Shown here piece by piece: positions 1 to 64,000 of a DNA stretch of 64,000 bases. This DNA is from a bacterium (GTDB taxonomy: Bacteria; Zhuqueibacterota; Zhuqueibacteria; Residuimicrobiales; Krinioviventaceae). The notes beneath the pieces were generated by a model, which had not been told where the DNA came from, did no database searches, and saw nothing but the letters and a program-made list of their open reading frames with translations. The stretch spans positions 704,001 through 768,000 of the forward strand of contig CAXXMD010000003.1 of the NCBI GenBank assembly GCA_963675755.2, read 5' to 3'. The translations under genes were made by a program, and so were the position numbers. Positions within the stretch are counted from its first letter, which is position 1. Each line of letters starts with the position of its first letter.

Positions 1-115
1 GTATCTGCAGGTTGACATAGTTGTTAGGATCGATAACCAGTGTATCAGCATCCTGAGCGAATACCGGAATTGCAATCATTGCAAACAAAACAAATAAAAT
101 AGTAAAGTTTTTCAT
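1..115 (-). CDS. Secreted protein, 5' part only (continues beyond window start)
   Basis: Manual translation from ATG at 115: MKNFTILFVLFAMIAIPVFAQDADTLVIDPNNYVNLQI, a Sec-type signal peptide. GGGAG Shine-Dalgarno at 121-125. Lies downstream of the TonB receptor. Confidence 0.75.
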   Translation of the reverse strand, partial: MKNFTILFVLFAMIAIPVFAQDADTLVIDPNNYVNLQI

Positions 116-350
116 AGTTTCTCCCTATTAATTAATTTCTTTACCCAATAAGCTTAAATGACACTTTTTTACAACCTCCATACATATTGTGTCAGTGTAC
201 CAATCGTATTACATCTGGTACCTTTTATTTCCGATTAATATGCCGACATCACCTCCTTTTTTAATATAATTGCTAGTTAGATTGATTTTCTCTGTTAATA
301 ATGAATACCTAGCTCAACTATCTTGCCCAAAAATCTTTTGGCAGCTATTT

Positions 351-3278
351 TTAAAATCTAAAGCGTAATCCTACATCAGCAGTACTACCTGTATAGACAG
401 CCGAAGATAATAACTCAAATTTACTTACAAAGTATCTGTCAGGACGATTTGTTAAATTTTTGATATTGCTGTACAATTCAAGCCCATGCCATGGCAGTTT
501 TTGATTAATTATCAAATCCCAACGATAGTAATCATCGGTATATGGATCCAGCTCTTCACGTCCCGATGCACTGTTCAAAGTGTTTCCCTGGTAGAGGAAA
601 GACAAGCGCATGGAAAATCCGCGGTAATCAAAACCAACGGTTGAATTCAAAATATCGTTAGACTGGTTCGGCATACGACCGCTACGGGTTGAATCAACAA
701 ATACGGATTTTGCAAAAATACCGGTTCCTTCTTTTCTTACAAACTGGTAAGGAAAGCGGGTCTCTGAATCCATATGTGAATAATTGATACTGAAAACGAT
801 ACTGCGCAAGATTCCCGGCAGGTACCAGAAATTGGTTTGCCAGTCAACTTCAAATCCTTTAACTGTGGATTGATCTTGAAGATTTATCCAGGTATCAACA
901 GTGGTATTCTTGTTTTGAGGTATAACAACCGTATTAAAGATCCTTTCCGCATCCATCGTATAAAATCTTGATGTTGTGATCAGATCGTCCATCTCTTTTT
1001 GAAAAAAACCAATAGTAAACAGGCCGATATAGTTATCATAAATTGATGTATATACATCATAGTTCTGTGCAATAGCCGGGCTAAGCGTTGGGTTTCCCAT
1101 AGATATACTTGGAGAACCTGAAGAAAAATAGTAATATGGTGACATTGCCCGGTAATCAGGATAAATAATGGACTTTGTACTTGCCAGACGGACATCCAGC
1201 CAGTCAAACGGTTTGATGCGCAAATGCATTTGCGGAAACCAGTTTTCCTCAGTCTTGTCTAATTTGACTTTTTCATTATAAAAATCATAGAATTCCGGTC
1301 CTACATATGTTGTGCCCCAGGCATCATATTTTATGTTCATGCTTTCATAGCGAATACCCGGAATAAATGTTACATATTTACCTATATCCATTTCTGTCAT
1401 TAAATAAAATGCGGTAATATCATCATCGTAGGTATAGTCATATTGGTTTGATTCCCGTGATTCCTTGAAAAAACGGTCCCACTTGCGCGCCAGACCTTCA
1501 TACTGGTTCATTCTCAATAGACTACCTGTGTAATAAAATTTGTCGTTCTCAATACCTTCTTTACCGGCAAGGAAATTACCAACATCATAATTTGGATTTT
1601 CAAACAGAAAAGCGCGAATACCGTTACCGGTATCTATGGCATTCAAGCCCAGATCAGTCCATAGCGAATCAATCATCATACGGGTAAAAGTTTGACTTGG
1701 GGTGTGACGATCGGGATTAATGAAATATAGCGTTTCATCATTCTCACGTTTACTGATTCTGTATTTAGCACCAAACTTGATCTTGCCAGACAAATAATTG
1801 GTAAAACGGTATGGCAAGCTGACATTCAACATGGCATTTTGCTCAGCAACGGTTACATCACGCTCATTTGACTCTAACCTTTTGGTCCGCAAATCATCGG
1901 CTATAAAATTCACACTGTTTAAAAACTCACTGGGGGTAGCATCAATAGCCTTGGCACCCAAATCCGTTGTAAAGCCAGCCTGGTCCTGTTCGGGAATGAC
2001 CCGCATTGTTAAATCACCAGGGACATCCATTTTAGAGACAGAGTTGGCCAAGGAAAAGTCAATGTCCATATCCCACAATTTATAATCACCCTGTAGCGTA
2101 TTATTATAAACAGTCGTTGTACCTTCAGCTTCGGTGGTATAACAATCGAACTGGTATCCATCAACATTCAATTCGTTTCTCATTGTTACAGATTTACTGT
2201 TAAGATCACTGATAAAATTGCTAAACAGTAAAGATCCATTATTAAACTGGTAATCCATTACAAAACCAGCGCCTTTTCTTTTGCGGCTTGAAGCAATGTC
2301 AGTAATGGTTACAGAGGCCAGATCAATTTCGGCTAGTCCTTCTATTGTTGTGGTTTCTTCATTAGTGGTATAGCCTGCATTCAAAGCATCTGAACTGCGA
2401 TCAAATTCATCGATCGATGCGGTAACCTGCACACCCAGCTTGTTTTTGTAAAAACGATTGCTGATGCCTCCATAAAACCGGAAATTCTTAAACTCTTCAA
2501 CCATAGAACCATAACCACCCTGGCTGGTAACATCAACATGAAAGCCGTCTTTTGCTTTATCAATTCGCAGGTTTACAACGCCACCAACTGCGTCAGCATC
2601 CATATCCGCCGTTAAAGCCTTGGTTACTTCAATACCTGATAGCATATTCGGAGAAATCATATTAAGGTCAACGCTACGGTCATTACGGTCGGTTGATTGC
2701 ATTCGTACACCGTTTACCATCATCACATTGTATTTGGGTGATAAACCACGGATAACCACTTTGGCACCTTCACCACCACTACGGATAATGGATATACCGG
2801 GGAGTCGCCCAACAGACTCGGCTGCATTATCATCGGGAATCTCTTTGATACGGTCAGAAGCAACCACATTGGTAATGGTTCTTGCGGATAATTGCTGGTT
2901 GATAGCCGCAATCTGGCCTTCGGCCTGCGCGGTAATCTCTACCATTTCCCCTTCAATGGTAACAAATTCCAATGCAAAATCTTTTTCAAGATTTCTTCCG
3001 GAAATTATATTAATAGTTTCACTCTTGTCCTGATATCCTATATATTTGACCAACAAGGTAAAATTACCCGGTGGTACCCTGGGAATTGAATATTCACCCT
3101 CTACATTTGTTGCTGCCCCTATACTGGTGCCTTTAATTAATACATTTGCTCCCGGTAATGGTTCTCCGGTTGCGGCATCAGTTACTTGCCCTGAAATCGT
3201 AGCACTGTAAACAGAGTGTGCACAAAAGATCATCAGGACGATCAATAGAACTGTTTTTTGAATACCAAAACGTTTCAT
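351..3278 (-). CDS. TonB-dependent receptor (carboxypeptidase-regulatory-like N-terminal domain, plug, beta-barrel)
   Basis: Signal peptide; ISGQVTDAATGEPLPGANV N-domain; plug motifs RLPGISI, IRGL, IEVTKALTADMDADAVGGVVNL; GNPTLSP; C-terminal Phe (GLRFRF). Confidence 0.95.
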   Translation of the reverse strand: MKRFGIQKTVLLIVLMIFCAHSVYSATISGQVTDAATGEPLPGANVLIKGTSIGAATNVEGEYSIPRVPPGNFTLLVKYIGYQDKSETINIISGRNLEKDFALEFVTIEGEMVEITAQAEGQIAAINQQLSARTITNVVASDRIKEIPDDNAAESVGRLPGISIIRSGGEGAKVVIRGLSPKYNVMMVNGVRMQSTDRNDRSVDLNMISPNMLSGIEVTKALTADMDADAVGGVVNLRIDKAKDGFHVDVTSQGGYGSMVEEFKNFRFYGGISNRFYKNKLGVQVTASIDEFDRSSDALNAGYTTNEETTTIEGLAEIDLASVTITDIASSRKRKGAGFVMDYQFNNGSLLFSNFISDLNSKSVTMRNELNVDGYQFDCYTTEAEGTTTVYNNTLQGDYKLWDMDIDFSLANSVSKMDVPGDLTMRVIPEQDQAGFTTDLGAKAIDATPSEFLNSVNFIADDLRTKRLESNERDVTVAEQNAMLNVSLPYRFTNYLSGKIKFGAKYRISKRENDETLYFINPDRHTPSQTFTRMMIDSLWTDLGLNAIDTGNGIRAFLFENPNYDVGNFLAGKEGIENDKFYYTGSLLRMNQYEGLARKWDRFFKESRESNQYDYTYDDDITAFYLMTEMDIGKYVTFIPGIRYESMNIKYDAWGTTYVGPEFYDFYNEKVKLDKTEENWFPQMHLRIKPFDWLDVRLASTKSIIYPDYRAMSPYYYFSSGSPSISMGNPTLSPAIAQNYDVYTSIYDNYIGLFTIGFFQKEMDDLITTSRFYTMDAERIFNTVVIPQNKNTTVDTWINLQDQSTVKGFEVDWQTNFWYLPGILRSIVFSINYSHMDSETRFPYQFVRKEGTGIFAKSVFVDSTRSGRMPNQSNDILNSTVGFDYRGFSMRLSFLYQGNTLNSASGREELDPYTDDYYRWDLIINQKLPWHGLELYSNIKNLTNRPDRYFVSKFELLSSAVYTGSTADVGLRFRF

Positions 3279-3469
3279 ACAGCCTCCTTAATGGATATAA
3301 AACCTGTAAACCTATTTTAATCATTTTTAACTGTAGCAGAATATTTGAATATGCAGCTTATAATTATCTAGTATTACGATTACACAGTAGGCTATATTGA
3401 ATTGCAAAAAATTCCAAACAAAACACTCTATTGCAACAGTGTAAATTATTACAATTCATTACATTTTGC

Positions 3470-3508
3470 AGGTAATGATGTCTAAAAATCTGGTATCAGT
3501 GTCTAAAA
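3470..3508. promoter_or_regulatory. Direct repeat GGTA-N4-TGTCTAAAA with 21-bp period; putative binding site of the adjacent HTCS/AraC regulator
   Basis: TGTCTAAAA at 3479-3487 and 3500-3508, each preceded by GGTA, upstream of the TonB receptor gene. Confidence 0.55.
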
Positions 3509-3543
3509 TGAAGGTTATTATTGAGGATTATGTATTTTAGAGG

Positions 3544-6500
3544 CTACTTTTGGAACTCTTTGACATATTCTGTAGGCAGTTTGCCAAAATATTTTTTGAA
3601 TGCTTTTGAAAAATAAGAGGGGTCTCTAAAACCCACTTCATAAGTAATTTCTGTAATTGTCATGCCAGATTCTTTTAACAATTGGGCAGAACGTTTTAAG
3701 CGGATGGCATTAATAAAATCTCTTACTGAATGACCGGTCAATACACGGATTTTATTATAAAGTCCGGCACGGCTTGTCCCCATTTTTAAGCTAAATGCGT
3801 TAGAATCAAAATCCGGATCATCCATATGCTGTTCAACAATGTCAATTGCTTTTGCAAGAAACTGTTGATCAACAGAATTGATATTGATTTCTTTGGGTTC
3901 AACCCGAATATCCTGTTGAAACCGGTTCCACAACTGCTTACGTGTTTCAAGAATATTGTGAATACGTAAGGAGAGTTCTTTACTGTCAAAGGGTTTTGCA
4001 AGATAATCATCTGCCCCTGTTTCCAATCCTTCTATCACATGCTGATGTGATGACCTGGCAGTGATCATTATTACCGGTATGTGGCTGGTACGAGGATCCG
4101 TTTTGATTTTTTTGCAAAATTCAATACCACCCATTCGAGGCATCATGATATCTGTTATTATAATATCGGGAAGTTGTTTAATTGTTTTCTCTAAACCGTC
4201 GAACCCATCTATTGCTTCAGTAACAGTATATTGAGTTTCAAGTTCATTACGAATAAAATTACGCATATCGGAATTGTCTTCAACCAGTAATATCTTTACA
4301 TCCGGATTTTCTACCATACTATTCGTGTCATTGTCAAGACTGATCAATAAACCAGATCGATATACTTCCGGTACAATAACTTTAACATTTTTATCTTTAG
4401 CATTATCAATTGAATAAATTGCCGGAATTTCTACTGTAAAAGCTGTGCCCACACCTTTTTCACTTTCTACTGACAATTTTCCCTGTTGTATTTCAACAAG
4501 TTCTTTGGTTAACGCCAAACCAATGCCCGTACCTCCGGCATGGTGATCTGTACCTTCCTGGACCTGGTAAAACCGTTTAAATATTTTGTTCAATTTCTCT
4601 CGGGGAATACCAATGCCGGTATCTTTAACAATGATCTGTAACTTGTCTTTGTATTTTATAGTACCGTGGTTTGGCAATACTTTACGCATTTCTTTATCAC
4701 CGGGAATTTGTGAAACAATGACCTGAACAGATCCCCGCGAATGTGTAAATTTCAATGAATTTGACAGCAGGTTCAACAAAACTTTTTCCAGTTTATCAAA
4801 ATCAAAAAATATTTCCAAATGCTCCAACTGTGTTTTAAACTCCAGTACAAGTTGTTTTTCACCGGCAAGTGATTGGAAAGCATTGGTTACATCACTAATA
4901 AAGACAACAACATCTCCTTTAACCAAATCAAATTCTATCTGACCAGATTCCACCTTTTGAAAATCAAGCACCTGATTTACAAGCCTCATTAAGCGGTTAC
5001 AGTTACGATTCATCATTTCCAATTGAAAGGTAGTGTCAGAATTTCCATTATTTTTTTTACGCAAATTATTTAATGGTCCCAAAATCAATGTCAACGGTGT
5101 TCTCAATTCATGAGAGATATTTGTAAATAATCTTACTTTGGCCTCAGAAAGTTCCTTGATGATTTTGTTACGATGGACAAGATGAAACATGAAAAAGGCA
5201 ATAGTAATAAAAAAGAAAGCAATCAATCCAATAAACCAGGGTTGTTTCCAAACATAGGGGATGATATAGAATTGCACCTTGTCGGGTGAAGGGTCTACAT
5301 TCATATCTCTGTCACGCGATTTGACCAGAAAGGTATGATTTCCATCCTTTAAATTTAAAAAAACCTGATTTATTCTATCACTAAAAGGCGTCCAGTCTTC
5401 ATTGTCCAGCTTGTAAGAATAGAGCAAATTTTCATCCGGCGTTGCTTTCCATGGATCATGGCCCATCCACGATAAAATCACATTACCCGGTTGTGAAATT
5501 TTGTCCTGAGAAAATGTTATAAATGTCTCGGGAGGTAGTTTGTCTGGCTTGTATTGAATTGAAAAGAATTCTCTTGCAGACTTTAGGGGGCTGGTTTCCT
5601 TGTTTATGGCTCTAACCAGCCATTGTTGAGGTATATTATTAAACCATAATGTACCATCCTTTAAAGCACGTAAGGTTATTCCATCTTTATTGATCTTTAT
5701 AAAATGGGGAAAAATATCCAGTGTCCAGCTTCTTCCATCAAAATGACAAATATTCTGATCTGTTGCTACCCACACATTGCTGTCTGAAAGTGCATACATA
5801 CTTATAATTGTATTGCTTGAAAGGCCATCGTTAATGGTATACTGTGACCAGCTTTGAGTTATATAATTATAACTGAAAACACCACAAGTTCTTGTTCCCA
5901 CCCACAGATTACCCTGCTCAGATGTGGATATACAATCATTAAAGCTTTCATCTAACCCAATAGGCTCTGTGATTTTAGTCCACTCATTTATTGCAGGATC
6001 AAAACAGAAAAAGCCCAATTGTCCGCACCAGAGTTTTCCATCACCACTTTGACCAATTCCATATATAGCAGACAGATGAAATCGATCATTAAAGTAAAAA
6101 TACTCACAGTCAAACTCGGTCAATGATCGGCCAAAGCTATATTTAATCAATCCACCAATCTGGCCTTTATCTTCAAGAAAATCTTTACCTGAACCAAACC
6201 AGAGATTGCCTTGCGCATCTTCCAAAACAGCACGATGTCCAATACACCAGGCCAAACGGGGATGGGTTTGTATGTGCCATTTTTCATTATCCAGGTAAGC
6301 GGTTGCTGCCACCTCATTATGGCTGCCGGCTATCCATACCTGCCCCTTGCTGGTAATATACAAGACTACAGGTTCATCCAGCACCCCATCACTTTTATCA
6401 TAACTCGTCCAGTTTTTCATCAAAGGATCAGTTTTAATCACCTGGCCGTCATAAGACAAAAACCATTTACAGCCATCTTTATCAATTGCCTGGAAATGAA

Positions 6501-7608
6501 TTCCCTGAAAAGTTGTCCACCGTTCGGTAAGCAGATCCACCCGCCATACCTGATTTCCTAATCCAATAATCCACAAACTGCCGTCTTTGGTTTTAAATAA
6601 ATTCCAACGGTTTGAAGGCAGTGGTAACCCCGGACCAACATACATGTACCATTTACCTTCACTATACTCAAAGATCTTTCCAAAGCTGCCAATCCATAAC
6701 GATCCATCACGGGATTCAACAATGTCTGCATGGATATCATCCACCTGAAACTTTTCTTTCATGGATTCCTGGTACCATTTTTCTCCATCAAATACATTGA
6801 TACCCTTGCCAATTTCTCCACTAACAACAAAAATCAATCCATCCACATTTTTCATTACCAGCGGAAATCTTGAGAGGATATATCCATCCTGTTGGTCAAT
6901 TCTCACCCAGGTTGGCATGGATTGCAAATCATCCGGTTCAAGAATACATTTGTAAATTCTTCCATCGCGCAGCCCCATCCAGAGCACACTATCCGATTCA
7001 ATATAGATGGAAAAGACATCAAACTTTTCCAACTCGTATTGTTCGGTAAAATCAATTTCGGGCTTGTGATAATCGGGAAAGATATGAAATTCTCTGTACA
7101 ACGTCATCACATCATTCTTGATACGTAGTGCGCCTTGTTGTGTGCCAATCCAGACACTTTTATCCGGAGCTTCAAGAATAGGGAACTTGTTATTGGGAAA
7201 ATCAAAGGAATCTCCGAATTCCAGGCCTATATTCAAAGGTGTCCATTCCCCCTCTGCAAACAAGCTAATGCCCTCTGGGGTTCCTACATAAAGCAACCCC
7301 ATACTGGTTGCACAAAGCGAAATAACCGGGACCTGGCTTGAATCACCATTCAATGGATGAAAATCCCAATCTATTCCGTTATAACTCATCAACCCACCTG
7401 TCACTCCAAACCACAACACACCACTTGAATCCTCAGCCATACAACGACAGCTTTTTCCACCAAGATTGGAATAATGCTGCCATCTCCAGGGCTCGGTAAA
7501 CGGATTCGCACGATCAGGAGTAAAGGTACCTTTGCTGAATGTATCATTTACCAATACAAACAACAGCAAAAACAGTATGAGACGGGACAAGGTTTTCATA
7601 TACAACAC
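3544..7608 (-). CDS. Hybrid two-component sensor/regulator (beta-propeller sensor, Y_Y_Y-like domain, TM, HisKA, HATPase, receiver, AraC HTH)
   Basis: Repeated DxxGxLWxG propeller blades; TM WFIGLIAFFF; FTNISHELRTPLTLI; NLLSNSLKF; DTGIGI; GGTGIGL; ILLVEDN..DIMMPRMGG; VGFRDPSYFSKAFKKYFG. Confidence 0.96.
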   Translation of the reverse strand: MLYMKTLSRLILFLLLFVLVNDTFSKGTFTPDRANPFTEPWRWQHYSNLGGKSCRCMAEDSSGVLWFGVTGGLMSYNGIDWDFHPLNGDSSQVPVISLCATSMGLLYVGTPEGISLFAEGEWTPLNIGLEFGDSFDFPNNKFPILEAPDKSVWIGTQQGALRIKNDVMTLYREFHIFPDYHKPEIDFTEQYELEKFDVFSIYIESDSVLWMGLRDGRIYKCILEPDDLQSMPTWVRIDQQDGYILSRFPLVMKNVDGLIFVVSGEIGKGINVFDGEKWYQESMKEKFQVDDIHADIVESRDGSLWIGSFGKIFEYSEGKWYMYVGPGLPLPSNRWNLFKTKDGSLWIIGLGNQVWRVDLLTERWTTFQGIHFQAIDKDGCKWFLSYDGQVIKTDPLMKNWTSYDKSDGVLDEPVVLYITSKGQVWIAGSHNEVAATAYLDNEKWHIQTHPRLAWCIGHRAVLEDAQGNLWFGSGKDFLEDKGQIGGLIKYSFGRSLTEFDCEYFYFNDRFHLSAIYGIGQSGDGKLWCGQLGFFCFDPAINEWTKITEPIGLDESFNDCISTSEQGNLWVGTRTCGVFSYNYITQSWSQYTINDGLSSNTIISMYALSDSNVWVATDQNICHFDGRSWTLDIFPHFIKINKDGITLRALKDGTLWFNNIPQQWLVRAINKETSPLKSAREFFSIQYKPDKLPPETFITFSQDKISQPGNVILSWMGHDPWKATPDENLLYSYKLDNEDWTPFSDRINQVFLNLKDGNHTFLVKSRDRDMNVDPSPDKVQFYIIPYVWKQPWFIGLIAFFFITIAFFMFHLVHRNKIIKELSEAKVRLFTNISHELRTPLTLILGPLNNLRKKNNGNSDTTFQLEMMNRNCNRLMRLVNQVLDFQKVESGQIEFDLVKGDVVVFISDVTNAFQSLAGEKQLVLEFKTQLEHLEIFFDFDKLEKVLLNLLSNSLKFTHSRGSVQVIVSQIPGDKEMRKVLPNHGTIKYKDKLQIIVKDTGIGIPREKLNKIFKRFYQVQEGTDHHAGGTGIGLALTKELVEIQQGKLSVESEKGVGTAFTVEIPAIYSIDNAKDKNVKVIVPEVYRSGLLISLDNDTNSMVENPDVKILLVEDNSDMRNFIRNELETQYTVTEAIDGFDGLEKTIKQLPDIIITDIMMPRMGGIEFCKKIKTDPRTSHIPVIMITARSSHQHVIEGLETGADDYLAKPFDSKELSLRIHNILETRKQLWNRFQQDIRVEPKEININSVDQQFLAKAIDIVEQHMDDPDFDSNAFSLKMGTSRAGLYNKIRVLTGHSVRDFINAIRLKRSAQLLKESGMTITEITYEVGFRDPSYFSKAFKKYFGKLPTEYVKEFQK

Positions 7609-7775
7609 TAGATAGTAATTTGATATTAAATTACAAATTCATATATGGACATAATTTACATCCATATAATAGGTACTAAAATTCGGAATTGCATACAATT
7701 AATGAATTATAAAGAATTATATAAAAACTTGCAAGAATTGTTTATTCGTCAATATTTTCTTTCTTGTAATATAAT

Positions 7776-8390
7776 TTAAACTTGAAAACTAAGGTGTTTT
7801 TTTAATTCACGAATAAATCCAGCATCCATCCAATAAAGATCATGATGATGAGGCGGGCTATGCCAGCGGGTAAAGAACAGATATTTTCCATCTGGTGATA
7901 TACCAGGAAACCGTTCCTGTTTATCTGAATTGACTGTGTTGCCCAAAGCTATCACCTTGCTCCAGTTATCCTTATCATCTCGAAAGCAGATATACAGATC
8001 TCCATAATCATCTTTACTGCCCGGACGGTTAGATGCAAAAAGTAGAAAAGATTCATCCGACGAGATAAATGGATAAACATTCCGATATCCTTCAAGATTG
8101 ACAGGTTCTGGTAAAAGCTCGGCAGGCTGATAAGCACCCTCAACCTGCTTTGATCTACAGATTCCAACTTGGCCATCCACTCTTCCCAGGAAATAACAAG
8201 TACCATCCCGCGTTTGCGAAGGCGTCCAAAATCCCTGTTGGTTGTCTACAACCTTCGGCTCGCGCCAACTCTCTCTCTGTCGTTCTGTTCGCCATATTGC
8301 CAGATTCGTGTTCAGGGTATCATAAATTAATTTGGGACGTTTTGAGCCAAAGTACATGTGTACTCCATCTCTGGGAATAAATGATTGAGG
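7776..8390 (-). pseudogene. 5'-truncated paralogue of the PD40/TolB-like propeller gene at 10608-11504
   Basis: Near-identical stretches to 10608-11504 (e.g. GDLYICFRDDKDNWSKVI, ERFPGISPDGKY). Homology continues upstream of the ATG (QSFIPRDG vs QPFISVDG), then meets an in-frame stop at 8409-8411. No signal peptide. Confidence 0.7.
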
Positions 8391-8876
8391 ATGTAGAAAA
8401 CAGGCGTGTTAAGAGATTTGCAAACCAGATAAAAATAAATCGAGAGCTATTAAGGCTGCTTATCAAGTTCAAAATCTCAGATAATTATTTTTTTAATAAA
8501 ATATTGTGATTTAAAGGTATAACAATTCATATTCATCTTGTATTCTACGTTAGCCCGGTTTAGGAAAAATTAAAAAATCACTTTAAAAACAATCAAGGTC
8601 AAAACATCAGCAATGGTCCCCCGGATATGTTCACAAACTACAGTGGGCTATGTACATTGCAGTATGGCCCTCCTTTCGTTATTAACCAAACTATAAATTA
8701 TAACAGATTACATTGTTTGTTGTAACTTGCAGGATGTGTAAGAATTGAAAGATATTTATAAAATGATAGGTTAAACGGATTGTAAATGAACGAATTAAAA
8801 CACTTGAAATTTTATTAAAAAACACGGGCGCGTATAAATTCCGATCCCACCACGGATTAGAGGCCGTAATAATAAT

Positions 8877-9737
8877 TCAACTCAACCTATCCAAAGTAAA
8901 AGTTTTTGAAGGATTAATACCTTCCTCTAATAATAATCTATCTAAATTATCTAACAAATCAGTTAAATTATTAAGTAATATTTCACTTCTAAAACTGGTC
9001 GGACAAAGAACTCTTTCTACTTGTTCCTTTAAATCCATTGGTTTCTTTAAACAGTTTTCTAATGCAAATCTTAAAACTTTCTTTTCACCTGGATTGGGGA
9101 GATAATTTAATGCAAACAAAACATCAAAATAACTTGCAAGTAAAGCTGCAATTCTATGATTTACACTAATTAAATCATTACGCTCAATTGCTTTCTGTAT
9201 TTGATAATAATATGAAGGAATAACACTTCTAAGAACAGGGTGGTTTTTTGCAATGATAGCGTTTTTTAATTTTTCCGGATATGTCAGTTTAGACTTTTCC
9301 TGGAGCTTGTAGAACCAGTCATCACGATCAAATAGAGATATTGAATTTAAAATAGTATGCCAAAAACACGTTGAATAACCTACACTTGCTTGCTGGACAA
9401 CAAGTACGCGGTCTATTTGTTCTTCGATCCAAGCTTTATTCCAATAGATAACATCTACTTCAATTCCAGTCTCTTTATCAATCCACTCATCCCCCAAATC
9501 CCAAAAATTAAGGTCAAGATTGGCCTGTTTTGAGCCAAGTTGAGTTACAATAGTTTGACGAAAATGTAGTGGAATTATCTCACTTGAAAAAACATACAAA
9601 TCAATGTCTGAGAATTTATCAGTAAAACCTTTCACTAATGAGCCGCCGAGTGCAGCCGCATCTACCTGAGGTATTAATTTAAATTGCTCAGAAATTTTTC
9701 TAGCCAAGGTTAAATGTATTGAATTATCATTTTTCAT
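8877..9737 (-). CDS. Nucleotidyltransferase-domain protein (DUF4037-like C-terminus)
   Basis: Pol-beta NTase motif GGSLVKGFTDKFSDIDLYV; C-terminal SYFDVLFALN...PGEK typical of DUF4037 proteins. Confidence 0.8.
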   Translation of the reverse strand: MKNDNSIHLTLARKISEQFKLIPQVDAAALGGSLVKGFTDKFSDIDLYVFSSEIIPLHFRQTIVTQLGSKQANLDLNFWDLGDEWIDKETGIEVDVIYWNKAWIEEQIDRVLVVQQASVGYSTCFWHTILNSISLFDRDDWFYKLQEKSKLTYPEKLKNAIIAKNHPVLRSVIPSYYYQIQKAIERNDLISVNHRIAALLASYFDVLFALNYLPNPGEKKVLRFALENCLKKPMDLKEQVERVLCPTSFRSEILLNNLTDLLDNLDRLLLEEGINPSKTFTLDRLS

Positions 9738-9768
9738 AACAAGCCTCTATAAATATTATAATTTGGGC

Positions 9769-9840
9769 GTATAACGATCATGTTAACCGGTACCGAAAAG
9801 CCGCGTTGGGTGCTATGTTAAGTTAACCTGATCAATCTAA
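9769..9840 (-). repeat. Inverted repeat resembling an eroded integron attC site
   Basis: Arms GATCATGTTAAC (9776-9787) and GTTAACCTGATC (9822-9833), 11/12 complementary. Ends in GTTATAC on the minus strand about 30 nt before the next ATG and begins at the maa stop codon. Confidence 0.35.
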
Positions 9841-10400
9841 TCGTTATCAATACGTCTGATGATCCGGCATGGATTTCCCGCAGCAATCACATCATCGGGA
9901 ATGTCTTTGGTTACTACACTTCCTGCACCAACGACAGCCCGGTTTCCAATTTTTACTCCCGGAAGTACAACAACAGACCCGCCAAGCCATACATCCTCAC
10001 CAATTTCAATAGGTTTTGCAAATTCAAGCAATGATGCTCTTTCCCTGGCATTTACCGGATGTGTAACCGTATAAATCTGCACACCGGGCCCCAGCATAGT
10101 ACGGCTGCCAATGTGGACTTGCGCACAATCGAGAATTGTACAATTATAATTTATAAATATATCTGATCCAAGGATGATATTATACCCATAATCGCAAAAA
10201 AATGGGGGTTCAATACAACAATTATTGCCCATAGTGGGTATTAGTTCAGCCAATATCTCTTGTTGTTCTTCACTATTGACATTGGGTAATTGATTGTATT
10301 GATGAAAAAGCAAATGGGCCTTATTTCTGTCTTTACTGACCTCTGTATCGGCAGGATTGTATAAATCTCCGCTTATCATCTTTTCTTTTTCTGATTTCAT
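9837..10400 (-). CDS. maa: Sugar (maltose/galactoside) O-acetyltransferase
   Basis: SEKEKMISGDLY N-terminus, PPFFCDYGYNI, hexapeptide repeats, VVGAGSVVTKDIP..AGNPCRIIR. Confidence 0.9.
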   Translation of the reverse strand: MKSEKEKMISGDLYNPADTEVSKDRNKAHLLFHQYNQLPNVNSEEQQEILAELIPTMGNNCCIEPPFFCDYGYNIILGSDIFINYNCTILDCAQVHIGSRTMLGPGVQIYTVTHPVNARERASLLEFAKPIEIGEDVWLGGSVVVLPGVKIGNRAVVGAGSVVTKDIPDDVIAAGNPCRIIRRIDND

Positions 10401-10607
10401 CCTTTTCTCCTAACTGATATCATTAAAGCAAAAACTCGCAATCCAATTGCGGGTTACTTTTGCAATATCATTTTTTCAACTTTTAAAAATTGTTCAACAA
10501 CCCTTTCACATAGATAAATACCGCTTGGGCGGTATATGGTATACCACAATAGACAACTTTCTTTATATATCAAATCCTTATTAATATCATAGTGAATTAA
10601 TATGAGA

Positions 10608-11504
10608 TTATAATTTGGCTTTTTTTCTTATTTTATCAATAAATCCGGCATCCATCCAATACAAATCATGGTGATGCGGAGCACTGTGCCAGCGGGTAAA
10701 GAAAAAATATTTCCCATCTGGAGATATACCAGGAAACCGCTCCTGTTTATCTGAATTGACTGTATTGCCCAAATCTATCACCTTGCTCCAGTTATCCTTA
10801 TCATCTCGAAAGCAGATATACAGATCTCCATATTCATCTTTACTGCCTGGACGATTGGATGCGAAAAGCAGAAAAGATTCATCCGGAGCGATAAAAGGAC
10901 AAACATTACGATACCCGTTAATATTTACAGGCTCTGGTAATAGCTCTGCGGTAGAATACTCGCCATTTACACATTCAGACCGGCAGATACCCACTTTATC
11001 ACCCACTCTACCCAGAAAATAAAGTGTGCCGTCTTGCGTTTGCGAAGGAGTCCAAAATCCATGTCGACTATCTACCAATTCCGGTTTGCCCCACCCATTT
11101 CCTGAGCGTTCCGTGCGCCAAATAGCTAGATTTGTGTTCAGGGTATCACCAACCCATTTGGGTCGTTTTGAGGCAAAGTACAAAAATTTTCCATCAACCG
11201 ATATAAATGGCTGATCATCATGAAAATCTCCCGCAAAGGGAACCATCATGGGCTCTGTCCAGTGATTGCCATCGTATCGTGTGAATAGGATTTTCCGAAA
11301 CGCTTCGGGCTCACTGGTAACCGACCAATACATTTCTTTTCCATCAGCACGAAATGTGGGAGCACTATGCGCATGGTGGTTGATAAATTCAGGAGCGAAC
11401 AATTGCGGCGATTGTCCGGGCAGGGGCTGCCCAAGATATCTCCAGTTATCATTTGAACAGCCTGCAAGGAACAAAAGAATGTATAAAATATATCTTAATT
11501 TCAT
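10608..11504 (-). CDS. PD40/TolB-like beta-propeller lipoprotein
   Basis: Lipobox LAGC; YLGQPLPG..PQLFAP; repeated PxxSxDGKxLYF blades. Confidence 0.85.
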   Translation of the reverse strand: MKLRYILYILLFLAGCSNDNWRYLGQPLPGQSPQLFAPEFINHHAHSAPTFRADGKEMYWSVTSEPEAFRKILFTRYDGNHWTEPMMVPFAGDFHDDQPFISVDGKFLYFASKRPKWVGDTLNTNLAIWRTERSGNGWGKPELVDSRHGFWTPSQTQDGTLYFLGRVGDKVGICRSECVNGEYSTAELLPEPVNINGYRNVCPFIAPDESFLLFASNRPGSKDEYGDLYICFRDDKDNWSKVIDLGNTVNSDKQERFPGISPDGKYFFFTRWHSAPHHHDLYWMDAGFIDKIRKKAKL

Positions 11505-11508
11505 CGAG

Positions 11509-13032
11509 CTAACCCGGTAATGAATAATGAATTTCTGCTCCGGGGCCCAGGGGAAGTCCCAAAGTCAACCAAATTACCAGTAACAGAATCCAAACAACAA
11601 GAAACACAAGCGTATAGGGAACCATTGTAGCGATTATAGTCCCAATACCCGCTTTGGGATCATATTTTTGTACATAGGCAATTATTAGCGCGAAAAAACT
11701 CATCATTGGTGATATTACATTGGTCACACTGTCACCAATGCGATAAACGACCTGAGAGAGTTCAGGAGTATAGCCCATGATCATAAACATGGGTATAAAA
11801 ACGGGTGCAAGAATGGCCCATTTTGCGGATGCACTTCCCATCAGCATATTGATAGCAGCGGATAATAAAATAAACAAAATCATCAATGGTATTAACCCGA
11901 TTTCTAGAGACATGAGAAGATTTGCACCCTTTACAGCCAGTATTACGCCCAAATTACTCCACTTGAAATATGCCACAAATTGAGCTGCAAAAAACACCAG
12001 CACTATATAAGTAGACAGTGTTTTCATGGAATCTGCCATTCCTTTTAAAACATCGGCATCGTTTTTATAAACCTTTGTCGTTACACCATAAGCAATTCCC
12101 ATAGAACCCGCAGTAATAAACAGCATGGCAACCACTCCTTTGATTAGAGGCGAGCTAAGCAAGCCCCCATCACTGCCTCTGAAAAAGCCATTTGCAGGAA
12201 TAATACCCAAAAGGGTGATGATGAAAATGACAAGAAAAGCCAAAAATGCCATCAACAATCCCTTTTTCTCCATTTCGGACAATGCATCAAATGATTTTTC
12301 ATCAAGCTTGCCGCTGTAACTCCCGAGCCGGGGCTCTACAATTTTTTCGGTTACCAATGTGCCTGCAAAAGCAACAAAAAAAGTAGACACAAACATAAAA
12401 TAATAATTCGCAGTAGGATTCACCTCGTAACCGGGCACCAAAATTCTTGCAGCTTCCTGCGACAAACCCGCCAGCAAAGGATCAACCGTTCCCAAAACAA
12501 GATTGGCACTAAAACCACCGGAAACACCCGCAAAAGCAGCAGCCATTCCCGCAATGGGGTGTCTGCCCACAGCAATAAATATTACACCCGCAAGGGGAAT
12601 CAAAAGCACGTACCCCACATCCGAAGCTACATTAGACAAAACACCGGTAAAAACAAGCACAAAGGTCAATAAATGCCGGGGTGAGTTGAGAACCAGCATT
12701 CGTATTACCGCATTGATAAAACCACTCTGTTCCGCAATTCCAATCCCAAGCATAGCCACAAGGACTATTCCAAGGGGAGCGAATGAAGTGAAATTTTCTA
12801 CCATATCAAGCAGTATACGATGGATACCGTCATGAGAAAGAAGGTTCACAGGTTTTACTATTTCTTGCGTACCAGGATGAACAGCCTGCCAACCCAGCAC
12901 ATGGCCGAGTGCAGAAAATAAAAGTACCGTTATAGCAAATAAAGCAAACAAGGTTGCCGGATGCGGCAGCGCGTTTCCTGCTCTTTCTGTCCAATTTAAT
13001 AGATTTTGAAAAATCCCCTTTTTACTTTTCAT
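11509..13032 (-). CDS. abgT: AbgT family transporter (p-aminobenzoyl-glutamate / MtrF-YdaH-like)
   Basis: ERAGNALPHP, NFTSFAPLG, GRHPIAG..AGVSGGFSANL, YRIGDSVTN, LGLPLGPG. Confidence 0.93.
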   Translation of the reverse strand: MKSKKGIFQNLLNWTERAGNALPHPATLFALFAITVLLFSALGHVLGWQAVHPGTQEIVKPVNLLSHDGIHRILLDMVENFTSFAPLGIVLVAMLGIGIAEQSGFINAVIRMLVLNSPRHLLTFVLVFTGVLSNVASDVGYVLLIPLAGVIFIAVGRHPIAGMAAAFAGVSGGFSANLVLGTVDPLLAGLSQEAARILVPGYEVNPTANYYFMFVSTFFVAFAGTLVTEKIVEPRLGSYSGKLDEKSFDALSEMEKKGLLMAFLAFLVIFIITLLGIIPANGFFRGSDGGLLSSPLIKGVVAMLFITAGSMGIAYGVTTKVYKNDADVLKGMADSMKTLSTYIVLVFFAAQFVAYFKWSNLGVILAVKGANLLMSLEIGLIPLMILFILLSAAINMLMGSASAKWAILAPVFIPMFMIMGYTPELSQVVYRIGDSVTNVISPMMSFFALIIAYVQKYDPKAGIGTIIATMVPYTLVFLVVWILLLVIWLTLGLPLGPGAEIHYSLPG

Positions 13033-13155
13033 ATATAACCATTTCGCTATTCTGGTTCTATTTTATATTTATTCAATAGTACAAATAATAAACTTGAAAT
13101 TCAACTGCTACTGACAGCAATTAGACCATATTTCACGATTCTATTCAGTTTTTAC

Positions 13156-13184
13156 TTGCAAATATATTTCATGCATTGTATACT
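13156..13184 (+). promoter_or_regulatory. Putative sigma70 promoter for the 13229/13731 gene pair
   Basis: TTGCAA (13156-61), 17-bp spacer, TATACT (13179-84); AGGAGG SD before ATG 13229. Confidence 0.55.
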
Positions 13185-13228
13185 ATAAAGAGGATGTTGA
13201 AAAAAAACATTCACCATAAGGAGGCTCT

Positions 13229-13612
13229 ATGGATTGCAATATTACCCTCTCCCCTGACAAAAAATACATTATCCAAAAAGTTTCTGGTGAAATAAACCGG
13301 GCAAAAGCTATGCAATTCAACCAGGAAACCCATGCATTGGGAAAAGAAAAGGGAATCGATAAATTCCTGGTGGATATGACCAAAGCACGCAATACTGATA
13401 GTGCCGTCAACAATTACCAGTTTGCATATAAAGACATGAAAGAAATGCCCGAAGATGTTAGAAATGCCCGCATCGCTACACTTGTTAGTCCGGACGACCA
13501 CTCGCACGATTTTATAGAAACTGTATCTCAAAACAGCGGTTTAAATGTAAAAATATTCCGGGACCGGGACGAAGCAATTCGGTATCTGTTTGAGGAAGAT
13601 CAACAGGAATAA
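13229..13612 (+). CDS. Small STAS/SpoIIAA-like hypothetical protein (paralogue 1)
   Basis: AGGAGG SD; pattern KFLVDM..RIATLV..HDFIETV..N.GLNVKIF.D.DEAI.YL. Confidence 0.7.
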   Translation: MDCNITLSPDKKYIIQKVSGEINRAKAMQFNQETHALGKEKGIDKFLVDMTKARNTDSAVNNYQFAYKDMKEMPEDVRNARIATLVSPDDHSHDFIETVSQNSGLNVKIFRDRDEAIRYLFEEDQQE

Positions 13613-13730
13613 AACTGACATTTACAAACATTATATATTTATATATGACTTATTTGAAATAACAAGAATAATCAAAATCATTATTTTGTTAGATTATTGT
13701 TTTTCTAAGTAACTTCCAGTTGGAGTAAAG

Positions 13731-14108
13731 ATGAATTGTACTATTTCAGTATCAAAAGATGGTAAATACATTATACAAAAAGTAGTTGGTGAAATTACCA
13801 GCGAAAAATCTATTGAATACAATATCGAATCGCACAAAAAAGGTAAAGAACTGGGAATCAATAAATACCTTGTTGATTTTACAGAAGCTAAAAATATAGA
13901 CTCTGTTTTTAAAAATTATCAGTTTGCATACACACTGATGCGGGATATCCCGGAAATAGATCAGTCGGCACTGGTTGCAACCGTATTAAAACCGGGAGAT
14001 CGCTCGCATGATTTTATGAAAGTGTTAATTCAAAACAGTGGTTTAAATGGTCAACTCTTTACAGATATAGAACAGGCCATAGAATTTCTTGAAAATAACG
14101 ATGCTTAG
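13731..14108 (+). CDS. Small STAS/SpoIIAA-like hypothetical protein (paralogue 2)
   Basis: Colinear with 13229-13612 (KYIIQKV.GEI, NYQFAY, SHDF, QNSGLN); GGAG SD. Confidence 0.7.
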   Translation: MNCTISVSKDGKYIIQKVVGEITSEKSIEYNIESHKKGKELGINKYLVDFTEAKNIDSVFKNYQFAYTLMRDIPEIDQSALVATVLKPGDRSHDFMKVLIQNSGLNGQLFTDIEQAIEFLENNDA

Positions 14109-14133
14109 GGGCGAACCGTCTTTCCAAAACAAC

Positions 14134-15165
14134 CTATTGATTCCTTTCAAACCAATTTTTCGCATTTCCTGTAAATTCAATACCATCTAAATAACGCTGC
14201 CGATGTTCTTCAATGGTCGGCATCCAAATGGTTTGCAAAAATCCCATCAATTTATCTGATTTTATTTTCTCACTGCAATACTTTACCGTGTTTTCAATGC
14301 TTTTGGGATTGTTTGTATGATAACTGCCGGTGGGTATCTGATCATAACCCTTTTCTTCCAACTGTTCATACGCTTTTACACCTCGATTGGAAGTGTCAAT
14401 CTCTTCACTATAGTACCAGTTACTCTGTACTACGGATTTTGGCATCTTTTTGAAAAACACTTCCGGATGGTCCCACATGTAATCAGACCAGATCCAGGCC
14501 CTCGATCCATTTTTCTCCACTTCACCCAGCAGATAATAAAAATCCCCCCACCAGAGGTCACCCTGGCGCAAAGACACATATCGATAATGATCCTGATATT
14601 TGGCTTTTTCTTCATCCATTCCCAGATGAAAGAAGCGTGGATTATCAAACAGTTCTGTCACTTCAGCAATCAGGTTACTGCAAACTTTGTAATATTCCGG
14701 AGTAGAAACCATTCTTTCATACGGTCCCAACCAGGCATCGTGAGTGGTTGAAAAATTTAATTTGGGGATGGGTTCCAAACCCAACTTGCGGATTTTGTCC
14801 AATTCATCATATAAGCGGGTAGGGGTCCAGGCGTTCTTGACGGCAATTTCAGGATGGCTGTCATATCTGACTGCGTCTCCCAGGTCGATCAGTACCATAT
14901 TCAATCCGCTTTCAGCCATTTTACGCAACGAATCGGCCCACAAGGTTTCGCTCAACTCCAATTCGGGTCGATATCCCCGAAATGGTTTGTAAGAAGAAAT
15001 ATTGTCTTCCCACATGTTAAAACTCAGATGCAGCAGACATGCCCAGATATTTCCACGCGCAGCCTCCTGCTCTGCAAAAATCTTTCCCGCACCCAGACTG
15101 CTAACCAGACCTGCCGCGGCAAGCCCTTTGATAAAATTCCTGCGATCAACACCTGCATTTTCCAT
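14134..15165 (-). CDS. Tat-exported GH20-like TIM-barrel glycoside hydrolase
   Basis: Twin-arginine DRRNFIK; PIPKLNFSTTH; catalytic-like FHLGMDEE; IWSD. Confidence 0.7.
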   Translation of the reverse strand: MENAGVDRRNFIKGLAAAGLVSSLGAGKIFAEQEAARGNIWACLLHLSFNMWEDNISSYKPFRGYRPELELSETLWADSLRKMAESGLNMVLIDLGDAVRYDSHPEIAVKNAWTPTRLYDELDKIRKLGLEPIPKLNFSTTHDAWLGPYERMVSTPEYYKVCSNLIAEVTELFDNPRFFHLGMDEEKAKYQDHYRYVSLRQGDLWWGDFYYLLGEVEKNGSRAWIWSDYMWDHPEVFFKKMPKSVVQSNWYYSEEIDTSNRGVKAYEQLEEKGYDQIPTGSYHTNNPKSIENTVKYCSEKIKSDKLMGFLQTIWMPTIEEHRQRYLDGIEFTGNAKNWFERNQ

Positions 15166-15204
15166 TATTTTCCTCCGTTTATCAAGCTGATCCTATAATT
15201 AAGG

Positions 15205-16413
15205 TTACTTTTCAGATAAAACAAACTCCTGACCCACCGAACCATCTTTTGCCATGATAGTGCGCACCCGGATCTCGTCCGGGTCTGCATTCAACAGCCT
15301 TACTGTGCCCCGCTCAAGCTCCGGTCCACCACCGATAATAACCGGAAAAGGCGGGATCATTTCCCACTCGCCGCGGTTTTCAGTATATTTCGGATCATGA
15401 GTGACTTTGAAGGTTTGTCCTGCTTGCAGCGTTTTAAAACTGTGATCATGAGCAGCCAGTGCCAGATCCATATCCGCATTCACCAGCAGGGGCTCCCATG
15501 TCTGACGAGACGGTTCGGAATTCCATATATTTTTATTGTAAAGTGGAATGTGGCTGATAAATACCCGCCAGGGGGCATTCTCTCCCGCCTTATTTTTCAA
15601 CAGTGCCTCCAGCCATTGTGCCTGATATTGACGATACGGCATCATGACATCGTTCATTTTTTCAAAATCCTCGCCACAATCCATAACCAGAAACCAGACA
15701 GGCCCGGTGGTTAGGGTAAAATTAAAATATTGTTTACCCGTTGGCTGCGAAGCATCCAGGTAGGGCAGATCAAACAAATATGCCAAATCATGGGCAAAGG
15801 CGCCGCGGTATTCATGATTTCCACGCACAAAAAGCATGGGCTTTTCACCCGCGTTGAGCAGGTTGATATATCGGTCCAATAAATACAGAGCCTGATCAAC
15901 ACTTTTCGGATCGTTCCAACAATCGCCCAGCAAGATGCTGAAATCATAATCATTAGGGTCGCAATGTTGCATGAGCGCCTCGAGTGTTGCTACCCTGCCG
16001 TGAATATCATTAAAAATGGCAGCATTGACCGATTTTTCATCCGCTATGGGTGTACGAAACCGGCAGCTTTTTGTTGATTGGCTTTTATTTAACCGGTTAT
16101 ACCGGACCGTATATTCATACTCGGCATTTTGCAGATTTTCGAGCCTGGCTTTCCAGATGGTCCATTCTGTATCCGGAATGCGATGAGGTTCCGCTGTAAA
16201 TATACGTTCATCCTCCGAACCGGCTTTTTTTAACGCCACCAGTACCGATCCCGCATCTTTTGCCGCCAGACAGACCGTCATACCGCTCTCGCCCGGATTT
16301 TGCAGATATGGCCCAATAACCGGAGGAAGATCAGGATTGGGTTCAGCTGACAGCATGCCAACATTTACACATAATACCAAAACCACTAACACAATTACCC
16401 AAACCTTGTTCAT
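15205..16413 (-). CDS. Secreted metallophosphoesterase (purple acid phosphatase-like, FN3-like N-domain)
   Basis: Signal peptide; GPYLQ; NDIHG, LGD, RGNHE, SHIP, AHDH motifs. Confidence 0.85.
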   Translation of the reverse strand: MNKVWVIVLVVLVLCVNVGMLSAEPNPDLPPVIGPYLQNPGESGMTVCLAAKDAGSVLVALKKAGSEDERIFTAEPHRIPDTEWTIWKARLENLQNAEYEYTVRYNRLNKSQSTKSCRFRTPIADEKSVNAAIFNDIHGRVATLEALMQHCDPNDYDFSILLGDCWNDPKSVDQALYLLDRYINLLNAGEKPMLFVRGNHEYRGAFAHDLAYLFDLPYLDASQPTGKQYFNFTLTTGPVWFLVMDCGEDFEKMNDVMMPYRQYQAQWLEALLKNKAGENAPWRVFISHIPLYNKNIWNSEPSRQTWEPLLVNADMDLALAAHDHSFKTLQAGQTFKVTHDPKYTENRGEWEMIPPFPVIIGGGPELERGTVRLLNADPDEIRVRTIMAKDGSVGQEFVLSEK

Positions 16414-16534
16414 CTAGTCTTCCTTTATAAAATAGTCTTTTACTATCCTGCGTCAATCAAACCAGAAATCCCGGCCTGTAGACATAACGGCTTGTCAGAT
16501 ACAACTCAAATTTTTACTTTATGGGAATTCTTCA

Positions 16535-16558
16535 AACCCTGCCATGACTGGCAGGGTT
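16535..16558. terminator. Hairpin downstream of 16613-17770, possible terminator
   Basis: AACCCTGCCA-tgac-TGGCAGGGTT perfect 10-bp stem; weak U-tract. Confidence 0.4.
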
Positions 16559-16612
16559 ATCTATTAATTAAAGGATTCGGGGGAAATATGCAAGAGAATA
16601 AAATAATGCGGA

Positions 16613-17770
16613 TCAATATCCCATATCCGTAACTTCCCAGTAATTGCCGGTACCGCCAAAATTCTCTATGGTATTCAGCATGGTTGCATGGTTTTGCAGA
16701 GACATGTTGTTCATCATGGTCATCATGTTTTGCTGAGCATTGAAATCCCGCTGCATTTGAGCCATTTCCTGCTGAGAAGGTGTACCTCCATTATATACCT
16801 GTTGGTTTTGCGAGCCTACTGAACCCGCATAATTCTGCTGCACCTGTGCGCGCTGGTTCTGTGCCATATTTTGCCAGTTCTTTTGAACCAGGTCCCAGGC
16901 AAGACTTGCCGAGCATAGAAACTGCTTTTGTTCAAGTGGCAGTATAGTAAACTGCTGTACCAATTCTTTTGTAAACTGTTCCCGATCCGAATTTGATACG
17001 GTTTGAATTATACCGGACAACTGATTGGAAAACACAATATAATCGATCATGGCCGTTACATCTTTGTTGGTTAAAACCAGATTGTTTGCCTCATCAAAAG
17101 CCAGGACCTTTACATAGCGGTTCATCACCCGGATAAGCAGGGGTTTATCCGCTTCTTTCATGGGGAGAGTCGCTTTATAAAACTCTGCAATGAGCATCTG
17201 GCGCAAGGTCCCGATCTGTAACGGGTCCTGCAAGGACTTTATCGTTGTTAATGACTGTTGTAAACTGGTGATTTGCCGGATAAATTCCTGAGGATAGGTT
17301 TGAAATTCTTCAATAGACGATTGGGTAAGCTCTTCAACCTCGTTGGGTTTGATCTCCTGCCCAATAATGAACTGTATGATCCCAATCCCGGTTTGCACAT
17401 GACCACTGTTGAGTTGTAATCCGTTAGACTCGGCTAAAATTGTGGTTTGCTGCCGGGTTTGCAGCGGACGTTCATAAGCGATTGCATTTCCATATCCATC
17501 CATCAGGTGCAATACCGTATCACTAAATTGTGTAACCGCATATTGATACATTTGACCCAACTGGTCCTGCATGACAAGCGACTGCCCCTGTACACCCCAG
17601 GCACCGGTATAATGACCGTTGGGACCGTCAAAAACAAAAGTACCGTCCTGGTTCAGTGTCATGGTCGCATTGATTTGCGGACTGACCCAGGTACCAAAGA
17701 TATTCTGACCAAAAGTAATGGAAAACAGGAGCAGAATGAATAAAGCTGTGGATTGCAGTTTGATGTTCAT
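16613..17770 (-). CDS. Secreted Gln-rich hypothetical protein
   Basis: 385-aa ORF; signal peptide; lipocalin-like GTW..LNQDGTF N-domain; Q/M/N-rich C-terminus. Confidence 0.75.
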   Translation of the reverse strand: MNIKLQSTALFILLLFSITFGQNIFGTWVSPQINATMTLNQDGTFVFDGPNGHYTGAWGVQGQSLVMQDQLGQMYQYAVTQFSDTVLHLMDGYGNAIAYERPLQTRQQTTILAESNGLQLNSGHVQTGIGIIQFIIGQEIKPNEVEELTQSSIEEFQTYPQEFIRQITSLQQSLTTIKSLQDPLQIGTLRQMLIAEFYKATLPMKEADKPLLIRVMNRYVKVLAFDEANNLVLTNKDVTAMIDYIVFSNQLSGIIQTVSNSDREQFTKELVQQFTILPLEQKQFLCSASLAWDLVQKNWQNMAQNQRAQVQQNYAGSVGSQNQQVYNGGTPSQQEMAQMQRDFNAQQNMMTMMNNMSLQNHATMLNTIENFGGTGNYWEVTDMGY

Positions 17771-17860
17771 GTCTCTGTCCTTGATTTTAACATCATGTTT
17801 TTATGAGGTTAATCAAGGTTGCAAACATGATACCAGTACCTTCAGCATTTTTGTTAAAAA

Positions 17861-18601
17861 TCAACCTGCTAACTTGATTATGGTATAAAATTTTTCTTTA
17901 AACGTATTGATCACTGCATCTGAAGCATTTTCGAAAAAAACGATTTTATGACTTCTGATATCTTCTATTAATTTGTAATGCTTTATATCCAACCTGTTTT
18001 GATACATAATACCAATCAACTCACGTTCATAAAAAATAAGCATTACCCTCCAGTCCGGTGATGCAATGAGATCCGGTCCATGCTTTGAATATGTCAAAAA
18101 GCCATCCTCATCGAATCCTTTTTCAAAGCGGTGTTTTTCAAAATACGGTTCAAAGCTGGCTACATCTAACTTGCCATCGGAATTGTCCAGAATGGTCTGC
18201 AGATCATATTCAGCTATGCTGTCTTTATAAATATTATTTTTAAACGTATACCCCCAAATTACTACATCTGCATAGACAGAATCGGACTTCCAAAGCCCGT
18301 ATGCAAAAAACTCTGTTTTGGCCACTCCAATCTGTCCACCGTTTTCTGAATAAATGGGTGCATTGGGTTTTACCATATAATCATCACCCGGTTCTGCAAT
18401 CATATCATCATATTTAATCCGCACAAGTAAAGTAATATAATGCCAATCATTCCTGTTTTCAGAAGCTTCAACATAGGTAGAGTCATTCAATTCAAAAAGT
18501 AACTTTCCATTGGCTTTTTCCCGCACATTTGCGGGGCCATCAATCAGTTCGGCATGTAATTGAGCAGTGAGCAGAAAAACCAATACCAGATATCTTTTCA
18601 T
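17861..18601 (-). CDS. Secreted hypothetical protein (possible SH3-like N-terminus)
   Basis: Signal peptide; DGPANVREKANGKLLFEL; GGAG SD. Confidence 0.7.
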   Translation of the reverse strand: MKRYLVLVFLLTAQLHAELIDGPANVREKANGKLLFELNDSTYVEASENRNDWHYITLLVRIKYDDMIAEPGDDYMVKPNAPIYSENGGQIGVAKTEFFAYGLWKSDSVYADVVIWGYTFKNNIYKDSIAEYDLQTILDNSDGKLDVASFEPYFEKHRFEKGFDEDGFLTYSKHGPDLIASPDWRVMLIFYERELIGIMYQNRLDIKHYKLIEDIRSHKIVFFENASDAVINTFKEKFYTIIKLAG

Positions 18602-18629
18602 CAGGGAATCTCCATAAACATTTTAAATA

Positions 18630-19133
18630 TTACTCTGCCAGCCAATCTTCTTTTATCAGATCATCAATCTTAAGCGTTTCACCATATTGCTTTTCATAGT
18701 GTTCCAGAATATCCGGTCTGATCTTTTCCACCATCTTTGCCAGGTGTAATTCAAGAAACGGAAACGATTCCAATTGGAAATCCAATACCATTTCCCCGTT
18801 TTCAGCATAGAGAACCAGCTTTTCCAATTTCTCCCTGTATTTTACACCTGTAATCTGGTCCCAGGTCAGGATTTCATCCGGTTTATAAGGATAAAATTTT
18901 GATATGGAATTATTGTCTGCTGTAACTTTATAATTCAGAAACCTGGTTTCGTAAAGGACATATAGCGAGTAACCGCAAAGAATGAATCCCAGCCCTATTA
19001 CACCAAATAAACTTTCAGGACCAATCGGTGTATGAAAGGGGATTATTATCATTGCAATCCCAGCCAGGACCAAGAAAATACCTGTTATTATGGTTTTCAC
19101 TCTTTCTTTTTTGGGAACAATAAATTCTTTCAT
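18630..19133 (-). CDS. Membrane hypothetical protein (2 TM plus PH-like tail)
   Basis: Two hydrophobic helices followed by LTWDQITGV; AAGGA SD. Confidence 0.7.
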   Translation of the reverse strand: MKEFIVPKKERVKTIITGIFLVLAGIAMIIIPFHTPIGPESLFGVIGLGFILCGYSLYVLYETRFLNYKVTADNNSISKFYPYKPDEILTWDQITGVKYREKLEKLVLYAENGEMVLDFQLESFPFLELHLAKMVEKIRPDILEHYEKQYGETLKIDDLIKEDWLAE

Positions 19134-19279
19134 GTCATTTTCCTTTTTTAATTTTTTACATAGAATAAATGCTCAGCCTGAATACCAGAGGTATGGGAAC
19201 ACGAGCCTTTGTATTATAGTTGTTAATCTCATTTTTACATTCCAAAACAGTTATAACCAGACCATAAAAAACTTGGCAA

Positions 19280-19927
19280 TCAAACAAAGTTTGGGTAATA
19301 TTTCATCAGTAAAAAAAAAGGCGCACGGGCCAGTTGACGGTACCAGGTAAATTCGACAGACGGATTGTATAGACTTACCCGGTATATGTCTGGTATTTTT
19401 TTCCTTATCAACTCGTCATCATGATAATAATCTCTATATTCCCAATATTCAATAATCATTGCCATCTTTGAATTAATAGTATAATATTCTGTACTGTCTT
19501 TAGCAAGAAAAGAAGAATATTTACTTACTCTAACAGAATCCGGTTGTATGTTGATCAATGATTTTAATTTGACTATAAATCCCGAATCCGCTTCAATATT
19601 CATCATTGGGACATATGGATAAAATTTAAAATCTGTCATCATTTCCACTTTCATAGTGTCTGTGATGGTTTGGTCCAGAATATGTAGATTATATAAATCC
19701 TTTTTGCTCCAACCCCAGTAATGGTCAAAATTAAAATAATATCCCCTTTTTTCAAAGTAGCTTTTATCGACAAAATCCGGCAGGTCCGGTCGAATATCAT
19801 TGCCAGATATGCTGTAAGAAAAATGAAACCATCTGAAATAGACAAAATAACAAATAAACAATATAGAAAATATGTACAGCAAATACTTTTTCATAGGCTT
19901 ACCCGCAAAGATTTGAAACATGATCAA
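19280..19927 (-). CDS. Hypothetical protein (start probably MKKYLL at ~19894)
   Basis: 215-aa AT-rich ORF with an N-terminal hydrophobic segment, co-oriented with neighbours. Confidence 0.55.
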   Translation of the reverse strand: MIMFQIFAGKPMKKYLLYIFSILFICYFVYFRWFHFSYSISGNDIRPDLPDFVDKSYFEKRGYYFNFDHYWGWSKKDLYNLHILDQTITDTMKVEMMTDFKFYPYVPMMNIEADSGFIVKLKSLINIQPDSVRVSKYSSFLAKDSTEYYTINSKMAMIIEYWEYRDYYHDDELIRKKIPDIYRVSLYNPSVEFTWYRQLARAPFFLLMKYYPNFV

Positions 19928-19958
19928 TTATGTTCATTTGCCTCATTCAAATTAATAA

Positions 19959-20867
19959 TCAATCCAAATACCGCACATCAGCCAGCATGCGCGGGGGTAC
20001 TTTTTTAAACGAGTATTTGGGGTATCCCAGCGTTACGCTGGCATAGACATTCCGGCCCGGATCGAGCCCCAGCAGTTGCCGGATCTCCGGCATGCGGTTA
20101 CAGACCGGGGGAACCAGATCGTTAAAGCAAGTACCTATACCCAGTGTCTGCGCCATCATGATGACATGAAAAGCCGCAATCAGACAGTTCTCTGCGCCAA
20201 CCGGTTCATGTTTGGGTGCATGGAACAGCATGATTGCCGGACTGTCACGCAAGATCTCGTTGCTTTTGCCCTCCCGGTACCATTTGATATACCAGTGCAT
20301 GCCCGGCAGCACAAAATCTTTTAATGTACTGTATTTTTCTATACCAACTTTTCGTTTTATAAAAAACCGGGCGACAGGATTTTTAAACGCTTTGATCAAT
20401 CCCTCATACATATCATAACTCAATTCAGAAAGCCGGGCAAGCTTTTCGGGATCATCGACAATAATCACTCCCGTAGTGGTGCTTCCTGATCCGGTTGGAG
20501 CGGTTTGTGCCGCATCCACCAGTTTGTTAATAATCTCGCGCGGCACCCGCTTGTCTTTGTACTTTCGCACTGAACGTCTTTGCTTCATCAACGTTAGCAA
20601 TGAATTACTGTCCACGTCCATTGTTCGAAGCGGTTCATAATCATCAGCAAACATCCCGTTCAGAGAAATAGCGTTATTAGGACAAACGGCAACGCAATGT
20701 CCGCACTCCATGCACAAATGTATACGCTCCGGTGAAATTTGGGTATATTTTTCATCTTTTTGTTTTACAATTTCCGGTATATGGCGTGGGCAAATTTGTC
20801 CGCATATACCGCAAGCAATACACAAGGTTTTATCGATTTGAACGTTGTACATAACGCCTCCAAACAA
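19959..20867 (-). CDS. Nitroreductase family protein with N-terminal 2x[4Fe-4S] ferredoxin domain
   Basis: CIACGICGQICP and CMECGHCVAVCP; RRSVRKY; APTG; LGIGTC; LGYP. Confidence 0.92.
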   Translation of the reverse strand: MFGGVMYNVQIDKTLCIACGICGQICPRHIPEIVKQKDEKYTQISPERIHLCMECGHCVAVCPNNAISLNGMFADDYEPLRTMDVDSNSLLTLMKQRRSVRKYKDKRVPREIINKLVDAAQTAPTGSGSTTTGVIIVDDPEKLARLSELSYDMYEGLIKAFKNPVARFFIKRKVGIEKYSTLKDFVLPGMHWYIKWYREGKSNEILRDSPAIMLFHAPKHEPVGAENCLIAAFHVIMMAQTLGIGTCFNDLVPPVCNRMPEIRQLLGLDPGRNVYASVTLGYPKYSFKKVPPRMLADVRYLD

Positions 20868-20929
20868 CGGATTAAAAAGATTTTTACAAATAGAATCCCA
20901 AGATCAATTATCTAAACAATCCTGGGTTT

Positions 20930-21907
20930 CTATTTAACATCCTTTGCAAAGTTGATCATGACCTGTCGTATTCTTTTTATGATTCCGGGAGACGGTAAAG
21001 ATTCGACTCCCAATATCATTAATGAAAAATTATCAGCAAGGGTCTCTTCCGGATGGATGACATATTCTGTATTATGCCCAACCTGCTCATAAAATCCTTC
21101 AAGCTGATCAAACGTTGCCAATTCAGGATTTTGAGGATCATACAACTCGCCGGTCCCGTTAGCATCCGAAGAATAATCAACCATCAGGAACGCTACAAAC
21201 ATATATTTGAAAATATCACCACCTGCTTGCATATTATATTTATCGGTTCGCGAATAGAGTATAGGCACTACCCATTTCTGTTCATCCGCAATACTCACCT
21301 GAATACAATGGTCATTAAAAGGAGCATCGGGATTCGTCATTTTACGGGCCTTTAACATCTCGGGGAATTCGATCTCGCCACAATAGTGAAACCCAATACT
21401 TGCATACAATTGTCTCTTGAGCTGTGGATGCGCGCGGGTAATGACATGAAACAATTCATGCGCCAGAACCTCCTGCATAATGCTGTCAGACAGGGTAAAG
21501 ACCTGGGGTGTAAATACCACTGCATTGCTGCGGGTATAGGGCGAGTCCCCTTCAATCTGGCCATTGGTTTTGATCATCAATATGGAATCCGGCAGCAAAT
21601 CCGCAAATGGAGCCAATGCGGGTTTTATATGTTCAAATACATTTTCCACCTGACGCTGTTCATCAGCTTGCCATGCCATGGCCGCATTGCCCGAGTGTTC
21701 CAGAAACTGTTCCAAGGTTACAGCCTGGTCGGTTTTCATACGAGCCGACATGTCGAACGGACTCAAACATTCAATATATTCATCTTTACATGTCAAGATC
21801 TGCCGCGCTTTTTCTGCTGATGCAAAATACAGATTTTGTCCCTGCGCTTGAAAAATACCTATGAGCAGCAACATCACTATCATTACCAATCGGTTTACTG
21901 CATTCAT
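20930..21907 (-). CDS. Secreted putative zincin metallopeptidase
   Basis: Signal peptide; LAHELFHV (HExxH); downstream HPEETLADNF. Confidence 0.7.
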   Translation of the reverse strand: MNAVNRLVMIVMLLLIGIFQAQGQNLYFASAEKARQILTCKDEYIECLSPFDMSARMKTDQAVTLEQFLEHSGNAAMAWQADEQRQVENVFEHIKPALAPFADLLPDSILMIKTNGQIEGDSPYTRSNAVVFTPQVFTLSDSIMQEVLAHELFHVITRAHPQLKRQLYASIGFHYCGEIEFPEMLKARKMTNPDAPFNDHCIQVSIADEQKWVVPILYSRTDKYNMQAGGDIFKYMFVAFLMVDYSSDANGTGELYDPQNPELATFDQLEGFYEQVGHNTEYVIHPEETLADNFSLMILGVESLPSPGIIKRIRQVMINFAKDVK

Positions 21908-21933
21908 TATCTATTCCCCTGTATTTGACACCC

Positions 21934-22458
21934 CTATTCTTCCGAATCTTTGCCCATAACATCAATGATACGCCCGTTATCCAGACGAATGGGACCGTAA
22001 TATTTATCATCTTGTTCCAGATACGCTTTTAACATATCAAAAATTTTATCGATATGCTGCGCAAGCTGATTCACATCAGCTGTTTTATAATAATCACCTT
22101 CATCATCCACGTTCAATTGTTCAAATTCCGGTTCAATCGCTTGTAAAAACTCACAAACCAACACATGAATCTCAATGGGTGCAAACTGGGTTTTAATGTG
22201 CTCCTGGATGTAATAATCCCTGTCAAACTCTAACCGCAAAGGTTCACAATACTCGTGTGGAAAAAACTGCACTCCCTTTGATGGTCCCGTATAGTCCCAC
22301 GTCTCTTTATTTTTTACACGTTTCAGCGTAGTATGCGTTTCTGAAATCTCTTTGACAGACCACCCCATATCCCTGGCTACAACCTTTGCAGAAGCAATAA
22401 CGCGTTCGTAAGCCTGCTCTCCTTTTAATCGTCCTTCGAAATGAATGGTTACGCCCAT
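21934..22458 (-). CDS. Conserved hypothetical protein
   Basis: GGGGAG SD; MGVTIHFEG..PHEYCEPL..KTQFAP..DEGDYY pattern. Confidence 0.75.
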   Translation of the reverse strand: MGVTIHFEGRLKGEQAYERVIASAKVVARDMGWSVKEISETHTTLKRVKNKETWDYTGPSKGVQFFPHEYCEPLRLEFDRDYYIQEHIKTQFAPIEIHVLVCEFLQAIEPEFEQLNVDDEGDYYKTADVNQLAQHIDKIFDMLKAYLEQDDKYYGPIRLDNGRIIDVMGKDSEE

Positions 22459-22472
22459 TGTTTCTCCCCTCG

Positions 22473-23222
22473 TTATTGGATGATATACTCTCCCGTATTT
22501 AAATTTACAGAAATTTCCGGTAATTTGCGATGTTTTTCAAAATATTTGTATCCCTTTTCAAGATTTTTCCAAAATTTAACATCTTTTTTGTCGCTGATCT
22601 TTTCAAAAACCCGCATATGTGTATCATTGAAATGGATTGGAAAAATATGTACGGGTATTTTTTCCTGCCCCTGCGATTTTGCATATACCGCTGTTAAATA
22701 CAATTCCTGAATCTCGTCATCCCAAATGGGAATGCACCCTTTGGTCTGACAACCGCCATGAATGTAAATATCTCCTCCGGGCTTTTCCGGGTCACCCAAA
22801 ATTTTATCGGAAGCATTGGGATAGTTGATCCGTAAAGATAAATAAAATTTGCTGGTTGGATTAAAATTTACAATATGATAAAATCCCTCAGGTATTTGCA
22901 AATCTCCCTCTCGGCGTTTTGGTCCCAGCTTGCCCGAGTTTTTGCAAAACGGCCACGATTTGATAAAACAAAAGGACCCGGTTTCCGTAGATCTGGCCCA
23001 CAATTCAACGGTCTCTTCTTTTTTGAAAATCCGGATAAACATCTCTTTTGGAGGAAATTCCAGGCCCGCCGATTGAAAGGATTTTTCCAAAACCGATAGT
23101 TTAGTGGATTGGGCTTTATGTACACGCTCAAACTGCAATTGATAGTCTAAAAAATCCTTGTCCGTTGCAGATGATTGTGATCCTGGTAAAAATAATAACA
23201 TGATCAAAATTCCCGGTTTCAT
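22473..23222 (-). CDS. YkuD-family L,D-transpeptidase-like protein (YafK/DpaA type)
   Basis: IRIFKKE..ELW; SGKLGPKRREGDLQIPEGFY; NYPNASD; GGDIYIHGGCQTKGC. Confidence 0.9.
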   Translation of the reverse strand: MKPGILIMLLFLPGSQSSATDKDFLDYQLQFERVHKAQSTKLSVLEKSFQSAGLEFPPKEMFIRIFKKEETVELWARSTETGSFCFIKSWPFCKNSGKLGPKRREGDLQIPEGFYHIVNFNPTSKFYLSLRINYPNASDKILGDPEKPGGDIYIHGGCQTKGCIPIWDDEIQELYLTAVYAKSQGQEKIPVHIFPIHFNDTHMRVFEKISDKKDVKFWKNLEKGYKYFEKHRKLPEISVNLNTGEYIIQ

Positions 23223-23246
23223 TTTTAGCCCCCCCCCTTGGCCTGC

Positions 23247-23816
23247 TTATCCGTTGAGTATAGTGAGAATTTCAGGATCTTTGCGTTTGGGGACATGGAC
23301 ATTTTGATCGGGATAGCCTATAATAATGGGGGCAACAATTTGACAATCCTCCGGAATGCCCAGGATTTTTACCAGATCAGGATCTTTGATAACCCCGCCC
23401 AGGTTCACCCAGCAGGTACCCAAACCTCTGTCTGCCGCACCCATCATAAAATAGCTTGCAGCCAAGGTACAATCGATCTGTACATTTTTCAAATGCGACA
23501 GGCCCAAAACCAGAACCAGGCAAGGCGCATTGTAATACACATTATATGCAGGATTGCTTAGCATGGTATCATATTTTTTTGCATAATTATCAGGATTCGC
23601 GCGGATACGTTCCAGGATGTTTTTCTTGCTATCGTCAGACATGCGTAGCATTAATGCTTTATCCTGAACAACAATAAATTTCCACGGCTGTTCATTCCCT
23701 GCGTTCGGAGCCAACGTACTCTCGGTAATCAATTCTTTGATGGTTTCCATAGGTACGGATTTGTCCTGATATTTCCGTATGGAACGTCGTGCTGTCAATA
23801 ACTCTTTATATGTCAA
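23247..23816 (-). CDS. Nitroreductase family protein
   Basis: RRSIRKY; APNAGNEQPWKF; GLGTCWV; IIGYP. Confidence 0.92.
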   Translation of the reverse strand: MTYKELLTARRSIRKYQDKSVPMETIKELITESTLAPNAGNEQPWKFIVVQDKALMLRMSDDSKKNILERIRANPDNYAKKYDTMLSNPAYNVYYNAPCLVLVLGLSHLKNVQIDCTLAASYFMMGAADRGLGTCWVNLGGVIKDPDLVKILGIPEDCQIVAPIIIGYPDQNVHVPKRKDPEILTILNG

Positions 23817-23846
23817 AACAGATTCCTTTCGGTATTTAGAGTTGAA

Positions 23847-24722
23847 TCATTCCCGCTCTTTTCTATTTACCGCAATAACAACCCAGGAATGTGTATTGTG
23901 CAGCAAGGCAGTATTAATTTCCAGATCACCCAATTGAAACATCCCCGGCTCAATACCTGTTTTTACTTCAAGAGATTCATCTTCCAGTTTTACCGTCTCG
24001 GCAAGGTTGATCTTTTCAGAAACAATGATGCCGGTCTGCCCCTTGTCCAGACGCTGCTGCCAGTTGTCACGAAACTGACCCGCAGGCACCAGTGCGTTTT
24101 CAAATATAACAAATTGATTAAAATGGGATTGCATCAACGTATCCATTTCGTAAAAAGAGAATCCATGATCTCCCAACAACTCGCTGTTAGGTGTACCTAA
24201 AATGATCAGTCCGCCTTTTTTGGTCACTCTTGCAAGCTCTTTAATGGCATCGTGTTCCTTGTTATACTCTTTAATGTGTTCCAAAACCTCACTGCAAATT
24301 AGCACATCAAATTGATTGTCAGCATAGTGTTTCAAATCGGTAATACTTTGCAAGCTGAAATGGATATCACGGTATCTGTTTTTAGCAAAACGGATAGCGT
24401 GTTTGGATACATCCGCGCCAAAGACCGCTTTGGCACCAGCCTGCAGCATCATATCCGAACCATAACCGCTGCCGCAGCCTATATCGGCTACTGTTTTTTC
24501 TTTTACAAATTGAGAAACAAAAATATAAAATTTACGATGGTTCAAATAATTGTTAATATCATTCTGTGTTGGGGCACGTTTTAAACCTCTCCGGTTAATA
24601 CACAGCCCATCCGGATAAACTCGTATATAATCTTCCCAATAATATTTACCGGTCAACCTGCCTATAAAATGGCCAAAAGCATCCCATAATTTTAATAAAA
24701 GCATTTTCATGTCTGGTACCAA
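23847..24722 (-). CDS. Class I SAM-dependent methyltransferase
   Basis: VADIGCGSGYG; FDVLICSEVLEH; RVTKKGGLIILGTPN. Confidence 0.9.
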   Translation of the reverse strand: MVPDMKMLLLKLWDAFGHFIGRLTGKYYWEDYIRVYPDGLCINRRGLKRAPTQNDINNYLNHRKFYIFVSQFVKEKTVADIGCGSGYGSDMMLQAGAKAVFGADVSKHAIRFAKNRYRDIHFSLQSITDLKHYADNQFDVLICSEVLEHIKEYNKEHDAIKELARVTKKGGLIILGTPNSELLGDHGFSFYEMDTLMQSHFNQFVIFENALVPAGQFRDNWQQRLDKGQTGIIVSEKINLAETVKLEDESLEVKTGIEPGMFQLGDLEINTALLHNTHSWVVIAVNRKERE

Positions 24723-24853
24723 TCCATGTATTCAATATTTACTACGTGACTTTGTAAAACAAGTAACATTTTTTTTGAGAGCGTATTATTCTATAATTAG
24801 ACAAGTTGGTAATATTTGAATATTATCAACTCGAAAACCCATGAAATAGAAAC

Positions 24854-24881
24854 AAAAAATGCCGGAGGGACATCCGGCATT
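24854..24881 (-). terminator. Rho-independent terminator of hup
   Basis: AATGCCGGA-gggaca-TCCGGCATT stem followed by a T-run on the minus strand, just after the stop codon. Confidence 0.8.
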
Positions 24882-24890
24882 ATATAAAAA

Positions 24891-25163
24891 TTATTTATTT
24901 ACAGCATCTTTGAGTGCTTTTCCGGGTACGAATTTCGGTACTGTTTTGGCTGCAATTTGAATGGTTTGACCGGTCAGGGGATTACGTCCCTGTCTTGCGG
25001 GTTTGTCTACAACTTTAAAAGTTCCAAATCCAATCAATGGTACAGATTCACCGGCTTTTAATGCCTCGGTAATGGTGGAGAGAACTTTGTCAACAGCTTC
25101 TTTTGCTGATTTTTTAGTCCCCGTAACTTCAGCAACCTTGGTAACAAGTTCAGCTTTATTCAT
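24891..25163 (-). CDS. hup: HU family DNA-binding protein
   Basis: MNKAELV..GFGTFKV..ARQGRNPLTG..I.IAAK.VPKF.PGKALKDAVN; AAGGAGG SD. Confidence 0.97.
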   Translation of the reverse strand: MNKAELVTKVAEVTGTKKSAKEAVDKVLSTITEALKAGESVPLIGFGTFKVVDKPARQGRNPLTGQTIQIAAKTVPKFVPGKALKDAVNK

Positions 25164-25399
25164 TCAGCCCTCCTTGAAAAATAATGATGTGCCTCCCCCT
25201 GACAGAGTCAGCACGATTGCAGGATGCGCTTTAGCGCATCTCGTTAAATACTCCTTTATGATGCTTCAGCTTGCATCCTAAGGACTGGTATATTCAAATA
25301 AGGGATTTTTTTTAGAAACAATCAAGCAATTTATCATTTTTTTCTTACATAATTGGAAAACCATAAGAAAATTCTCAATTATTTTATCATATTCACCTG

Positions 25400-26215
25400 T
25401 TATTTACGGATACTGGCTAGAAAAGCTTTACCTTGGTCTTTTTTATTCTGTCTCTCAAAGGCATTATGTGTCCAGTTTAGTATATCTTCAATATAGTAAC
25501 TATCCGGATATGTATTGATAAAATCTAATACTGAATCTTTAATCAATTCAGTATCTGTATTGGTTTTATCCTGCAGCAGCGTAAATACATTGCTGTAAGA
25601 AGCAATCTCCGAGTAGACACTATTGGGAAACGTATTAGTCAAACTATCCAGACAGTTTATGAATTTTTGATAATTGTTATTCTTTTTCGCAGTATAACCC
25701 ATTTTCAACAATTCAAAGGCTTCTTTGTCATCACCTTCGGGCTCAACAACTGTAAATGAAAGAGTATCCTTTTCAAACTTTTGAATCGGTCCTTTAATGT
25801 TTACTTTATATATTCCGGGAGGTAAATACATCATGTAAAAATCTTTATACCACTCATCTTCTCCAAAGTCTTTAAGCAGATTCAAATCAATTACAGCCAG
25901 GCTGTCCCCTTTTCTCATAGGCTCAGTTTTGCTCCAATCAGCAGTAATACATATATTCGAACTGTAATCTTTATTTAATGTAACATTGTCCAAAACAAGA
26001 AATTGAGTAACCATTAAATTATTCAGACGTGGTCCATATTTGCTATAATTATATAACCTGTAATTAAAAATAACCGGTTCCATTGGCAGATATTGAGATT
26101 TATTTGTAGAGAACACAGTCTCTGTATCAAAAGACCTCGACAAAGCTAACTGAGAAAGAATCAAAACCAACAAGGCTAAATTAAGCACAACTTTTTTCAA
26201 ATGGACCTCCCGCAA
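25400..26215 (-). CDS. Secreted hypothetical protein (Ig-like plus helical; start probably TTG LKKVV)
   Basis: Signal peptide after GGAGG SD; LPPGIYKV; repeated FPNSVY/YPDSYY BamD/TPR-like motifs. Confidence 0.7.
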   Translation of the reverse strand: MREVHLKKVVLNLALLVLILSQLALSRSFDTETVFSTNKSQYLPMEPVIFNYRLYNYSKYGPRLNNLMVTQFLVLDNVTLNKDYSSNICITADWSKTEPMRKGDSLAVIDLNLLKDFGEDEWYKDFYMMYLPPGIYKVNIKGPIQKFEKDTLSFTVVEPEGDDKEAFELLKMGYTAKKNNNYQKFINCLDSLTNTFPNSVYSEIASYSNVFTLLQDKTNTDTELIKDSVLDFINTYPDSYYIEDILNWTHNAFERQNKKDQGKAFLASIRK

Positions 26216-26381
26216 ACATTTTTAAAATTGTCTTTTAAAAGCAACAAGGTGATTTACCTGAATCATACAACCACAGGATAAATATTTTTACCAGCAATCA
26301 ATTTCATCAATATTAAATACTCGAGTATTGTTTAATTTTAAACATATATAAATTAATCTGGTTCCCACAATATTTATTATA

Positions 26382-27080
26382 TCAAATGGTATTCGTGTTT
26401 GAATGATGAAATATTATTTTGGGTAGTATTTTTTCAAATTCTTCTTTATATAGTATTTTTGAACTTTTATTATAACCAACAGAGTCTTTTACTTCAGCAT
26501 AGAGTGAAATAAAAATATAATCTTTTCTATTTTCCGGAAAATGTAAATACAAATACGCATAATTATTTCTACCGGCACCCATTGTAATATAGCTTAACCG
26601 ATAAAAATCTTTTCCTTCAATATTTAAAGAATCAAATGACATCTCTTTTGACAAGCTATACATTCCAGTGTTTACACCATATTCAATCATCCCATCAATT
26701 TCATGCTGCGCATATTCCCTGGCTAACTGATCTATTGGTATATCTTTAACCAATGAAACTTCCAGGGGCTGAATTTGAAAAGACATTTCAAATGTATTAT
26801 TGATATGTTCTTTATTAATACTTATAACCTGATAATCTCCTCCAATCACATTCAAAAACCAGCCTTCAAGAAACCCACTTGCATCAGCTTTATTTAAATC
26901 AAGGGTATAATTCTCCATTTCCACACAGACGTCTGAAGAATCAATTCTTACTCCTTTACCGGAAAAACATCCAACCAACGATAAAGAACAAATCAGAATA
27001 ACAAGTACAATTTTATGTGAGAACAACCTGGTTATATTGTTTGTGTTGCAATTAAAGTTTTTTATAATTTTTCTCATCAT
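26382..27080 (-). CDS. Hypothetical lipoprotein
   Basis: Lipobox LVGC after a hydrophobic stretch; AGGGG SD. Confidence 0.7.
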   Translation of the reverse strand: MMRKIIKNFNCNTNNITRLFSHKIVLVILICSLSLVGCFSGKGVRIDSSDVCVEMENYTLDLNKADASGFLEGWFLNVIGGDYQVISINKEHINNTFEMSFQIQPLEVSLVKDIPIDQLAREYAQHEIDGMIEYGVNTGMYSLSKEMSFDSLNIEGKDFYRLSYITMGAGRNNYAYLYLHFPENRKDYIFISLYAEVKDSVGYNKSSKILYKEEFEKILPKIIFHHSNTNTI

Positions 27081-27157
27081 ACTTCCCCTTTTTTTAATTA
27101 ATAAATCATCCGCTACCTGGAGTTTCCCTTGTTATACCCACCAGATACTACAAAAAA

Positions 27158-27673
27158 CTAGTCATCCCCTGGCTTGAGAAGAAAAAAATTAGATATAGAA
27201 TAGACCAGAATCATTTGTTTATTAGGAAAATATTTATAAGCCAACTCATCCGCGAGTTTGGTCAGTTCCGCATCAATCTCTTCCCGTAAGACACTAAAAT
27301 CACTAACAGAAATCTCTTTACGATTCAATATTTTCCGAACTGTAATTCCTCGTGCTTCAACCATGAAACGCTGCATCATATCTTTATATGTATCTGTATT
27401 ATAAGACTTGAAAGATTTTGGTTTATCGAATGATTGAATAGATACTACAAGATTATATAAACCCTTTTCAGCAATTTCAACACTAACAACCACATTTTCA
27501 GAATAACGGTCATACCCGGAAGAATAAAAACTAGAACTAATACTGGGCATAGCAGTTGCGGAAAATAACAGTACACATGCAATGATTGTTAAAGAATCTT
27601 TAATCATGGCAGCCTCCCTAATTTGGTTTTTCAAGATAAAACCTTTAATGAGTTGACTGTATGATTGTTCCAT
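27158..27673 (-). CDS. Secreted hypothetical protein (start probably MIKDS at ~27607)
   Basis: GGGAGG SD before internal ATG, followed by a signal peptide. Confidence 0.65.
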   Translation of the reverse strand: MEQSYSQLIKGFILKNQIREAAMIKDSLTIIACVLLFSATAMPSISSSFYSSGYDRYSENVVVSVEIAEKGLYNLVVSIQSFDKPKSFKSYNTDTYKDMMQRFMVEARGITVRKILNRKEISVSDFSVLREEIDAELTKLADELAYKYFPNKQMILVYSISNFFLLKPGDD

Positions 27674-27677
27674 TTTA

Positions 27678-27710
27678 AATGCCTGTTATGTTTAATACAC
27701 AACAGGCATT
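27678..27710 (-). terminator. Hairpin/terminator after the heparinase-like gene
   Basis: AATGCCTGTT ... AACAGGCATT 10-bp stem. Confidence 0.5.
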
Positions 27711-27750
27711 AATTAATCTGACTTGAATCCAGGGATAGAATTTATTATTG

Positions 27751-29601
27751 TTATTCCCCACTCAACCGGGTTACCAGTTCCAGCTTGTCATCTTGAACAG
27801 TATACGCAGGTATGCGGATCTCGATCCGTTTCAGGCCCTCAATTTGCTTATCAAGCTCCATGGGAGCTGGATTCAGCGAGATCACAGATACCATTAATTC
27901 AGGATGCGACAAGGTCTCCAGCTTTAATGATTTTCCGTTCTGTGTTAATACCGCACCCCCATCAACAATCTCTACATCGGCTTTGGTGATAAGCTGCCAT
28001 ACAATGCTTTCAGTGGAATCGGTCAGCACAATTTCATCTTTAATGGTCAAAGACGCAGGAGTATCTTGAATAAATGTACGCTCTGCACTTTTCACACAAG
28101 CTCCCAATGTGGGCTGCATATCCAGTGTTGCTGTGGGAGTATCACCGGTTTTTAAATCGAGCAGATAACAGCGTCCGTCTACCTGGTGCGGCAGATTGTT
28201 CACTGTAATGGTACTGTGGCCGTGGTTTCCTTTGGTCAGCAGCGTCCATCGTTGTGAGCCCTGTTTGTGACTCCACAAGTCGAATCCTGTTTTTTCCAGA
28301 TGATAATAGTCCTGATTACCAGGATCAACCACCCAGCGTTCACCATCCAGTTCAAAGACAAAAGACCCAATATCCATATTGCCATGATTGTCTCCGGCAC
28401 GCCCACCTTTGGTGGCTAAATAGAATTGACGCGGATCTTCTTTTCCTCCCTGAAATACCACAACCGGGGTCCTTCCCGAATCTGCATAGACATTGGGAAT
28501 CTGTGTTTCGCTTTTTTCATTAAATTGAGACAACCAAACCAGACCTGCACCGCCTAACCGGGAAATACCACCCATCTCTTTTGCGGGACGTAAAAACCGG
28601 TCTTTTTGATAAAAGGCAGCATTACCCGTTTGTACAGCAAACCAGGCCAAAAAGATATCTCCGTTTTTGCTGCTATAATCACCACAATCACCATAGTTAA
28701 AATATTGGCCGGATGGCGCCTCCATTACTATTTTGAACATGGCGCTTTCTTTTAATCCGCGATAATCGGCAAGGCCAAAATCTGTGCCCAACGCGCTTTG
28801 CAGCATAGACGCAGTCATGACAGTAAATCCGGTACCGTATCCCCAATAGGTTGCACCCTCGGGATAAACACCATCGGCACCGTATTCTTTTAAAGCATGC
28901 GGCATATTGTCGAGCGCGCGAGAGATGGTGTTTGATGCCAGCTCGGGATCAATCTCGGCAATTTCAATAGCAGCAGCCACCATTCCGCAATGGCAGACCT
29001 GGTTCCAATTGTTGATACCATAGATCCAGGTTACTCCGGGTACAAAACTGGGCATCAATCCCTTTTTGATGAGCGCCACATGTGCTGAATCTATAGTTGC
29101 CTGCGGCAGGTCACCGTCAGTCCAGTCCAGTGCAAGAGCAACACCCAAAGCCATCTCGGAAACATCCAAAAAGTGAGACGGGTTCCAATCCGTAAAACTG
29201 CAAACCGCCTGCAATTCCTGGTCTATACGATCTAATGCTTTTTTATCTTTTTCAACATAATACACCATACCCAGCATGTTCATACGATTTAAAAATCGTC
29301 GCGACACTGACAAGAGTCGTTTACCCGTCATAACCCGCTCGAGCAAAGGCTGATCATAAATATTATCTGCGCTATACTTGATGCCCTTGTACACATTCTG
29401 CACAACCGGATCAGATTTTAATTTCTTTTTGAGAATCTTTTCATTTTTGGGATTCAGGACCAGGCGAGGGCGCTTTTTCTCTAAATGTTTTTTCAGGTAC
29501 TTTACCGACATGGGATTTTCAAGCAGCGGCATATCAACCTGCGCCACAGCGTTAAAACCGAATACCAAAAGAATACATACTGACAATACTGTTTTTTTCA
29601 A
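27751..29601 (-). CDS. Heparinase II/III-like polysaccharide lyase
   Basis: Signal peptide; RPRLVL; WNPSHFLDV; NNWNQVC; DGVYPEGATYWGYG; NHGNMDIGSFVF; HSTITVN. Confidence 0.88.
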   Translation of the reverse strand: MKKTVLSVCILLVFGFNAVAQVDMPLLENPMSVKYLKKHLEKKRPRLVLNPKNEKILKKKLKSDPVVQNVYKGIKYSADNIYDQPLLERVMTGKRLLSVSRRFLNRMNMLGMVYYVEKDKKALDRIDQELQAVCSFTDWNPSHFLDVSEMALGVALALDWTDGDLPQATIDSAHVALIKKGLMPSFVPGVTWIYGINNWNQVCHCGMVAAAIEIAEIDPELASNTISRALDNMPHALKEYGADGVYPEGATYWGYGTGFTVMTASMLQSALGTDFGLADYRGLKESAMFKIVMEAPSGQYFNYGDCGDYSSKNGDIFLAWFAVQTGNAAFYQKDRFLRPAKEMGGISRLGGAGLVWLSQFNEKSETQIPNVYADSGRTPVVVFQGGKEDPRQFYLATKGGRAGDNHGNMDIGSFVFELDGERWVVDPGNQDYYHLEKTGFDLWSHKQGSQRWTLLTKGNHGHSTITVNNLPHQVDGRCYLLDLKTGDTPTATLDMQPTLGACVKSAERTFIQDTPASLTIKDEIVLTDSTESIVWQLITKADVEIVDGGAVLTQNGKSLKLETLSHPELMVSVISLNPAPMELDKQIEGLKRIEIRIPAYTVQDDKLELVTRLSGE

Positions 29602-29697
29602 TTTTCCGTCCTGTGTTTGGGTGAATAGATATTTTGAATTTTAAACTGTAAAACCACAAAAGCTCAAAGAATAATATTGTCAAATTTAAAATACAAA

Positions 29698-30612
29698 TTA
29701 TAATTTTGATACATTATTTTTAATATATTTCTTAATTTGAAAATATGTGGGGGCTAATTCGGTATTTTTTTTAAAGACCTCAAAATTCTCAAAAGCCTTA
29801 TCAACTCCAACAAATGTACTGTATTCCAAGCATGAAGAACAAAAAATTTCATATAAATGAACATATGAATAAATTATTCCCATATTAATATTATATATAG
29901 AAATATCTGACAATACTGTTGGGTCCGAATGTATGTTCCAACTTAAAACAGGAAATATTTCAATATATAAATCTTCTAAATCACAAAATTTTGTAATTTT
30001 ATTATCAATCAGTTTAGCTCTATCCTTCACATTTAAATCAGACCAATGATCAGGATAGACAAGTTTCCCCTTTGGATTTCTTTCCTTTTTCCACAAATTA
30101 ATAATTTTATTTTCAACACTATCCGTATTCTTATCTATAAAATCACTTTGTAAATCTTTTTCCTTTTTAACGTCTATTTTATTCTGATAATGATGTACTA
30201 TTTTTTGAGCATATTTCAATTTTGCTATATTATTGTAAAAACCATATTTTTCAATATCATCTTCTATCACCTTATTAATTATTAATATTAAATCAATATA
30301 TAATTCAAAACATGTTCTTGTTATAGAGGCTATTGTTTGAAAATCCTTAATATCATTTAATTTTACTGTTGATTTAATTAATATATACATACGCAAAAAA
30401 ATATCCCTTACTACTGCAAATCTATCTTTGGGTTGTATTAAAGGAATTTTCAGGATAACTTTTGTAACAAAATCCTCCAAATACTGGAGAGAACTATAAT
30501 AAGCATCTAAAAATTTTTCAATTTTTCTTTTATCAACATCCAAAATCTCTAGTGGGATATTATACTTCTTGATATTATTTATTATTTCACTTTCAAAATC
30601 TACAATACCCAT
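29698..30612 (-). CDS. Very AT-rich hypothetical protein, DUF5677/HEPN-like
   Basis: Helical; ITRTCFELYIDL and LYIEIFPVLSWNIHSDP motifs; composition clearly more AT-rich than flanks. Confidence 0.6.
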   Translation of the reverse strand: MGIVDFESEIINNIKKYNIPLEILDVDKRKIEKFLDAYYSSLQYLEDFVTKVILKIPLIQPKDRFAVVRDIFLRMYILIKSTVKLNDIKDFQTIASITRTCFELYIDLILIINKVIEDDIEKYGFYNNIAKLKYAQKIVHHYQNKIDVKKEKDLQSDFIDKNTDSVENKIINLWKKERNPKGKLVYPDHWSDLNVKDRAKLIDNKITKFCDLEDLYIEIFPVLSWNIHSDPTVLSDISIYNINMGIIYSYVHLYEIFCSSCLEYSTFVGVDKAFENFEVFKKNTELAPTYFQIKKYIKNNVSKL

Positions 30613-30801
30613 ATATTACCTTGTAATGCAAAAACGTAAAATTATAATAGACCTAAATAAATCACTTATTCCCCAATATACATTCATTAATTTACATTAA
30701 CAATCCCACCCGAAACATGCAAGTAAACAATTATAACTTTATTTTCAGATGAAACAAGAACGGCTCCATTACGTCTATTAGGATGAATAAAACATGCAGT
30801 A

Positions 30802-31302
30802 TTGTGTTTTAATGATAAACCAAGGAGTATTTATATGAAATCAAAACATAAAATGATAATGATTGGCGTACTTTTTATTGCCATTGCGTTCCTGTCTGGT
30901 TGTGCGGCAAATAATACCATGTATCTGGAAAAACCCGCAGGATTTTGGGCAGGATTATGGCACGGATTTATCATAGTTATCTCTTTTATCATCAGTCTGT
31001 TCACTGACAGTGTTACCGTGTACGAATTCAATAATACAGGAAACTGGTACAATTTCGGGTTTGTTCTGGGTGCAATGATCGCACTGGGTGGACAAGGCAA
31101 AATGTGCTGTAAAAAGAAGCCCAAAAGTGACAAGGAAAAAGAATGGGAAGAAATTGGCGTCAAAGTAGAAGAAAAAGTTCGTACCGGTATCAAAAAATGG
31201 GTAGATGAAAACGATGAAGAAAAATCCGAATGGGAAGAGATTGGTAAAAAAGTTGAAGAAAAGATCAAACGGGAACTGCGCAACTGGGCGGACAAAGAAT
31301 AA
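30802..31302 (+). CDS. Membrane lipoprotein with duplicated C-terminal helix (start probably MKSKH at 30835)
   Basis: AAGGAG SD; lipobox LSGC; AGFWAGLWHG...YEFNNTGNWYNFGF; two EWEEIGxKVEEK repeats. Confidence 0.8.
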   Translation: MCFNDKPRSIYMKSKHKMIMIGVLFIAIAFLSGCAANNTMYLEKPAGFWAGLWHGFIIVISFIISLFTDSVTVYEFNNTGNWYNFGFVLGAMIALGGQGKMCCKKKPKSDKEKEWEEIGVKVEEKVRTGIKKWVDENDEEKSEWEEIGKKVEEKIKRELRNWADKE

Positions 31303-31305
31303 TTG

Positions 31306-31347
31306 AAAAAAAAACGCTCCCACCCGGATTAAATGAGTGGGAGCGTT
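31306..31347 (-). terminator. Rho-independent terminator between convergent genes
   Basis: AACGCTCCCAC ... GTGGGAGCGTT stem with an A9 run (T9 on minus strand). Confidence 0.8.
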
Positions 31348-31358
31348 GAATATACATG

Positions 31359-31415
31359 ACCGTCCCTTCGATACATACGTCCACCAAATGGCGGACGTAT
31401 ACTCAGAAAACGGTT
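31359..31415. repeat. Solitary copy of the CCCTTCGATAC-[hairpin]-ACTCAG palindromic repeat family
   Basis: CCGTCCCTTCGATAC-ATACGTCCACCAAATGGCGGACGTAT-ACTCAGAAAACGG; same frame as the copies at 37024, 39741 and 40160 but a different internal hairpin. Confidence 0.65.
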
Positions 31416-31428
31416 TTATTTCTACAGG

Positions 31429-32907
31429 TTAAATCTTTTTCTTTAAATTGCTGATCAGTAATCCTACAACCAGAATGGTCAGTGTACCGAATATGGGGAT
31501 CAGGTAATTGTGGAACGGACTGGTCATTGCGCCAAAGAATCCGGGTGATTGATTGGAAATAGTCATCCACAAAATAATCAACACGCCCAAGATTGCTCCC
31601 GGAATTGCCGCGGAATTGGATGCTTTTTTAGAGATCATACCCAGCAATAAAATACCCAACATACCGCCGCTCAAAATACCTGCCAATACCTGCCATACCT
31701 GAAACGCGTTGCTGGCTGCAATCATTAACAATCCAATAATTGTACCCAGTGTACCCCATACAACTGTTGCAACATACAGCGCTTTCATCATCTGTTTTTC
31801 AGATGCAGCTTTATTAAAAAAACGTTTATAATAATCATTCATCAACAGGGTAGCGGAAGAGTTTAAACTGGTAGAAACCGTACTCATGGCCGCGGCAAAA
31901 ATTGCAGCAATCAAGAGTCCTTTTAATCCTATTGGCAGATTTTGAATAATGTAAAACGGGAATACATAGTCGGGTTTGGCTGCGTATTCAGGGGGAAGTG
32001 ATCCGCCGCCGGCCTGGTAATATACATACAATGTCGTTCCAATAAAAAAGAACAGTGCCGAAACCGGAATGTACAGCAATCCACCAACAATCAAACTCTT
32101 GAATGCTTCTTTATCTGATTTTGCGGATTTGTAACGCTGAATAAAATTCTGATCAATTCCAAAATTCTGCAAATTCATTACAATACCAAAAAACAGAACG
32201 ATCCAGAATGTTTCGCTGGTTAATGAGGGACCAAAATCACCCAGGCTAAATTTACCATGGGCCATTCCATAGCTAAACACTTGTCCCGGACCATCGGGCA
32301 GGCCAAACAACATGGCAACGGTACAAATCAAAGCACCACCAATAAGTACCACACTTTGAATTGCATCGGTCCAGATCACTGCAACAATACCACCCACAAA
32401 GGTATACAGTGTAACAGAAATACCCACTACGATAATAATAAGTTCAATGTTCCATCCCAACAGCAGAGATAACGGTAACGCGGTCAAGTACATAACCGCA
32501 CCCATACGCGCAATCTGGGTCAGCAGATAACAAACGCTTGCATACACACGCGCCCAGGTACCAAACCGGTCTTCAAGATTTGCATAGGCAGAAATGGATT
32601 GGCTGGCACGGTAATAAGGCATAAAATACTTGATTGCTATAATAGTAGTGATGGGCAGTGACAGGCTGAATGTGAAAAAACCCCAATTCTTGTCTGAAAA
32701 GGACATGGCAGGAATACCAATAAAACTGAGACTGCTCAAGTATGTGGCAAACATGGACAATCCACAAAGAATACCCGGTAATGAACGATCACCTGCGGTG
32801 AATCCCTCGGTAGAGGTGCTTCTTTTGTGAAAATAGAATCCCAATCCTATTGTGCCAAGAAAATAAACGACAAGTACAGCAATGTCTACAAAACCAAATT
32901 GAGGCAT
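31429..32907 (-). CDS. Sodium:solute symporter (SSS family, sugar/sialic-acid-like)
   Basis: SMFATYLSS; GGIVAVIWTDAIQ; GIDQNFIQRY; GLLIAAIFAAAMSTVSTSLNS; many TM helices. Confidence 0.93.
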   Translation of the reverse strand: MPQFGFVDIAVLVVYFLGTIGLGFYFHKRSTSTEGFTAGDRSLPGILCGLSMFATYLSSLSFIGIPAMSFSDKNWGFFTFSLSLPITTIIAIKYFMPYYRASQSISAYANLEDRFGTWARVYASVCYLLTQIARMGAVMYLTALPLSLLLGWNIELIIIVVGISVTLYTFVGGIVAVIWTDAIQSVVLIGGALICTVAMLFGLPDGPGQVFSYGMAHGKFSLGDFGPSLTSETFWIVLFFGIVMNLQNFGIDQNFIQRYKSAKSDKEAFKSLIVGGLLYIPVSALFFFIGTTLYVYYQAGGGSLPPEYAAKPDYVFPFYIIQNLPIGLKGLLIAAIFAAAMSTVSTSLNSSATLLMNDYYKRFFNKAASEKQMMKALYVATVVWGTLGTIIGLLMIAASNAFQVWQVLAGILSGGMLGILLLGMISKKASNSAAIPGAILGVLIILWMTISNQSPGFFGAMTSPFHNYLIPIFGTLTILVVGLLISNLKKKI

Positions 32908-33100
32908 GAGTGACTCCTGTAGAATGATGAAGAGGTTACAATTCTTGATATTGCCGGTAATTGATGGGCAAATATTTTTCTTTTTCCGAACTCTTGAATA
33001 TAACTGCTCAGAGATCAGAAATCAAGAAAAAATGCGTAAAATAAAGTAAAATATTATGTTTTATACACTTGGATAATTTGTTCCAATAATACCTGACAAC

Positions 33101-33781
33101 CTATTTTATAAAATCACTTTCCAGTAATGAATAAATAACACTATCTTTGAATTCTTTATTATAAAGGAAATTTTCTCTAAAATAAGCTTCCTTGACAAAT
33201 CCTATCTTTTCGAGCACCTTTTTCGAAGCCAAATTATCCGGGTTAATATTGGCCTCAACACTGTGAAGGTGCAATGTATTAAATCCAAAATCAATCAGTA
33301 CAGATGCTGCTTCGTTCATATATCCTTTTCCCCAATAATCGGGATGTAAAGCATATCCAATTTCAGCTCTGCAATGCCGGGAATCTATTCTCCAAAATCC
33401 AAAATAGCCAATGAAGGTATTTGATGATTTCTCTAAAAGTCCCCAGTTGATGCCCTCGCCCTTGATAAAAGATTCGGTTAGTGATTTTATCAACTCCTCA
33501 GAATCTGCAATGGATTTCATCATATCAGTATCCATATATTTCATGACATCACTATGGGTCCGAATTTCAAACAAGGCGTTAGTATCATTCAAGGATATCT
33601 GACAAAATTTTAACCGCTCACTTTGCAATTCCGGGAATTGTTCAAATACCTGCTTGTTAATTTCAAAATACACTTTTTGAATCCTCTTATTAATATTTGA
33701 AAATGTTATCCGGTCTATACCCAACTCTATTGAAAAAGTTATAATAATAAAAGCAATATCAAAGCCTCTTTTTAAAAACAT
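33101..33781 (-). CDS. GNAT N-acetyltransferase, RimJ/RimL type (true start probably ~33673)
   Basis: FPELQSERL; RAEIGYAL...WGKGYM.EA; NPDNLASKKVLEKIGF..E. Confidence 0.9.
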   Translation of the reverse strand: MFLKRGFDIAFIIITFSIELGIDRITFSNINKRIQKVYFEINKQVFEQFPELQSERLKFCQISLNDTNALFEIRTHSDVMKYMDTDMMKSIADSEELIKSLTESFIKGEGINWGLLEKSSNTFIGYFGFWRIDSRHCRAEIGYALHPDYWGKGYMNEAASVLIDFGFNTLHLHSVEANINPDNLASKKVLEKIGFVKEAYFRENFLYNKEFKDSVIYSLLESDFIK

Positions 33782-33834
33782 TAAATATACATTGAATTAA
33801 CAAATGCATTCATTTATTTTATAAATTCAATCAC

Positions 33835-35103
33835 ATGCTCAAACGGATAATCATTTGTTATTTTGAGAAAAAGGAAACCCGCATGAAATCACGCCAAAAG
33901 GCCCTGCTCTGGAACGTAATTATTATTTCAATACTGTTTTTGCCAACATTTTTGATTGCAAAAGAAAAAGTCAAAATAGCTATTTGGGGAGATTCACGAG
34001 AAAACTTTTTGGGCACCTGTGAAAACATTGCTCAACATTTGTTGTATAAAACAACAGACTGGGATTTCCAGGTGCATACCGGAGATTTTACTTCTACGGG
34101 CAGCCAGGAATCCTGGGAAAAATCTCTAAATTATAAAGGAGTGGACTCTGTTTTTGTCAAAGACAGATTTTTCATGTGCACCAGCAATCATGATCTGGAT
34201 AGAGAAAACTATAATAAATACACCTCCAATGTCATGCCTATAAATTCTTTGGACAGTACAACCCATTTTTATCATTATCAAAAGGGAAATGTTCATATTG
34301 TTGCGGTAGATGCCTATTTTACAAATCCTGAAGTGATGAACAACTGGCTTGACAGCGAATTGGCCAAAATCCCCGAGGATGATTGGTTAATCGGTTTTTG
34401 GCACAATCCCTGTTATGATCACCTTACCAACAAAGAGGGTTATTATGACACCTGCAGCCCCTGGCTGGAAAAATTCTATGAACATGGCGGTGATTTTATT
34501 TTACACGGACACGCGCACATGTATGTACGTACCCACCCCCTGATGCCGGATGGCAGAGTAGATCCGCAAAAAGGTATGGTGCATATAATAAACGGCTGTG
34601 GCGGAGCAGACTTTAAAGCCCAGCAAGAAGTAACAGAAAAAACGGCCTATACCCCTTCTCAAAGATCCTTTGGGTGTATAACATTTATTTCGTTTGAAGA
34701 AGACAAAGCTACGGTTGAAACGGTAGATGTAAGAACATTGATCAACTATGGTACTATTGATAAATGGACCTGGGACAAATCAGAGATTCAAACTGGCATT
34801 GAACAAAACAATACGCTGTCTTTTACAGATTATCAATTGAAACAAAACTATCCCAATCCCTTTAATCCAACAACAACCATTCGTTATACCCTGGGAACAC
34901 CGGGCTATGTACAACTCGAAATATTTGACATTACCGGTAAAAACATTTCAACACTTGTTCATGAGAACCAAAACGCGGGCAATTATTATTACGACTGGAC
35001 AGCAACAGATGCCCATGGCAATACATTGCCCAGCGGCACCTATTTCTGTCAAATACAATGTGGAGATTATCGACAAACCATTAAAATGCTGCTTTTGCGC
35101 TGA
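33835..35103 (+). CDS. Secreted metallophosphoesterase with C-terminal FlgD/T9SS-A-like sorting domain (start probably MKSRQ at 33883)
   Basis: WGDSR, HTGD, SNHD, WHNP, GHAHMY motifs; LKQNYPNPFNPTTTI..LPSGTYF..KMLLLR. Confidence 0.88.
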   Translation: MLKRIIICYFEKKETRMKSRQKALLWNVIIISILFLPTFLIAKEKVKIAIWGDSRENFLGTCENIAQHLLYKTTDWDFQVHTGDFTSTGSQESWEKSLNYKGVDSVFVKDRFFMCTSNHDLDRENYNKYTSNVMPINSLDSTTHFYHYQKGNVHIVAVDAYFTNPEVMNNWLDSELAKIPEDDWLIGFWHNPCYDHLTNKEGYYDTCSPWLEKFYEHGGDFILHGHAHMYVRTHPLMPDGRVDPQKGMVHIINGCGGADFKAQQEVTEKTAYTPSQRSFGCITFISFEEDKATVETVDVRTLINYGTIDKWTWDKSEIQTGIEQNNTLSFTDYQLKQNYPNPFNPTTTIRYTLGTPGYVQLEIFDITGKNISTLVHENQNAGNYYYDWTATDAHGNTLPSGTYFCQIQCGDYRQTIKMLLLR

Positions 35104-35108
35104 TCAGT

Positions 35109-36809
35109 TTATTTCGATACCGGCTCCAACCGTCCGTTTTCCAGGGGTGCGGTATCATCATCAGCAAACCAGAAACTGTACAGCTTGGCATTTTTCAGAT
35201 AAAACTTTAATGCAATGGCCCTTTTTTCAAAGGGCTTTTTCTTATTACTGTATTTAGCAGAATCTCCAAGATCTAACCAATCCTTGGGGAAATTGTCTAC
35301 AAAATTCTCGTCATGCTTCCAGGCTACCTTGTGATTAATAGCATTACCGGTAAAAGGGATACAATTCTCTGCCCGAAACAGGCCTTGAATATCATCCGAG
35401 TATTTTTCCACTTTTTTCAATTCCACATAATGATAGTCCTGCAATACCTCTACCCGAATCTCTCCTCCGTTGGCATCCGCATTGATGTATAAATGTTTAC
35501 CCTTTGGCCAGAACAGCGTGGTCAGCAGGGTTCCGGTTTCTTCTCCCGCGTCCATAGAAACAAATCCGTCCGTACGCAGGGTTGCCAATCCGGTTCGCAC
35601 TTTGTGGTCACGGGGCTTGATCTCATCGTGATCGTATTTTCTGCCGGTGTAATAAAAATAGAGGCTGTCGCTTTTGACGATTGGTGGACAATTCATCCAG
35701 ACCAGTCCGGCATCCCAACTGTTTTCGGGGCCGGTGGACAGGAACGGTTCGCCCTGACAAACCCGGTCCCAATTGCGGCCGTCATGGCTAAAGGCAAGCT
35801 CACAATGGAATTTTCCAGCCATTTCGGGATCCAGTGAAGCAGGACGATGATACATGACCGGAATTCCAATATACCCGCCAGCGTAACCAGTCACCTGCAT
35901 GAAATAGATATCCGTTGACGGACCATCCTTGGGATCGGCTTCCAGGACAAGCTCGTCATCAGACCAGGTGATACCGTCTGGACCAAAAGTCGCTTCGCTA
36001 AACAGCACCTTGCGCCAGCCGGATACGATCCGGGAGGGTGGGTCCCACAGGCGCAGGTAACAGAGATAACGATTGTGAAAGGGATCGTACGCGGGTTGAT
36101 TGGCTTCACCCAGTATGTCCCGCTGTGTTTGGTTGGGCATGGTCTGCCAGTTCAATCCATCCCGGGACTGGATGATCATAACCTGACGGGGTCGTGGTTT
36201 GGAACGAATAATAATGGCCCGATAGGGATAATCGGTTGCTTCCCGTACTTTGAAAAACGCCGAGTAATACGAAGTAAATGCCTCGCCGTTGAATTGGTTT
36301 AAATTTAAAATATTATTATGTTCGGGGACATCCTTTTTATCCAGTCCCTCCCAAATTTCATGGGACGGGAGCTGATCGGTAATGATGGGTGTGAAAGACC
36401 TGCCATCTGCGGTATGAAAAACCGAGTACAAGGTTTTCTCCTGAAAAGAGCCCACACAATAGGCAATGTGCCCCTTTTCATCCGTATCGGGAACAATGGA
36501 AAAAATTGTTGGGGAATGCATCAGCTTTTCGGAAACGGGTAATGACAGGGGTGCAGTGTATTTGTTTACCGCATGCAAGGTGCGTTTCACATTCCTGCTG
36601 CCCATGATAAAGGTATCATCCAGAAACAGGGCCGGTTCAGCGCCAATGATCCTGCCGGATTGGCGTTTAATGTCCCACTCGGATTGCGGGAAATCGGATT
36701 CAAACCCGATGGTGCGGTCCAGATGATAGACCGTGTTGGTCTGGCTGTATGTAATACCGGCAATCGTAACAATGATGAGGATTATGAGGATTCCGTTTTT
36801 CTTGAACAT
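35109..36809 (-). CDS. Secreted GH32/GH43-clan-like five-bladed beta-propeller protein
   Basis: Signal peptide; LFLDD; Asp-box SRDGLNW and SHDGRNW; GPENSWDAG; LRTDGFVSMDAG. Confidence 0.7.
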   Translation of the reverse strand: MFKKNGILIILIIVTIAGITYSQTNTVYHLDRTIGFESDFPQSEWDIKRQSGRIIGAEPALFLDDTFIMGSRNVKRTLHAVNKYTAPLSLPVSEKLMHSPTIFSIVPDTDEKGHIAYCVGSFQEKTLYSVFHTADGRSFTPIITDQLPSHEIWEGLDKKDVPEHNNILNLNQFNGEAFTSYYSAFFKVREATDYPYRAIIIRSKPRPRQVMIIQSRDGLNWQTMPNQTQRDILGEANQPAYDPFHNRYLCYLRLWDPPSRIVSGWRKVLFSEATFGPDGITWSDDELVLEADPKDGPSTDIYFMQVTGYAGGYIGIPVMYHRPASLDPEMAGKFHCELAFSHDGRNWDRVCQGEPFLSTGPENSWDAGLVWMNCPPIVKSDSLYFYYTGRKYDHDEIKPRDHKVRTGLATLRTDGFVSMDAGEETGTLLTTLFWPKGKHLYINADANGGEIRVEVLQDYHYVELKKVEKYSDDIQGLFRAENCIPFTGNAINHKVAWKHDENFVDNFPKDWLDLGDSAKYSNKKKPFEKRAIALKFYLKNAKLYSFWFADDDTAPLENGRLEPVSK

Positions 36810-36939
36810 GCATACTCCCGTTAGGTTGGATAAATTTCTGGTTATAATAACCTGATTTCACGGTTGAGATGCAAGCAGAAAATGTTGGTATTGTAAGATG
36901 GTATAAATGATTTACCGCAAAGGGGATAATGGAATAATG

Positions 36940-37100
36940 AACCACAGATACATTCGCCCGTGGGCGAACACGCGAAGATAAATACAGATCAAATCCATCC
37001 CCCTTGATCGTGACGGGGAAAAGGTCGGTCCCTGAGTGTTCGCCGAAGGCGAACGTATCGAAGGGCCGGGCAATATATTAACCACAAATGAACGCAGATA
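36940..37100 (-). repeat. Left inverted-repeat block (type-B palindromic repeat)
   Basis: 37024-37078 is a perfect 55-bp reverse complement of 39729-39783; imperfect match extends over ~36978-37100 vs ~39707-39829. Confidence 0.9.
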
Positions 37101-37228
37101 TCTATTTTGCAGATATGATTATAAGATCATGAATCCACACCCGCCCAAATCTCATTTGGGTGGAGAATTGGGTAAAACACTTTGCTTTGGTATTTTAGGG
37201 GTGAGTCGCTGACATGATTAAAAACATT

Positions 37229-37460
37229 AACCACGAAGAAAAGAAGGGCACGAAGGGAGACTATAATTCAGGAATGGTTGAAATAACGAGAACTCATCCC
37301 GTTAGGGATGAAATATTTGTAGCTCACACCGATAACTTCAACCTGCATCCCGTAGGGATGCGATATCATATTTCTATTATTCTATCCCATCCCTACGGGA
37401 TGGTAATCTGTTTTTTTGTTTGTGCTACAAATATCTTATCTCTGACGGGACAATTCATTC
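37229..37460 (+). repeat. Type-A 232-bp REPIN-like repeat, copy 1
   Basis: Near-identical to 39128-39359 and 39410-39642; contains three CATCCC-n-GGGATG palindromes in nested inverted arrangement. Confidence 0.92.
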
Positions 37461-38150
37461 CTTGACCAAACTCCTAAATTTCTTAAAATCTGGTGCACTT
37501 ATACCATTATTAAAATCAACCAAATTAATACTACACCTAATTTTTTCATTCGTCTCTGCAAAGCATTCTAATGTATAATATAAACCATTTTTTATTTTTA
37601 ATGGATTTGTAAATTCTAAAAATATACGAAATTTCCGAATTTCATCTCTTTTCAACTTGATATCCTTAACTAGTATAAAACTCTTTTCTATACGAATTTT
37701 GGAAGGAATTGCACCTATATTTAATTTGACAGTATTCTTGTCTGATTCCTCAAACTCTAATAATGAATCCCCCTCAAAAATCTGTATTTTATTATCAATT
37801 GCAATTCCTTCAGATATATTATCAAAATGCAAATTAAAACCTTTTATCAAAAGTTGATCTGCAACTATAAAATTAGGAATAACTTCTAAATGAATTTGCT
37901 GAAACCATTTGACCTTTTCCGAATTATTTTGGTTTTCTAATATTTGAAATGATATATGAGCATAATAAAATGTTACAAGAACTAATAAAATAGTCCATAT
38001 AGTTATAGGAGTGGAAAAAGCTAATATACACATTTCATTCAGGATTGTTATAATTAAAGCTACAAGCAATAATAATACAAATATAAATACAATAATTTTA
38101 TTATGCATTTTCGCCTCATAGTTTCTTTTAAGAAAATTTATCAAATCCAT
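37455..38150 (-). CDS. AT-rich membrane hypothetical protein (2 TM plus soluble domain); cargo between repeats
   Basis: 231-aa ORF, two N-terminal hydrophobic helices; its stop codon lies inside the end of repeat copy 1. Confidence 0.7.
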   Translation of the reverse strand: MDLINFLKRNYEAKMHNKIIVFIFVLLLLVALIITILNEMCILAFSTPITIWTILLVLVTFYYAHISFQILENQNNSEKVKWFQQIHLEVIPNFIVADQLLIKGFNLHFDNISEGIAIDNKIQIFEGDSLLEFEESDKNTVKLNIGAIPSKIRIEKSFILVKDIKLKRDEIRKFRIFLEFTNPLKIKNGLYYTLECFAETNEKIRCSINLVDFNNGISAPDFKKFRSLVKE

Positions 38151-38221
38151 TAAAATGTACCTTTATGTTTTCAAAATTAAATATTATATAATCATTGCTG
38201 CGAATGACTACAAGTTTAAAA

Positions 38222-38820
38222 TTATAAATGCAAACTTTTCTTAATATTCTTTCTAAATTCATTAAATTTTTCAATAGATATATCAACTATTGCTTGTAAT
38301 TCCTTTTCACGTTCAAAATAAATAATTCTTTGTTCGTCTTCAGGTGAATCTTTAAGCTCTGGGTAAAGTTTATGTATCCATTGTAAATGATCAGGATTAT
38401 GAGTATCGTTAACAAAAAAATGTTGACTTATGAAAAGCCTAAGATCAAAAAGTTTTTCAACAAAATTATTGAAATCTGTGTTTTTCTTTTTATCATTAAA
38501 CTTGCCCTCTGTAATTTTTGTTAATTCTAAATAATCACTAATTTTTTCTAAATATAATCTATGTATATAGTTATTATACAATTCATCTATAATAAAAGAG
38601 AATTCATTTTCTGCAAGTATATCATTATATCTTTGAAATAAATTTTTATCATGTTGGTAAATGATATCTCTAAATTTTATTTTTTTTTGGATTGTTAATT
38701 CTTGAATTAAATAAGTAGATAAAAAACCAAAAAATACAATCAATGGCTCCCAATCTGGAGTGCGTGATAACCACACTACTGATAACAGTAAAAAAACAAA
38801 TTAGTTAGTCTAATTATCAA
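38222..38820 (-). CDS. AT-rich membrane hypothetical protein, apparently frameshifted at a T7 tract near its 5' end; cargo between repeats
   Basis: ORF 38222-38776. AAAAGGA SD plus TTG at 38820 joins in frame if the T7 run (38790-38796) were T8, giving MIIRLTNLFFLLLSVVWLSRTPDWEPLIVFF. Confidence 0.6.
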
Positions 38821-39026
38821 TACTATATCCTTTTATTATATATTATTTTATATAATTGTGTCCAATAATAACAATTAATAAACACTTCAAGTAATTGATA
38901 TCAAAAAACTTCTCATACTTTCCAAGCCCCCTAATTTTTACTTCATGAATACTTAAATAAGTTAAATTCTCAAACAAAATGCAAGAACAAAATATCTTTT
39001 CATATTTTGTCTTTCTTCGTGGTCGG

Positions 39027-39053
39027 AGTATATCCGCCTAAGGCGGATATACT
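39027..39053. repeat. Perfect 12-bp palindrome inserted in an inverted ACCACGAAG-type motif
   Basis: AGTATATCCGCC-taa-GGCGGATATACT, flanked by CTTTCTTCGTGGT and CTTCATGGT. Confidence 0.7.
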
Positions 39054-39079
39054 TCATGGTGGTCATTCAACCTAACTTC

Positions 39080-39684
39080 CCGTGACGGAGACCGCTTCGC
39101 TTAACTCTGTCACGATCAGGGAAAACGAACCACGAAGGAAAGAAGGGCACGAAGGGAGAATATAATACAGGAATAATTAAAAAATGAGAACTCATCCCGT
39201 TAGGGATGAAATATTTGTAGCCCGCACCTATAACTACAACCTGCATCCCGTAGGGATGCGATATCATAGTTCCTTCATTCTATCCCATCCCTACGGGATG
39301 GTAATCTGTTTTTTTGTCTGTGCTACAAATATCTTATCTCTGACGGGACAATTGATTCCAACCGTGACGGAGATCGCTTCGCTTAACTCCGTCACGATCA
39401 GGAAAAATGAACCACGAAGGAAAGAAGGGCACGAAGGGAGACTATAATTCAGGAATGGTTGAAATAGCGAGAACTCATCCCGTTAGGGATGAAATATTTG
39501 TAGCCCGCACCTATAACTATAACCTGCATCCCGTAGGGATGCGATATCAAAGTTCCTTCATTCTATCCCATCCCTACGGGATGGTAATCTGTTTTTTTGT
39601 TTGTGCTAAAAATATCTTGTCCCTGACGGGACAATTCATTCCTCCCGTGACGGAGACCGCTTTGCTTATCTCCGTCACGATCAG
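39080..39684 (+). repeat. Tandem array of type-A repeats (copies 2 and 3, period 282/283 bp) separated by CGTGACGGAG...CTCCGTCACG hairpins
   Basis: CGTGACGGAG starts at 39081, 39363 and 39646; the 232-233-bp cores start at 39128 and 39410. Confidence 0.93.
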
Positions 39685-40262
39685 GGGTATATATTTGATC
39701 TGTGTTTATCTGCGTATATCTGTGGTTTATATATTGCCCGGCCCTTCGATACGTTCGCCTTCGGCGAACACTCAGGGACCGACTTTTTCCCCGTCTCGTC
39801 AAGGGGATATGGATTTTATCTTTGTTTATTAGAGCCTATTCGTCCTCTGGCGGATTTTTCGTGGGCTGTTTTTCTCTGTGTTCTCCGTGCCTCTGTGGTT
39901 TATTTCTTCCTGGCCTTGCCCTTCGATACGATCCGTCACAAAACGACGGATCACACGGTTCCTGAGCTTGTCCTGAGTTTATCGAAGGGCTTGTCAAAGG
40001 GCAGGGTCCGGCATTTTTCCGTTACGATCAATGGGTATAGGATTTATCTGTGTTCATAGACAGGTGTCTGATCATTTTTTTGGGTTCCAGGGCAGAGCCA
40101 CTGGAACCAGAAACGAGATAACTCGCTTTGTACTTTTGTACATATCGCGCCCGCAGTCGGCCCTTCGATACGGTCGCCTTCGGCGAACACTCAGGGACCG
40201 ACTTTTTTCCTCTGTGTTCTCCGTGTCTCTGTGGTTTATGTATTGCCTCGATCCTTCGATAC
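39672..40262 (+). repeat. Degenerate tandem array of type-B palindromic repeats with nested hairpins
   Basis: CCCTTCGATAC at ~39742, ~39919, ~40161 and CCTTCGATAC at ~40253; TCTGTGGTTT motifs; CTCAGGGACCGAC; separate hairpin GGTTCCAG-ggcagagcca-CTGGAACC at ~40083-40108. Confidence 0.85.
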
Positions 40263-40332
40263 TCTTACTCTATGCCCGGGCAGGCGTTTGAATTATTTCA
40301 ATGCAACACCCAATCAACTTTATTCTCTGCAC

Positions 40333-40361
40333 TTGACAATCACACGGCAATTGATTACGTT
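40333..40361 (+). promoter_or_regulatory. Putative sigma70 promoter for the 40399-45341 operon
   Basis: TTGACA (40333-38), 17-bp spacer, TACGTT (40356-61). Confidence 0.55.
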
Positions 40362-40398
40362 ATGTACTAAAAAATCTGCATGAATTTGAGGGCAAGGC

Positions 40399-43008
40399 AT
40401 GCGTTCCGGTATTTTAAACAGTATCATTATTTTTCTTTTCACATCAATCACATTACTTTATTCAGAAACCTATACCCGTGTGACCATACAAACGGGTGCT
40501 TCCGCGAGCGAGATCGAGCAAAACATTTCCAATCTGCTCGAGGACCGTCTGATCGAGGCCGGTATTGCGGACGTTAAAATCACCGCAGAGCAGACCGCAC
40601 CGCAATCCGGTGAGCTAGTCATCCTGTTGGGCACACCGCAGCATCACGCGGCAATCAAACAATGGATGGATGATCACCGCATCGGGCCGCTTTCTGAGCT
40701 GGCACCGGGTCCCGAAGGCTTTGTGCTGCAATGCTTTCCCCAACAGCACACGCTGCTCGCCGCGGGTGTGGACGAGCGCGGTTGTTTGTACGCTGTGGGC
40801 GAGATATTGCGCCAGTTCACCATCCGTAACGGATCAATCACCGTACCGGAAAACCTGTCTGTCCGTACGGCCCCGGCATTCGAAATCCGCGGTACTCAGT
40901 ACGGTCAGAGCGGTGTTGCCAAACGCCTGGCGCATGTGCGCGACTGGACCGATGCCGAGACCCAGCGCGTCATACTTGATTATGCCCTTGCCGGCGCCAA
41001 TATTTTCAGCACGGGTCCCGGACCCATGTTTGATTTTATCAAATCCTATGGACTCATGACACAGGGAGGTTTTGGCGCCAATACATCGGGACGGGATATT
41101 CCCCCCGAGTGGAACGCTTCCGAGTCCATTGGCCGGCTCGGTTATGTCTGTCTCTCGGTACCGGAAGCGCGCGAGTTTATGCTGAAAAAATGTGAGGATT
41201 ATTTTAAAACCAGTCCCACTTTTGATCTGATTAAATTCCACGGTGGAGACGGCGGTGGCTGCGAGTGCGACAAATGCGATCCTTACGGTCTTGTCTTTAT
41301 CAAAACCGTGGAAGAGATGGCAGCCATCATCCATAAATATCATCCCTCAACCCGCGTCTATTTCACCAATCAAAAATTCGACAATGCCGATGATAACGCC
41401 ATATTTCAGTACCTGCAGGAAAAACCGCGCGACTGGCTCTGGGCCTGGGGTTACGGTCCCGGATCAGACGCCACAAGCTGGCAGCCCGGCCATCGGCAGA
41501 CGCACCGCATGGACCTGTTCCGCTATCCCGGCTTCGGGCCGTACGGACTGTATCCCAAAGAGATTTTACACCAGCTCCCCAAACGTCATGTGCTGGTGTA
41601 TTACAACGAGATCACGCACTGGAAGTATGCACAGCATGCCTACATCCAGATGTATCCGCGGGCGGACAAGAACGGTGATCTACCGCCGCACTGGAGCCAC
41701 GAGATTTACGAGCGCCAACCCGATCAGTTTCTCACCATGGTCTACAACCGCCTCACCTTTTACGCCTGGCCGCGATTTTATCACCGGGTCTTTAACGATC
41801 TGATGCCCTATGGTGTTGGCGATATCACCCACTCGAGCGGCCACCATGACCATTACAATCAATGGATGTGGCAGCGACTGCTGTGGAATCCCCGAATGAC
41901 TGTTGAGGATGTAGTGAATGAATACTGCACCACCTGGTTCGGCCAAGAAGCCGCACCGCTCATGGCAAAGGCTATTTTGCAGCTTGAAAAGAATCTGGAA
42001 GAAATTCCGGGCATGCCCATTACTGAAAAAACGGGTATCGATTCCTGCTATGCATGGACAAAACAGGCCGGAGAGCTCATGCCTGACGAGTTGATGCAGA
42101 ACAACTGGCTGTGGCGCCAATTCATGCAAAAGGTAGCTTTGGACAAATACATCAAGCTGGCGGTACAACAGCAAATGGATTTACAGGCAAAAATCGAACA
42201 ACATGCACAATCCGCGCTCAACAACATTCAAAGCAACACGGAAATTGAAAAAATGCTGACCTGGTTTGGTGATATACCGGAGACAGTCGAAATGACAGCG
42301 CTACGGACAGAAGCGGGCCGCCTGGGTGAGGAGAGCAATGCCCTGTTTGGCGTGCGCAATGACGGATATTTCAATCTTGAACACGATTTCATCGGTCTGG
42401 GATGGTACAAACGTCAGCTTGAGCGTGCAAAAACTGCCAAAGGTGTAGAGAAATCCGAACTGCTTAGCATGATCACAGATTATGAAAATCCGGGCAATGA
42501 CAGTCAATACGACAATCTCGGCACCGCGAATCCCGCTCCCAATGTGGTATTCGGGTATCCGTACGATCACGGACAGCCGTACGTCTCGCAAATGCTGTCC
42601 GAGGGCAACCGTCCCTCCCAGCGCTCCATGCACTTTACCCAGGACGAGGACCAGGGCGTGACCCTGCAATACCGCGATCTGGACCCCAATGCCTCGTACA
42701 AGATCCGTTTTACCTTTGTGCGACCCTGGTACCAGGATCGTTATGCCTTCCGCATGGTGCAAAAAAGCCAGAGCATTTACGCAGATGATCAACTCCTTGC
42801 AGATAATAAAGAAATCCCCTTACAAATGAACGATTTTTTCACTTATGATATACCGCAATCCGTTATACAGGATGGTGAACTGACCATCCGTCTGGAACGC
42901 GCGCCCAATGTTGCCCGCGGCGACCGGGTATCCGTAGAACAGTGGCGCAATTCAGGCGGTTGGGGCACCATTGCTTCCGAAGTCTGGTTAATCAAAAAAG
43001 AGGAATAG
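40399..43008 (+). CDS. Secreted putative glycoside hydrolase (GH20/GH67-like N-terminal domain, barrel, C-terminal beta-sandwich), paralogue 1
   Basis: Signal peptide; GPEGFVL..AAGVDERGCLYAVGEILR; PAFEIRG; GGDGGGCECDKC; ENPG..YDNLG. Confidence 0.7.
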   Translation: MRSGILNSIIIFLFTSITLLYSETYTRVTIQTGASASEIEQNISNLLEDRLIEAGIADVKITAEQTAPQSGELVILLGTPQHHAAIKQWMDDHRIGPLSELAPGPEGFVLQCFPQQHTLLAAGVDERGCLYAVGEILRQFTIRNGSITVPENLSVRTAPAFEIRGTQYGQSGVAKRLAHVRDWTDAETQRVILDYALAGANIFSTGPGPMFDFIKSYGLMTQGGFGANTSGRDIPPEWNASESIGRLGYVCLSVPEAREFMLKKCEDYFKTSPTFDLIKFHGGDGGGCECDKCDPYGLVFIKTVEEMAAIIHKYHPSTRVYFTNQKFDNADDNAIFQYLQEKPRDWLWAWGYGPGSDATSWQPGHRQTHRMDLFRYPGFGPYGLYPKEILHQLPKRHVLVYYNEITHWKYAQHAYIQMYPRADKNGDLPPHWSHEIYERQPDQFLTMVYNRLTFYAWPRFYHRVFNDLMPYGVGDITHSSGHHDHYNQWMWQRLLWNPRMTVEDVVNEYCTTWFGQEAAPLMAKAILQLEKNLEEIPGMPITEKTGIDSCYAWTKQAGELMPDELMQNNWLWRQFMQKVALDKYIKLAVQQQMDLQAKIEQHAQSALNNIQSNTEIEKMLTWFGDIPETVEMTALRTEAGRLGEESNALFGVRNDGYFNLEHDFIGLGWYKRQLERAKTAKGVEKSELLSMITDYENPGNDSQYDNLGTANPAPNVVFGYPYDHGQPYVSQMLSEGNRPSQRSMHFTQDEDQGVTLQYRDLDPNASYKIRFTFVRPWYQDRYAFRMVQKSQSIYADDQLLADNKEIPLQMNDFFTYDIPQSVIQDGELTIRLERAPNVARGDRVSVEQWRNSGGWGTIASEVWLIKKEE

Positions 43009-43010
43009 AC

Positions 43011-45341
43011 ATGAAGAAAACAATACTCCTTTTCATTATACTCTGTCTGGCATTCAGCGGACAGGTCTTTTCGCAGCAAATCGATCTGTCTAGTGCGTCC
43101 ATTCTGGTATCGAAAAACATCAGAAAGCCGGTGAACGAGACACTGGTCCGGATGCTAAAAGAAGAAGTGGGCAAACGCACCGCTCTTGAGCTTAAACAAA
43201 CGACTAAAGTCAAAGATGCAACAGGACCCGTGATTACCATTGCCCTGTCCACTGATAAAAATCTGGGTGGAATCACTGTACCGCATCGTGATCCATCACA
43301 AGCCGAGCACAAGCCTGAAGGCTATCGCATTTTTACAACGGATTTTGAGGGCGCTCCCCTGGTATGGATCGTTGCGGCTGATGCCGGCGGTGCCGTATTT
43401 GGTGTTGGCAAGCTTTTGCGTTCCGCCATCATGATGGATGGACAATTCATTCTTGATCCCCTTGACGTTGCTTCCGCGCCCATGCAGTCCCTTCGCGGAC
43501 ATCAGCTCGGTTACCGCAACACGGCCAACTCGTGGGATGCCTGGAATGTACAGCAATTCGAACAGTACATCCGTGATCTGGCAATATTCGGCACGAATGC
43601 CATTGAAAACATTCCCTTTGGTAAAGACAATGACAGTCCGCACATGCCCATTTCACGCGAGCAGATGAACATTGAGATGAGTAAACTTTGCGACGCTTAT
43701 GACATGGACTATTGGGTGTGGACACCCGCTGAATTTGATCTGAACGATCTTGAAAAACGTTCAGCCATGCTGGAAACGCATGAACAATTTTACAAAGAAA
43801 CACCCCGCCTGGATCAGATTTTCTTTCCCGGCGGCGATCCGGGCCACAATCATCCCAGTCTGGTATTGCCTTTTTTAAAAGACCTGCACGAGTGCTTGAT
43901 CAAATATCATCCCAGCGCAGGTATCTGGATCTCGTTACAGGGATTCAGTGCCGAGCAGGTGGATTACTTTTACACCTATCTTGAAGAAAACAAACCGGAC
44001 TGGCTCCGCGGTGTGGTTTCGGGCCCCAGCAGTCCGCCGATTGCAGATACCCGTCACCGCCTTGATCCGAAATACAAGCACCGCCAGTATCCAGATATCA
44101 CCCACAATGTGCGCTGCGAGTTTCCCACACTCAACTGGGACCAGGCGTTTGCGCTCACCATTGGGCGTGAAGGCACAAACCCCCTGCCGAATTATTACGC
44201 CAAAATCCATGCTACCTATGCACCCTTTACAGATGGATTCGTGACCTATTCCGATGGATGTCACGATGACGTTAACAAGGTGGTTTGGAGCATGCGTGGT
44301 TGGAACATAAACACCCCGGTACACGATATTATTTTGGATTACAGCCGCTTCTTTTTCGGTCCGCAGCTCACGGAAAAAACAACAGACGGTATTTTTGCCC
44401 TTGAACAGAACTGGAAAGGGTCCATCGTTGAGAATGGTGGCATAGAAACCACCTTTGCGTTCTGGCAAAATCTGGAGCATGACAATCCACAACTGGCGGA
44501 CAACTGGAGATGGCAGCTATTGGTACTTCGTTCCTATTACGATACCTATCAGCGTCGCCGCAAGATCTATGAACAGGGTCTGGAAACCGAGGCCAACGCA
44601 GTCCTTGCGCAAGCCAAAACCCTGGGAGCAGACAAGGCAATGGACAAAGCGATGGAAATCGTCAACAAGGCCGATACCGAACCGGTAGCGCAGGACCTGT
44701 ACGTCAAGATCGTGCAGTATTGCGATGATCTGTTTCACTCGATCGGATTGCAAACCAGTGTGGAAAAATACCAGGCATCCGGGGCACAGCGCGGCAGCAT
44801 TCTCGACTTTGTGAACCATCCCCTCAATAACAGATGGTGGCTGCAGGACCAGTTTAACAAAATACGAGGAATGGATTCCGAAGCAGAAAAACTCACGCGA
44901 CTGGAGATCATCCGTACCTGGGAGAATCCGGGTCCTGAAAGCTATTATGACAATATTTCCGACATTGAAACCGGGCCACGTGTACTCACCACCTCTTTTG
45001 ATGCCTGTGATGTAGCCTGGTGGGACAATGGGTTCAGCCGCAAACGGCTGTCATCCCAACTCTTTCAGACCGATCCGGTGCTGGAATATGACAATCTGGA
45101 TTTTAACGGACGCTATATCATCCGTGTTGCGGGCCAGGGAGACGCGCTCATCCGGGTGGATGGTGAACGCCTGGAACCGGTTGTGTATGATAAAGAAATT
45201 GAGGGATTTAAAGAATTTGTGGTCCCCAAACATATAACACGGGACGGCAAAATGCGTGTCACATTCGACCGTCCCGAAGAATCTCATTTAAACTGGCGTA
45301 AATATTCTCACATCTCGGATGTGTGGGTAATCAAACGCTAA
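43011..45341 (+). CDS. Secreted putative glycoside hydrolase, paralogue 2
   Basis: GAGG SD then MKKTILL signal peptide; KPEGYRI..GAVFGVGKLLR; LRGHQLGYR; PGGDPG; PDITH; SDGCHDDVN; ENPGPESYYDN shared with 40399. Confidence 0.72.
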   Translation: MKKTILLFIILCLAFSGQVFSQQIDLSSASILVSKNIRKPVNETLVRMLKEEVGKRTALELKQTTKVKDATGPVITIALSTDKNLGGITVPHRDPSQAEHKPEGYRIFTTDFEGAPLVWIVAADAGGAVFGVGKLLRSAIMMDGQFILDPLDVASAPMQSLRGHQLGYRNTANSWDAWNVQQFEQYIRDLAIFGTNAIENIPFGKDNDSPHMPISREQMNIEMSKLCDAYDMDYWVWTPAEFDLNDLEKRSAMLETHEQFYKETPRLDQIFFPGGDPGHNHPSLVLPFLKDLHECLIKYHPSAGIWISLQGFSAEQVDYFYTYLEENKPDWLRGVVSGPSSPPIADTRHRLDPKYKHRQYPDITHNVRCEFPTLNWDQAFALTIGREGTNPLPNYYAKIHATYAPFTDGFVTYSDGCHDDVNKVVWSMRGWNINTPVHDIILDYSRFFFGPQLTEKTTDGIFALEQNWKGSIVENGGIETTFAFWQNLEHDNPQLADNWRWQLLVLRSYYDTYQRRRKIYEQGLETEANAVLAQAKTLGADKAMDKAMEIVNKADTEPVAQDLYVKIVQYCDDLFHSIGLQTSVEKYQASGAQRGSILDFVNHPLNNRWWLQDQFNKIRGMDSEAEKLTRLEIIRTWENPGPESYYDNISDIETGPRVLTTSFDACDVAWWDNGFSRKRLSSQLFQTDPVLEYDNLDFNGRYIIRVAGQGDALIRVDGERLEPVVYDKEIEGFKEFVVPKHITRDGKMRVTFDRPEESHLNWRKYSHISDVWVIKR

Positions 45342-45343
45342 GC

Positions 45344-47644
45344 TCAGTCACTTACCGGGGCGCTGATTACACCCAAAAAGCGCCCCATCCAATAGGGCAG
45401 TAAAAAGGTATCGCCAGCAGAAAGTTCGTGATGACGGTCACCGGCATCCAGCGTGAACCAACTGCGGTTGTGCTTGAGTGAGGGACGCTCATCCGGGGGC
45501 AGCACCTCGGCGGTTGTTTGTCCCCAGAAATCCTTTTCAACAAATTCTATGTCTTTGCGGTGACTGTTGATATTGGCAAACTGGATCATATCCAGGGGGA
45601 ATTCTTTTAAAGTCCAGACAGATTCATCCAGATCAAATTCCTTTGCACCGGTCAAGGCGTAACAAAAGTTCCACAACGGGTTCTTTTCGGGACGCTCCAT
45701 CTGCCAGTGGTCTTTTATAGCATCAAAATATTGGGTCTTTAATGTATCGTTAAACGCATAGGGATACAGTCCCCAATACGCCAGAAAATACATCTCGTCA
45801 TCCGAGTGGTTCCACTCTTCCGAAAGCATCCTGCTCCAACCATCCGCATCCTCCGGTGCATGCCCAATCTCTGAGAACGGACGCATCAGGTTTTCCAGAT
45901 ATCCGTATTCATTCATCAACTCGAATGCTTTGTCTTTATAAATATCTTTGCCGGTAAACCGGTATGCGGTTTGCAAAAACGCAACAATATTGGACGAACA
46001 GATTTTGCGGTCGCCAATCATGGTATCAAACCGGTTGACATATTCCGGGTTCCAGCGTCCCCACAGAGACGGCAGACCGTTATAATCGATCAAACACATA
46101 TCATTGGCAACAATATAGCCCATCAGATCATCCAGAATTTTTACAGCGCGGTCCCGCCATTCCGCATCCTCAATATATTCTGCAATGAGGGTCATGGCAA
46201 AAATCTGCCCAATGGTCTGATCACTGCTTGCGGAAGCGCGCCAGTCCCACTCGGGATCGTCAGCATGGCGCCAGCTAATGGTGCCCTGGTATCCGTCATA
46301 CCAGTAATGGTTCACATAATCACGATATTCTTTATGGAAATCCTGATAGCCCCGGCGCTCAAATGAACGACCAAACAATCCCTTGATATTATTAATGGTG
46401 TGAAAGCGCTCAAGCGCTTCAAAGGCCTCGTAAGCATTCTGTTTTGCTTCTTCCGAACCCGTTGACAGGTAACGAAAGATCTGACTGCCCAGGTACATGC
46501 TGGTCCACAGGTTGTCGCTGTCTGCCACCCAGTTCTCGGCAGTGGATAAATTATGGTCATTGAGTCTGGATACATTGACATTCACACCAAACCGGATGTG
46601 ACGTTGACGCACCTGTTTTTCATAAACCATGGCCTTTTCTTCCAGGGTCATTTCTTTAAAACAGATCTGTCCCAATCCCATATCGGTTAAAATGAGTACA
46701 GACCCTTCCGGTCCCGGGGCAATATGGGTAACCGCATCTCCGGGGAGCCAGCGACGACCATAATAATAATTGAATTTACCATCATCACGCAGCATAAACG
46801 CGCCTTTTGTGGATCCAAACCATATCTGCCCATTTACTTCCCGGATTGATGTGAGTTCGGTCCAGGGTAGTTTTTCGTTCAGGTCATTTACAAGCGTTCC
46901 GGAAGCATCCAGCACGTAATACCCGGCATCGCTACCCAGATACACTTTGCCGTTGGTTTGAGAAACATCAAAACAGGCCAATGAACCTTTGCTGTCCTGA
47001 AACACGGATTTTAATTTCTTATCCCCACTGGAATATACAAACAGGGTCTTTTGTGTTAATACCCAGTATTTTTGGTTCAAGGCATCATATTTTAAATCCA
47101 GTACACGATCATCTCGTACCGTGTCGAACCAGAGTTTCATGGAATCATTGATTAGCGCAACGGATTGGCCATCCGAGATCATGAATGTAAAATCTGGCCC
47201 GCCGCAAAGCAATTGCGCGGTTGGCATTTGATGTCTCGAGAATAGTTTTCCGGCCCAGGCATTACTGAAAATGGCCTCGTCATTCAGATAGACAAACTGG
47301 TTTTCATAGACAATCATGTCCTTTACATTCTTGTCCTTCATGGGACGATAACGGCGGTCCTGCTCAAGCGAACCGGGGATTTGAAGATGCCCGTTGTAGG
47401 GATTATAGAGATCGTTCGCGGCCAGCACCTGGATCACTTTATTGCGGTCAGCACCCACTTTGTGCAGTCCCTCGAGCTCTGCAGGATATTTCACTGCATA
47501 ATCCTGCAAATAAGGTACATCCTGATACACCGGCTGTCCGGCCTTGTTGACGGTAGAATCGGTAGATGAACAGGAAAAATTCAATAGAGATAACAGTATT
47601 GGAAAAAGAAAATGGATTTTCATAAGTGCACTCTCTGGATTCAT
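45344..47644 (-). CDS. Lipoprotein with N-terminal beta-propeller and C-terminal (alpha/alpha)-toroid domain, putative glycan-active enzyme
   Basis: Lipobox FSC; propeller-like N-half (IWFGSTKGA); helical C-half with DSDNLWTSMYL, SSDQ, DDEMYFLAY, FLLPYWMGRF. Confidence 0.7.
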   Translation of the reverse strand: MNPESALMKIHFLFPILLSLLNFSCSSTDSTVNKAGQPVYQDVPYLQDYAVKYPAELEGLHKVGADRNKVIQVLAANDLYNPYNGHLQIPGSLEQDRRYRPMKDKNVKDMIVYENQFVYLNDEAIFSNAWAGKLFSRHQMPTAQLLCGGPDFTFMISDGQSVALINDSMKLWFDTVRDDRVLDLKYDALNQKYWVLTQKTLFVYSSGDKKLKSVFQDSKGSLACFDVSQTNGKVYLGSDAGYYVLDASGTLVNDLNEKLPWTELTSIREVNGQIWFGSTKGAFMLRDDGKFNYYYGRRWLPGDAVTHIAPGPEGSVLILTDMGLGQICFKEMTLEEKAMVYEKQVRQRHIRFGVNVNVSRLNDHNLSTAENWVADSDNLWTSMYLGSQIFRYLSTGSEEAKQNAYEAFEALERFHTINNIKGLFGRSFERRGYQDFHKEYRDYVNHYWYDGYQGTISWRHADDPEWDWRASASSDQTIGQIFAMTLIAEYIEDAEWRDRAVKILDDLMGYIVANDMCLIDYNGLPSLWGRWNPEYVNRFDTMIGDRKICSSNIVAFLQTAYRFTGKDIYKDKAFELMNEYGYLENLMRPFSEIGHAPEDADGWSRMLSEEWNHSDDEMYFLAYWGLYPYAFNDTLKTQYFDAIKDHWQMERPEKNPLWNFCYALTGAKEFDLDESVWTLKEFPLDMIQFANINSHRKDIEFVEKDFWGQTTAEVLPPDERPSLKHNRSWFTLDAGDRHHELSAGDTFLLPYWMGRFLGVISAPVSD

Positions 47645-47857
47645 GATAGGATTTCTGGAATTGTTTTGAAATAATACTCATTTTCAACCAGAGAATCAAG
47701 CGTTGGATTGGATTGTGAAATTATTTGAGGGTAAAATGCAAATACGCAAAAACACTTGTAAAATTAAATTTATCATTTTAATGGAATAATTTTTGTTAAG
47801 TTTAGATTAGAAATATAAAAGAACAATAATGATCCATCAACACATATAAAGAAAATC

Positions 47858-47886
47858 TTGACAATTATAAAAATATTGATTACAAT
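47858..47886 (+). promoter_or_regulatory. Near-consensus sigma70 promoter for the structured RNA / NYN gene
   Basis: TTGACA (47858-63), 17-bp spacer, TACAAT (47881-86). Confidence 0.8.
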
Positions 47887-47892
47887 TAATCA

Positions 47893-47985
47893 TATTAGTA
47901 AATAAATAATTTCTATATATTCTCATCCCCCAAGGCATTGTGTCCTTGGGCCCCCCGGGTGTTACGATGCCCGGGGTTTTTATTT
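47893..47985 (+). ncRNA. Putative structured leader/small RNA: two GC-rich hairpins, the second terminator-like
   Basis: Hairpin 1 CCCAAGG(47929-35)/CCTTGGG(47944-50). Hairpin 2 CCCCGGGTGT-TACG-ATGCCCGGGG (47953-76, two G-U pairs) followed by TTTTTATTT. GC island in very AT-rich DNA. The 5' end is inferred from the promoter. Confidence 0.55.
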
Positions 47986-47996
47986 GGGGGCATTTC

Positions 47997-48641
47997 TTGA
48001 AAACCAATTTCCTAATTGACGGCTTTAATTTATATCATTCATTGAACGATGCCAGTAAAGATTTTGGATTAAACGGCAAGGGTATTAAATGGTTAGATAT
48101 AAAAATGTTATGTGAATCTTATTTACATCTTGTTGATAAAAATGCACAAATAAACAATATTTATTATTTTACTGCTTTGGCCAATTATTTAATAAGATTT
48201 AAGCCCCTTAAAGTAGAAAAACATAAAAAATACATTAAAGCCTTAAATTCTACAGGTGTAATTGATTGTAGAGGGAATTTCAAGAAAAAAACCGTATCAT
48301 ACAAAAACCATGCTGTTGATTTAAAATTCTTTAGTCATGAAGAAAAAGAAACAGATGTTGCAATATCCATAAAAATATTGGAAAATTTTATTAAAAACGA
48401 ATGTGATGTTCAAGTTATTATAACCGGAGATACAGATATTGCTCCTGCAATTCGACTTGCAAAAGAATTGTTCACTAATAAATTATTAATTGCCGGTTTT
48501 CCATACAAAAGAAAAAACAAAGAACTCGCAAAATTGGTTGATAAATCATTTTCCATTTCTAAAGAACAATATCTGAAATACCAATTACCCCACATTATAA
48601 ATGTAAATAATAAAAACATCACAAAACCTGAAAACTGGTAA
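47997..48641 (+). CDS. NYN domain (LabA/DUF88, PIN-fold) ribonuclease
   Basis: Start TTG 47997 after GGGGG. FLIDGFNLYH, IYYFTA, EEKETDVAI, ITGDTDIAPAI carry the conserved acidic residues; C-terminal YQLP..I.KPENW. Confidence 0.92.
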   Translation: MKTNFLIDGFNLYHSLNDASKDFGLNGKGIKWLDIKMLCESYLHLVDKNAQINNIYYFTALANYLIRFKPLKVEKHKKYIKALNSTGVIDCRGNFKKKTVSYKNHAVDLKFFSHEEKETDVAISIKILENFIKNECDVQVIITGDTDIAPAIRLAKELFTNKLLIAGFPYKRKNKELAKLVDKSFSISKEQYLKYQLPHIINVNNKNITKPENW

Positions 48642-48655
48642 ATAAAATACCAAAA

Positions 48656-49951
48656 TTACCGCATCAACACCAATTTTCGGGTTTCGCTAAATCCTCCAGC
48701 CCTCAACCGGTAAAAATAAACACCGGAAGCGAGTTGGTCTGATGATAAAGTTATTTGATAATTACCGGGGGTTTTTTTCTCATTGACCAACTGCTTAACC
48801 AGCTTGCCATTCACATCATATACACTCAATTTTACATGTGCCTGCCCTTGTAGCGCGTATTCAACAACCGTACTGCTGTTAAAAGGATTGGGATAATTTT
48901 GTTTTAACTTGAAAATTTCCGGTTGTTTGATATCTGGTTCTGTTATTTCTGTTACAGGATTATAACAAAACAATCCATTCCCCGTGCCTAAAAAGAGTTT
49001 TTGATAATATTTTGAATACAATAAGGGCAAATTTCTAAAACCACCTTCAAAAGCGTCATTATTGCCACCAACTTTATTCCAGCCAACTTTATTCATTTGC
49101 CTATTGTATACATTAATCTCTGTAGCAGGGAACATGTGCTTACTTATAAACAACAAAGAATCTGTTGCAAAGACGCTGGAAACAGAAGCTTTTTCAGGCA
49201 AACCTGTGTTTTCCTGTTCCCAGGTTATCCCCCCATCTCGGGAGATAAAGAATCCTTCCAGTTGAAAACAAATGATACAAGTAAAAGATGAATCTGTTTT
49301 AATGAATTTCAGATCTCGTATCGTATTGGCTAACGGTTGCTGCCAGGGTTCCCAGGTTTCACCAAAATCCAGACTTTTGTAGATCATATCCGACCTCGCG
49401 TCCGCAGCATATAAAGTCCTTTGATCAGGTCCGGTTTCAAGTACTTGTATCCTCATTGTGGAATCCAGCTTGGTCCATGATAATCCACCATCAAAACTTT
49501 TATACAGAGCAGACTTGGGAAGAAGCCAGTCATAATACTTGGCAGCCAATAACACCTGTGGATGAAGCGGATCGATGCGGACAAGCTCAAGATCATTATT
49601 CCAGCCATTTAATACGATTCCCGAATCAGATGTTACCCAGGATTTTCCGTGGTCAGTTGATTTGTATAAATGGTTGTAACAGGCTACATACAGTGTATCC
49701 GGATTCGTTGGATGAAAAACCATATCAACTACAGCATAATTTTCAAGTATGGAATCCCATGTGTTCCCCCCATCTGAGCTCTTGTAAAGTCCTCCATAAT
49801 TTTCATCAGTAACACATCCGGCCAAAAGTATACTACTGTCTGCAGGATCAGTTTTGATAAAACTGACCATTGTCCCCTGCATACCAACAGGCTCCCACTC
49901 TCCAGCTAATAGTAAACAAGGTAATAGTATAAAATAGAAAATTTTTCGCAT
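48656..49951 (-). CDS. Secreted BNR/Asp-box (VPS10-like) propeller protein with FlgD/T9SS-A-like sorting domain
   Basis: Five SxDxGxTW repeats; LKQNYPNPFNSST..LASGVYFYRL..RKLVLMR. Confidence 0.88.
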   Translation of the reverse strand: MRKIFYFILLPCLLLAGEWEPVGMQGTMVSFIKTDPADSSILLAGCVTDENYGGLYKSSDGGNTWDSILENYAVVDMVFHPTNPDTLYVACYNHLYKSTDHGKSWVTSDSGIVLNGWNNDLELVRIDPLHPQVLLAAKYYDWLLPKSALYKSFDGGLSWTKLDSTMRIQVLETGPDQRTLYAADARSDMIYKSLDFGETWEPWQQPLANTIRDLKFIKTDSSFTCIICFQLEGFFISRDGGITWEQENTGLPEKASVSSVFATDSLLFISKHMFPATEINVYNRQMNKVGWNKVGGNNDAFEGGFRNLPLLYSKYYQKLFLGTGNGLFCYNPVTEITEPDIKQPEIFKLKQNYPNPFNSSTVVEYALQGQAHVKLSVYDVNGKLVKQLVNEKKTPGNYQITLSSDQLASGVYFYRLRAGGFSETRKLVLMR

Positions 49952-50050
49952 ATCCCCACCTCATATGTAAACAAGAAATATCTGAGGGAGCGAATCCGCC
50001 TTTCACTCCCCATAGAACAATAACTATTTCATTAAATAAATGCAACTGTT

Positions 50051-52915
50051 TTAGAACGCCATCTCCCCAAACTGCCCGGCAATCACCTCAAGGTCCGGGT
50101 GGCTCACTTCTACCGGTGGTTTGAACAGGTGCGAATTCATATAATCCAATATACTTTTGCGGAACTGTCTGGCAACGGGACGTTCTTCCAGGTTACTGAC
50201 AATGTCGGAACCGCATACCATTATCCGGCCTTTGCCATAACCGGCTTCAAACAGCAGTCCCAGTTTCCGGGCGGTGTTCCAGTCGTCAATGACCTGTACA
50301 ATGGGACGCAGGTCGGCTGGCAGATCGTCAAGAACCAGATCCCGACTGTGCAGGGTCAAATCCCACCATTGCCAGTTGCTGTGAAATTCTGTAGGAAAGG
50401 CTTCTAACGCCGGATGTTCTACCCGGTTCACCAATCCCAGTGCGTATGCAGGCTGCCCGGGGAACCAGAGCTTGTTCCAGAAGATGCTTGCAAAGCCAAA
50501 TGCCTTGTCCTGAGGGATATCGTCCGGAGCACGAGTCAGCAGCACATCTCCACCATTCTCCAGAAAATCTATTATCTTGTCATCCAAATGATTGACAATC
50601 CGCACATCACCGGCATCTATTTCAACTTTTACAGGATACACCCAGAACGACCAGTCATTCTCAAATCCGGTTTCACCCAGCTTAACAACCAGTTTTAATT
50701 GCACGGCAGTATCAAATGTATTCAAGTCAAAGGCAACGCTTCCCAGCTTTTGCGCATTGCCAATTGGGATATTCGTTTTCTCCAAAGAGCCCTGTGCAAG
50801 GGTACGGCCATATAAATCCTTGATTTCCCAAACAGGTTCCACATCCCGCAAAACCTCCGCACCAAAATGCGACACCTCAATATCCGCTGCAAACTGTTCA
50901 TTCGTTGTCCAGGTTAGTTTTTTTATCCGTGCCAGGGGCACTGTGGCGTTGCAAAAGCGGCTGAATTCCGCGGCACTCACATAGCCTTTTTCTTCCCAGA
51001 AGGCATCCAGCACGCCCACAATTGCCGATCCCTGCCCGGGAAAGTCGTGCAGATCCAGCAGTTGGAATCCTGCATGGTTGGGTGTGCGCAGAGCCGCTTC
51101 TACCTCTTCTTTGTACAGGATGGTTTGAAACTTGCCCGAAGCCATAAGAAATTCCTTCGCCTGGTTTCCCATTCCCTTTTCTTCCAGCAGGGTCCTGGCC
51201 AGTTCAAAATTCTTTGCTTTCAGCACACCGGTATATTTTTCGGTTTCATTTAGATTCGGATAAACGCACCATTGCCCAATCTCGTGACTCACAACCGGAC
51301 CTTTAAACATAGCATCCTGTTCGGTATAATCCACTGTCATATCCAGTGGGGCCGCATCAATGCGACTGGTGTAACGGTTCAGCCAGTTGAACACACGCGG
51401 TTCACTGCGAATCTGATAATCCGCTGCGGGGATAGACGGCCATCCCGATCCGCTGGCATATAAATGCCGGTCATCGGCAGCCCGCCAGGATTGGATATTC
51501 TCTGTAAGAAAAATATCCCGATTATCTTCACGATCGGGGCCCAGTTCGTTACCCGCGCACAGCATGGTAAAAGAGGGATGATTGCCATACTCGCGTAAAA
51601 TACGTTTTGCCTCATCAACCATAAAAGCACTGATCAAGGTATCTCCAACCGGATTCGTCCATACCGGAATCTCGGTTTGCAGATACACGCCCTCCATGTC
51701 CGCCGCGCTAAAGGCAGCCTCCGGCGGCGTATACGAATGAAACCGCATATGATTGAGACCATACGCCTTGATCTGGCGAAAGATTTTGAGCCAGCCCTCA
51801 ACCGATGTATCAGGATACCCCGTAAGCGGAAAGATACAGCACTCTAATGTGCCCCTCAAAAAGGTCTTTTGTCCGTTTATCGTGATTTGTGTTCCCCGGG
51901 TTGCAATATTGCGCAGCCCGAACACGGTTTCTTTATGATCATTTTCAGATCCTGATTTCAAATCAATTGCCAAATTATAGACATTGGGCCTGAATTCGTT
52001 CCAAAGGACCGCATCTTCTCCCAAATTCAACGTGAGCCCGTGAATGGATTCACCCGGTAACAGTTCGATTTCACTGGATTTTAAAGCAGCTTTGTGCTGA
52101 TCCGGGCTATTTGCCGTTGTAGCCGCGTTCAGTTCAAGCTGAGCGTTGATTGTGGCGTTGGTGGTATTTTCCACCATAATCTTGACTCGAGCCTGCTTTT
52201 TTTGATAATCGGGATACACCTGCACATCCGCAATTCTCACATCCGGCAAAGCACGCAGAGACAGTGCTCCCACCAGTCCGTTCCAATTGGATTGGGTATG
52301 ATCGCTGACGCTGTGCGCGTCGATACCCACATTGAGCAAATATTCATTGTCCACACAAACCGAAAGTGTATGCTCACCAGGCTCCAAATCCTTAATCGTA
52401 TAACGATGCGGTGCTGCCAGGCTGTTGCATAATCCAATTCGTTCAGAATCCATCCATACGGTTGTCTGCCAGTGCGCCCGTTCAAACACCAGTTCAAGGG
52501 ATTTCCCCTGCCAACCCGCCGGGATTTGTATCTTTCGCTGATACCAGGCCTTGCCCCGGTAATACCTGTCCGGAGTGAGCCAGAACGGTACCTTGTAATC
52601 CGATTCAACATTCACAATATGCTTCCAGGGCTCCTGCTCTAACCAGTCCGGCGTACGAATGCGCCCAATCCATTTCGTATCAGGATTTGGAACCTCGCCG
52701 TATCCCTGCTCCTGCAAAGAGCCGGGCAAATGGATTGTATCCTCAAATTCTGTGGTGTACCATTGCTCATCCACGCCCCTGTCATCGGGATCGAGTTTAA
52801 TCTGCCACTCGCCGGCCAGATCCATTGTATTCCTGTTATTACCACATCCGGATAAAATCATTATGGTGAGAATTAAGAAAAAACAGAAAAGAAAACGAAA
52901 GGATTTCATAATCAT
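50051..52915 (-). CDS. Glycoside hydrolase family 2 lipoprotein (beta-galactosidase/glucuronidase-like)
   Basis: Lipobox LSGC; DLAGEW; YRGKAWYQR; FGLR; FLRGTLECCIFP; GLNHMRFHS; NHPSF..GNE; SHEIGQ. Confidence 0.9.
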   Translation of the reverse strand: MIMKSFRFLFCFFLILTIMILSGCGNNRNTMDLAGEWQIKLDPDDRGVDEQWYTTEFEDTIHLPGSLQEQGYGEVPNPDTKWIGRIRTPDWLEQEPWKHIVNVESDYKVPFWLTPDRYYRGKAWYQRKIQIPAGWQGKSLELVFERAHWQTTVWMDSERIGLCNSLAAPHRYTIKDLEPGEHTLSVCVDNEYLLNVGIDAHSVSDHTQSNWNGLVGALSLRALPDVRIADVQVYPDYQKKQARVKIMVENTTNATINAQLELNAATTANSPDQHKAALKSSEIELLPGESIHGLTLNLGEDAVLWNEFRPNVYNLAIDLKSGSENDHKETVFGLRNIATRGTQITINGQKTFLRGTLECCIFPLTGYPDTSVEGWLKIFRQIKAYGLNHMRFHSYTPPEAAFSAADMEGVYLQTEIPVWTNPVGDTLISAFMVDEAKRILREYGNHPSFTMLCAGNELGPDREDNRDIFLTENIQSWRAADDRHLYASGSGWPSIPAADYQIRSEPRVFNWLNRYTSRIDAAPLDMTVDYTEQDAMFKGPVVSHEIGQWCVYPNLNETEKYTGVLKAKNFELARTLLEEKGMGNQAKEFLMASGKFQTILYKEEVEAALRTPNHAGFQLLDLHDFPGQGSAIVGVLDAFWEEKGYVSAAEFSRFCNATVPLARIKKLTWTTNEQFAADIEVSHFGAEVLRDVEPVWEIKDLYGRTLAQGSLEKTNIPIGNAQKLGSVAFDLNTFDTAVQLKLVVKLGETGFENDWSFWVYPVKVEIDAGDVRIVNHLDDKIIDFLENGGDVLLTRAPDDIPQDKAFGFASIFWNKLWFPGQPAYALGLVNRVEHPALEAFPTEFHSNWQWWDLTLHSRDLVLDDLPADLRPIVQVIDDWNTARKLGLLFEAGYGKGRIMVCGSDIVSNLEERPVARQFRKSILDYMNSHLFKPPVEVSHPDLEVIAGQFGEMAF

Positions 52916-53195
52916 TGCCCTGCCTTAAATTATAAGGTTTTATTGGAATATACTAAAATCAGGGTGGAGGGTAAAGAGGAAAATAATTTTTTCAACAAAT
53001 TTTTCGATTGTTTTGATTGTCTCTTGCATATAATTAAATATTCAAGTAAAAACCATATAAATAGAAGCTTTACTCTCTTAATCCTCATAGATTAATTAAC
53101 TAAGATATAGGATCCCCCACCAGCCCCAATCATCTCCCATGCACCCCCCACTTCTGATCGTTGGAGCAGAGAAAAACACATCACAAATCAACAAC

Positions 53196-54716
53196 CTATT
53201 CTACAAACTGAAAAGCATATAATTTACAGTCTTGCATAACAATCCGTAGTTTTACAGCCTTTCCTGACAGCTCACTTGTATCGCTGGTGTTTTTCCACCT
53301 TACCGGCATCCTGACTGAATTACCGTTGAGGGGCAGAGCATCGGCTCGGGTATAGCCCTTTAATGGCTTGTTGTTTTGGTCAAGAATTTCCACAAAGGCA
53401 GAACCTCCGCCGCTGGTCTGTAAATTCAATTCGAGAGATTTCCCTTTAAATTTTATCAGCGGGGTGACAATTTCACCCCCTTTATAATCTGTATCTAGAG
53501 AAACAAATCCATCCAGACGTAATACCGCCCGGCCAATTCCCGACTCGAGTTTTTCAGCCCCATGCGCCAATTGACCCGAATGGTCCTGATTTGAACCGGC
53601 AAAATAAAACCATAATTCATCTCCCATTTGAATTGGGTTTGGCATTGCCCAAATCATACTTGAATAAAAACTGTTTTCAGGGCCAAGATGAAGGAAAGGT
53701 TTCCGATCTTGCCGGGTAAACGTCTTTCCATCCCGACTGGAAGCAAATCTCACATCAAATGAATTCGGCCCCAACTTTACACTTTTGTCACGAGCAAACC
53801 AATGCCAAAATGCCTGTGCAAGCATAATATACATTCCATTTTCATCGGGATATTTGAAAACCGTAGCGCCATAATAATCCACAGGAGGTTGGTTGGTAGG
53901 TGTATCATATAATGCCCTGTCAATAGAATCGGGTTCAAAAACGATTAGCTCATTATCCCAATTTATCAAATCATCGGATTCAAGTCTACGTACAGTTCTA
54001 TAATTCTCGTTTTTATCCTCGAACCGAAACCATTCCCGAGTATACATAACATAGCGAGATATGGTGGCATCCCAAAATATTATATTCTGAGTGTCCTTGT
54101 CGCCAATTTCGGGCTTGGCAAAAAGTTTCCAGTCAATGCCATCCGGCGAACTGTGCATATACAGCTCACCACTGGGATACGCTTTTGCCTGTGTCTTGTA
54201 CCGCTCATTTGCAGGAGCTTTGGGATCAATCCAAACAGCACAGCCGCCAATTGTTGCAGGCAAAACGCAATTGTTTTGCATTGAACCCTCAACCTCGACT
54301 TTGTTCAAAATCCGTTTTTCAAAATGGATGCCATCGTCAGATTCAGCAAAAGCAACATACCTGTTTCCATTTTCGCTGTCATATAAATCATACCACAGCT
54401 TAATTTTTCCATCATCTTTTAACACACTGCAATAAACGGGAATGTATTTTGTCGCACTATTTTCCCAGGGCTGGTCATTGGTCAACAATATCTCGTTATA
54501 TTGATGAGGCGTGTTCATTGTTCGAGTTATTCCGCTGCTCGTTTCTATAAACTTTTCATCAATGAATAGCTGTTTATTTGATGATACATTTATAATTTGC
54601 TGAGGAACCTGTGCTTTCAAATTCACGAAAAAAAATTGCCATACCAGAGTTAAAAGAATGATAATTTTAAATTTTTTCATGACAAATTTCTCCGGTTTTA
54701 TAAATGTGCAAAACAT
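53196..54716 (-). CDS. Secreted GH32/GH43-clan-like five-bladed beta-propeller protein (start probably MKKFK at 54680)
   Basis: QLFIDE; SDDGIHF, SPDGIDW, SDDLINW, SRDGKTF Asp-boxes; DTQN; LRLDGFVSLD; paralogous to 35109-36809. Confidence 0.72.
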   Translation of the reverse strand: MFCTFIKPEKFVMKKFKIIILLTLVWQFFFVNLKAQVPQQIINVSSNKQLFIDEKFIETSSGITRTMNTPHQYNEILLTNDQPWENSATKYIPVYCSVLKDDGKIKLWYDLYDSENGNRYVAFAESDDGIHFEKRILNKVEVEGSMQNNCVLPATIGGCAVWIDPKAPANERYKTQAKAYPSGELYMHSSPDGIDWKLFAKPEIGDKDTQNIIFWDATISRYVMYTREWFRFEDKNENYRTVRRLESDDLINWDNELIVFEPDSIDRALYDTPTNQPPVDYYGATVFKYPDENGMYIMLAQAFWHWFARDKSVKLGPNSFDVRFASSRDGKTFTRQDRKPFLHLGPENSFYSSMIWAMPNPIQMGDELWFYFAGSNQDHSGQLAHGAEKLESGIGRAVLRLDGFVSLDTDYKGGEIVTPLIKFKGKSLELNLQTSGGGSAFVEILDQNNKPLKGYTRADALPLNGNSVRMPVRWKNTSDTSELSGKAVKLRIVMQDCKLYAFQFVE

Positions 54717-54925
54717 TTTTCAAGGAAATAAACGGATGGCTTCCTGCATTTGTGATTCTTTTTTGAAATTAATAAAAATCAACAATACAATCAATCATTT
54801 AACCAGGCCATTCCGATCGTCAAACGGGACATTTTCTTCTGCTGTGCTGTACATGTGTGTAATATAGAGCCAAAAACCTGAACATTTTCGCCCCAAGAAG
54901 AACAAGACCTGCATAAATCAAACGA

Positions 54926-56518
54926 CTAGAAGGATTCCTCGTCCTTGATTTTTTGCGCTTTCCTGATAATTGCTTCAGGATATCCTTGAATTTCAAGCAA
55001 TTTTATTGCATTACCAGTAAAACAAGGACCTTTTTGAATTTTATAGCTAAAGTAAAATTCATTATTTTTTATATTATCCCCAAAGTGATACATTTCATAA
55101 CTCTCTTTTAACAGACTTTGCAATTCAATATCATGTGTTGTAACAAAGACCTGCCCGTTTTGTCCCAAATGCTCCAAAACTGAAGTTGAAATTGCCAATC
55201 GCTCAACCGTATTGGTCCCCCGAAATATCTCATCAATCAGAAATATAGTATTTCCTTTCTCGTTTGCAATTTGAATAAATTTTTTCAAACCCTCAACTTC
55301 AACAAAAAAATAGCTTTTAGAATGCTCTAAATCTTCTTCCCTTTTTATTGCAGATTTGACCTGATAGCCCGGCAATTCAAAATTTTCAGCATGACAAAAA
55401 TAAAAGGTTTGGGCCAATATTACATTTATACCTATACTCTTTATAAATGTAGTCTTGCCCGACATATTGGATCCCGTGATCAGAATGGATTTATTATTCT
55501 GTTCAAGACTATTGGCAATGGGTTTTTCCAGCAAAGGATGATAGAGATTTGTAAAACTGATTTTCTTTTCATCATTAAATATTGGTTTCGAATAAAAATC
55601 CGTTCCGGAAAGATATGAAGCGACTGAAATATGCGCATCAAGACTGGCAACTTTGACAAAAATGTCACAAACTCTGTCTTGATATTTATTCAACTCATTT
55701 ACAGATCCATAATATGCTATCAAGTCAAACAGAAAAAAAAGATTAAAGTACTCTATGAGGTATATGATGACATCACTCGCACCTTCTTTTTCCAATACAA
55801 ATCGGCCTATTTTCCTTTTCAGCTTTTTAATGTCATCTTTTTGTTTTTTCAAACTGTCTAATTGTGGAATGTTATCATCGGTTTCGAGCTTGCACATTTG
55901 CCCTGCAACGATTAATAATGTATTCAAACTCGAGAATCCTGCAAAATTCTCATACACTTGAGCAGAAAGCTTTTTATTTATAAAAATATTTAAAAGTAAC
56001 ATCCCTACTGTACAATATAGAAAAAATGGTATAAAGTATATCAGAGCAATTGAAAGTATTGATAAAAATGATAAAAATATCAACAAATAATACAAATTGG
56101 ATCGAGGTGGTATATTATGCAGAATTAAACTGGGTATAAAATACGCTTTAAAATCTGATAATTTTGCCAACAGAGCTTGCAGGGAGAATCGAACAGTTTT
56201 GTTTTTGAGGAAATAATGAATCAATCCAGATCTGTCTTTTAATACTGTTTCATTACTTTCATATTTGCGAAGTAGATAATATAAATATTGCTGCCCCGAG
56301 CTCGACACACACCTGTCCATTTTTGTAAAAACAGAATCAAACTCTAAATCTGTCCAGGTTTTCTCATCAACAAAATCGTTTTCATTTTGGGGTCTCATAT
56401 TATCATAATAAATAGAGATAAAATCCATATTCCGGGTTCTTGAAACAGGTTTGCCCCATTGTTGTTCCAAATTTTGTAAAATTTTCTTTTTCTTTGAGAA
56501 CATGAGAATCTCCCTCAA
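54926..56518 (-). CDS. MutS-related ATPase (domain V plus TM segment, no mismatch-binding domain)
   Basis: ITGSNMSGKTTF; SYFFVEV; LIDEIFRGTNTVER; VTTHDIEL; NAIKLL; hydrophobic segment in the N-half. Confidence 0.88.
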   Translation of the reverse strand: MREILMFSKKKKILQNLEQQWGKPVSRTRNMDFISIYYDNMRPQNENDFVDEKTWTDLEFDSVFTKMDRCVSSSGQQYLYYLLRKYESNETVLKDRSGLIHYFLKNKTVRFSLQALLAKLSDFKAYFIPSLILHNIPPRSNLYYLLIFLSFLSILSIALIYFIPFFLYCTVGMLLLNIFINKKLSAQVYENFAGFSSLNTLLIVAGQMCKLETDDNIPQLDSLKKQKDDIKKLKRKIGRFVLEKEGASDVIIYLIEYFNLFFLFDLIAYYGSVNELNKYQDRVCDIFVKVASLDAHISVASYLSGTDFYSKPIFNDEKKISFTNLYHPLLEKPIANSLEQNNKSILITGSNMSGKTTFIKSIGINVILAQTFYFCHAENFELPGYQVKSAIKREEDLEHSKSYFFVEVEGLKKFIQIANEKGNTIFLIDEIFRGTNTVERLAISTSVLEHLGQNGQVFVTTHDIELQSLLKESYEMYHFGDNIKNNEFYFSYKIQKGPCFTGNAIKLLEIQGYPEAIIRKAQKIKDEESF

Positions 56519-56738
56519 AACACAAAATTCCCTGATGAAATAGCATTATTGTAAATTGTGAACAAAAATAACAGTATTAATGAATTGCAATAATTAACAG
56601 GTTAATAATTAGCTTCCCTTAATTCCCCTAAAATTTTAAGTATTTATTAATAAATGTATATTTATGGATTATTGCAAGAATAAAATAAAAGGTATAATTC
56701 AGTGGATAATTGATTTTGGGTATCAATCAAACAGTAGT

Positions 56739-57446
56739 CTATTTTACCAGCCACACCCGCCAGGTCACCGCACCAATAGGCGGATCTTTGAACGCAACGG
56801 TGCGGATCTCACCAGATGCCAGTCCGTCTGCCTGGGTATGAATAAACTGCGAGTCCCCGCTCATCTCGGTGCCGGAACGATCAAAATAGGTGATACACAC
56901 TTTGAATTCAGGTTTGCTGTTGCGAAACTGCACACTGTCCAGGCGCCCCGTATGCTCCAGCACCTTGACCACCGATTCAATAACCTTTTGCCCCTTGTCA
57001 TTGAATTTGATTGGTGATACACTCAGCACCTTGAGTGCGCCATTATTATCGATTCCCATTTGCTGAACCAGTTGAATACGTCTACGCACCTGGTTCTTTA
57101 ATATGGTATCAAACACCACAGGATCAATGGTGCCAATAACCGTCATACACACCTTGTGGTCGGTTTCGGTTTGTTCAGCGATTTGTATATTCTTGATATA
57201 GGTACCGGTCAGGCTTTGTACAATATCATTGGTGATCTGAAAATTATCTACAATTGCCGCGGCTTCAACAAAAACATGGTAGGATTCGATTGCATTGCGC
57301 AAGGCAAGGGTACGCGTGAGTTGCCGTACTTCAAGCAGAGTTTCGTTATCGCCATACTGGTAGCAATACCGCCCGGTAATCACCTCTTCTGCAGCAAAAG
57401 CACCAACACAGAAGAACAATAATATAATTACAATTCTAACCTTCAT
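56739..57446 (-). CDS. Secreted hypothetical protein
   Basis: Signal peptide; GRYCYQYGDNETL..ALRNAIE; 235 aa in operon context. Confidence 0.7.
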   Translation of the reverse strand: MKVRIVIILLFFCVGAFAAEEVITGRYCYQYGDNETLLEVRQLTRTLALRNAIESYHVFVEAAAIVDNFQITNDIVQSLTGTYIKNIQIAEQTETDHKVCMTVIGTIDPVVFDTILKNQVRRRIQLVQQMGIDNNGALKVLSVSPIKFNDKGQKVIESVVKVLEHTGRLDSVQFRNSKPEFKVCITYFDRSGTEMSGDSQFIHTQADGLASGEIRTVAFKDPPIGAVTWRVWLVK

Positions 57447-57448
57447 GG

Positions 57449-58153
57449 CTAAATATTCTGATTGGTCACCAGATTCACCAGAGAGAACGCCACTTTCAGG
57501 CGGCCCAAAATCTCCTGGGTGCCGGGCACTGCTTGCAATTGCTCGTTTTGCGGAGCTCCGCTGGCATGAAAATGGAATTGCAACTCGAATTTCTTTTCTT
57601 CTTCTTCGTCAGGTATATCAAACTTTTCAAAATACTCGAATTTGGTTTCCATTTTCAGGGTCTGAAACATGGGATTAGCAGATTCAACCTGAAAGGCCAT
57701 TGCACCCAAATAGGGCTGGCGTGCAACCAGTTTCTGTTTCAGGTTTGACGTAACCCGTTTGGGTTTATATCCTTTGGACTTTTTATCCGTAATAAACAGT
57801 TTTGACTTTTTATGAATTTTCTTAAAATCAAGCGAATAGAGTCCCGATTGACCGGGGTCCACATCCAGAATATAAATTGCAACATTCTGCTGTTGAATGG
57901 TGGTTATCAAGGTATTGACACGGTTCACAACATCCTGGTTTGTTTCTGACTGCTGCCAGGCCTGTAATAATTCAGGCGAAAGATAGGTACAGTGAATATC
58001 ACATTGCAGGCTGTTAAAATCGTTCAATGTTGTTTCATAGGTCCATTTTTTAAAAACGTCCCGTAAAGACTGGGCATACACTGTTTCCCAAACAGCAGAC
58101 ACCATCACAAACACGATTAAAATGGGGAAAATCCGTTTCATAGCACCGCTCAC
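57449..58153 (-). CDS. Secreted hypothetical protein
   Basis: Signal peptide (MKRIFPILIV..AQ); tightly packed between neighbours. Confidence 0.7.
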   Translation of the reverse strand: MSGAMKRIFPILIVFVMVSAVWETVYAQSLRDVFKKWTYETTLNDFNSLQCDIHCTYLSPELLQAWQQSETNQDVVNRVNTLITTIQQQNVAIYILDVDPGQSGLYSLDFKKIHKKSKLFITDKKSKGYKPKRVTSNLKQKLVARQPYLGAMAFQVESANPMFQTLKMETKFEYFEKFDIPDEEEEKKFELQFHFHASGAPQNEQLQAVPGTQEILGRLKVAFSLVNLVTNQNI

Positions 58154-58161
58154 ATATTTTA

Positions 58162-58830
58162 TTATAGCTCGCGGATACCCTCTAAAACATCAGCAAAATT
58201 GTTAAATGGCCGGTATGGTTTGCCAGTCTGCTCACATAGTTCAGCCAGAGCATCTTTGGCAAAGGTTATATCTGCTTCTCGCATACCGCAAACATCCGAA
58301 TGACCGTCACCAATATAAACGGACAATTCATCGTCTTGTGTTTCCTGACGCACATGGGTACCCTTGCAGTTGCCGCAATTGCAGCAACCCTCTTTATACC
58401 AGGGATATTCTACAAAAAGCGTACCATCATCGTGCATTTCAAGGTGATTGGCGCGCACCTCAAGATCACCTAAACCATTGTTTTTTAATATTCTTTTAAT
58501 ATAAGCATCCATACCATCACTCACAACATAGACAGGGATGTGATAATCACGGCAAAATTGTACAAAAACGGGAAAATTTGGGTCTATTTTCTGAGTAGCG
58601 GCAAATTCATCCATTTGAGTCGGGGTAATGGGTGTAATGGCAAATTGTTTTCGCCAAAGGTCCCGGCCATCCAGTTCCTCTCGTTTCCATTTATCTACAA
58701 GATCCCACCAATGGGCCGCATCTCCGAATGTTGTTATCAAAACATTGCCCACATCATTCTGAGCAATGGTACCATCAAAATCACAAAAAATTCTAAGCTT
58801 TTTCATATCACCTTTTTGAATATCGTACAA
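58162..58830 (-). CDS. MtnX-like HAD-IB phosphatase
   Basis: FCDFDGTI; VVSDG; CCNCGNCK; YIGDGHSD; FAK; PFNNFADV. Confidence 0.88.
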   Translation of the reverse strand: MYDIQKGDMKKLRIFCDFDGTIAQNDVGNVLITTFGDAAHWWDLVDKWKREELDGRDLWRKQFAITPITPTQMDEFAATQKIDPNFPVFVQFCRDYHIPVYVVSDGMDAYIKRILKNNGLGDLEVRANHLEMHDDGTLFVEYPWYKEGCCNCGNCKGTHVRQETQDDELSVYIGDGHSDVCGMREADITFAKDALAELCEQTGKPYRPFNNFADVLEGIREL

Positions 58831-58880
58831 GAGTAAATTTCAAGTTTGTAATTTAATATTTTTTACATTAAAAATCAACC

Positions 58881-58909
58881 TTGACACAGGTCAACAAATA
58901 ATGTAAATT
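58881..58909 (+). promoter_or_regulatory. Putative sigma70 promoter for 59019
   Basis: TTGACA (58881-86), 17-bp spacer, TAAATT (58904-09). Confidence 0.5.
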
Positions 58910-59018
58910 TAGATAGCAATAAGAAAATTTAAGAGCAATTAATAATTAGGGCAAAATTTACCCTGATATTGTACCATAAAACCACGCAACATAAAAACAA
59001 CTCGTTGTAGGAGGTCTT

Positions 59019-60320
59019 ATGAAAAAATTGATACTGCTCTTCTTTTCCTTCACTTTAATCCATTCTGCCATTGCGGCAACATCCAGTTCTCTTGTATTTG
59101 ACGGATCCGGTGATTATGTCACATGCGGAAACGATGCAAGCATTCAGCTTACCGGTAATATCACCGTAGAAGCCTGGGTAAAAGCAGCAGGTACCGGCTA
59201 TGGGGGACTTGCTTCGAAATTGGTCCATGAAGCCAGCCGAGAGGGATACGAATTAGCTATAAATGCTAATTTAACAATATCTTTTCTGGTTGGCCAAAAC
59301 AATACAAACTGGAATCAGGCTACATCATCGGTTGGCGTCACATATGATACCTGGACCCATGTTGCAGGGACCTATGATGGCAGCAACATCAGAGTTTATA
59401 TCAATGGAACTTTGAGAGGTACTACAGCCTATAGCAATGGCATTATTGATTCCGGAAATCCATTAACTCTGGGTTCAAGAGGAACTGGCAATTATCTAAC
59501 CGGCAGCCTCGATGAAGTCAGAATATGGAATGTTGTCCGCTCCGAAACCCAAATTAATGACAACAAAGATATCGAACTCACCGGCTCAGAATCAGGCCTT
59601 GTTGCCTATTATAAAATGAATGACGGCAGCGGATCTACTTTAACAGACAACAGTACCAACTCCAACACAGGCACGTTAATGGGTGATACCTATTGGGGTG
59701 ATGACAGTTTACCTGTTGAATTAACATCTTTTACCGCCGCAAGTACAACAGAAGGTGTGGAATTGAGATGGACAACTGAAAATGAAATTGACAATCTTGG
59801 ATTTGTATTAGAGCGGGCAGCAAATAAAAACGGCCCATGGCAGGAAATTGCGTCTTTTAATACCCATAATGCGCTTGTAGGACAAGGCACCATTTCTCAA
59901 ACAACAAACTATACATTCATTGATAATTCTATAGAATTTGGTTCGAATTATTTTTACAAGCTATCAGATGTTAACATTAACGGAACGGTTACAACACTCT
60001 CAACTCTGAATGTTAATTTAACAGAAAACACTACAGTACCCAACAAAACAGAATTGTACAATGCGTATCCGAATCCTTTTAATCCGGAAACCAGTATCAG
60101 CTACTATTTAGACAAAGATACAAATGTATCTCTCTCTATCTATAATATTTTGGGAGTAAAAATTAAGGACATTTTTACAGGCACCCAATCCGCAGGTAAC
60201 CACAATTTTAAATGGAATGGAACGGACCAAAACGGTACAAATTTGCCTTCAGGAGTTTATATCCTTCAGCTTCAGACTCTTAACGCCAATCATTATCAAA
60301 ATATTATATTGCTGAAATAA
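59019..60320 (+). CDS. Secreted LamG-like jellyroll protein with FlgD/T9SS-A-like sorting domain
   Basis: Signal peptide; TVEAWVK, WTHVAGTYDG, YING, GSLDEVRIWN, GLVAYY; LPVELTSF; AYPNPFNPET. Confidence 0.9.
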   Translation: MKKLILLFFSFTLIHSAIAATSSSLVFDGSGDYVTCGNDASIQLTGNITVEAWVKAAGTGYGGLASKLVHEASREGYELAINANLTISFLVGQNNTNWNQATSSVGVTYDTWTHVAGTYDGSNIRVYINGTLRGTTAYSNGIIDSGNPLTLGSRGTGNYLTGSLDEVRIWNVVRSETQINDNKDIELTGSESGLVAYYKMNDGSGSTLTDNSTNSNTGTLMGDTYWGDDSLPVELTSFTAASTTEGVELRWTTENEIDNLGFVLERAANKNGPWQEIASFNTHNALVGQGTISQTTNYTFIDNSIEFGSNYFYKLSDVNINGTVTTLSTLNVNLTENTTVPNKTELYNAYPNPFNPETSISYYLDKDTNVSLSIYNILGVKIKDIFTGTQSAGNHNFKWNGTDQNGTNLPSGVYILQLQTLNANHYQNIILLK

Positions 60321-60324
60321 CATC

Positions 60325-60366
60325 AAATCCCCTGTTTCAGAATTTTGTTTGGAACAGGGGGATTTT
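60325..60366 (+). terminator. Terminator after 59019-60320
   Basis: AAATCCCCTGTT ... AACAGGGGGATTTT stem directly after the stop codon. Confidence 0.65.
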
Positions 60367-60515
60367 CCCCAACTCTTATATATACAACTCGACCAACTCA
60401 TCACAGGCAATTTTATCCAACTTAATTATCTATCAATTTGGTAAGCACAAATTTTCTATTATACTTGATGAAAAGTCATTTCAAGGGGAGGAGAATTATC
60501 AAGATTTCCCTATAT

Positions 60516-60550
60516 AAAAAAAAGGGCACCCGTCGGGGAAACGGGTGCCC
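60516..60550 (-). terminator. Rho-independent terminator of ppdK
   Basis: GGGCACCCGT-cggggaa-ACGGGTGCCC 10-bp stem plus T8 on the minus strand. Confidence 0.88.
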
Positions 60551-60572
60551 ATGTATGTATTTGGTACAGGAA

Positions 60573-63293
60573 CTATCCTTCAATAGCAGCCTGTGCTGCA
60601 GCTACGCGTGCGATAGGTACGCGGAACGGAGAACAGGATACGTAATTCATACCAACTTTACAGCAGAATTTAACAGAACTGGGTTCACCACCGTGCTCAC
60701 CACAGATACCAACTTTGAGGTTTGGACGAGCGCTACGGCCTTTTTGAGTACCCATTTCAACCAATTGACCAACACCAGTCTGATCCAGAACCTGGAAAGG
60801 ATCAACTTTGAGGATGCCTTTTTCAAGGTAAACCGGCAGGAATTTGCCAGCATCGTCACGAGAGTAACCAAAAGTCATCTGGGTCAAGTCATTGGTACCA
60901 AATGAGAAAAATTCAGCAGCTTCAGCAACCTGGTCTGCAGTCAAAGCAGCGCGTGGAATTTCAATCATGGTTCCTACCATGTATTCACATTTTGCGCCTT
61001 TTTCTTCAAATACTTTATCTGCAGTTGCACGGATGATGGTTTCCTGCAGTTTGAATTCTTCAATTGTACCAATCAATGGAACCATAATTTCTGGTTTTGC
61101 ATCAATACCTTTAGCTTTACAATTCAAAGCAGCTTCAATAATAGCGCGTGCCTGCATTTCGGTAATTTCCGGATAGGTGTTACCCAAACGACAACCACGG
61201 TGACCCAACATTGGGTTGAATTCTGCCAGATCTTCAACTGTAGCTTTTACTTCTTCTACAGTGATGCCCATTTCGTCGGCCATTTCTTTCTGGTTTTCAT
61301 CTTCGTGTGGAACAAATTCATGCAAAGGTGGATCCAAGAGACGGATAGTTACTGGCAATCCGTTCATAGCTTCAAAGATACCTTCAAAGTCACCACGCTG
61401 CATGGGCAACAATTTAACCAAAGCAGCACGACGACCAGCTTCGTCTTTGCTCAGAATCATTTCACGAACAGCTTTGATACGTTCGCCTTCAAAAAACATG
61501 TGCTCGGTACGACAAAGGCCAATACCCTGTGCGCCGAAATCACGTGCAACTTTAGCATCGTGCGGAGTATCTGCATTGGTACGAACCAATACCTTGGTGT
61601 GTTTTTCACAAAGATCCATCAATGCTCCAAAGTTACCTGACAATTCAGGATCTTTGGTAGAAATTTTGTCTTCGTAAACTTCACCGGTAGAACCATTCAA
61701 AGAGATCCAGTCACCTTCTTTGAGTTCTACGCCATCAATAACCATGGTACGTTTTTTATAATCAATTTTACAAGAACCGGCACCAGAAACACAGCATTTA
61801 CCCATACCGCGAGCAACAACTGCTGCGTGAGAGGTCATACCACCGCGAGCGGTGAGAATACCGTTTGCAGCATCCATACCAGCTAAATCTTCAGGAGAAG
61901 TTTCAATACGTACAAGAATTACTTCTTCTTTTCTGGCTCTCCATTCTACAGCTTCATCAGCAAAAAATACAATACGACCGGTTGCAGCACCCGGAGATGC
62001 AGGCAGACCTTTGGCAAGTACTTTGGCAGATTTGATAGCATCGCCATCAAATACAGGGTGTAACAGTTCGTCCAGTTTTTCAGCTTCAACGCGATTGATT
62101 GCGGTTTTTTCATCAATCATGCCCTGTTCCAACATTTCAATTGCAATACGGACCATTGCAGCACCGGTACGTTTACCGTTACGGGTTTGCAGCAGCCACA
62201 AGCGACCATCCTGAATGGTGAACTCGAGGTCCTGCATATCTTTAAAATAATTTTCAAGTTTGGTTTCAGTTTCAGCCAATTCTTTGTATACAACCGGCAT
62301 AGCTTCTTCAAGAGAAGGGAATTTTGCTTTACGGTCTTCTTCAGAAACACCTGCCAATTCAGCCCAGCGTTTTGAACCTTCTTTTGTGATCTGCTGTGGT
62401 GTACGAACACCGGCAACCACATCTTCACCCTGTGCGTTGATCAGGTATTCACCGTTAAAAATATCTTCACCAGTACCTGCATCACGAGTAAATGCAACAC
62501 CAGTTGCTGAATTTTCACCCATGTTACCAAAAACCATAGCCTGAACGTTTACTGCTGTTCCCCATTCTTCAGGGATCTTGTTCAAACGACGGTAAACAAT
62601 AGCGCGTTCATTCATCCAGCTGTCAAATACAGCCATAACTGCGCCCCAGAGTTGTTCCCAGGGATCTGCCGGAAAATCTTTGCCGGTAACGCGTTTAACT
62701 GCAGCTTTAAAATCCTGAACCAGTTTTTTCAAATCTGCTGTATCTAAATCGGTATCGTTTTCAACACCTTTGGTTTCTTTGGCTTTTTCAATAATTTCTT
62801 CAAAAGGATCAATATCTTCTTTGCTCTCAGGTTTCATTCCCATAACAACATCGCCATACATCTGAACAAAACGACGATAAGAGTCCCATGCAAAACGTTC
62901 GTTACCAGATTTTTCAGTCAAACCTGCAACAGCGTCATCATTCATACCCAGATTCAATACAGTATCCATCATACCAGGCATAGAAACGCGTGCACCTGAA
63001 CGAACTGAAACCAGTAATGGATTTTCTTTGTCACCAAATTTCGCATCCATCATTTCTTCAATAGAAGCAATTCCTGCTTCAACTTCTTTTTTCAATAATT
63101 CAATACTGGCTTCGCGACCTTTTTGATTATAAAATATACATGCTTCGGTAGAAATGGTAAAACCTGCAGGAACAGGAACACCAATCAGGTTCATTTCTGC
63201 CAGGTTGGCTCCTTTACCACCTAACAGGTTTTTCATATCGGAGCGGCCTTCAGCTTTTCCGCCGCCGAATTGATAAACATACTTGTCAGACAT
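60573..63293 (-). CDS. ppdK: Pyruvate, phosphate dikinase
   Basis: LLGGKGANLAEM; SVRSGARVSMPGMMDT; GGMTSHAAVVARG (phospho-His); GIGLCRTEHMF; SFGTNDLTQ; GICGEHGG; SCSPFRVP. Confidence 0.98.
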   Translation of the reverse strand: MSDKYVYQFGGGKAEGRSDMKNLLGGKGANLAEMNLIGVPVPAGFTISTEACIFYNQKGREASIELLKKEVEAGIASIEEMMDAKFGDKENPLLVSVRSGARVSMPGMMDTVLNLGMNDDAVAGLTEKSGNERFAWDSYRRFVQMYGDVVMGMKPESKEDIDPFEEIIEKAKETKGVENDTDLDTADLKKLVQDFKAAVKRVTGKDFPADPWEQLWGAVMAVFDSWMNERAIVYRRLNKIPEEWGTAVNVQAMVFGNMGENSATGVAFTRDAGTGEDIFNGEYLINAQGEDVVAGVRTPQQITKEGSKRWAELAGVSEEDRKAKFPSLEEAMPVVYKELAETETKLENYFKDMQDLEFTIQDGRLWLLQTRNGKRTGAAMVRIAIEMLEQGMIDEKTAINRVEAEKLDELLHPVFDGDAIKSAKVLAKGLPASPGAATGRIVFFADEAVEWRARKEEVILVRIETSPEDLAGMDAANGILTARGGMTSHAAVVARGMGKCCVSGAGSCKIDYKKRTMVIDGVELKEGDWISLNGSTGEVYEDKISTKDPELSGNFGALMDLCEKHTKVLVRTNADTPHDAKVARDFGAQGIGLCRTEHMFFEGERIKAVREMILSKDEAGRRAALVKLLPMQRGDFEGIFEAMNGLPVTIRLLDPPLHEFVPHEDENQKEMADEMGITVEEVKATVEDLAEFNPMLGHRGCRLGNTYPEITEMQARAIIEAALNCKAKGIDAKPEIMVPLIGTIEEFKLQETIIRATADKVFEEKGAKCEYMVGTMIEIPRAALTADQVAEAAEFFSFGTNDLTQMTFGYSRDDAGKFLPVYLEKGILKVDPFQVLDQTGVGQLVEMGTQKGRSARPNLKVGICGEHGGEPSSVKFCCKVGMNYVSCSPFRVPIARVAAAQAAIEG

Positions 63294-63407
63294 ACTATCT
63301 CCTTTGGTTATTTAATTGACCGATACTTCCGGTCAGTATATTATAACAGTAAATGTTATGAATTAAACAGTAAGTAATTTAAACAATTAATTTAATAATT
63401 ACAACAA

Positions 63408-64000
63408 TCAATTTTTTGACGCCAAATTCACATCCAGTATCTTTTTATATTCTTCAGGTGCATTTAAAATTTCAACTGCTTTTAACAATACCTTGTCGCG
63501 TTCAAAACCTGCTTTATATGCAGCATCATTACCAAATTTTTTACCGGCAAGTTCCCGCTTTATCAAAAACTTGATATCGCCAAGAGATTTTTCTCTTTCA
63601 GCAATTTTGACCTGCTCAAACTCTTTACGAATTGCATCAAAATGGGCTTTCATTTGATCATAATAGCCTTCTTCTCTGGCAATTTCTTCCAGATCTTCAA
63701 GTTCAGACAATCCATCAGGTTCATAATCAAATTCTTTTTCTTCAGTAAATTTATAGAAATCGGATACCATCTCATCTGTTACCGTAAAATCTTCCGTCAG
63801 ATTCTGATGATCTATCGCGTAATTTAGGCTATAATTAAAAAACATGGAATTACGTCGCAACTCTGCAACATATTTTGTGGTATGATCATTCACCAGTTCT
63901 ATTTCTGGTCTAATACCACCGCCACCATACACACTGCGTCCGTTACGTGTGTAAAACTGTTCAGGGATCTCTTCTTTAACTTCTTTTGTTTCATCTTCGT
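63408..64000 (-). CDS. S41 family C-terminal processing peptidase, 3' part only
   Basis: Frame is open to the window end: ..EQFYTRNGRSVYGGGGIRPEI..D.VLLKAVEIL, typical of CtpA/Prc C-termini. Confidence 0.8.
   Translation of the reverse strand, partial: EDETKEVKEEIPEQFYTRNGRSVYGGGGIRPEIELVNDHTTKYVAELRRNSMFFNYSLNYAIDHQNLTEDFTVTDEMVSDFYKFTEEKEFDYEPDGLSELEDLEEIAREEGYYDQMKAHFDAIRKEFEQVKIAEREKSLGDIKFLIKRELAGKKFGNDAAYKAGFERDKVLLKAVEILNAPEEYKKILDVNLASKN

What the first reader, a model, noticed from the sequence alone, without database searches (positions are those of the whole stretch)
47858..48641. Stand-alone NYN/PIN ribonuclease with its own promoter-driven, terminated structured RNA: candidate RNA-antitoxin / anti-phage module
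Seen: a near-consensus promoter (TTGACA-17-TACAAT), ~35 nt of A/T-rich leader, then a GC-rich island folding into two hairpins. The second has a UACG loop, G-U pairs and a U-tract. A TTG-started NYN gene with intact acidic catalytic motifs follows. The unit is AT-rich and sits between unrelated glycan and secreted-protein genes. Established: promoter / short structured RNA / terminator / ribonuclease is the layout of type III toxin-antitoxin systems (ToxIN, TenpIN, CptIN) and of AbiF-type HEPN nucleases with upstream RNAs, and NYN is a PIN-fold RNase. Inference: this may be an equivalent RNA-regulated system built on a NYN nuclease, where an abundant ~90-nt RNA binds or is cut by the protein. 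I do not know of such a system being characterised.
Basis: partly seen in the sequence, partly recalled or inferred. Interest (0 to 1): 0.8.

Follow-up and report, generated by a model that had tools for sequence, protein, structure and literature searches.

The report
Conserved small RNA partnered with NYN ribonuclease
A short two-hairpin RNA with its own promoter and terminator sits in front of this ribonuclease gene in many bacterial phyla, which points to an undescribed RNA-plus-nuclease module that resembles RNA-antitoxin systems.

Summary
Window 47858-48641 has a near-consensus promoter, two GC-rich hairpins (the second UACG-capped and followed by a U-run) and a 214-aa NYN gene that starts at TTG 47997.

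The single sequence is not convincing alone. The comparison with relatives is. A covariance model built here found one copy of the RNA in 157 of 161 loci that encode close homologues. The other 4 lack enough upstream DNA. All 14 modelled base pairs show compensatory changes and 98% of cells are paired.

Rfam 15 has no such family, and my literature searches found none. Most loci have a host-type promoter that places the start at a conserved UCAUCC tail.

The protein belongs to PADLOC candidate family HEC-09, whose one tested member gave no phage defence. No neighbouring gene is conserved, and a same-genus genome has other cargo at this spot.

Three observations favour a trans-acting partner RNA over a mere leader:
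- two loci keep the RNA on the other strand;
- one locus has two tandem copies;
- distant homologues on small enterobacterial plasmids carry a 33-nt x 3.8 repeat array plus terminator.

Binding, toxicity and defence are untested. Earlier AI notes of this scan saw "NYN leader hairpins" on other DNA.

The parts
47677..48656 (.). Whole window-specific segment (indel) that carries the cassette
   Evidence: The same-genus genome G052 matches the window up to 47676 (93% identity) and again from about 48655-48657 (97%). Between these points it holds a different 1.2-kb insert with a TonB_C-domain ORF. GC is 0.25-0.33 here.
47858..47886 (+). Sigma-70-type promoter, TTGACA-17-TACAAT
   Evidence: 11 of 12 matches. 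In relatives a promoter with at least 9 of 12 matches lies within 70 nt upstream of the RNA in 62 of 80 loci, against 19 of 800 random 70-mers.
47887..47921 (+). AU-rich extra 5' leader, specific to this window
   Evidence: In 53 of the 62 loci with a good promoter the -10 box ends 5-10 nt before the RNA. Here the distance is 35 nt.
47922..47928 (+). Conserved single-stranded 5' tail (consensus R-U-C-A-U-C-C)
   Evidence: U2, C3 and C6 are invariant or nearly so in 79 distinct sequences. The tail is unpaired in the fold.
47929..47950 (+). Hairpin 1, with a variable loop
   Evidence: All 5 modelled pairs show changes on both sides, and 94.6% of cells are paired. Fold.
47953..47976 (+). Hairpin 2: a 10-bp GC-rich stem capped by a UACG tetraloop; intrinsic-terminator stem
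   Evidence: All 9 modelled pairs show changes on both sides, and 99.9% of cells are paired. The loop C and G are invariant. Scored as terminator-like.
47977..47984 (+). U-run of the terminator
   Evidence: The columns after the stem are U in most of the 79 sequences.
47985..47996 (+). Short spacer with a G-run (47986-47990) 6 nt before the start codon
   Evidence: Read. Across 77 loci the spacer is 5-53 nt, median 20, which is too short for a separate promoter.
47997..48641 (+). NYN (PIN-like) ribonuclease gene, 214 aa, TTG start; PADLOC family HEC-09
   Evidence: Pfam NYN. HEC-09 E 1.8e-39 over the full length. AlphaFold2 model with pLDDT 94; nearest solved folds are 2qip and the MARF1 NYN domain. 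Catalytic acidic residues are invariant.

Best explanation
This is a compact, self-contained, horizontally moving two-part cassette of at most 980 bp. It holds a small non-coding RNA gene and, directly behind its terminator, an NYN (PIN-like, metal-dependent) endoribonuclease gene.

A strong promoter makes a short RNA: about 63-70 nt in most relatives and about 92 nt here. The RNA consists of a single-stranded C-rich 5' tail (UCAUCC), hairpin 1, a CC linker and hairpin 2. Hairpin 2, with its UNCG tetraloop and U-run, is an efficient intrinsic terminator.

The spacer before the start codon is too short for another promoter. The nuclease can therefore only be transcribed by read-through, and it often lacks a free ribosome-binding site. 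The result would be much RNA and little protein.

I propose that the RNA is the dedicated partner of the nuclease. The tail plus hairpin 1 would occupy the enzyme as a pseudo-substrate and keep it inactive. This is what RNA antitoxins do in type III toxin-antitoxin systems and what RCd22 does for AbiF. Loss of RNA supply, through phage shut-off of host transcription or loss of the cassette, would free the nuclease.

Shown: the RNA exists as a conserved, covarying structure that is genetically locked to the gene.

Inferred: the transcript ends, read-through control, binding, inhibition, toxicity and any defence or addiction role.
For: 1. Linkage. Model R1 finds exactly one strong match (42-82 bits) in 80 of 81 sources (the window plus 80 genome loci) and in 77 of 80 metagenome loci. 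The 4 sources without a match have at most 45 nt of upstream DNA. The loci come from more than 15 phyla (record titles).

2. Structure.
- On a sequence-only MAFFT alignment of 77 sequences, all 14 predicted pairs have compensatory changes.
- On the model-fitted alignment, 98.0% of cells pair and 204 cells changed on both sides, reached by 0 of 500 shuffles. Slid controls give 26-54% paired.

3. Specificity.
- One hit in the 6.48-Mb own genome.
- Two of 151 genomes of the phylum have the RNA, and both also carry the close NYN gene.

4. Own transcription unit.
- A promoter with at least 9 of 12 matches lies upstream in 62 of 80 loci, against 19 of 800 controls. Its -10 box ends 5-10 nt before the tail in 53 of those 62.
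- The Bacteroidota loci L005 and L075 show a TAnnTTTG-type box instead (read; the motif itself is recalled).

5. Terminator in front of the gene. It is seen in 115 of 135 HEC-09-family genes, against 22 of 519 control ORFs. The spacer median is 20 nt. An accessible SD-like motif is present in only 20 of 77 loci.

6. Hints of action in trans.
- In L020 the RNA has its own TTGACA promoter and is convergent, just 3' of the gene.
- In L044 it is divergent, with an ORF between it and the gene.
- L222 has two tandem copies, the first without a U-run.
- A 28%-identical homologue on 4.5-kb Klebsiella, E. coli and Salmonella plasmids has a promoter, a 33-nt x 3.8 repeat array, a terminator and then the gene.
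- Other distant HEC-09 clades keep the order tail, hairpin, terminator.

7. The cassette is one unit.
- No neighbour is conserved: 324 neighbouring ORFs fall into 300 clusters.
- There is an indel relative to G052.
- L030 and L048 have direct repeats of 96 and 35 nt that bracket the promoter, RNA and gene.

8. Precedent. AbiF/RCd22 is an upstream ncRNA that neutralises a nuclease toxin in cis and in trans (abstract of PMC12373285).
Against: - There are no expression data. No RNA run holds this stretch.
- RNA-protein binding, cleavage and toxicity were not tested and cannot be tested with these tools.
- In 155 of 157 loci the RNA lies in the 5' leader of the gene, which a purely cis-acting element would explain equally well. 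The trans argument rests on 2 rearranged loci, 1 tandem duplication and arrays in distant relatives.
- The one HEC-09 representative tested in E. coli, cloned with about 150 bp of native upstream DNA, gave no defence. It was not among the constructs reported as toxic (passages only). I could not see Table S2, so I do not know whether that construct carried an RNA of this kind.
- Most of hairpin 2's conserved features (UNCG loop, GC stem, U-run) are what any strong terminator needs. They do not by themselves indicate protein recognition.
- Only some loci lie near defence genes. For example, 7 of 142 neighbouring ORFs have a ResIII domain. The window's own neighbours are a protein with no Pfam hit and a secreted BNR/T9SS protein.
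Confidence: 0.5

Rival explanations
1. The element is a purely cis-acting leader. It would be a transcription attenuator or an autoregulatory 5' UTR through which the nuclease limits its own synthesis, as recalled for the rne and rnc leaders of E. coli. The terminated short RNA would be a by-product with no function of its own.
For: - The RNA lies in the 5' leader, on the same strand and directly upstream, in 155 of 157 loci.
- The terminator ends 5-53 nt before the start codon. In 21 of 77 loci the only SD-like motif lies inside the 3' arm of hairpin 2, so the hairpin could also mask translation.
- Earlier AI notes of this scan read similar hairpins this way. Those notes are unchecked and are not independent evidence.
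Against: - No alternative (antiterminator) pairing shows up. Both hairpins are supported in every sequence, and a scan for further covarying column pairs found only the two helices.
- A near-consensus promoter feeding a very strong terminator is wasteful for simple autoregulation.
- L020 and L044 keep an intact RNA gene, with promoter and terminator, outside the NYN leader.
- Tandem copies (L222) and a 3.8-unit array (L085) are hard to explain as attenuators.
Confidence: 0.28
2. The RNA is a base-pairing small RNA or a fixed guide. Its C-rich 5' tail would pair with G-rich targets, such as ribosome-binding sites of host or phage mRNAs, and would recruit or direct the NYN nuclease to them.
For: - The build is that of a classical trans-acting sRNA: a single-stranded conserved 5' end, a hairpin, and a terminator with a U-tail.
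- The tail is the most sequence-conserved unpaired part.
- Its consensus resembles the C-rich 3' end of 16S rRNA. That comparison is made from memory and was not tested.
Against: - Only 3 of the 7 tail positions are invariant, and the others vary. That fits protein recognition better than a fixed seed.
- No conserved complementary site was seen in the NYN translation start regions (read).
- No target search was possible.
Confidence: 0.1
3. The hairpins serve the DNA, not the RNA. They would be a recombination or insertion signal of a small selfish cassette that happens to carry a nuclease gene.
For: - The cassette behaves as a mobile unit. There is an indel relative to G052.
- Direct repeats of 96 and 35 nt bracket it in L030 and L048.
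- Its distribution is sporadic: 2 of 151 genomes of the phylum.
- Homologues sit on plasmids and on viral contigs.
Against: - The flanking repeats lie outside the promoter. They do not coincide with the hairpins.
- G-U pairs are frequent in the stems: 44 G-U against 31 G-C at one pair of hairpin 2. These work in RNA of this strand only.
- A promoter is positioned to start transcription at the tail, and a U-run follows on one strand only.
Confidence: 0.05
4. It is a chance or generic feature: an ordinary terminator or GC-rich hairpin that happens to lie before this gene.
For: Single-sequence statistics are weak. Two terminator-like sites were found where 1.8 are expected, and z = -0.88 for the 108-nt stretch.
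Against: - 157 of 161 homologous loci carry the same element with compensatory changes.
- Control ORFs show a terminator before the start in 22 of 519 cases, against 115 of 135 for this family.
Confidence: 0.02

Closest known systems
Type III toxin-antitoxin systems (ToxIN, CptIN, TenpIN)
   Same: One promoter, a short non-coding RNA, a Rho-independent terminator, then an endoribonuclease gene. This gives an excess of RNA over protein. The cassettes are compact, occur on plasmids, phage-like contigs and chromosomes, and are spread by horizontal transfer. A distant HEC-09 homologue on small enterobacterial plasmids even has a 33-nt x 3.8 tandem array. The definition is taken from the abstract of PMC3401426.
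   Different: The nuclease has an NYN/PIN-like fold, not the ToxN/AbiQ type. That the known toxins share the ToxN type is recalled; the NYN fold is. In the window and in 156 close relatives the RNA is a single two-hairpin unit, not a repeat array, and its ends would be set by the promoter and terminator and not by toxin processing. Pseudoknot formation, processing and neutralisation are untested.
AbiF (Abi_2, HEPN) with the upstream ncRNA RCd22 / abiF RNA motif of Clostridioides difficile
   Same: A structured, non-repetitive ncRNA sits directly upstream of a nuclease-type toxin gene. It lowers expression in cis and neutralises the protein in trans by direct binding (abstract of PMC12373285). 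This is the nearest working model.
   Different: The protein fold is unrelated (HEPN against NYN) and so is the RNA. The Rfam 15 search, whose library I recall as including the abiF motif, gave nothing at this RNA. Function is shown there and only inferred here.
PADLOC candidate system HEC-09 (Hma-embedded candidate 9; preprint 10.1101/2024.01.29.577857)
   Same: Same protein family. The window protein matches the HEC-09 profile over its full length (E 1.8e-39), and so do 8 of 8 distant homologues tested. The preprint also describes an NYN fold like MARF1 with conserved aspartates (passages).
   Different: The preprint treats it as a single-protein candidate. Its main text holds no occurrence of 'non-coding' or 'ncRNA'. 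The tested member gave no defence. The window copy is not embedded in an Hma system. The partner RNA is the new element.
Autoregulatory 5' leaders of ribonuclease genes (E. coli rne, rnc, pnp; recalled, no paper read)
   Same: A structured RNA in the leader of a ribonuclease gene could be bound or cut by the gene's own product.
   Different: As I recall them, those leaders have no strong intrinsic terminator that ends most transcripts before the gene. They are not mobile cassettes and are not found detached from their gene or in tandem arrays.
LabA/MARF1-type NYN domains (Pfam PF01936; PDB 2qip, 5yaa, 6fdl)
   Same: The fold and the acidic active site. The best Foldseek matches are 2qip (E 1.2e-6, TM 0.73 on the target) and the MARF1 NYN domain (TM 0.68-0.73).
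   Different: Sequence identity is only 9-14%. This family adds a long beta-hairpin (residues 88-117, with invariant F95 and K96) and a C-terminal extension that ends in an invariant Trp. I know of no partner RNA described for those proteins.

Membership tests
Type III toxin-antitoxin systems | The toxin is an endoribonuclease of one of the three known toxin families (ToxN, CptN, TenpN) | tested here: not met
   The only Pfam hit is NYN PF01936. The only PADLOC hit is HEC-09. The nearest folds are 2qip and the MARF1 NYN domain.
Type III toxin-antitoxin systems | [quoted passage not shown] | tested here: not met
   There is no tandem repeat in window 47500-48800, and the RNA is present as a single copy. 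Among relatives, L222 has 2 tandem copies and the distant plasmid homologue L085 has a 33-nt x 3.8 array.
Type III toxin-antitoxin systems | A Rho-independent terminator lies between the RNA and the toxin gene, with one promoter upstream | tested here: met
   These are sequence predictions only: promoter 47858-47886 and terminator 47953-47984. The same layout is seen in relatives.
Type III toxin-antitoxin systems | The protein is toxic and is neutralised by direct binding of the RNA, which the toxin processes | not testable with these tools
   Needs expression, co-purification and cleavage assays.
PADLOC HEC-09 / Pfam NYN | Significant full-length match to the family profile | tested here: met
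   HEC-09 E 1.8e-39, residues 6-214 on profile positions 7-202 of 203. NYN scores 31 bits against a cut-off of 24.2.
PADLOC HEC-09 / Pfam NYN | Conserved acidic metal-binding residues of the NYN/PIN active site | tested here: met
   D8, E115, E116, E118, D120, D145 and D147 are invariant in 31 sequences. Their assignment to the active site follows the preprint's comparison with MARF1 and was not modelled residue by residue.
PADLOC HEC-09 / Pfam NYN | Embedded in, or next to, a defence system (the basis on which HEC-09 was proposed) | tested here: not met
   The window's neighbours are a 766-aa protein with no Pfam hit and a BNR/Sortilin protein with a T9SS tail. Among 142 neighbouring ORFs of relatives, 7 have ResIII, 4 match type III REase, 3 match PglX and 3 match DrmMI. 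Some loci therefore lie in defence islands, but most do not.
Any Rfam 15 RNA family (including the abiF motif) | Match to a curated covariance model at or near its gathering score | tested here: not met
   In the window the best overlap is anti-hemB at 17.7 bits against a gathering score of 49.5, E 0.58. No hit with E <= 1 falls on the RNA in the 8 best-scoring loci.
Autoregulatory ribonuclease leaders | The leader is cut or bound by the product of its own gene, lowering its expression | not testable with these tools
   Only position is known: the RNA is in the leader in 155 of 157 loci.

The most novel reading that the evidence does not exclude
HEC-09-type NYN nucleases together with their upstream RNAs form a large, unrecognised class of RNA-protein toxin-antitoxin-like modules. 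It would be built on a PIN-like fold and, in most members, on a single non-repetitive two-hairpin RNA whose ends are set by a promoter and a terminator and need no toxin processing. The class would span more than 15 phyla, plasmids and phage-like contigs. It would range from single units through duplications to true repeat arrays, showing how type III-style arrays may arise. It might also explain why the protein tested as a single-gene system showed no phenotype.
Probability: 0.45. Interest if true: 0.85.

Novelty: new variant of a known kind. Interest (0 to 1): 0.8.

Why it matters
If the RNA is the nuclease's partner, this adds a new and widespread family to the few known RNA-antitoxin systems. 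It would use an unrelated nuclease fold and a simpler RNA.

- Size of the protein family: 1008 clusters at 50% identity with E <= 1e-10.
- Reach: hundreds of species genomes.

It gives a concrete, testable reason to look again at a catalogued candidate defence gene (HEC-09) that showed no activity. It supplies a well-supported new structured-RNA family for Rfam. It also offers tractable models, because relatives with repeat arrays sit on 4.5-kb E. coli plasmids.

Even under the rival cis-only reading, it is a new and strongly conserved regulatory RNA of a ribonuclease gene.

Tried and rejected
- RNA-seq: the look-up of sequencing runs (kind rna) listed no RNA holder for window 47700-48800. It listed two runs of unknown kind from one study, kept as contigs.
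- Rfam: nothing at the RNA in the window or in 8 loci.
- Literature:
  - 'NYN domain' + 'type III toxin-antitoxin': 0 papers.
  - 'NYN' + 'structured RNAs' + 'covariation': 0 papers.
  - 'NYN' / 'RNA antitoxin' / 'tandem repeats' and 'NYN' / 'abortive infection' / 'noncoding RNA', at least 2 terms each: the listed titles held nothing on an NYN-associated RNA.
  - Subscription journals are not covered.
- Model R1 on four distant homologues (E. coli and Klebsiella small plasmids, a Methylobacterium plasmid, a Mycobacterium prophage): no significant hit, best E 0.086. Their upstream RNAs, where present, are too diverged for this model.
- Conserved neighbour genes: none.
- Extra copies of the leader DNA or the gene in the own genome: none.
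- Tertiary or alternative pairings in the RNA alignment: none beyond the two helices.
- Flanking direct repeats in the window: only a 29-nt, 72% match with a 9-nt exact core. That is within the range of control pairs, and blastn-short found nothing.
- Orphan RNAs: a pattern scan of viral contigs gave 4 stretches. One is a true match (57.8 bits, L231) with no NYN gene in the stored locus, and the other 3 are not the RNA.
- The in-frame GTG 47940 and ATG 47967 starts are rejected, because homologues start at the position of TTG 47997 and relatives have no ATG in hairpin 2.
- I did not run complex prediction. It does not take RNA, and I make no protein-protein claim.
Full report
**1. The observation**

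Window 47858-47886 holds TTGACA-17-TACAAT, 11 of 12 matches and the best promoter-like site in 47000-49500.
- After an AU-rich stretch come two GC-rich hairpins, at 47929-47950 and 47953-47976.
- The second has 10 pairs, a UACG loop and a following T-run.
- An open frame with a Pfam NYN domain follows (31 bits, cut-off 24.2).

Three in-frame starts exist (GTG 47940, ATG 47967, TTG 47997). Homologues are 211-216 aa and begin at the position of the TTG, so the gene is 47997-48641 and the protein 214 aa.

The segment has a GC content of 0.25-0.33, against about 0.45-0.55 around it.

Taken alone, the sequence is not remarkable.
- Promoter-like sites: 17 found, 11.1 +/- 3.4 expected.
- Terminator-like sites: 2 found, 1.8 +/- 1.4 expected.
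- The 108-nt stretch folds no better than shuffles (z = -0.88).
- The 63-nt core does fold better (z = -3.46, 0 of 200 shuffles).

**2. The protein**

It matches the PADLOC profile HEC-09 over its full length (E 1.8e-39).

HEC-09 is one of nine "Hma-embedded candidates" of preprint 10.1101/2024.01.29.577857. In the passages I read it is described as an NYN protein like MARF1 with three conserved aspartates. [quoted passage not shown] The candidates were cloned with about 150 bp of native upstream DNA plus an inducible promoter. The main text never uses 'non-coding' or 'ncRNA'.

An AlphaFold2 model built on 31 homologues is confident (pLDDT 94, pTM 0.88).
- Its nearest solved folds are the LabA-like NYN protein 2qip and the MARF1 NYN domain.
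- It has an added long beta-hairpin (residues 88-117) and a C-terminal extension.
- The acidic residues and a C-terminal K-P-x-x-W are invariant.

The family is of moderate size. Of 1.84 billion cluster representatives, 2740 match at E <= 1e-3, 1008 at E <= 1e-10 and 95 at E <= 1e-30.

**3. The RNA is conserved**

I fetched 80 loci from species genomes (557 of 592 pattern matches encode a relative, and the best 80 were kept). I then looked upstream of each gene.

A simple scan found a terminator-like hairpin in 77 of the 79 sources with at least 150 nt of upstream DNA. In 76 of them it is visibly the same element: a 9-10-bp GC-rich stem whose sequence differs between loci, a U(A/G)CG loop and a T-run.

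Printing the regions in register showed that the whole unit is shared. In order it has:
- a promoter;
- a single-stranded tail (consensus AUCAUCC);
- hairpin 1 with a variable loop;
- CC;
- hairpin 2;
- a U-run;
- 5-53 nt of spacer;
- the start codon.

On a sequence-only MAFFT alignment of 77 sequences, RNAalifold predicts 14 pairs, and every one has sequences in which both sides changed.

I built covariance model R1 from 71 of the 77 sequences. I left out L028, L052, L055, L062, L066 and L078 because hairpin 1 is atypical in them. All six were later found by the model.

Searching the window plus the 80 loci (616 kb, both strands) gave exactly one strong match (42.7-82.1 bits) in 80 of 81 sources. 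L081 has only a few bases upstream.

On the alignment of these 80 (which is fitted to the model and so leans towards it):
- 98.0% of cells pair;
- all 14 pairs have changes on both sides;
- 204 cells changed on both sides;
- 0 of 500 shuffles reach any of the measures;
- sliding the partner by 1-3 columns gives 26-54% paired.

An independent set of 80 metagenome loci gave a match directly upstream on the same strand in 77. The other three (L171, L188, L202) have fewer than 45 nt of upstream DNA.

Specificity is high. There is one hit in the 6.48-Mb own genome. In 151 genomes of the phylum there are two hits, both in genomes that also hold the close NYN gene.

Rfam 15 has nothing at this RNA in the window or in the eight best loci.

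**4. It looks like its own transcription unit**

A sigma-70-type promoter with at least 9 of 12 matches lies within 70 nt upstream of the RNA in 62 of 80 loci, against 19 of 800 random 70-mers from the same loci. In 53 of those 62 the -10 box ends 5-10 nt before the tail.

Two Bacteroidota loci (L005, L075) instead show a box of the TAnnTTTG kind just upstream (read; the motif is recalled).

The window is an outlier. Its -10 box ends 35 nt before the tail, so its RNA would be about 92 nt and not about 65 nt.

The tail positions U2, C3 and C6 and the loop C and G are invariant or nearly so.

Because the spacer is short (median 20 nt), the gene has no room for a promoter of its own. An accessible SD-like motif is present in only 20 of 77 loci, lies only inside the 3' arm of hairpin 2 in 21, straddles the arm's end in 1, and is absent in 35.

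I infer that the nuclease is made only by terminator read-through and at a low level.

**5. Leader or partner?**

In 155 of 157 loci the RNA is in the gene's leader, so a cis-only role cannot be excluded. Several observations point to a function of the RNA as such.
- In L020 the RNA has a TTGACA promoter of its own and lies on the opposite strand just 3' of the gene. There the gene follows a histidine-kinase gene.
- In L044 the RNA is divergent and separated from the gene by a 197-aa ORF.
- L222 has two tandem copies, and the first has lost its U-run.
- The association reaches far into the family. R1 finds the RNA upstream in 22 of 55 IMG/VR loci at E <= 0.1 (19 of them at E <= 2.8e-5), including proteins only 27-29% identical.
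- Many loci that the model misses still show a tail, a hairpin and a terminator. Examples are a Methylobacterium plasmid, a Klebsiella IncR plasmid and a Xanthomonas plasmid.
- Overall, 115 of 135 family genes have a terminator-like hairpin ending within 70 nt of the start, against 22 of 519 other ORFs in the same loci.
- All eight distant homologues I tested are HEC-09 by PADLOC.
- A 28%-identical homologue on a 4.5-kb Klebsiella plasmid has a promoter-like site, a 33-nt x 3.8 tandem array, a terminator and then the gene. I read each array unit as a C-rich stretch plus a hairpin.
- 17 plasmid records from E. coli, Salmonella and Klebsiella carry that unit at 95-100% identity.
- The nearest demonstrated analogue with a non-repetitive RNA is AbiF/RCd22 (abstract of PMC12373285).

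**6. The cassette moves as one piece**

The 324 ORFs within three genes of the NYN gene in 74 loci fall into 300 clusters. The only recurrences are syntenic close relatives.

Of 142 flanking ORFs, 7 carry ResIII and a few match PglX, DrmMI or type IIG/III restriction enzymes. Some copies therefore sit in defence islands, but most, including this one, do not.

A same-genus genome (G052, 100% complete) has both flanks at 93-97% identity. In place of window 47677-48656 it has a different 1.2-kb insert that encodes a TonB_C protein.

In L030 and L048 direct repeats of 96 nt (96.9% identical) and 35 nt (exact) bracket the promoter, RNA and gene. The other 72 loci, and the window, show nothing beyond controls.

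Homologues occur on 351 plasmid records and 3 phage records, all below 60% identity.

**7. Verdict**

The RNA family and its lock to HEC-09-type NYN genes are established by these computations. How it works is not.

I put about 0.5 on a partner-RNA (type III-like, RCd22-like) mechanism, about 0.28 on a cis-only leader, and the rest on the other readings.

It fails membership of the known type III families on toxin fold and, in this clade, on repeat structure. I therefore file it as a new variant of that kind and not as a member.

No RNA-seq run was available. My literature searches found no description, but subscription journals are not covered.

Earlier AI notes of this scan had already flagged "NYN leader hairpins absent from Rfam" on other genomes. 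They are leads, not evidence. My data agree with them on the RNA and add to them on tandem copies and on target duplication.

Noticed in passing
L085:917-1119 (Klebsiella quasipneumoniae 4.5-kb plasmid); 17 related plasmid records: A 28%-identical HEC-09 homologue is preceded by a 33-nt x 3.8 tandem repeat array and a terminator, the classic type III toxin-antitoxin layout. Two records (H41, H42) span about 30 nt more than the query, which may mean one extra repeat.
   Followed up: partly
L030:3767-3862 and 4649-4744; L048:3827-3861 and 4645-4679: Long direct repeats (96 nt at 96.9% identity; 35 nt exact) bracket the promoter-RNA-NYN cassette. This looks like a target duplication, yet the cassette has no integrase. 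The insertion mechanism is unknown.
   Followed up: partly
L144:3349-4559 (same-genus genome G052): At the spot where the window has the RNA-NYN cassette, the sister genome has a different AT-rich 1.2-kb insert that encodes a 273-aa TonB_C-domain protein. The intergenic spot is a variable cargo site.
   Followed up: partly
L231:9223-9289: A true copy of the RNA (57.8 bits) lies on a viral contig with no NYN homologue in the stored 9.8-kb locus. It lacks the U-run and is followed by a 120-aa ORF. It may be an orphan or a remnant.
   Followed up: partly
L026:4826-4870 (-): An Acido-Lenti-1 RNA (RF01687, 38.6 bits, gathering score 37) lies about 350 nt downstream of the NYN gene in a Bacteroidetes MAG.
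   Followed up: no
L046:4941-5106 (-), L008:5537-5609 (-): tRNA genes lie shortly downstream of the cassette in two loci. This is compatible with insertion near tRNA genes.
   Followed up: no
Plasmid records H50, H52, H56, H58, H69: Several plasmid homologues of this NYN family are annotated as '6-hydroxy-3-succinoylpyridine 3-monooxygenase HspA' or 'nicB'. This looks like a propagated misannotation of an NYN-domain protein.
   Followed up: no
window 45344-47644 (-): The 766-aa protein upstream has no Pfam family at E <= 0.01. The downstream 431-aa protein (48656-49951, minus strand) has Sortilin/BNR repeats and a type IX secretion tail.
   Followed up: no
L084:2262-2582 (E. coli 3.5-kb ColE1-like plasmid): A 35%-identical homologue (241 aa) sits on a plasmid with only Rop, MobA and an HTH gene. 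Its 320-nt upstream region holds several long hairpins and a terminator 22 nt before the start. R1 does not match it.
   Followed up: partly
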